A stretch of DNA of 4,733 nt from a virus (taxonomy: Duplodnaviria; Heunggongvirae; Uroviricota; Caudoviricetes). A program made the translations under genes and the position numbers. How positions within the stretch are numbered: position 1 is the first letter of the stretch; each line of letters starts with the position of its first letter. This document shows, one piece after another, positions 1 through 4,733 of the stretch. Location of the stretch: the IMG/VR virus record IMGVR_UViG_648276653_000008; one strand, given 5' to 3'. The notes under the pieces were generated by a model, which made no database searches, was not told the origin of the DNA, and worked only from the letters and a program-made list of their open reading frames with translations.

Positions 1-1971
1 GGTCAGACGGAGCAGGAAGCTCACGCCCTTCACCACCTTCGGCGTGTCCCAGCGCGCCAGCACCTGATATTCCCCGCTGTCTGCGGTGACTTCGGCAGTC
101 AGGTGCTGCACCGCTGGCGGCGTGACACCATTCACCGTGCCGCTCTGGTCGCCGTCAAAGTGCGCCCCGTTATCCACGATGGCTTCTTTTTCCGGTACAT
201 GCTGCACGGCGGTGATGGCATACGTGCCGTCGTCGTTCTCACGGATACTCACGCAGCGGAACAGGCGCTGGCGCAGCGTCGGCAGCTTCAGCCCCCACAC
301 GCTGTATTCAGCAACGCCGTCAGGAACACGGCTCACTTTCACCTTCACGCCGTCGGTGACGGACTGAACCTCCACGCTGACCGGATTGCCACTTCCGTCA
401 ACCAGGCTTATCAGCGTGGTACCGGAGGATGGCAGCGTGATTTCACGGTCGAGCGTCAGTGTCCGCGTCTGGCTGTTCACTGCCAGCACACGCCCACCGA
501 TGCTGATCCCCGCATAGTCATCATCGCAGATTTCAATGACATCGCCCGGTACATGGCGAAGCCCTTCAGCACCCACGCTGAAGTCCACGGTCTGCGTTTC
601 CAGCAGTTCTGTTTTAATCAGCCACAGCCCGGCTCGGTGTGCCTGCCCCCGGCTGGTACAGCCAAAGGCATCCATCTTCGTGACGTTACGACCGTAACGG
701 GCAATGGCCTGCGTGTCCTCCACAAGCTCTGTTGCCGTCTCCCAGCCGTTGTTCGGGTCAATCCAGTTCACCTCAACGGCATTATGGCGGTCCTTCAGGG
801 CGCTGAAGCTGTAGCGGAACGGCGCGCCATCATCCGGCATCACCACATTACTGCGGTTATAGGTCCACACCTTATCTGATGGTCGGTCCTGCACGAACGT
901 CAGCGTCTGCCCGTTCCATACCGGCATACAGCGCATCGCCGAGCAGAAATCACTGAGAACATCCCACGCCTTACGCTGTGTGGTCAGGTACGCATTACAG
1001 GTGATGCGCGGCTCCGTGCCGCCAAAACCGTCCGGCACCGACTGGTCGCAACACTGGCCGATGACATACAGCGCCCATTTATCCACATCTGCCGCACCAA
1101 GACGTTTACCCATGCCGTAGCGCGGGTGGGTCAGCATATCCCACAGACACCAGGCCATGTTGTTGCTGTATGCTGGCTTAAACGTTCCGTCCCAGATACC
1201 GCTGTATTGCCGCGTCTGCGGGTTATAGTTCGACGGCACCTGCAGAATACGCCCGCGAAGATGATAATTACGGCTCACCTGCTGGCTGCCGAACTGCTCC
1301 GAATCCACCTGTACGCCGACCAGTGCCGTGTTCGGGTAGCACTGTTTCACATCGATGATTTCGGTGTATGACGACCAGAGCGTTTTGTTCTGCAGCTGGT
1401 CTGTGGTGCTGTCCGGCGTCATCCTGCGCATCCGGATGTTGAACGGGCGCGGCGGCAGATTATCCACCACTACCGAGGCCAGATACTGCGAGGTGGTTTT
1501 GCCCTTAATGGTGATGTCTTTTTCCGTCACCCAGCCACCGTTACGTTGTATCTGAACCAGCAGGCGAACTTCCGACGGATTCCTGTCCCCCTTTGAGGTG
1601 GTTTCCACCAGTGCCTGCACACCGAAGGTAAAGCGCAGACGGTCAATGTTTGCAGACGTAATGGTGCGGGTGATCGGCGTGTCATATTTCACTTCCGTAC
1701 CCAGCACCGTCTCGGAGCCGGAGGATTCAAATCCCTCCGGCGGTGACTGCTCCTGCTCACCGGCCCGGAACACCACCGTGACGCCGGATATATTGGTATT
1801 CCCCTCACTGTCCAGCACCGGCGTACTGTTCAGCAGCACGCTTTTTAATCCATCCACCGGACCTTCAACCGGCCCTTCACTGATGGCGTCTATCACGCTC
1901 AGCATCTGGGATGATTTCAGGTTGTCCTTCGCTTCGCGCGGGGTATGCCCCTTACTGCTGCCTTTACCCAT
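1..1971 (-). CDS. J: Host specificity / central tail fibre protein J, N-terminal 657 codons (5'-partial in window; gene continues beyond position 1)
   Basis: Minus-strand ATG at 1971..1969; frame stays open to position 1 with no stop (consistent with no complete minus ORF in the track here). My translation starts MGKGSSKGHTPREAKDN and at the window edge reads LARWDTPKVVKGVSFLLRLT, which I recognise as lambda gpJ. Sits directly downstream of I, as in lambda. Confidence 0.93.
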   Translation of the reverse strand, partial: MGKGSSKGHTPREAKDNLKSSQMLSVIDAISEGPVEGPVDGLKSVLLNSTPVLDSEGNTNISGVTVVFRAGEQEQSPPEGFESSGSETVLGTEVKYDTPITRTITSANIDRLRFTFGVQALVETTSKGDRNPSEVRLLVQIQRNGGWVTEKDITIKGKTTSQYLASVVVDNLPPRPFNIRMRRMTPDSTTDQLQNKTLWSSYTEIIDVKQCYPNTALVGVQVDSEQFGSQQVSRNYHLRGRILQVPSNYNPQTRQYSGIWDGTFKPAYSNNMAWCLWDMLTHPRYGMGKRLGAADVDKWALYVIGQCCDQSVPDGFGGTEPRITCNAYLTTQRKAWDVLSDFCSAMRCMPVWNGQTLTFVQDRPSDKVWTYNRSNVVMPDDGAPFRYSFSALKDRHNAVEVNWIDPNNGWETATELVEDTQAIARYGRNVTKMDAFGCTSRGQAHRAGLWLIKTELLETQTVDFSVGAEGLRHVPGDVIEICDDDYAGISIGGRVLAVNSQTRTLTLDREITLPSSGTTLISLVDGSGNPVSVEVQSVTDGVKVKVSRVPDGVAEYSVWGLKLPTLRQRLFRCVSIRENDDGTYAITAVQHVPEKEAIVDNGAHFDGDQSGTVNGVTPPAVQHLTAEVTADSGEYQVLARWDTPKVVKGVSFLLRLT

Positions 1972-1993
1972 TCCTCACGCTCCAGAAACGACA

Positions 1994-2013
1994 AAACCGC
2001 CCTGAGGCGGTTT
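1994..2013 (-). terminator. Stem-loop in the I-J intergenic spacer (8-bp stem, 4-nt loop) followed by a U-rich tract on the minus-strand transcript; candidate intrinsic terminator or mRNA-stabilising hairpin
   Basis: Minus strand reads AAACCGCC-TCAG-GGCGGTTT then TGTCGTTTCT: a perfect inverted repeat (plus 1994..2001 pairs with 2006..2013) with a U-rich 3' flank, between the I stop (2032..2034) and the J ATG (1971). Structure seen directly; function inferred. Confidence 0.35.
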
Positions 2014-2031
2014 CACATAAAACGTTTTGCA

Positions 2032-2679
2032 TCAGCGACCAATCACCACAACCTGACCACCGTCCCCTTCGTCTGCCGTGCTGATCTCCTGAGAAGCCAC
2101 CCGCGACCCCACGCGCATTTCACCGTACAGAACGGGCAGAACATTGCCCTGGGCAACCATGTTATCCAGTGAGGAGAAATAGGTGTTCTGCTTACCGTTA
2201 TCCGTTGTCTGTGTACGGGGAGTTCTGGCTTTCGGTGCCAGCATCTGCGCCACACCGCCAAGGATCATACTGGCCCCCGCAGCATACATGCCCGATAAAG
2301 CCGCAGCTCCCAGCCAGCCTGCAGGGTTCCACCACGCCACTGCAATCAGCGCCGCACCCAGCACCGCCTGAAACACACCGCCACTTTTGGCTCCTGCCAG
2401 ACGCGGCACGATATGGATCACAGCACCATTTGCCAGCGGTTCATTAAGACGGGCTGATAATTCATTTTCGCCTGCATCACGCCCGGCAATGCGCACCTGA
2501 TACCAGCCCTCATTCAGTTTCTGGCGAAACGACGGAAGCTGCGTGGCCAGCGCCCGGATGGCTTCGGCCCCCGTTTTCACACGAAGGTCGATGCGGCGGC
2601 CAAATCGTTGTAAATCCCCGTAAAGGCAGATGCGTGCCATGCCCGGTGACGCCAGAGGGAGTGTGTGCGTCGCTGCCAT
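2032..2679 (-). CDS. I: Tail tip assembly protein I (215 aa, stop included)
   Basis: Track ORF 2032..2679 (-), MAATHTLPLASPGMARICLYGDLQRFGRRIDLRVKTGAEAIRALA..., ending GDGGQVVVIGR; recognised as lambda gpI family. Its 5' end overlaps the 3' end of K by 103 nt in another frame, as in lambda. SD-like GAGAGG at 2691..2696. Confidence 0.9.
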   Translation of the reverse strand: MAATHTLPLASPGMARICLYGDLQRFGRRIDLRVKTGAEAIRALATQLPSFRQKLNEGWYQVRIAGRDAGENELSARLNEPLANGAVIHIVPRLAGAKSGGVFQAVLGAALIAVAWWNPAGWLGAAALSGMYAAGASMILGGVAQMLAPKARTPRTQTTDNGKQNTYFSSLDNMVAQGNVLPVLYGEMRVGSRVASQEISTADEGDGGQVVVIGR

Positions 2680-3320
2680 TTGTCTGTATACCTCTCTCGT
2701 TTGCTCAGTTGTTCAGGAATATGGTGCAGCAGCTCGCCGTCGCCACAGTAAATGGCGGCATGATTCGGCACCGATGAACCAAAACAGCACAGCAGCACGT
2801 CGCCAGGCTGCGCCTCTGTCAGTGGGACACGGTAAAAACCCGTTGCCTCCATATTGTCAAGATAGAGATTCTGACCGTGACGCCACCAGTCATCCTCGCG
2901 ATGAAAATCCGGCATCTCAATCCCCGCCAGATGATAAGCATCCCGGAACAGCGTGTAACAGTCCGTCACCCCGTGCTCAAAGCGCCGCCCGGTGAGATGC
3001 GGCACACAGCGGAACTTATGAATCGTCCCCCGGCAGACCAGCCACCACGGCAAATCACTCTGCACCTGCAGCCGCCGGTCGGCCTCACTCAGCCAGGGCA
3101 GACCACCGGGGTGGCTGTGGACCAGCGCCACAATCTCACCCTGCATTTCTGCCTGCAGCCAGTCTTCCGGCGACATACGGAAATACGCCTCCGGCTCACC
3201 GGAGATATTCACGCAGGGGAAATATCTTTCCCCCTCCGGCGTGCTTACCACGAAGCCGCACGACTCCGCTGGCGCACATCGCCGGGCGTGCGCCAGAATC
3301 GCTGATTCTGTCTGTGTCAT
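2577..3320 (-). CDS. K: Tail tip assembly protein K, JAB/MPN plus NlpC/P60 two-domain protein (247 aa from first ATG; alternative internal start at 3176 gives 199 aa)
   Basis: Track ORF 2577..3320 (-). Contains JAMM-like motif H68-S-H70-x7-S78-x2-D81 (VHSHPGGLPWLSEAD) and an NlpC/P60-like Cys (TDCYTLF, C121) with downstream His residues (NHAAIY, ELLHHI). Recognised as lambda gpK. First ATG lies 5 nt after the L stop. Confidence 0.88.
   Translation of the reverse strand: MTQTESAILAHARRCAPAESCGFVVSTPEGERYFPCVNISGEPEAYFRMSPEDWLQAEMQGEIVALVHSHPGGLPWLSEADRRLQVQSDLPWWLVCRGTIHKFRCVPHLTGRRFEHGVTDCYTLFRDAYHLAGIEMPDFHREDDWWRHGQNLYLDNMEATGFYRVPLTEAQPGDVLLCCFGSSVPNHAAIYCGDGELLHHIPEQLSKRERYTDKWQRRTHSLWRHRAWHASAFTGIYNDLAAASTFV
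3188..3192 (-). promoter_or_regulatory. Shine-Dalgarno (GGAGG) upstream of the internal K Met49 ATG at 3176
   Basis: Minus strand reads GCCGGAGGCGTATTTCCGTATG; GGAGG is the complement of plus cctcc at 3188..3192, with an 11-nt spacer. The first K ATG at 3320 has no comparable SD. Confidence 0.4.
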
Positions 3321-3325
3321 GGGAT

Positions 3326-4024
3326 TTACTGCGAAAGTTTGTTAATGGAAAGGAAGCCGCCAAAGTTGCCGACGTTATTGCGGAACTTACAACCGCTCAG
3401 GCATTTGCTGCATTTATCCTTCGTGATATCGGACGTCGGCTGGTCATATTCATCCGCGACTGCCGGACCGTGATAACCGCACTCATCACCGCGATAGGTC
3501 CAGGTGCAGGTGTTGGCCAGCATGATACGTCCCGGAAAAACAGCACCGTCCGTTTCCGTCGGCGTGGACAGTACAAAAGAGGCACTCACCGCGCTCAGTT
3601 CGCTGCACTGCTCAATGCGCCAGCGGCTGATCACCTCCTGCTCCGGATCGGCGTCACTGTTTCCGTTGACGAAGTTCACCGCATCCAGAAAACGGGCGTA
3701 AACCTTACGCCGGACCACCGTTCCGCCGACCAGACTCTGCAGATCTTCCGCCATCCCGGTGACCATACCGTACAGGTTAGAAACCGTCAGCGTGGGGCGC
3801 GTACTGGTGCCTTTGCCATTCAGTTCAAAACCACTCCCCTGAATGGGATACGGCTGATACTGTCGCCCCTGCCAGGTGACCGGCTCACCTTTTTCGTTCT
3901 GCTCATTACAGAAAAAATAACGTTCTCCACCGACCTCTGTCAGATCGATTTCCCAGAGCACCACGCTGGCCGACTGCTCCGCACGGGTGCATTCATTCAG
4001 TGTTTCCTGCCGGATATCCTGCAT
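3326..4024 (-). CDS. L: Tail tip protein L (232 aa, stop included)
   Basis: Track ORF 3326..4024 (-), MQDIRQETLNECTRAEQSASVVLWEIDLTEVGGERYFFCNEQ...; length and sequence match my recollection of lambda gpL. C-terminal Cys cluster (C173, C182, C205, C208, C212). Start overlaps the M stop (TGATG). Confidence 0.93.
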   Translation of the reverse strand: MQDIRQETLNECTRAEQSASVVLWEIDLTEVGGERYFFCNEQNEKGEPVTWQGRQYQPYPIQGSGFELNGKGTSTRPTLTVSNLYGMVTGMAEDLQSLVGGTVVRRKVYARFLDAVNFVNGNSDADPEQEVISRWRIEQCSELSAVSASFVLSTPTETDGAVFPGRIMLANTCTWTYRGDECGYHGPAVADEYDQPTSDITKDKCSKCLSGCKFRNNVGNFGGFLSINKLSQ

Positions 4025-4353
4025 CAGTTCACCACCTGTTTAAACTCTGCGCTGAACTCAACACGCAACATACTGACCTGCGACGACCATTTTGCGCAGG
4101 TCACCTTTATCTGCCTGTAACCATAAGGCGGCGTCCACAGAAAGGCCTTCCAGCCCCCGTGCTCAGCCAGAAACGACTCCAGCGCCGTGGCCTCCTCACG
4201 GGAGACAGACAGCGTCACGCTGTACGTTTTCAGGTCAGCGTTCAGCCCGGCAGGCGCACGCTGGGAATAGCCATCACCAAAGCGCACCTCCCTGACGGAA
4301 GGAGCAGATGTCACATCCATCCCGGGTTTCACTTTCCAGCGGAAGGTTTTCAT
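4024..4353 (-). CDS. M: Tail tip protein M (109 aa, stop included)
   Basis: Track ORF 4024..4353 (-), MKTFRWKVKPGMDVTSAPSVREVRFGDGYSQRAPAGLNADLKTYSV...; 109 aa as in lambda gpM. Strong SD GGAGG (plus 4360..4364) 6 nt upstream of the ATG. The ATG overlaps the H stop (ATGA). Confidence 0.92.
   Translation of the reverse strand: MKTFRWKVKPGMDVTSAPSVREVRFGDGYSQRAPAGLNADLKTYSVTLSVSREEATALESFLAEHGGWKAFLWTPPYGYRQIKVTCAKWSSQVSMLRVEFSAEFKQVVN
4029..4037 (-). promoter_or_regulatory. Shine-Dalgarno-like element for L (AGGTGGTGA), inside the 3' end of M
   Basis: Minus strand reads AACAGGTGGTGAACTGATG; one mismatch to the extended SD AGGAGGTGA, 4-nt spacer. Confidence 0.4.
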
Positions 4354-4733
4354 CGTCCACCTCCGGAGAACAGACCACCATCGCGCATCTGCCCGGTCAC
4401 AACATCCATTGCCGCCTTACGGGCTACGTCATAAACAGCCTTCAGCGCCTGTGGCCCTATCTGACCGTTCGTGCCGTCGTTGTTAATCACCACATGGTTA
4501 TTCTGCTCAAACTTCCCGGACGCCTGCGAGCGGCTGTCCGCCATGCTGCCCGGTGTACCGACATAACCGCCGGTGGCATAGCCGCGCATCAGCCGGTAGA
4601 GATTCCCCACGCCAATCCGGCTGGTTGCCTCCTTAGTGAAGACAAATTCACCACGGTGAACAATCCCCGCTGGCTCATATTTGCCGCCGGTTCCCGTAAA
4701 TCCCCCGGTTGCAAAATGGAATTTCGCCGCAGC
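4350..4733 (-). CDS. H: Tail tape measure protein H, C-terminal 127 codons plus stop (3'-partial in window; gene starts beyond position 4733)
   Basis: Manual minus-strand translation in the frame of track ORF 4350..4610 shows no stop between 4611 and 4733: AAAKFHFATGGFTGTGGKYEPAGIVHRGEFVFTKEATSRIGVGNLYRLMRGYATGGYVGTPGS...MRDGGLFSGGGR*. The track's M at 4610 is a GTG valine codon inside a longer frame. Position immediately upstream of M fits lambda gene order; sequence resembles the lambda gpH C-terminus as I recall it. Confidence 0.85.
   Translation of the reverse strand, partial: AAAKFHFATGGFTGTGGKYEPAGIVHRGEFVFTKEATSRIGVGNLYRLMRGYATGGYVGTPGSMADSRSQASGKFEQNNHVVINNDGTNGQIGPQALKAVYDVARKAAMDVVTGQMRDGGLFSGGGR
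4360..4364 (-). promoter_or_regulatory. Shine-Dalgarno for M (GGAGG, 6-nt spacer to ATG), inside the 3' end of H
   Basis: Minus strand reads CCGGAGGTGGACGATG; core GGAGG is the complement of plus cctcc at 4360..4364. Confidence 0.6.

Follow-up and report, generated by a model that had tools for sequence, protein, structure and literature searches.

The I-J junction of a lambda-type tail-tip module

The window—the whole stretch of 4,733 nucleotides that we analysed—carries on its minus strand a tail-tip module of the lambda type, in which the end of H is followed by M, L, K, I, and the start of J. From the list of open reading frames, M occupies positions 4353..4024, L 4024..3326, and K 3320..2577, with K showing matches to the JAB and NlpC/P60 domains of Pfam. 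Gene I (2032..2679, minus strand) encodes tail tip assembly protein I of 215 aa; it matches the Pfam family Lambda_tail_I (E = 1.3e-23), is named I in the records of homologous phages, and stops at a TGA at 2034..2032. Gene J, for the tail tip or host specificity protein, begins with an ATG at 1971..1969 and runs off the window, which holds its 5' part (1..1971).

The M/L, L/K, and K/I junctions abut or overlap; the 60-nt spacer between I and J (1972..2031, minus strand) is thus the sole real intergenic gap in the window, as a preliminary description of this DNA had stated. A gap of the same 60 nt separates the two genes in lambda and phage 434, where I ends at 15444 and J starts at 15505. Megablast of the window returned 271 phage records, the best of which are lambda-like (mEp332, 434, 21, and lambda variants) at 93-96% identity, and the gene order is the same in these best relatives.

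Two observations on the neighbouring genes may be recorded here. K and I have 103 nt in common, read in different frames (2577..2679), as they do in lambda (K to 14875, I from 14773). Against most lambda-type phages the window aligns in two pieces that cover 96% of it, and its gene I, at 215 aa, differs in length from the 223 aa of lambda and 434; part of I, somewhere in 2032..2679, seems to be a divergent segment resembling mEp332, and this segment may mark a mosaic boundary inside the gene.

A terminator-type hairpin ahead of J

The spacer contains a hairpin with an 8-bp stem and a 4-nt loop (1994..2013, minus strand), composed of the 5' arm AAACCGCC (2013..2006), the loop UCAG (2005..2002), and the 3' arm GGCGGUUU (2001..1994); written as DNA on the minus strand it reads AAACCGCC-TCAG-GGCGGTTT. 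The G+C core runs into an interrupted U-rich tract, UUUUGUCGUUU (1986..1996, minus strand), whose first three U are base-paired to AAA in the 5' arm. The hairpin is non-coding, has the orientation of the genes M, L, K, I, and J, and ends 22 nt before the start codon of J, just upstream of a GGAG ribosome-binding site for that gene. Read in the opposite orientation, the stem is followed only by UUUCACAU. The preliminary description had recognized here the architecture of an intrinsic terminator oriented with the operon, and its coordinates for the spacer, the hairpin, and a nearby palindrome, along with its minus-strand string, all prove correct.

Five of the eight stem pairs are G-C. The stem energy is -12.6 kcal/mol in the window and -13.6 in lambda, similar to the values for the hairpins of the trpL attenuator (-13.4) and lambda t0 (-14.7); in a 361-nt context the pairs form with probabilities of 0.955-1.0. 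The tract UUUUGUCGUUU provides five U in the eight nucleotides after the G+C core, and variants of it among relatives read UUUUAUCGUUU, UUUUGUCAUUU, and UUUUUUUU. Because the tract is interrupted (UUUUGUCG), the efficiency of any termination may be modest. When the window was scanned with a simple rule for terminators, the hairpin was not called, since this rule lets the stem grow through G.T pairs and leaves only four T in the next eight bases; the three hits that the scan did list all lie inside coding sequence and are at chance level (3 found, 3.8 expected). A search of Rfam at a permissive threshold gave no family match—the best scores were 10.7-14.8 bits, against gathering scores of 34-55.

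The same element is present in lambda and 434 at 15466..15485, and GenBank records of 434 and two other phages annotate it. The record of phage 434 (OL657226.1), whose coordinates here are those of lambda, places a 'terminator' at 15466..15485 and a ribosome-binding site at 15493..15496, between I (14773..15444) and J (from 15505). The record of phage 21 (OL657228.1) has a 'terminator' at the homologous site (15649..15673) and that of Ayreon does likewise, the annotation in these three phages being a database prediction and not an experimental result; an analogous site is labelled 'terminator' in HK75 and in Klebsiella phage KLB28. The I-J hairpin is, in short, an already annotated feature of lambda-like phages.

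Considered as one sequence, the hairpin is not exceptional. It is the only perfect stem in the 4733 bases with at least 8 bp, at least five G/C, and a loop of 3-8 nt, but dinucleotide shuffles hold 0.9 +/- 1.6 such stems on the two strands together and 31% of them reach the observed count, while the fold of 86 nt around it has a z-score of -1.25. A single sequence therefore proves nothing about the hairpin, and its significance comes from position, orientation, and conservation.

The palindrome and the Shine-Dalgarno sequence of J

Two further features of the spacer had been singled out in the preliminary description. The first, a perfect 10-bp palindrome, AAAACGTTTT, is present at 2019..2028, but it is no more than a chance feature: the window holds two ten-bp palindromes against 5.3 +/- 2.4 in shuffles, and the motif is polymorphic, being perfect in 44 of 235 related loci (19%), most of which read AAAATGTTTT instead. 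It is missing from the spacers of Gifsy-1 and Fels-1 (Salmonella) and of Citrobacter, all of which have the hairpin.

The second feature was a Shine-Dalgarno sequence, GAGGA, placed unusually close to the J start. GAGGA does abut the ATG (1972..1976, minus strand); however, this pentamer varies among relatives (GAGGA in 127 loci, GACGA in 86, other sequences in 22), lambda and 434 have GACGA beside the J ATG, and it is not the functional Shine-Dalgarno sequence. The probable one is GGAG, 8 nt before the ATG (1980..1983, minus strand), which is invariant across 112 haplotypes, is found in 221 of the 235 loci, and is annotated as the ribosome-binding site in the records of 434 and 21. With the conserved motif at this normal spacing, the apparent oddity vanishes. 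We also considered an extended helix, given by the minimum-free-energy fold, in which the U run of the palindrome pairs with the J Shine-Dalgarno sequence; it was rejected, as many loci place C opposite A or A opposite C (C opposite A in at least nine).

Conservation and selection on the stem

The 96-nt junction occurs in 2233 of 5426 complete E. coli genomes (about 41%), at 3170 places in all. Loci for comparison were gathered blind to the hairpin, with the 3' end of I and the N-terminus of J as anchors, and diversity was computed over 195 loci of lambda-type spacing that represent 112 haplotypes. Across these haplotypes, the loop has a per-site diversity of 0.171, against 0.011-0.020 for the stem arms; the 8 nt that follow the stem give 0.083, and what is left of the spacer gives 0.085. 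The coding sequences on either side give a scale for these values: third codon positions have a diversity of 0.166 in I and 0.116 in J, and first and second positions 0.029. The stem arms thus vary as little as non-synonymous sites do, and the loop as freely as synonymous ones, which shows that purifying selection acts on the pairing of the hairpin and not on its loop.

The variants themselves follow the same division. The loop reads TCCG in 119 loci, TGCG in 89, TCAG in 23, and otherwise in a few, whereas all of the rare stem variants retain pairing: AAATCGCC, AAACCGCT, and GGTGG substitute G.U pairs, and two loci (L211 and L219) carry a double compensatory change, GAGCCGCC/GGCGGCTT, that turns an A-U pair into a G-C pair. 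In Citrobacter and in Fels-1 the first 450 nt of J share just 65-66% identity with the window, and the spacer upstream has an unrelated sequence; despite this divergence of J, the block AACCGCC-N4-GGCGGTTTTGTCGTTT is identical outside the loop. Absence of the inverted repeat from close relatives had been named beforehand as a finding that would speak against a role; the hairpin is kept in essentially all lambda-type relatives.

Three loci in E. coli or Shigella chromosomes (L045, L046, and L047) belong to decaying prophages with frameshifted I and J, and their hairpins have several substitutions (for example GGGACCGCC...GGCGGCTGTG), which is consistent with relaxed selection in defective prophages. 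A scan of viral contigs for distant relatives of J found near-identical lambda-type loci only. A near-identical lambda J (97% protein identity) also appears on short, low-coverage contigs labelled Neobacillus, Kitasatospora, Chromatium, Bradyrhizobium, Shewanella, and others (L010-L030, among others); these are almost certainly lambda DNA contamination and not real prophages.

Unrelated hairpins at the same junction in other lineages

A tblastn search with the first 150 aa of J against a phage collection found J homologues in 1388 phage records, and we read the I-J junction in a spread of these. Nine other phage lineages have, between their homologues of I and J, a G+C-rich hairpin that leads into a U run, with unrelated sequences: the PP6/Stx type, the IMG/VR locus L166, KLB28 (Klebsiella), Ulliraptor (a Serratia phage), mEp213, HK75 (E. 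coli), the T1-like phage ISF002, Acinetobacter phage TCUAN1, and Pseudomonas phage PP9W2. The hairpin of the PP6/Stx-type E. coli prophages, for instance, is CAGGCACC...GGTGCCTG followed by UUGUUUUU, and that of L166, in a gap of 636 nt, is AUGCGCC-UGCG-GGCGCAU followed by UUUUUAUAUU. J-proximal hairpins of unrelated sequence thus span lambda, T1-like, Klebsiella, Serratia, Acinetobacter, and Pseudomonas phages.

A strict rule requires a perfect stem of at least 6 bp with at least four G/C and then at least five T in eight. Of the 11 gaps that measure 40 nt or more, 9 score under this rule, where shuffles reach at most 0.003 per gap; the two gaps that it misses fold as terminators in RNAfold. 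Among the junctions read, the hairpin is absent only where I and J overlap or lie less than 25 nt apart, as in phiE125, KS9, Seuss, Amona, Diencephalon, phiPMW, and a Zophobihabitans prophage. In the gap of ISF002, a Shigella phage, a strong terminator (AACCCGCC...GCGGGTT plus T8; L257 391-467) is followed by a TATAAT-like hexamer before J, an arrangement which suggests a true transcript boundary with re-initiation.

The gap as an insertion site for accessory genes

In several phages the I-J gap is not limited to a short spacer—it is an insertion hotspot for accessory genes, among them the small RNA PasB and the superoxide dismutase SodC. PasB is an Hfq-dependent prophage sRNA of EPEC E2348/69, and the papers that describe it place it only as embedded among phage structural genes (PMC8550237, with table S6; bioRxiv 10.64898/2026.05.13.724894). 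We find it in the lambda-like prophage PP6 of that strain, in an I-J gap of 240 nt and antisense to the tail operon (NC_011601, 1466343 to 1466261, minus strand; L171 862-944), between the end of I at 1466255 and the start of J at 1466496. The PasB terminator lies directly against the I stop, and the sense hairpin is still present beside J; the Stx2 phage Stx2_499 and JLK-2012 have the same layout. PasB also lies in the I-J gap of L006 (at about 160-250) and of L259 (at about 675-760).

In a Citrobacter prophage and in Fels-1 (Salmonella), the insert is a reverse-oriented gene for Cu/Zn superoxide dismutase (Pfam Sod_Cu, E = 8.7e-35; L037 about 950-1480, L005 1-307). It lies between I and the J-proximal hairpin, and the hairpin that stays beside J in these two SodC loci is of the lambda type. 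Other inserts are less easily named. The 636-nt gap of L166 holds, on the reverse complement, an AT-rich insert with several hairpins preceded by A runs and no convincing ORF, and these hairpins may be reverse-strand terminators or small RNAs; different AT-rich inserts are found at about 1390-1490 in L211 and about 1250-1345 in L219, the loci that carry the compensatory stem variant. A comparable situation has been described in P22-like phages, where the 'ant moron' region, just 5' of the tailspike gene, holds variable accessory genes (PMC2629481).

The gap of the window carries no such cargo: its 60 nt contain no ORF and no promoter-like site that would indicate a moron or sRNA gene. We considered it as a PasB-like sRNA locus and rejected this, given its length (60 nt against 240 nt) and its different sequence.

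Proposed role and alternative explanations

What lies directly ahead of the J ribosome-binding site is a stable, selected, terminator-shaped sense RNA hairpin. Our preferred reading, to which we give a probability of roughly 60%, is that it acts as a Rho-independent terminator that stops unmodified RNA polymerase, is read through by polymerase modified by Q, and then persists as a stable stem-loop in the late mRNA. In this proposal, polymerase without the late antiterminator Q would terminate at the hairpin, whether the transcription is leaky, belongs to the prophage state, or comes from accessory genes inserted in the gap; because unmodified polymerase would be stopped there, J and the genes downstream would be expressed from the programmed late transcript only. 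Q-modified polymerase starting at pR' would pass the hairpin during the late phase; lambda polymerase modified by Q reads through intrinsic terminators. Q and pR' lie outside the window, so antitermination is here assumed from homology. Within the polycistronic late mRNA the hairpin would remain as a stable stem-loop that can block 3'-to-5' exonucleases, and the decay of the long J segment could in this way be uncoupled from that of the H-M-L-K-I segment.

It is also possible that residual termination lowers J relative to the upstream genes. A full-text literature search returned no 3'-end mapping, read-through, or half-life data for the I-J site of the lambda late transcript. Late mRNA is reportedly roughly uniform along the operon, with translation setting the protein ratios, in the work of Ray and Pearson in 1974-75 and of Sampson et al. 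in 1988; such uniformity argues against strong attenuation in lytic growth.

The most serious competitor, which we consider unlikely but worth keeping in view, is that the selected function of the hairpin is purely post-transcriptional: it would act on the late mRNA as a barrier to decay or as a boundary for processing, and termination would play no meaningful part. It could stall 3' exonucleases once the J segment is cut, and cleavage of the AU-rich spacer upstream by RNase E could leave J mRNA with a 5' stem-loop that protects it. The hairpin is very stable in its 361-nt context, the spacer directly 5' of it is indeed AU-rich and single-stranded (AUGCAAAACGUUUUAUGUGAAA), and where accessory genes are inserted the hairpin is always beside J and never beside I. 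That Q-modified polymerase would ignore the hairpin as a terminator, which is established knowledge, also favours a role in the RNA. The hairpin is kept, moreover, in the T1-like phage ISF002 (family Drexlerviridae), where Q-type control is not expected and whose group we take to be virulent; its presence there means that insulation in lysogens is not the sole selective reason for it, and keeps an explanation by decay barrier or operon boundary alive. However, a decay barrier needs no U-rich tract, yet the hairpin of every lineage has one, in the sense orientation. The preliminary description had mentioned an RNase processing site as well; as a site for RNase III this is unlikely because the stem is too short, having 8 bp and reaching 13 pairs only with G.U pairs and a bulge, where the criterion for that enzyme is about 20 bp or more of dsRNA.

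More tentatively still, and as a generalization that we think rather unlikely to hold in full, the tail modules of siphophages may have, in the sense hairpin 5' of J, a conserved boundary element. It would set the transcript and decay boundary for the receptor-binding gene and also act as a protected landing pad, where cargo could enter after the I stop and ahead of the hairpin while J expression stays undisturbed, and it would insulate J from cargo-driven transcription in lysogens.

The recurrence of inserts could also be read in another manner, in which the hairpin is mainly a conserved linker at a module boundary, kept for the homology that it offers to recombination events by which J, the host-range gene, is exchanged or accessory genes come in, or is the leftover terminator of an ancient insertion. 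The 26-nt island of identity within flanks that have diverged by 34% is what such a linker might look like, the gap is a hotspot (PasB in the PP6/Stx type, SodC in Fels-1 and Citrobacter, other inserts in L166 and L211/L219), and the P22-like phages have their analogous variable region just 5' of the tailspike gene (PMC2629481). But a linker predicts constraint on sequence, and the constraint observed is on pairing, with a free loop, a compensated stem, and different stems in other lineages; in addition, 26 nt is short for homologous recombination, and the lambda-type spacer is too small for a gene or promoter. We regard this explanation as improbable.

J is the only gene here whose translation is not coupled to that of its upstream neighbour, and the hairpin might then be a translational insulator which keeps the J ribosome-binding site free of long-range pairing; it ends 10 nt before the GGAG motif and this spacing is conserved. 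When the 5' arm was disrupted in silico, however, the predicted accessibility of the region from GGAG to AUG stayed essentially the same (unpaired probabilities of 0.82/0.76/0.82/0.47 for the intact stem, 0.68/0.83/0.91/0.45 for the disrupted one). Consistent covariation is also lacking for the alternative helix in which the U run of the palindrome pairs with the Shine-Dalgarno sequence, given the loci with C opposite A, and the hairpin of ISF002 lies about 50 nt from the J start, all of which makes an insulator very unlikely. Finally, a chance inverted repeat without function would fit the shuffles and the fold z-score of the single sequence, but is effectively refuted by the comparative data, that is by the pattern of conservation, the compensatory change in the stem, the island of identity, and independent recurrence at this junction in about 10 lineages.

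As an element, the hairpin matters little—a predicted terminator was known at this site in close relatives, and read-through by Q is textbook knowledge. What the comparative data add is that they turn a terminator prediction into a clearly selected RNA structure. The hairpin is a cheap and well-defined target for studying what internal terminators do in antiterminated operons, be it insulation, dosage, or mRNA stability, and a recurrent site for lysogenic-conversion cargo (PasB, SodC) at the I-J junction helps to annotate prophages and to locate their cargo.

Comparison with known systems

The closest counterparts are the homologous sites of lambda, 434, 21, and Ayreon, which share with the window the stem and U tract, the distance to J, and the 60-nt spacer. 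Compared with 434, the window differs in its loop (UCAG instead of UCCG) and in three or four other single-nucleotide positions of the spacer.

The PasB locus of PP6 shares with the window only the J-proximal sense hairpin, and this by analogy; the 60-nt gap of the window is without PasB sequence. Further removed is the ant moron region of the P22-like phages, which, like the I-J gap, carries varying inserts in different phages (PMC2629481); in contrast, that region belongs to another phage type and other genes, and the site in the window is empty but for the hairpin.

Within the late operon itself, the 434 record has terminators in the other real gaps too: D-E, J-lom, lom-stf, and after tfa. 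These predicted terminators of lambda and 434 resemble that of I-J in that each fills one of the few real gaps of the operon. Those at J-lom and lom-stf flank the known accessory gene lom, whereas the one at I-J flanks none in lambda-type phages.

Among the classical intrinsic terminators that antiterminated polymerase reads through are tR', tR2, and t0 of lambda. Like the I-J hairpin, they have a U-rich tract behind a G+C-rich stem-loop whose energy is similar, and they stand in a transcription unit known to be governed by processive antitermination. The I-J hairpin, a predicted terminator, differs from these three in that its U tract is interrupted (UUUUGUCGUUU) and in that it lies inside an operon, directly before an essential gene.

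What the first reader, a model, noticed from the sequence alone, without database searches (positions are those of the whole stretch)
2577..3320. K pairs a JAB/MPN deubiquitinase-like domain with an NlpC/P60 papain-like domain, next to ubiquitin-like I
Seen in sequence: K carries VHSHPGGLPWLSEAD (JAMM motif) in its N-terminal half and a Cys/His arrangement typical of NlpC/P60 peptidases (C121 in TDCYTLF; H187; H199/H200) in its C-terminal half. From the literature on prokaryotic ubiquitin-like systems, gpK is described as JAB plus NlpC/P60 and the N-terminal domain of gpI as a ubiquitin-like beta-grasp fold, suggesting that K processes or conjugates I during tail-tip assembly. This is the most system-like content of the window, but it is already described for lambda and I cannot claim novelty.
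Basis: partly seen in the sequence, partly recalled or inferred. Interest (0 to 1): 0.5.

Follow-up and report, generated by a model that had tools for sequence, protein, structure and literature searches.

The report
Lambda tail-tip protease K with substrate I
This is the ordinary tail-tip assembly module of a lambda-like E. coli prophage: protein K, a double peptidase, sits next to protein I, which carries a ubiquitin-like N-terminal domain. The pairing was predicted in 2006, and recent work indicates K cuts that domain off I during assembly.

Summary
On the minus strand, 2577-3320 is a 247-aa homologue of lambda gpK. It has a Prok-JAB/MPN+ domain (aa 3-104; E19, H68-x-H70, S78, D81) and an NlpC/P60 domain (aa 111-224; C121, H187, H199). 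Both pass Pfam's thresholds, and both active sites are kept in about 95% of 108 diverse homologues. A confident model matches a JAMM1-SAMP2 desampylase, Rpn11 and CSN5 in the N-half, and MepS/LytE in the C-half.

The next gene, I (2032-2679), overlaps K by 103 nt. It encodes a MoaD-like ubiquitin-like domain, an invariant Gly-rich junction (G96...G100-G101), then the hydrophobic helices and plug seen in lambda tail-tip structures from about residue 101 or 134 onward.

The window is 94-97% identical to lambdoid phages and prophages, which occur in 4619 of 5426 complete E. coli genomes.

Iyer et al. 2006 predicted it. [quoted passage not shown] F-pyocin data show the same N-terminal removal. "Conjugation" has no support.

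The NlpC/P60 half has no reported substrate that I could find. In passing, the reference lambda record lacks one G, which truncates K to 199 aa and removes the JAMM glutamate. Already known, low interest.

The parts
4350..4733 (-). 3' end of gene H (tape measure protein, C-terminal 127 aa; runs off the window)
   Evidence: Translation is open to the stop at 4350-4352. Annotated as H in matching phages.
4024..4353 (-). gene M, distal tail protein (109 aa)
   Evidence: Pfam Phage_min_tail, 133 bits; ORF.
3326..4024 (-). gene L, tail-tip hub protein with Fe-S domain (232 aa)
   Evidence: Pfam Phage_tail_L, 337 bits; ORF.
2577..3320 (-). gene K, tail-tip assembly peptidase (247 aa); its ATG lies 5 nt after the L stop
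   Evidence: ORF; Pfam JAB plus NlpC/P60; phrog_30 minor tail protein; same layout as K in resequenced lambda and in phage 434.
3009..3314 (-). K residues 3-104: JAB/MPN+ (JAMM) metallopeptidase domain. E19 is at 3264-3266 and H68-S-H70...S78..D81 at 3078-3119.
   Evidence: Pfam PF14464, 52.3 bits. PDB 2kks_A at E 1.3e-5. Foldseek hits to 5lda_A JAMM1-SAMP2, Rpn11 and CSN5. Residues conserved in 99-105 of 109 sequences.
2649..2990 (-). K residues 111-224: NlpC/P60 (C40) papain-like peptidase domain. C121 is at 2958-2960, H187 at 2760-2762 and H199 at 2724-2726.
   Evidence: Pfam PF00877, 50.4 bits. Foldseek hits to MepS, LytE and Acd autolysins. C121 in 103 of 109 sequences, H187 in 105, H199 in 105.
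2577..2679 (-). 103-nt dual-coding overlap: K residues 214-247 and I residues 1-34, with I in the -1 frame relative to K
   Evidence: Coordinates, sequence. A comparable K/I overlap exists in loci whose K homologue matched the distant query P0371 at about 46-48% identity.
2032..2679 (-). gene I, tail-tip plug precursor (215 aa if started at ATG 2679)
   Evidence: ORF; Pfam Lambda_tail_I; lambda gpI of 8IYK at E 1e-108.
2389..2640 (-). I residues 14-97: ubiquitin-like (MoaD/ThiS-type beta-grasp) domain
   Evidence: Pfam PF06805 covers aa 14-97. The model has beta-beta-alpha-beta-alpha-beta order. All 50 best Foldseek hits are MoaD, SAMP, Urm1, Ub or SUMO.
2377..2394 (-). I residues 96-101 (G-A-K-S-G-G): the conserved glycine junction where the ubiquitin-like domain is most likely cut off
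   Evidence: G96 and G101 are present in 86 of 87 I sequences from the fetched loci. Lambda gpI is resolved from residue 101 onward in closed tails (PMC11101478). The exact bond is not determined here.
2035..2376 (-). I residues 102-215: two hydrophobic helices plus the plug/beta-strand domain that remains in the mature tail tip
   Evidence: Alignment to lambda gpI chains 8iyk_I and 9e7m. Resolved residues are 134/135-223 or 101-223 in lambda.
1994..2013 (-). 8-bp G+C-rich hairpin followed by a U-rich tract in the 60-nt I-J spacer
   Evidence: Fold of -20.7 kcal/mol, z -2.2. The equivalent site is annotated as a terminator in phage 434 OL657226.
1..1971 (-). 5' part of gene J, central tail fibre (first 657 aa; runs off the window)
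   Evidence: Open translation starting MGKGSSKGHTPREAK. Annotated as J in matching phages.

Best explanation
The window is the H'-M-L-K-I-J' tail-tip module of a lambdoid prophage. I is made as a precursor with four parts: a MoaD-like ubiquitin-like domain (about aa 14-97), a conserved glycine junction (G96-A-K-S-G100-G101), two hydrophobic helices, and a C-terminal plug domain. K is a cytoplasmic assembly enzyme that does not end up in the virion. Its JAMM metallopeptidase domain (E19, H68, H70, S78, D81, presumably binding zinc) recognises the ubiquitin-like domain of I once I has docked on the J/L tip complex. It then cuts at the glycine junction. The released ubiquitin-like domain is discarded, and the rest of I stays as the trimeric plug that holds the C-terminus of the tape measure protein. 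The cut acts as an irreversible checkpoint before the tip joins H and M and the tube polymerises.

Shown here: the domain architecture, conservation of both active sites, conservation of the junction glycines, gene order and gene overlap. Taken from the literature: K is absent from virions, only I residues from about 101 or 134 onward are seen in tails, K is reported to cleave I, and the homologous F-pyocin plug loses its N-terminus. Inferred: the exact bond cut, which half of K does the cutting, and the role of the NlpC/P60 half, whose intact Cys-His-His triad argues for a second, still unassigned hydrolytic step.
For: Both Pfam domains in K and Lambda_tail_I in I pass their thresholds. The K model has pLDDT 84. 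Its N-half matches the Pyrococcus JAMM1-SAMP2 complex, Rpn11 and CSN5, and its C-half matches MepS, LytE and Acd. The best NCBIfam match of the N-half is the archaeal desampylase family, below its cutoff. In 109 aligned sequences (K plus 108 representatives at about 35-60% identity), E19 is kept in 103, H68 in 105, H70 in 104, S78 in 99, D81 in 105, C121 in 103, H187 in 105 and H199 in 105. G96 and G101 of I are present in 86 of 87 I sequences. K-then-I adjacency and overlap persist in distant loci. The I model's 50 best fold hits are all MoaD, SAMP, Urm1, Ub or SUMO. From the literature: the prediction by Iyer et al. [quoted passage not shown]
Against: The only statement that K is the enzyme cutting I is a second-hand conference summary, and I found no primary data. 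The F-pyocin authors say the cleavage mechanism is still unresolved, and they report that the N-terminus is also lost when PA0640 is expressed alone in E. coli. My I model is low-confidence (mean pLDDT 47.6, 55-67 in the ubiquitin-like part). The sequence-profile link to MoaD is not significant (1v8c_A, E 0.47). Nothing here tells which of K's two active sites makes the cut, nor whether the cut follows G96/A97 or G101.
Confidence: 0.85

Rival explanations
1. K's deubiquitinase-like domain is mainly a counter-defence. It would strip host ubiquitin-like proteins that Bil-type systems conjugate to the central tail fibre J, rather than process I.
For: Hor et al. raise this as a speculation (bioRxiv 10.1101/2023.09.04.556158). 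K acts on the J-containing tip complex, and its nearest structural relatives remove ubiquitin-like proteins.
Against: K is needed for tail assembly in hosts without Bil. A cognate ubiquitin-like domain with conserved junction glycines is encoded in the very next, overlapping gene in every locus examined. K matches no PADLOC model. This could at most be a secondary activity.
Confidence: 0.07
2. The NlpC/P60 half is the functional core. Under this reading K is a cell-wall endopeptidase that opens peptidoglycan during infection or lysis, as the database names 'C40 family peptidase' and 'phage cell wall peptidase' suggest.
For: The Pfam and fold matches are to gamma-D-Glu-mDAP endopeptidases such as MepS and LytE. 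There is a weak match to TIGR02219, 'putative phage cell wall peptidase'. Ge and Wang note that lambda's peptidoglycan-cleaving enzyme is unidentified.
Against: gpK was not detected in virions by mass spectrometry or cryo-EM, so it cannot act at entry. From established lambda biology, R/Rz carry out lysis. The TIGR02219 score of 23.7 bits is far below its cutoff of 81.9. K mutants block tail assembly, not lysis.
Confidence: 0.04
3. One of K's peptidase domains, most plausibly NlpC/P60, makes the still unassigned cut that converts tape measure gpH into gpH* and gpHC.
For: The catalyst of gpH cleavage is stated to be unknown (PMC12617516). The cleavage lies in a glycine-rich region. K's second active site is strictly conserved and has no assigned substrate. 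I contacts the gpH C-terminus.
Against: gpH is cleaved after tail assembly, whereas K acts early on the tip complex and is absent from finished tails. There is no experimental link.
Confidence: 0.06
4. The ubiquitin-like domain of I is conjugated, ubiquitin-style, to another tail protein, and K serves as the maturation and deconjugation enzyme.
For: The domain is MoaD/ubiquitin-like and has conserved C-terminal glycines.
Against: No E1/ThiF- or E2-like gene lies in the window; its ORFs are H, M, L, K, I and J. From established knowledge, the lambda genome has none either. The ubiquitin-like part is not seen in virion structures.
Confidence: 0.02

Closest known systems
Bacteriophage lambda gpK / gpI (TAPK / TAPI of Iyer, Burroughs and Aravind 2006)
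   Same: Same gene order H-M-L-K-I-J. Same 247-aa K with JAB plus NlpC/P60. Same 103-nt K/I overlap. The ubiquitin-like domain and junction of I are numbered identically to lambda gpI up to residue 102. The window has 94-96% nucleotide identity to lambdoid phages over all or 96% of its length.
   Different: I is 215 aa rather than 223 aa because the variable hydrophobic linker is shorter. The reference lambda record annotates a truncated 199-aa K because it has one G fewer. There is no functional difference.
Archaeal JAMM1 desampylase (HvJAMM1, PfJAMM1-SAMP2, PDB 5LDA) and Rpn11/CSN5
   Same: MPN+ fold and the E...HxH...S..D zinc site. The substrate is a MoaD/ubiquitin-type beta-grasp domain cut at its C-terminal glycine.
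   Different: K cuts a linear fusion within one precursor rather than an isopeptide conjugate. It is fused to a second peptidase and works in virion assembly, with no E1/E2 partner. The NCBIfam desampylase score of 29.9 bits is far below the cutoff of 130, so K is not an orthologue.
F-type pyocin PA0639 / PA0640 of Pseudomonas aeruginosa
   Same: A gpK homologue is required for tip formation. The gpI-like plug is seen only from residue 127 onward. Its N-terminus is present in stalled precursors and removed in mature particles. The chain 25vf_9 / 9l9p_A-type 'putative tail assembly protein' matches I at E 2.7e-21 and 1.8e-16.
   Different: This is a tailocin rather than a phage, and it is distantly related in sequence. 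The protease responsible has not been demonstrated there.
NlpC/P60 cell-wall endopeptidases (MepS/Spr, LytE, C40 family)
   Same: Papain-like fold with a Cys-His-His triad.
   Different: K is a cytoplasmic assembly factor that is absent from virions. Its substrate is unknown and is probably a protein rather than peptidoglycan.

Membership tests
JAB/MPN+ (JAMM) metallopeptidases, Pfam PF14464 Prok-JAB | Profile match above the curated threshold | tested here: met
   52.3 bits against a cutoff of 25, E 6e-14, aa 3-104 covering profile positions 3-112 of 114.
JAB/MPN+ (JAMM) metallopeptidases, Pfam PF14464 Prok-JAB | Complete JAMM motif E...HxH...S..D | tested here: met
   E19, H68, H70, S78 and D81 are present. 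They are kept in 99-105 of 109 aligned sequences, K plus 108 diverse homologues.
JAB/MPN+ (JAMM) metallopeptidases, Pfam PF14464 Prok-JAB | MPN fold | tested here: met
   The model has pLDDT 84. Foldseek gives 5lda_A at E 5e-5 and TM 0.67 normalised to the target, plus Rpn11 and CSN5 hits.
JAB/MPN+ (JAMM) metallopeptidases, Pfam PF14464 Prok-JAB | Zinc-dependent cleavage after the C-terminal glycine of a ubiquitin-like domain | not testable with these tools
   Reported for lambda gpK/gpI only in a conference summary (PMC12908700).
NlpC/P60 (MEROPS C40), Pfam PF00877 | Profile match above the curated threshold | tested here: met
   50.4 bits against a cutoff of 23, aa 111-224 covering profile positions 1-105 of 105.
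NlpC/P60 (MEROPS C40), Pfam PF00877 | Catalytic Cys, His and a third polar residue | tested here: met
   C121, H187 and H199 are conserved in 103, 105 and 105 of 109 sequences. H200 is conserved in 101.
NlpC/P60 (MEROPS C40), Pfam PF00877 | Papain-like alpha+beta fold | tested here: met
   Foldseek hits to 7v6u, 9ubf, MepS (8xup), LytE (8i2e) and 4xcm at E 1e-4 to 1e-3.
NlpC/P60 (MEROPS C40), Pfam PF00877 | Peptidoglycan stem-peptide endopeptidase activity | not testable with these tools
   This is doubtful on biological grounds: K is absent from virions.
Lambda tail assembly protein I (PF06805) / MoaD-ThiS-type ubiquitin-like beta-grasp | Family profile match | tested here: met
   83.7 bits against a cutoff of 23.8, aa 14-97. 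Lambda gpI at E 1e-108.
Lambda tail assembly protein I (PF06805) / MoaD-ThiS-type ubiquitin-like beta-grasp | Beta-grasp fold of the N-terminal ~90 residues | tested here: inconclusive
   The model's pLDDT is only 55-67 in this part. Even so, all 50 best Foldseek hits are MoaD, SAMP, Urm1, Ub or SUMO, led by 1v8c_A at E 9e-4. The sequence profile reaches 1v8c_A only at E 0.47. Iyer et al. 2006 obtained the link by PSI-BLAST.
Lambda tail assembly protein I (PF06805) / MoaD-ThiS-type ubiquitin-like beta-grasp | Conserved glycine(s) at the C-terminal end of the ubiquitin-like domain | tested here: met
   G96 and G101 are present in 86 of 87 sequences and G100 in 83 of 87.
Lambdoid tail-tip assembly module | Gene order H-M-L-K-I-J on one strand | tested here: met
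   The annotations of matching phages agree.
Ubiquitin-like conjugation system (E1/E2 plus ubiquitin-like protein plus deubiquitinase) | E1-like adenylating enzyme and/or E2-like enzyme encoded with the ubiquitin-like protein | tested here: not met
   The only coding ORFs in the window are H, M, L, K, I and J. Iyer et al. list the phage set as ubiquitin-like protein plus JAB only.

The most novel reading that the evidence does not exclude
K's NlpC/P60 half keeps its Cys-His-His triad as strictly as the JAMM site across distant homologues. It may therefore carry out a second proteolytic step in tail morphogenesis that nobody has assigned. The two most interesting candidates are the long-unexplained cleavage of tape measure gpH into gpH* and gpHC, and a second trimming cut in I. 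Alternatively, K's deubiquitinase may also remove host Bil-type ubiquitin-like tags from J.
Probability: 0.15. Interest if true: 0.55.

Novelty: already known. Interest (0 to 1): 0.2.

Why it matters
The K/I pair is a minimal, E1/E2-free pairing of a ubiquitin-like domain with a JAMM peptidase, used as a proteolytic checkpoint in assembling a virus tail. It bears on the prokaryotic origin of deubiquitinases and on how siphophage and tailocin tips mature. None of this is new for this window, which is an ordinary member of a module found in most E. coli genomes. The practical value lies in annotation. Database names such as 'C40 family peptidase' or 'cell wall hydrolase' mislead, and the 199-aa K of the reference lambda record lacks part of the JAB domain because of a one-base discrepancy.

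Tried and rejected
1. Programmed -1 frameshift making a K-I fusion. I lies in the -1 frame of K, its frame is open from 2712, and phrog_28576 is a K-I fusion profile. I rejected this because there is no X XXY YYZ slippery heptamer in 2580-2712. The fused K-I proteins in the database are singletons or clusters of 1-2 members, as expected from frameshift errors or pseudogenes. I also has its own ATG preceded by GAGG.

2. Fetching distant loci with a 70-sequence K alignment failed because no stretch was conserved enough. A 10-sequence alignment returned only near-identical loci. P0289 gave no locus. P0321 and P0371 gave 34 useful distant loci.

3. The structure prediction of full-length I gave a poor model (pLDDT 47.6). 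The alignment was shallow because all listed homologues are at least 75% identical. I therefore treat its fold hits as supportive only.

4. A sequence-profile search of the ubiquitin-like domain of I against the PDB gave no significant hit outside the family (MoaD-related 1v8c_A at E 0.47).

5. PADLOC shows no defence or anti-defence family for K. I gives a weak LeoBC match (E 2e-5) over its hydrophobic linker, which I regard as compositional.

6. The promoter/terminator scan of 1900-3400 found nothing above shuffle expectation.

Full report
**What is in the window**

All long coding ORFs lie on the minus strand and form one module:
- the 3' end of H (4350-4733),
- M (4024-4353),
- L (3326-4024),
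- K (2577-3320, 247 aa),
- I (2032-2679, 215 aa),
- the first 657 codons of J (1-1971).

Pfam assigns Phage_min_tail to M, Phage_tail_L to L, Prok-JAB plus NLPC_P60 to K, and Lambda_tail_I to I. All are above the curated thresholds. PHROGs gives tail families for all four.

The best-matching lambdoid phages (mEp332, 434, 2H10 and others) cover all or 96% of the window at 93-96% identity. E. coli prophages reach up to 96.9%. Related sequence occurs in 4619 of 5426 complete E. coli genomes, with a median of three places per genome that has any. The I protein is 100% identical to an existing E. coli protein cluster. This is therefore a typical lambdoid prophage tail-tip module.

**Checking the observation**

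The two Pfam matches score 52.3 and 50.4 bits against cutoffs of 25 and 23.

An exhaustive HMMER search of 1.84 billion cluster representatives found 2833 relatives. I aligned 108 full-length representatives, mostly 35-60% identical to K. Both active sites are conserved in the 109 aligned sequences:

| Site | Residue | Conserved in |
|---|---|---|
| JAMM | E19 | 103 |
| JAMM | H68 | 105 |
| JAMM | H70 | 104 |
| JAMM | S78 | 99 (plus 6 Thr) |
| JAMM | D81 | 105 |
| NlpC/P60 | C121 | 103 |
| NlpC/P60 | H187 | 105 |
| NlpC/P60 | H199 | 105 |
| NlpC/P60 | H200 | 101 |

Both halves are therefore under selection as enzymes.

**Folds**

The AlphaFold2 model of K is confident (mean pLDDT 84, pTM 0.75). 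Foldseek against the PDB returns two groups of hits:
- For the N-half: Pyrococcus JAMM1 free and bound to the ubiquitin-like SAMP2 (5LD9, 5LDA; E about 5e-5), then Rpn11 and CSN5.
- For the C-half: NlpC/P60 peptidases (7V6U, Acd33800, MepS, LytE).

By sequence, the best solved relative is the JAB protein 2KKS (E 1.3e-5). The best NCBIfam model is the haloarchaeal desampylase, far below its cutoff.

The model of I is poor overall (mean pLDDT 47.6). Residues 11-93 reach 55-67 and have a beta-beta-alpha-beta-alpha-beta order. All 50 best Foldseek hits for it are MoaD, SAMP, Urm1, ubiquitin, SUMO or NEDD8 structures. They are led by the Thermus MoaD-related protein 1V8C (E 9e-4). A Thermus thermophilus MoaD homologue was also the query with which Iyer et al. 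first linked this family to MoaD. A profile of eight diverse ubiquitin-like domains reaches 1V8C only at E 0.47. I therefore rate my own test of the beta-grasp fold as supportive but not conclusive. The family assignment itself (PF06805) is solid.

**Anatomy of I and the probable cut site**

I identified 87 I sequences from 116 fetched loci. They include loci whose K homologue matched the distant queries P0371 and P0321 at only about 46-48% and 31% identity. The ubiquitin-like domain ends in h-h-P-x-h-x-G-[AS]-K-x-G-G-h-F, where h is a hydrophobic residue. G96 and G101 are present in 86 of 87 sequences and G100 in 83.

Downstream come two hydrophobic helices and the C-terminal region. This part aligns with the portion of lambda gpI built in the tail-tip structures 8IYK, 8IYL, 8K35, 8XCG and 9E7M. 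Those studies resolve gpI only from residue 135 (PMC10721106), 134 (PMC12617516) or 101 (PMC11101478). None of them sees the N-terminal domain. Residue 101 is the second glycine of the conserved G-G, and lambda numbering is identical to this protein up to that point.

**What is known**

- Iyer, Burroughs and Aravind (2006) described exactly this pairing. They predicted that the JAB domain of TAPK releases the ubiquitin-like domain of TAPI at its C-terminal glycine, and they raised a possible role for the NlpC/P60 domain.
- gpK was not found in virions by mass spectrometry.
- A report of the October 2025 phage conference summarises work from the Davidson laboratory. [quoted passage not shown]
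- A 2026 preprint on F-pyocin gives independent support. The N-terminus of the gpI homologue PA0640 is present in assembly-stalled precursors and absent from mature particles. Deleting the gpK homologue PA0639 gives tip-less tubes. The protease itself was not identified there.

I found no primary paper with the lambda cleavage data in the searchable library.

**Mechanism and its rivals**

The best-supported mechanism is that K is a non-structural maturation peptidase that removes the ubiquitin-like domain of I at the glycine junction once I sits in the J/L complex. This licenses the next assembly step, and the C-terminal part of I remains as the lumen plug holding the tape-measure C-terminus.

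I considered four rivals:
- A counter-defence deubiquitinase against Bil-type tagging of J, speculated by Hor et al..
- A cell-wall hydrolase role for the NlpC/P60 half.
- A role in the unexplained gpH to gpH* cleavage.
- Ubiquitin-style conjugation.

None is favoured by the evidence, and conjugation lacks any E1 or E2 gene. What remains open is which active site cuts I, the exact bond, and what the strictly conserved NlpC/P60 triad is for.

**Things rejected**

I lies in the -1 frame relative to K and overlaps it by 103 nt. One PHROG family is a K-I fusion profile. However, the overlap contains no slippery heptamer, fused proteins in the databases are singletons, and I has its own start. A programmed frameshift is therefore unlikely.

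**Verdict**

The feature is already known and is an ordinary member of its kind. Interest is low. The residual interest lies in the unassigned NlpC/P60 activity and in annotation problems noted in passing.

Noticed in passing
window 3171-3320 (K codons 1-50); L002 (NC_001416) about 1368, which is lambda coordinate about 14266-14267: The reference lambda records J02459 and NC_001416 have one G fewer (GGAGGC-TATTTCC) than this window. That puts the first 48 codons of K out of frame, so K is annotated as 199 aa starting at M49, without the JAMM glutamate E19. Resequenced lambda PV340536 and phage 434 annotate a 744-nt, 247-aa K starting 5 nt after L, as in this window. Several other lambda-derived records (including KT232076, LC730321, DE3 and the imm21/imm434 hybrids) align the 401-nt query over a 402-nt span. 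Many database '199-aa C40 peptidase' clusters probably inherit this truncation.
   Followed up: yes
L001 (phage mEp332, PV340541), locus about 3720-3730: mEp332 lacks one G in the G5 run (GGAGGGGGAAAG) near K codon 30. Its K is therefore annotated as 233 aa from an out-of-frame ATG. This is either a homopolymer sequencing error or a real K frameshift.
   Followed up: partly
window 2580-2679: Three start codons are in use in public annotations of I: ATG 2679 (215 aa here, 223 in lambda, preceded by GAGG), ATG 2640 (M14, the 200-202-aa forms), and GTG 2580 overlapping the K stop (the 190-aa lambda I in PV340536 and the 182-aa clusters). The GTG start would remove the first two beta-strands of the ubiquitin-like domain (residues 15-32). 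Those residues are conserved in distant homologues, so that start is probably wrong. K's conserved domain ends (about residue 227) where I's conserved region begins (M14). The dual-coding stretch therefore pairs a variable K tail with a conserved I N-terminus.
   Followed up: partly
L083-L085 (IMG/VR contigs), for example L084 2387-3202 and 3193-4050, followed by I at 4011-4706: Distant metagenomic phages carry two tandem K paralogues ahead of I. Both have JAB-like (ECxG, HxH, S..D) and NlpC/P60-like motifs. Their I homologue has a longer ubiquitin-like domain and the junction G-A-G-G-D-G.
   Followed up: no
window 1994-2013 (minus strand), in the 60-nt I-J spacer: An 8-bp G+C-rich hairpin (AAACCGCC-UCAG-GGCGGUUU) is followed by a U-rich tract. 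It folds at -20.7 kcal/mol with z -2.2. The equivalent site is annotated as a terminator in phage 434 (OL657226). My simple terminator scan did not pick it up.
   Followed up: partly
window 2206-2553 (I residues 43-158): There is a weak PADLOC match of I to the candidate defence model LeoBC (E 2e-5, 21.9 bits). It spans part of the ubiquitin-like domain and the hydrophobic Gly/Ala-rich linker. It is probably compositional.
   Followed up: no
window 2275-2376 (I residues 102-135): The hydrophobic linker of I is the variable part of the protein. It is 8 residues shorter than in lambda, and at least three sequence types occur among close homologues (AVAWWNPAGWLGAA..., ATAIWMPG..., AGSFFTAGATLAAWGAA...). 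This suggests mosaic exchange within the gene.
   Followed up: no

Follow-up and report, generated by a model that had tools for sequence, protein, structure and literature searches.

The closest described relative of the gene considered here is gene I of phage lambda. Its product, gpI (223 residues; PDB 8IYK, 8IYL, 8K35, 8XCG and 9E7M), is likewise encoded between genes K and J, with an overlap of 103 nucleotides with K, and consists of an N-terminal domain not resolved in the structure, followed by the helices H1 and H2, a plug at residues 159-175 and β-strands threaded through gpJ (Ge and Wang, PMC11101478). The plug is trimeric and is located under the C-terminal coiled coil of gpH (PMC10721106, PMC12617516). 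In the closed tip lambda gpI is visible from residue 101, but once LamB has bound it is visible from residue 167 only (PMC11101478). Both H1 and H2 are predicted by TMHMM to be transmembrane and their insertion into the outer membrane has been proposed (PMC11101478); gpI has elsewhere been described as having 'strongly predicted transmembrane domains' (PMC12617516). Iyer et al. (PMC1779556) predicted that the ubiquitin-like domain is cut off behind its C-terminal glycine by the JAB domain of gpK and, according to a 2025 meeting summary, the Davidson group has demonstrated this cleavage and a role for it in ordering assembly (PMC12908700). In the published model for lambda three copies of gpI lie inside the closed tail tip, with H1 and H2 hidden and the channel blocked by the plug domains under the tape-measure coiled coil, the JAB peptidase of gpK having stripped the ubiquitin-like domain from gpI during assembly. 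Binding of gpJ to LamB then opens the tip and loosens the plug, and H1 and H2 exit, probably into the outer membrane. Even in lambda this final step is a proposal that derives from a loss of density.

Two further systems bear comparison, in both cases via the literature. [quoted passage not shown] THIP is a distant homologue, however, and belongs to a tailocin, not a phage. The plug domain of phage T5 pb3 is again a trimeric plug of a siphophage tip for which contact with the outer membrane after opening has been suggested (PMC10721106); here the likeness is one of structural analogy, as the T5 plug is not a separate protein but part of the baseplate hub protein, into which it is inserted as a domain, and lacks the ubiquitin-like domain.

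The DNA that we have analyzed, referred to in what follows as the window, is a 4,733 nucleotide stretch from a tailed phage of the class Caudoviricetes (IMG/VR record IMGVR_UViG_648276653_000008). Its features are collected in Table 1. Gene I lies between K, which carries JAB and NlpC/P60 domains, and J, so that the layout established from the order of the reading frames and from Pfam is that of lambda, and the K/I overlap (2577-2679) is 103 nucleotides in both. M, L, K, I and the N-terminal part of J are each an unbroken open frame, with 229 of 232 residues in L and 644 of 657 in the J N-terminus identical to those of lambda. The identity of I is established by a match of residues 14-97 to the Pfam family PF06805 (Lambda_tail_I; E=1.3e-23, with a score of 83.7 bits where the cutoff is 23.8) and by HMMER matches of the whole protein, residues 1-215, to chain I of PDB 8iyk (lambda gpI, E=1.1e-108) and of residues 131-214 to the lambda gpI chains of 9e7m (E=1.3e-45). 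The original prediction held that the DNA derives from a relative of lambda rather than from reference lambda, and this is correct: the nucleotide identity over aligned bases is 93.5%, and the two I proteins have 179 identical residues and differ by 8 gap positions, all of them in the hydrophobic hairpin described below.

Table 1. Features of the window (positions counted from its first letter; residue numbers are those of I unless stated otherwise)
Feature	Position	Strand	Basis
Lambdoid tail-tip block H-M-L-K-I-J	whole window	minus	ORF list, Pfam
H, C-terminus	stop at 4350	minus	
Tape-measure protein H, C-terminal ~35 residues (coiled coil on the gpI trimer in lambda)	4353-4457	minus	translation, alignment
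M	4024-4353	minus	
L	3326-4024	minus	
K, 247 residues	2577-3320	minus	Pfam PF14464 (E=6.2e-14), PF00877 (E=2.4e-13)
I (tail tip assembly/insertion protein gpI), 215 residues + stop	2032-2679	minus	ORF list, Pfam, PDB 8iyk
J, first 657 codons	start 1971	minus	
Ubiquitin-like (β-grasp) domain, N-terminal, residues 14-97	2389-2640	minus	Pfam; fold assignment PMC1779556
Gly100-Gly101, end of ubiquitin-like domain, proposed gpK cleavage site	2377-2382	minus	alignment; PMC1779556, PMC12908700
Hydrophobic helix H1, residues 102-117 (VFQAVLGAALIAVAWW)	2329-2376	minus	hydropathy, AF2 DSSP, homology to lambda H1 (PMC11101478)
Hairpin turn N118-P-A-G121, flanked by Trp116, Trp117 and Trp122	2317-2328	minus	helix break in AF2 model
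Hydrophobic helix H2, residues 122-149 (WLGAAALSGMYAAGASMILGGVAQMLAP)	2233-2316	minus	hydropathy, DSSP 122-146, homology to lambda chains
C-terminal plug/β-strand domain, residues 150-215	2035-2232	minus	63/65 residues as in lambda; solved gpI chains; PMC10721106, PMC11101478
Mosaic (allelic replacement) patch relative to lambda, residues ~50-143	2250-2535	minus	sliding 100-nt identity, codon segments

Several smaller observations concern the limits and the reading of gene I. Annotated starts vary among records, which give a 215-residue form (beginning MAATHTL), forms of 200 and 202 residues, as would fit a start at Met14 (codons 1-14 occupy 2640-2679 of the window), and in mEp460 (locus L245) a form of 182 residues that begins past the K stop. 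As codons 1-34 overlap K, conservation cannot pinpoint the true start. Open reading frames of 62-92 residues cross the gene in other frames, at 2169-2447 and 2183-2371 on the plus strand and at 2043-2261 on the minus strand; the gene itself is well supported and the sequence is G+C-rich, and we take these frames to be spurious. The last of them equals the out-of-frame I peptide of phage mEp332 (PV340541; locus L002, 2543-3172), where a deletion of one nucleotide near codon 153 (approximately 2215-2225 of the window) causes the annotated 209-residue product to read the plug domain out of frame.

Downstream of I, in the I-J intergenic region (1972-2031), the minus strand at approximately 1993-2012 can form a perfect 8-bp stem, AAACCGCC-UCAG-GGCGGUUU, which is followed by UUGUCGUUU. 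The phage 434 record marks this stem-loop as a terminator; its fold z-score is only -1.9, and a scan of 1850-2750 for consensus terminators and promoters called nothing, this element included.

The two I proteins share a common architecture, consisting of the ubiquitin-like domain, a Gly-Gly pair, two hydrophobic helices and the plug domain. A Gly/Ala-rich hydrophobic segment had originally been predicted at 2230-2391; these positions encode residues 97-150 of I, and the peptide quoted for them is exact. Residues 99-149 form a run of 51 positions without Asp, Glu, Lys, Arg or His, a length that is attained in only 49 of 100,000 composition-preserving shuffles of I, and Gly and Ala together make up 45% of the tract as opposed to 22% of the remainder of the protein. 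Kyte-Doolittle means over 19 residues peak at 1.54 and exceed 1.0 for residues 94-129 and 121-151, and on the Wimley-White octanol scale H1 is hydrophobic at +5.8 kcal/mol and H2 marginally so at +1.6 kcal/mol. In an AF2 model computed from an alignment of 12 sequences DSSP places helices at residues 102-117 and 122-146, boundaries that are only indicative in view of a mean pLDDT of 46 and values below 50 over residues 95-215. The tract aligns with residues 101-157 of lambda gpI, and within it residues 131-149 fall opposite the helix with which the modelled lambda chains of 9e7m begin, and likewise opposite the hydrophobic segment 137-152 described for lambda gpI (PMC10721106). A small-xxx-small glycine zipper in H2 was considered and rejected; 22% of shuffles of the tract reach the chain length of 6 found in the window, and the corresponding lengths are 8 in lambda and 3 in a class of relatives with a 44-residue hairpin.

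The original prediction left two descriptions of the segment side by side, one or two transmembrane helices or a flexible linker. The first is supported, in the form of two transmembrane-like helices, by the published lambda structures (PMC11101478). According to the second the tract would be a glycine-rich, low-complexity tether between the ubiquitin-like and C-terminal domains, with a length that is free to drift. Iyer et al. have been cited in its support, and it would be in keeping with the low AF2 confidence and with the lengths found in close relatives, which range from 44 to 56 residues. That spread, however, consists of discrete sequence classes and not of a continuum, and cryo-EM resolves two helices at this very place in lambda (PMC11101478). 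The long uncharged run, with its rarity among shuffled sequences, is moreover hydrophobic and not polar. It is also retained in remote relatives: in a set of 70 full-length representatives, mostly 35-60% identical and found by searching 1.84 billion cluster representatives, the median run is 51, and it persists in homologues at 35-45% identity. We thus regard a drifting linker as very unlikely. The run is 51 in the window and 59 in lambda, so that the length of the segment studied here is typical of the family and it is lambda that is the long variant.

Where the ubiquitin-like domain ends, the sequence is under evident constraint. Alignment A1 shows no variation in the motif AGAKSGG and alignment A3 none at G100 and G101, and over codons 85-104 (GAVIHIVPRxAGAKSGGVFQ) 19 of 20 residues are those of lambda although 15 of these 19 codons differ synonymously. 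The preservation of residues despite changed codons points to strong purifying selection on the end of the domain and on Gly-Gly, and the near-saturation of synonymous change indicates that the lambda and window alleles are old lineages. If gpK cuts here as reported for lambda, the hairpin would form the N-terminus of mature gpI, which would start at approximately G101/V102.

The putative processing partner looks complete from its sequence. K is unbroken, with a JAB/JAMM peptidase domain (residues 3-104) followed by an NlpC/P60 domain (residues 111-224) as defined by Pfam, and its translation includes a Glu at position ~19 (AESCG) and the motif HSHPGGLPWLSEAD, residues that we take to fit the JAMM active-site pattern. 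A separate point emerges for lambda itself. Reference lambda is one G short (GGAGGC-TATTTCC) relative to both phage 434 and position 3186 of the window, at K codon ~45; the site is at 1757-1775 of locus L001, equivalent to approximately 14256-14274 of NC_001416. Because of the missing G the first ~45 codons of K, and with them the start of the JAB domain, are shifted out of the reading frame, with the result that lambda K is annotated as 199 residues as opposed to 247. Among 245 loci the form without the G occurs in just two records, both labelled 'lambda' (NC_001416 and OR974322), and the gene is in frame in 161; the missing G is either a real mutation of the laboratory strain or a propagated sequence error.

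The 223 residues that had been given for lambda gpI agree with the annotation of NC_001416, where I occupies 14773-15444 (672 nucleotides), and the difference of 8 codons from the 215 residues found here does fall in the hydrophobic tract, as had been anticipated. In protein (MAFFT), DNA (MAFFT) and global pairwise alignments, as well as in the HMMER alignment with chain I of PDB 8IYK, all gaps lie between window residues 119 and 131. Measured from KSGG to APK the hairpin thus has 46 residues in the window and 54 in lambda. Approximately 4 residues are absent at the turn, which reads WW-NPAG-W in the window and FF-TAGATLAA-WG in lambda, and approximately 4 more from the start of H2, which is shorter by about one helical turn; the lambda hairpin FFTAGATLAAWGAAIGAGGMTGILFSL is not present in I of the window.

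It had been supposed that the difference is an in-frame loss within a repetitive tract, and the simplest version of this idea is that the 215-residue form arose recently from a lambda-type gene of 223 codons by a slippage deletion of 24 nucleotides. The net difference is indeed exactly 24 nucleotides, in frame, and the tract is compositionally biased. Yet TRF, run with a minimum score of 30, returned no tandem repeat for the window tract or for lambda I, a repeat search in I finding only short two-copy matches of 9-13 nucleotides. The gaps, moreover, are at least three in number, split as 12+10+2 nucleotides or as 4+3+1 residues. They lie within ~280 nucleotides that are only 54-68% identical to lambda and that contain many synonymous changes, and the WWNPxGW form of the turn recurs in distant homologues. 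With no repeats, divided gaps and diverged surroundings a slippage origin is effectively refuted, and we consider it extremely improbable.

What the comparison reveals is the replacement of one allele by another. At its two ends (49 residues at the N-terminus and 81 at the C-terminus) I is nearly identical in the window and lambda, whereas residues 50-134 belong to a separate allelic lineage. In sliding windows of 100 nucleotides the identity to lambda is 58-71% in the patch as compared with 90-100% on both sides, and by codons it is 98% for 1-34, 68% for 50-84, 67% for 85-104, 54% for 105-134 and 90-97% from 135 onward. Judged from these sequences, the patch represents an alternative allele of long standing, gained by mosaic recombination, and not the product of a recent deletion. 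Patches of lesser divergence from lambda are also seen elsewhere in the window, at 4334-4500 (the H C-terminus and M N-terminus, with 72-89% nucleotide identity), in the region of which M has 12 substitutions, and at 2734-2930 (the C-terminal half of K, 80-89%).

The allele is a common one. NCBI lists the exact 215-residue protein (P0001) as 'tail assembly protein [Escherichia coli]'; its 90% cluster comprises 647 members, and sister clusters at 95% identity add thousands of sequences. Copies of the 321-nucleotide patch with 100% identity are present in at least 7 complete E. coli genomes, and ~3,500 records match it at more than 90%. Phages mEp460, cdtI, PhiR49_2 and the Salmonella phage SPF_0923 (96.5%) have the same 648-nucleotide gene with a 46-residue hairpin, at 92-96.5% nucleotide identity to the window; these genes and those of the P0001 cluster differ from that of the window by point substitutions only, and the translation of mEp460 gives a 215-codon frame with the turn WWNPVGW.

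Among close relatives the KSGG-to-APK distance falls into classes of 44, 46 (the window), 47, 54 (lambda) and 56 residues, with turns of the type IWMPG in the 44-residue class, WWNPxGW in the 46-residue class and FFTGGASLAAWG in the 54- and 56-residue classes, along with hybrids; the 47-residue class is one such hybrid, joining an H1 of the 44-residue type to an H2 of the lambda type. Over 238 IMG/VR loci the 54-residue class is always found with a second half of the ubiquitin-like domain of the lambda type, and the 44- and 46-residue classes share the other type. In the distant set a WWNPxGW-type turn is present in 15 of 70 representatives and a lambda-type FxTGGASxAAWG turn in 11 of 70. The databases also hold rare homologues with tracts of 30 or 33 residues and with frameshifted or duplicated I genes; variants P0082, P0090, P0115, P0120 and P0018 include a duplication of residues ~50-148 (290 residues), the 30- and 33-residue tracts and the 47-residue hybrid.

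Broken and truncated genes of this sort, together with the fact that the carriers are mostly prophages in E. coli chromosomes, might suggest a defective prophage in which the shorter hairpin represents an allele that is in decay and has lost its function. We consider this hardly credible, given that M, L, K, I and the N-terminus of J are all open, that the allele class is highly conserved over thousands of genomes, that the run length of the hairpin is the family median and that the allele is carried by mEp460, which we assume to be plaque-forming since it was deposited as an isolated phage. In all likelihood, then, the segment is the H1-turn-H2 hydrophobic hairpin of a lambda-family gpI, in a widespread alternative allele from an old mosaic lineage. 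By analogy with lambda the 46-residue hairpin would act as its 54-residue counterpart does, and the three tryptophans that frame the turn would be well suited to a membrane interface, should the hairpin insert. The exact protein and the role of the segment in lambda were already known; the allele is common and the feature an ordinary one. A literature search found no paper on variation among transmembrane alleles of lambdoid gpI.

It is natural to ask whether the hairpin classes, which in terms of sequence exist and are old, differ in what they do. The hairpin might be an exchangeable module below the level of the gene, with classes that are functionally distinct, perhaps in relation to the thickness or composition of the host outer membrane or as a means of dodging exclusion systems that block injection. 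We think this unlikely. As gpH contacts gpI in lambda (PMC10721106, PMC12617516), the C-terminal coiled coil of gpH, which has 8 substitutions relative to lambda, was examined for co-variation with the hairpin. The window itself pairs its non-lambda hairpin with an L and a J N-terminus that are close to those of lambda. Obligatory coupling was rejected on the basis of 138 IMG/VR loci, in which the 44-, 46- and 54-residue classes each pair with all three families of gpH C-terminus; the sample is biased toward the best matches for each query, and the skew in frequencies that it shows is compatible with linkage. Were the modular reading true, it would explain why the ~100 nucleotides of the hairpin are the most divergent part of a tail-tip block that is otherwise ~95% conserved.

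As a discovery the allele carries little weight, but it is of modest practical value, since natural hairpins of 44 to 56 residues amount to ready allele swaps with which the insertion into the outer membrane that has been proposed as a step of lambda DNA delivery may be probed.

Follow-up and report, generated by a model that had tools for sequence, protein, structure and literature searches.

The 103-nt overlap of tail genes K and I in lambda-type phages: constraint on two reading frames and the probable start of I

Introduction

In the tail operon of a tailed phage, gene K appears to end, and gene I to begin, in the same 103 nt of DNA. Does this DNA encode both proteins over its whole length, at which codon does I start, and does the arrangement tie the synthesis of I to that of K? 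We addressed these questions in a 4,733-nt stretch of viral DNA, called the window below, whose positions are counted from its first letter. Overprinted dual-coding regions of phages include the overlapping genes of phiX174 and the Rz/Rz1 genes of lambda, and lambda tail genes G and GT are linked by a programmed −1 frameshift. Translational coupling by termination and reinitiation needs a stop codon and a start codon that are close together.

The proteins encoded at this junction have been described as TAPK and TAPI, a predicted functional pair whose peptidase is of the JAB/NlpC-P60 type and whose substrate is ubiquitin-like (Iyer, Burroughs and Aravind 2006, PMC1779556). In that description, the ubiquitin-like β-grasp domain of TAPI ends in a conserved Gly, cleavage by the JAB domain of K is predicted, and fused K-I forms occur in some prophages (PMC1779556). 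That work is concerned with the two proteins; neither the overlap in the DNA nor the start site is analysed there. In the lambda virion, cryo-EM resolves only residues about 134–223 of gpI, as a trimeric plug, and gpK was not found; the supplement of a virion mass-spectrometry study lists a single gpI peptide, the sequence of which is not given. Our full-text literature search for the K/I overlap returned no match, and a CRISPRi essentiality paper contained nothing specific.

Results

Position of the overlap in the tail-tip operon

The open reading frames and Pfam matches identify the minus strand of the window as a lambdoid tail-tip operon. All on this strand, it carries the 3′ end of H, M (4024..4353; Phage_min_tail), L (3326..4024; Phage_tail_L), K (2577..3320; a 247-aa ORF with Prok-JAB and NlpC/P60 domains), I (2032..2679; a 215-aa ORF with a Lambda_tail_I domain) and the N-terminus of J, which begins at the ATG at 1971. 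The order across the junction, M-L-K-I-J, is that of lambda. K and I intersect at 2577..2679 (minus strand), as an earlier note on this DNA had stated in describing a 103-nt out-of-frame overlap, and I lies in the −1 frame of K because (3320 − 2679) mod 3 = 2. The shared stretch comprises K codons 214–247 plus the stop codon and I codons 1–34. It is also, as that note held, much longer than the other overlaps in the operon, which measure 4 nt at H/M and 1 nt at M/L; L and K are separated by a 5-nt gap and I and J by a 60-nt gap. In the gap from the I stop (2032) to the J ATG (1971) we observed a GC-rich inverted repeat, AAACCGCC TCAG GGCGGTTT, at about 1986..2013 (minus strand), followed by a T-rich tract; the element resembles an intrinsic terminator and is absent from the output of a simple terminator scan.

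The same geometry is found in the lambda RefSeq entry NC_001416, where K (14276..14875) and I (14773..15444) overlap by 103 nt, and the overlap was thus already known; Stx-phage records annotate a 103-nt K/I overlap at identical coordinates. The window resembles lambda in gene order, in the length and −1 frame of the overlap, in the I N-terminus MAATHTLPLASPGMARICLYG and in the upstream GAGAGG, and its K-to-I DNA is about 88% identical to that of lambda (1335 aligned bases). It differs in that I has 215 aa compared to 223 aa in lambda, as a result of a different hydrophobic linker, and in that the K tail differs at two residues. The overlap is therefore the textbook lambda K/I junction: already known, real, conserved and ordinary. 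The nearest phage record to the window has 95.9% DNA identity, and I matches an E. coli prophage protein (P0001) at 100% identity.

Domain content of K and I

K is a JAB plus NlpC/P60 peptidase, with Prok-JAB at residues 3–104 (PF14464, E = 6e-14, 52.3 bits), NlpC/P60 at residues 111–224 (PF00877, E = 2e-13, 50.4 bits) and a C-terminal tail of 23 residues; both Pfam matches are above threshold. The JAMM residues E19, H68, H70, S78 and D81 were invariant in 22 diverse K proteins. With both domains in one polypeptide and a JAMM motif, K has the TAPK architecture as judged from its sequence, and catalysis is predicted. The identical 744-nt K gene is annotated in other records. The K ATG at 3320 has no Shine-Dalgarno (SD) sequence (+0.7 kcal/mol) and lies 5 nt past the L stop, a combination that suggests reinitiation coupling to L. 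In the lambda RefSeq entry, K starts at 14276 and has 199 aa, 48 codons later than the 247-aa ORF. The 199-aa protein is without the invariant Glu19 of the JAMM motif, and the 247-aa ORF holds the whole Prok-JAB domain, the additional part corresponding to window positions 3177..3320 and lambda positions 14132..14275.

I is a ubiquitin-like domain plus tail-tip plug protein. It consists of an N-terminal extension of 12–13 residues, a ubiquitin-like β-grasp domain (residues 13–92), a Gly-rich/hydrophobic linker and a C-terminal plug domain. Pfam PF06805 (Lambda_tail_I) matches residues 14–97 with E = 1e-23 and 83.7 bits (gathering threshold 23.8), and I matches the lambda gpI chains 8iyk_I, 8iyl, 8k35 and 8xcg. 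An AlphaFold2 model built from 54 sequences had pLDDT > 90 in ten-residue blocks over residues 11–90, with β1 at residues 13–19, β2 at residues 29–34 and no predicted secondary structure in residues 1–12. Residues G96, G100 and G101 are conserved. Gly100-Gly101 (2377..2382, minus strand) ends the ubiquitin-like domain (..AGAKSGG) and, by analogy with the published TAPK/TAPI pair (PMC1779556), is the predicted site at which the JAB domain of K would cleave I. The window shares with that pair the domain architectures, the adjacency of K, I and J and the conserved Gly at the end of the ubiquitin-like domain. The view of K and I as a functional pair, put forward in the earlier note, accordingly has a published counterpart in the predicted enzyme–substrate pair (PMC1779556).

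Constraint on both frames across the overlap

An alternative frame of 34 codons stays open by chance with a probability of about 0.2, or (61/64)^34, so the openness of the I frame by itself means little, and conservation is what exceeds chance. We compared codon positions in related loci, which were gathered by a degenerate DNA pattern scan and by single-protein scans. In a close set of 72 distinct relatives with 90–99% nucleotide identity to the window, K wobble positions were variable at 2/34 codons in the overlap versus 117/201 in K-only DNA (Fisher p = 3e-9), and I wobble positions at 10/33 codons in the overlap versus 121/181 in I-only DNA (p = 1.5e-4), where the counts of variable columns are non-independent events because the compared sequences are related. 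In 101 distinct sequences drawn more broadly, from several Enterobacterales genera, mean wobble entropy was about halved in the overlap in both frames. This suppression of wobble variation in both frames shows that K and I are both under purifying constraint. The earlier note had called the region doubly constrained and had proposed a codon-position analysis over 2577..2679; that analysis found constraint in each frame, in the 72 and in the 101 sequences.

The overlap has two parts. Sub-region A (2641..2679, minus strand) encodes the NlpC/P60 end of K, KWQRRTHSLWRHR, and the N-terminal extension of I, MAATHTLPLASPG, whereas sub-region B (2577..2640, minus strand) encodes the C-terminal tail of K, AWHASAFTGIYNDLAAASTFV, and the segment of I from β1 to β2, MARICLYGDLQRFGRRIDLRV. 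Among the 72 close relatives, K wobble positions were variable at 0/13 codons in 2679..2641 and at 2/21 codons in 2640..2580, and positions 2679..2645 were invariant, which could partly reflect constraints other than I coding. K-only DNA of these relatives varies mostly at K codon position 3. Most of the variation in sub-region B affects I wobble sites, which coincide with K codon position 2; some loci were retrieved by patterns inside the overlap, and this may depress the apparent variability of sub-region B.

An antisense ORF on the plus strand (2630..2995) was considered as a source of constraint and rejected, as K wobble variability is normal over most of this ORF. Rfam gave zero matches in the window, and a promoter and terminator scan found nothing within the overlap. 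Separately, many megablast alignments to Stx phages cover K and the overlap and end 30–95 nt beyond the K stop (about 2483..2548, minus strand), the remainder of I in those phages having only about 62% protein identity. Either a mosaic boundary lies just past the overlap, or the overlap remains alignable under its dual constraint even as I diverges.

Start codon of I

The I frame is open upstream of the K stop over 2712..2577 (minus strand), with a TGA at 2713..2715 as its upstream limit. The proposed I start ATG (2677..2679, minus strand) takes its A from the end of K codon 214 (AAA) and its TG from the codon of the conserved Trp215 (TGG). An SD-like GAGAGG (2691..2696, minus strand), read in K as the codons GAG AGG, precedes this ATG by 11 nt; it is located in K-only DNA just upstream of the overlap, and the earlier note was correct in placing it inside K. 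The anti-SD duplex was −9.3 kcal/mol for the 2679 ATG, a value comparable to those for the starts of M (−10.8) and L (−7.2), versus −2.5 kcal/mol for an in-frame ATG at 2640 and −1.5 kcal/mol for a GTG at 2580. The SD-to-ATG spacing at 2679, 9–11 nt, is above optimal. From this start, the I N-terminal peptide would be (M)AATHTLPLASPGMAR.

The distribution of start codons and SD sequences across clades bears on the same choice. GAGG occurs 11–13 nt upstream in every lineage with the upstream ATG and is absent where I starts at the Met14 equivalent. The K codon ahead of Trp215 is AAA (Lys), AGA/CGA (Arg) or TCA (Ser), depending on the lineage, but A is its last base in all of them. CTG or TTG stands in place of the Met14 ATG in Stx-type phages, among them the isolated phage PhiR5_1 (recorded host E. 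coli C), in Morganella, Providencia and Xenorhabdus prophages and in several IMG/VR lineages, leaving the upstream ATG as the sole ATG, GTG or TTG in the open I frame in most such relatives; a few of them have one further start candidate, at −15 or −3.

Met14 itself is the first alternative. If I started at the 2640 ATG (2638..2640, minus strand), the overlap would shrink to 64 nt, with the 13 codons upstream being K sequence in which the I frame is open by chance; a variant of this alternative has both ATGs used, giving two I isoforms. Distant I homologues (35–50% identity) begin at the Met14 equivalent, the Pfam domain begins at I residue 14, I residues 1–12 are predicted to be unstructured, and NCBI often calls an I of 200–202 aa from Met14 on identical DNA. 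Plesiomonas and Aeromonas (Aeromonadaceae) prophages and about 55 IMG/VR relatives of a Mannheimia phage likewise start at this position, with overlaps of 58–64 nt. In these Met14-start clades, the upstream I frame has stops in 63/73 loci, and a GGAG of their own, from the K codons TGG AGA, is found 8 nt before the ATG. The window, however, reads TGG CGT where those clades have TGG AGA, and its 2640 ATG has no SD (−2.5 kcal/mol). Moreover, many relatives that retain the upstream ATG and GAGG have CTG, TTG or GTG at Met14, and K wobble positions are frozen from 2679 and not from 2640 (0/13 variable in 2679..2641). The lack of an SD and of conservation at the second ATG also speaks against a dual start. 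We consider it unlikely that I begins at Met14, whether alone or together with the upstream ATG.

The GTG at 2580 would provide a conventional 4-nt coupling junction, GTGA (2577..2580, minus strand), in which the Val34 codon of I overlaps the K stop TGA, and there would be no long overlap. This start is annotated in two phage records, ON470612 and PV340545, and 182-aa versions of I exist in protein databases. It would, however, delete residues 1–33, which in the model contain β1, the next turn/helix and β2 and which include the first 20 positions of the Pfam domain; the skipped residues are the most conserved part of I. In addition, the GTG has no SD (−1.5 kcal/mol), and the position is GTA in one locus (L091). 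As it would remove β1 and β2 of the AlphaFold2 fold and lacks an SD, we rejected this start, to which we assign only a minute probability.

We infer from these comparisons that the 2679 ATG is the start in use. It is likely that I starts there, 103 nt before the end of the K stop, and that the lambda-type K/I junction is genuinely dual-coding from end to end. The preference for 2679 over 2640, raised in the earlier note, thus gains from the stronger anti-SD pairing and from the loss of the Met14 codon in relatives. Database lengths of I on the same DNA are 215/223 aa (from Met1), 200/202 aa (from Met14) and 182 aa (from GTG34), and loci annotated with a 200-aa I have the same upstream ATG and GAGAGG. 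Three entries (P0001, P0062 and P0100) present identical or nearly identical DNA under three different I starts, the 182-aa form being without the first two β-strands.

Distribution and origin of the overlap

The spacing of K and I varies widely. The two genes overlap by 4 nt in Burkholderia, Moraxella and T1-like phages, by 8 nt in Serratia and Stenotrophomonas phages, by 10 nt in a Dhillonvirus and by 16 nt in a Klebsiella phage, and in HK97, Mannheimia and Pseudomonas phages they are kept apart by gaps of 268–750 nt that contain inserted ORFs or terminators. Most relatives of the Mannheimia phage have a 58-nt overlap; a sub-clade with an insert of 29–930 nt keeps the K tail, LDFDGILNDIAVNN. 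Overlaps in the Enterobacterales/lambda clade are 97–136 nt (103 nt in the window). As compared across these sequences, the long overlap is specific to one clade, and the I start appears to have moved 39 nt upstream there.

The two additions that make up the overlap differ in their conservation. On the K side, the conserved NlpC/P60 end is KWQRRTHSxWRH, and distant K proteins stop 3–6 residues past the xRH motif, with K/I overlaps of 4–16 nt; in the window, the Met14 ATG sits at the corresponding place. Lambda-like K proteins carry an additional tail of ~20 residues (..AFTGIYNDLAAASTFV), encoded in sub-region B, that reads over the β1-to-β2 segment of I. The tail has the motif F-x-G-I-x-N-D-I/L, and its length and motif are the same where 29–930 nt part K from I, so the tail appears to be constrained on its own account. 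The earlier note had named, as evidence against its reading, relatives in which K terminates earlier and the last 34 codons are not conserved: distant relatives do end earlier, but in the lambda-like clade the tail is conserved. Within sub-region A, the K sequence KWQRRTHSLWRHR is conserved even among K homologues without the overlap. The I extension MAATHTLPLASPG is confined to the lambda-type clade, variable within it, and its 13 residues vary across clades following the K codon periodicity. The I extension looks like a younger, passenger frame laid over a conserved NlpC/P60 end.

Comparison of these clades suggests a history in three steps. The ancestor would have had a short stop/start junction at today's Met14 position. 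K would then have gained its ~20-residue C-terminal tail over the first β-strands of I, producing a 58–64-nt overlap. Finally, in the Enterobacterales/lambda clade, the I start would have shifted 39 nt upstream to a new ATG made from the K codons xxA and TGG, with a new GAGG arising upstream and the old SD (TGGAGA) being lost. This history is the most economical one, and the order of its steps is deduced from the comparison.

A more far-reaching version is that the overprinting was two-sided and in two steps, the K tail being laid over I in step 1 and the I start and SD being placed in NlpC/P60 in step 2, with both additions functional. If so, lambda-type phages with both ATGs would make two I isoforms, or K ribosome traffic would throttle I, and the peptidase and its ubiquitin-like substrate would be welded into a single unit that recombination could not split. 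Taken together, this set of propositions is doubtful.

Several further observations concern K/I junctions in other loci. Inserts of 29–930 nt (HK97, Mannheimia-type and Pseudomonas phage loci; L087, L088, L187, L196-L212 and L220) contain small ORFs and annotated terminators and are moron-like. In Mannheimia-type loci, the K tail and the I 5′ end both resemble the lambda overlap (about 65–69% over 26 nt, by eye), a resemblance that fits a duplication of the overlap at the time of the insertion. In another group (L100-L112, relatives of P0135), the gene before I is a JAB domain alone, ends in ..WWLVCGGRIYCFG.. and overlaps I by 14–26 nt in the other alternative frame; I has an extension of 12–15 residues in these loci, and no start codon occupies the Met14 position.

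Consequences for expression of I

With the 2679 ATG as the start, I would most likely be translated by independent internal initiation: GAGAGG in the K codons would recruit ribosomes to an unstructured stretch inside K, and ribosomes completing K would pass through the I start site. The RNA at the I start is less structured than shuffled controls (z = +1.65), so translation of K would not be needed for unmasking, and we rejected a masking RNA structure on this basis.

The earlier note had suggested that the overlap reflects tight stoichiometric coupling of I to K. A related proposal gives the overlap a regulatory role in setting the K:I ratio, with ribosomes on K either occluding or activating initiation at I. 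Every ribosome that translates K does cross the SD and ATG of I, this arrangement is conserved across Enterobacterales prophages, and K and I are a predicted enzyme–substrate pair. The stop and the start are 100 nt apart, however, which by established knowledge is too far for termination–reinitiation; the distances that such coupling needs are found at H/M (4 nt) and M/L (1 nt) and not at K/I. There is no RNA structure at the I start for K translation to open, and in relatives the two genes form 4–16-nt junctions or are up to 930 nt apart, with intervening ORFs and annotated terminators. The distance, the absence of masking structure and the spacing in relatives (4–16 nt or 29–930 nt) leave tight coupling unsupported, and a device for setting the ratio is quite unlikely.

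The −1 frame of I also raises the possibility that the overlap serves a programmed −1 frameshift from K into I, yielding a K-I fusion as at lambda G/GT. K-I fusion ORFs do exist in databases (P0002, P0004, P0009, P0041, P0042, P0046 and P0052), and fused forms have been reported in some prophages (Iyer et al. 2006). But no X_XXY_YYZ heptamer occurs in the K frame over 2712..2577, where the I frame is open, and the two that K does contain occur farther upstream, beyond the I-frame stop at 2713..2715. Homopolymer runs of at least 5 nt and Rfam elements are both absent, and each fusion ORF is represented by 1–2 member sequences with differing junctions. Since the relevant stretch lacks a slippery heptamer and no fusion product is conserved, we rejected a programmed frameshift as extremely improbable. 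The fusion ORFs are 335–377 aa long, and their frames join at varied points, for example in a GAGAGAGG run or at AAATGG. Frameshift mutations or assembly errors would be expected to leave just such few members and varied junctions, and these ORFs are probably frameshift mutations in decaying prophages or errors of assembly.

Relation to known overlaps and annotation

The K/I junction shares features with several known arrangements. As in short coupling overlaps (ATGA or TAATG; H/M and M/L here, and K/I of T1-like, Burkholderia and Moraxella phages), the stop and the start share DNA, but I starts 100 nt upstream of the K stop and is preceded by an SD of its own, which makes termination–reinitiation an unlikely mechanism. 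As in the overprinted genes of phiX174 and lambda Rz/Rz1, two frames are read, both products are used and wobble variability is suppressed; in contrast to those cases, K and I share only the termini of two older genes, neither gene lies within the other and there is no newly arisen protein. Like lambda G and GT, K and I are two tail genes in an operon, the downstream one in the −1 frame, although K/I has neither a slippery heptamer in the relevant stretch nor a conserved fusion product. The junction is a clean, small example of a gene start migrating within an overlap and not a new kind of system.

The overlap matters mainly for annotation, in that three I starts are annotated on the same DNA and the lambda RefSeq entry cuts the JAB domain of K short. 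In the sequence comparison, the favoured starts are the ATG at 2679 for I and that at 3320 for K. The choice of start affects modelling and expression of gpI and gpK, for example in work on the predicted cleavage of the ubiquitin-like domain by JAB.

Two groups of database sequences are peculiar. K-tail and I N-terminal peptides exactly matching those of lambda occur on contigs assigned to unrelated organisms (Neobacillus, Pseudoxanthomonas, Pseudomonas, Chromatium, Enterococcus, Paenibacillus, Shewanella, Desulfosporosinus, Bradyrhizobium and Leeuwenhoekiella), many of them short and of low coverage (L116, L119, L126, L128, L132, L137, L139, L144, L152, L153, L155, L162 and others); these lambda-identical junctions look like contamination of the assemblies with lambda DNA. 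Three further entries, L047, P0049 and P0082, contain internal duplications or chimeric K/L and I segments and are likely to be assembly artefacts.

Follow-up and report, generated by a model that had tools for sequence, protein, structure and literature searches.

Gene K of a lambda-like phage most probably starts beside gene L and encodes a JAB-NlpC/P60 protein that the lambda reference truncates through one missing base

Results

Gene K lies in a lambda-type tail gene cluster

The stretch of DNA analysed here (the window; 4,733 nucleotides, IMG/VR record IMGVR_UViG_648276653_000008) carries lambdoid tail genes on its minus strand in the order M-L-K-I (Table 1). The I product of the window matches Lambda_tail_I, and K, situated between an L-type gene (PF05100) and an I-type gene (PF06805), occupies the position of a lambda-type K; its relatives are annotated with the same M-L-K-I order. 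The K frame is uninterrupted from the ATG at 3320-3318 to the stop at 2579-2577, encoding a product of 247 amino acids. Two open reading frames of the plus strand, at 3314-4120 (268 amino acids) and 2877-3305 (142 amino acids), lie antisense to L and K and give no sign of being genes; long antisense frames are frequent opposite GC-rich coding sequence.

Table 1. Location of the tail genes and of the features of K in the window
Feature	Position	Strand	Remarks
Gene M	4024..4353	-	
Gene L	3326..4024	-	
Full-length gene K	2577..3320	-	247 codons and TGA stop; tail tip assembly protein K, JAB/JAMM and NlpC/P60
Gene I	2032..2679	-	
L stop TAA (3328-3326) and 5-nt spacer ATCCC (3325-3321)	3321..3328	-	Proposed termination-reinitiation junction
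Long-form start ATG	3318..3320	-	Without Shine-Dalgarno (SD) sequence; ATG kept in 76 of 76 unique close relatives
Codons 1-48, left out by the 199-residue annotation	3177..3320	-	Helix 3-15 and strands 21-27 and 30-36 of the predicted MPN fold
P17-A-E19-S-C21-G22 motif	3255..3272	-	With predicted JAMM catalytic Glu E19 (codon 3266-3264); from conservation and ExCG alignment
GGAGG	3188..3192	-	Within codons P43-E44-A45; 11 nt before the Met49 ATG
G absent from J02459/NC_001416 (position 14267)	3186..3186	-	Third base of the Ala45 codon GCG
Met49 ATG, the classical 199-residue start	3174..3176	-	Probably an internal hydrophobic codon
H68-S-H70-x7-S78-x2-D81	3078..3119	-	Predicted zinc-ligand part of JAMM; from conservation
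NlpC/P60 (C40) peptidase domain, residues 111-224	2649..2990	-	Pfam NLPC_P60 (PF00877), 50.4 bits
Stretch shared by the end of K and the beginning of I	2577..2679	-	I is the ubiquitin-like presumed substrate

The first 48 codons encode part of a predicted JAB/JAMM domain

An earlier note on this DNA had proposed that, of two in-frame ATG codons in K, only the upstream one gives a complete JAMM/MPN metalloprotease, and profile matches, residue conservation and structure prediction all agree with that proposal. In Pfam, the long form matched Prok-JAB (PF14464) over residues 3-104, corresponding to profile positions 3-112 of 114, with 52.3 bits. The short form of 199 residues, beginning at Met49, matched profile positions 63-112 only and reached 23.3 bits, which is below the gathering cut-off of the family (25 bits; that of NlpC/P60 is 23 bits). 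Residues 1-48 by themselves matched profile positions 3-41 (E = 5.8e-5). Furthermore, PDB sequence searches paired residues 3-105 with P. furiosus JAMM1 and with two JAB proteins, 2kks and 2kcq; in these alignments the P-A-E-S-C-G sequence of the window falls on the E-x-C-G motif of the three.

The full JAMM motif (E19/H68/H70/S78/D81) is present in the long form, and the short form lacks E19. The H-x-H-x7-S-x2-D signature that the earlier note had read at residues 68-81 is an exact match, comprising H68, H70, S78 and D81. A glutamate completing the motif does lie upstream of Met49, as had been claimed, although it is E19 and not E20. The acidic pair E30/E31, to which the same role had been given, has to be discarded: the residues are actually E29 and E31, and they are conserved in only 1 and 17 of 97 homologues, respectively.

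These homologues come from an exhaustive HMMER search that returned 2,833 relatives, among which 97 full-length sequences with 35-61% identity were aligned. Their N-termini, which are gene-caller predictions, fall within a few residues of M1 of K, and the amino acid sequence of the 48-codon extension is conserved down to 35% identity. The most conserved columns of the extension, with the number of the 97 homologues sharing each residue, were H11 (81), A12 (79), P17 (89), E19 (96), C21 (91), G22 (97), N38 (97) and F47 (94). Downstream of Met49, H68, H70 and D81 were found in all 97 sequences, and S69 and S78 were kept in at least 90% of them. Among 74 close relatives, pN/pS was 0.25 in codons 1-48 versus 0.20 in codons 49-110, values which indicate that codons 1-48 are under purifying selection.

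Structure prediction gave a consistent picture. AlphaFold2 run on the single K sequence yielded a pLDDT of 38, and the model based on the 97-sequence alignment, with a pLDDT of 97.3 and a pTM of 0.91 for the long form, was used instead. In this model residues 1-48 are placed in the MPN core with a pLDDT of 97-98. Foldseek comparison with the PDB retrieved a JAMM group, comprising 2kks, PfJAMM1 (5ld9), AMSH, CSN5 and Rpn11, and an NlpC/P60 group, comprising MepS/Spr, LytE, CwlO and C. difficile autolysins such as Acd33800; the match to PfJAMM1 had an rmsd of 2.6 Å over 109 columns and a target-normalised TM-score of 0.66. The long form is thus confidently modelled as an MPN fold, whereas the short product would join only half of an MPN domain to NlpC/P60.

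The NlpC/P60 domain and the overlap with gene I

The NlpC/P60 domain is present in both the long and the short form of K. Its D120 shows no variation at all, and at least 90% of the sequences share C121, H187 and H199; from what is known of the family, we take the latter three to be the catalytic residues. The end of K overlaps the beginning of I, and in this overlap the I frame is constrained (pN/pS 0.16) and the K frame relaxed (1.28), which favours an I start at the ATG at 2679 or at the Met14 ATG at 2640. The start of I is disputed, since some records use a GTG that overlaps the K stop and gives products of 182 or 190 amino acids; the GTG start removes positions 1-25 of the Lambda_tail_I profile, which belong to the ubiquitin-like domain.

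The long start has no SD sequence and adjoins the stop codon of gene L

The sequence confirms the layout on which the earlier note had relied, with an ATG at 3320 located 5 nt past the L stop and devoid of an SD sequence, and a second, in-frame ATG at 3176 preceded by GGAGG. The calculated duplex energy with the anti-SD sequence was +0.7 kcal/mol for the long start versus -9.5 kcal/mol for Met49, whose SD-to-ATG spacing of 10-11 nt is tolerable. The mRNA around the two codons differs in the opposite sense. The 61-nt window at the long start, an A-rich region, folds with -7.2 kcal/mol, placing it at the 96th percentile of the least-structured windows of the M-I region, and its structure resembles that at the starts of L and I; the window at Met49 folds with -23.8 kcal/mol and, at the 9th percentile of the same region, is strongly structured.

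The junction between L and K is tight well beyond the window. All 76 unique close relatives have 4-5 nt between the L stop and the K ATG, and one of them keeps both the ATG and the spacer although its upstream junction sequence is unrelated. In divergent clades (junction loci with 32-99% identity to a homologue that is itself 51% identical), the K start of nearly all loci is next to the upstream gene's stop or overlaps it, with gaps of -8, -4, 2, 3, 6 and 9 nt, and is situated 14-19 residues ahead of the PxExCG motif. Most of these loci offer a single candidate start codon, several of them without an obvious SD sequence. Taken together, the tight L-K junction across divergent clades and the unstructured start suggest translational coupling. 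Hence, of the earlier proposal that translation begins at 3320 through coupling to L, the start itself is upheld, and the coupling is plausible: most likely, as we infer from these sequences, K initiation is coupled to L termination by termination-reinitiation, with the open start region taking the place of an SD sequence.

The second ATG raises the possibility of two isoforms, a full-length gpK translated through coupling with L and a shorter product of 199 residues and 23 kDa, containing only NlpC/P60 and initiated at Met49, each with a separate role. The anti-SD pairing of -9.5 kcal/mol in front of an in-frame ATG would suit such an internal start, and among the 76 unique close relatives the ATG is kept in 75 and GGAGG in 74. 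Outside this circle, however, Met49 is not a feature of the family. The corresponding column of the 97 distant homologues holds Met in 11, Ile in 64 and Leu in 14, so that Ile or Leu occurs in 78; among 55 enterobacterial relatives with 68-99% identity, Met is found in 25, Ile in 24 and Leu in 4, and Ile or Leu thus replaces Met in about half. GGAGG can be accounted for by the codons for Pro-Glu-Ala, the region is strongly structured, and the short product would hold half an MPN fold. Natural variants also exist among IMG/VR contigs: one (L039) has ATA (Ile) in place of the Met49 ATG, and two others (L044 and L055) have CTGAGG where the window has CGGAGG, and so a weaker internal SD-like sequence. 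With poor conservation of Met49, structured mRNA and such variants, this option of the earlier note finds no support, and we regard it as improbable. Were it true, a 28-kDa JAB-NlpC/P60 enzyme and a 23-kDa NlpC/P60 product would have distinct roles in tail-tip assembly, specifically in lambda-type phages. Translation from the ATG at 3320 is the reading that we prefer, and the Met49 ATG most likely encodes an internal hydrophobic residue.

A base missing from the lambda reference appears to underlie the 199-residue gpK

When the relatives were aligned, it was the lambda reference that proved to have a 1-nt gap. At this site the sequence of J02459/NC_001416 is GGAGGC-TATTTCCGTATG, against GGAGGCGTATTTCCGTATG in the window and almost all relatives. 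In the reference, the frame opened by the ATG at 14133 (MTQTES...GEPEA) encodes MTQTESAILAHARRCAPAESCGFVVSTPEGERYFPCVNISGEPEA, which equals residues 1-45 of the window, and then leaves the K frame; the annotated K, at 14276-14875, is out of frame with this ORF. The missing G therefore splits K of the reference into an upstream ORF of 76 codons (1134-1364) and the 199-residue K (1277-1876; both in coordinates within the segment 13000-15600 of NC_001416). When the G is restored, lambda gpK has 247 amino acids and 28.3 kDa, versus 23.0 kDa for the short form. The 199-residue annotation thus exists because the reference is one G short, so that the first 45 codons of K lie in a different frame; judged from these sequences, it was forced by a frameshift and was not a choice between two in-frame ATG codons. 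The earlier note had correctly given a length of 199 residues for lambda gpK, but its assumption that lambda offers the same two in-frame ATG codons fails, since those of the reference are out of frame.

Of 50,697 phage records only 4 have the version lacking the G, and not one of 5,426 complete E. coli genomes has it. The four records are J02459, its RefSeq copy NC_001416, OR474059 and OR974322. OR474059 equals J02459 apart from inserts and the ind1, cI857 and Sam7 markers, and its sequence marks it as an in-silico construct. OR974322, a chicken-swab 'isolate' with Sam7 whose gene coordinates equal those of the reference, is regarded here as control DNA whose assembly was guided by the reference. 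The G is found in 64 records, among them Lambda_AGU, the lambda of an MG1655 lysogen, DE3, lambda imm21, imm434 and h434 imm21, and every independently determined lambda sequence examined carries it at 14267. The MG1655-lysogen lambda differs from J02459 at only nine positions, including 138, where a G is lost, and 14267, where the G is gained; Lambda_AGU has the same two indels relative to J02459, and a commercial supplier reportedly lists both for its lambda DNA. Sequencing of ATCC lambda on the 454 platform gave the insertion at 14267 in 232 of 235 reads and, for position 138, the deletion in 36 of 37 (PMC3059205, supplement).

Two other accounts of the missing G were considered. A real mutation of the laboratory strain, comparable to the stf frameshift, is unlikely, as PaPa-lineage sequences with the stf frameshift carry the G and the only G-less records besides the reference and its copy are the construct OR474059 and OR974322, with its reference coordinates; the MG1655-lysogen lambda keeps the PaPa stf frameshift and yet has the G, which assigns the G to the laboratory lineage. 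Programmed frameshifting in lambda K becomes needless once the G is restored.

That K starts at Met49 alone, giving 199 amino acids and leaving the upstream 48 codons untranslated, is the classical annotation in J02459, NC_001416, the DE3 RefSeq and lambda imm434 and could draw on the SD sequence which Met49 has and the upstream ATG lacks, but the amino acids encoded upstream are conserved to 35% identity, the motif of the catalytic Glu among them, the pN/pS of these codons is low (0.25), the short form fails the Pfam JAB threshold and the annotation itself has been traced to a single missing base of the reference, so that we give this reading next to no credence.

Other positions of the reference also stand apart. 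J02459 differs from two independent lambda genomes, LC730321 and PV340536, at positions 138, 20661, 22444, 25662, 31016, 34934 and 45618, and lambda imm434 shares the differences at 20661 and 22444; these seven further differences are likely to be mistakes in the reference or else peculiarities of the stock that was sequenced. In LC730321 (Lambda_AGU) there is, in addition, an extra C at J02459 position 20833, in the orf-401/orf-314 region, which would presumably restore an intact stf side tail fibre gene, as in the Ur-lambda of Hendrix and Duda.

Annotation of K in databases and in the literature

Entries of 247 amino acids dominate the database clusters (12,883, 9,427 and 6,975 members), and several clusters of 199 amino acids originate from some gene callers. 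Current pipelines report a 247-residue 'C40 family peptidase' with a Prok-JAB domain. Among individual records, K is annotated with 247 amino acids in the mEp460 RefSeq, phage 434 and lambda PV340536. It is given 199 amino acids in the DE3 RefSeq and lambda imm434, and 211 in KT232076, although the long frame is open in each of these. In mEp332 (PV340541) it has 233 amino acids, and there the long frame is closed by a 1-nt deletion of its own. This deletion, in the stretch 681-770 of the record, affects a G5 run at K codons 29-30 (ORF nt 87) and may reflect either a sequencing error in the homopolymer or a genuine frameshift.

The biology of K is already known. A paper of 2003 counted lambda K, in the form of the 199-residue entry, among the JAMM proteins (PMC300881), and in 2006 protein K was described as JAB plus NlpC/P60 and predicted to act on the ubiquitin-like protein I (PMC1779556). 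A structural review of 2020, working from the 199-residue protein, described the peptidase domain (residues 52-182) and no other (PMC7291167). [quoted passage not shown] A literature search covering mostly non-subscription papers found none that links the discrepancy at 14267 to the annotation of K, the discrepancy appearing only in the raw variant table of PMC3059205.

Discussion

The reading that best accommodates these results, to which we assign a probability of roughly 90%, is that K starts at the ATG at 3320 and encodes a 247-residue protein with two peptidase domains, coupled to L in its translation, and that the 199-residue gpK is a product of the G missing from the reference. Ribosomes terminating at the L stop, 5 nt upstream, would reinitiate at the SD-less K start, aided by its unstructured, A-rich surroundings, and translate a protein of about 28 kDa. 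Its N-terminal domain is a predicted JAB/JAMM zinc isopeptidase built on E19, H68, H70, S78 and D81, and its C-terminal domain a predicted NlpC/P60 cysteine peptidase with C121, H187 and H199. Met49 and GGAGG would then be ordinary internal codons, and the annotators of the 1982 reference, faced with a sequence from which the G was missing, would have fallen back on the first downstream ATG with an SD sequence. During tail-tip assembly the JAB domain would, according to the literature cited above, remove the ubiquitin-like N-terminal domain of gpI.

The gene K of the window is an ordinary one, and the practical value of the analysis lies in curation: in the reference of the best-studied phage, a deubiquitinase-like domain is probably truncated by one missing base. 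The truncated gpK of 199 residues has entered published analyses (e.g. PMC7291167), and several newer lambda-derived records copy the short start despite an open long frame. Anyone cloning, modelling or mutating gpK in connection with gpI cleavage should use the 247-residue protein.

As regards lambda, the window is not lambda itself, its DNA being approximately 95% identical, and its closest match is phage mEp332, with 96.5%. The gene I product has 215 amino acids in the window versus 223 in lambda. The M-L-K-I order and the pair of domains are the same, and lambda gpK, once the G at 14267 is put back, matches K of the window at every one of residues 1-147; the 8 substitutions among the 247 residues all lie after residue 147. 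Unlike in the lambda reference record, the long K frame of the window is intact.

The N-terminal domain of K shares the E-x(n)-H-x-H-x7-S-x2-D motif with the JAMM/MPN+ enzymes AfJAMM, P. furiosus JAMM1, Rpn11, CSN5 and AMSH. In AfJAMM the residues are E22, H67, H69, S77 and D80, a spacing close to that of K. The likeness extends to the partner, as the neighbouring gene encodes a presumed substrate of the ubiquitin-like beta-grasp type (PMC1779556). In contrast to the JAMM/MPN+ metalloisopeptidases, the JAB domain of K is fused to an NlpC/P60 peptidase, and K belongs to virion tail-tip assembly, whereas those enzymes serve the proteasome, the signalosome or sulfur-carrier pathways. The proposed substrate of K is likewise different, being a linear fusion, formed by the ubiquitin-like and structural domains of gpI, and not an isopeptide conjugate. 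The C-terminal domain, for its part, has the fold and the conserved Cys and His residues of E. coli MepS/Spr (NlpC/P60, C40), but neither a signal peptide nor a cell-wall-binding domain was seen in K, which sets it apart from peptidases of the MepS/Spr type.
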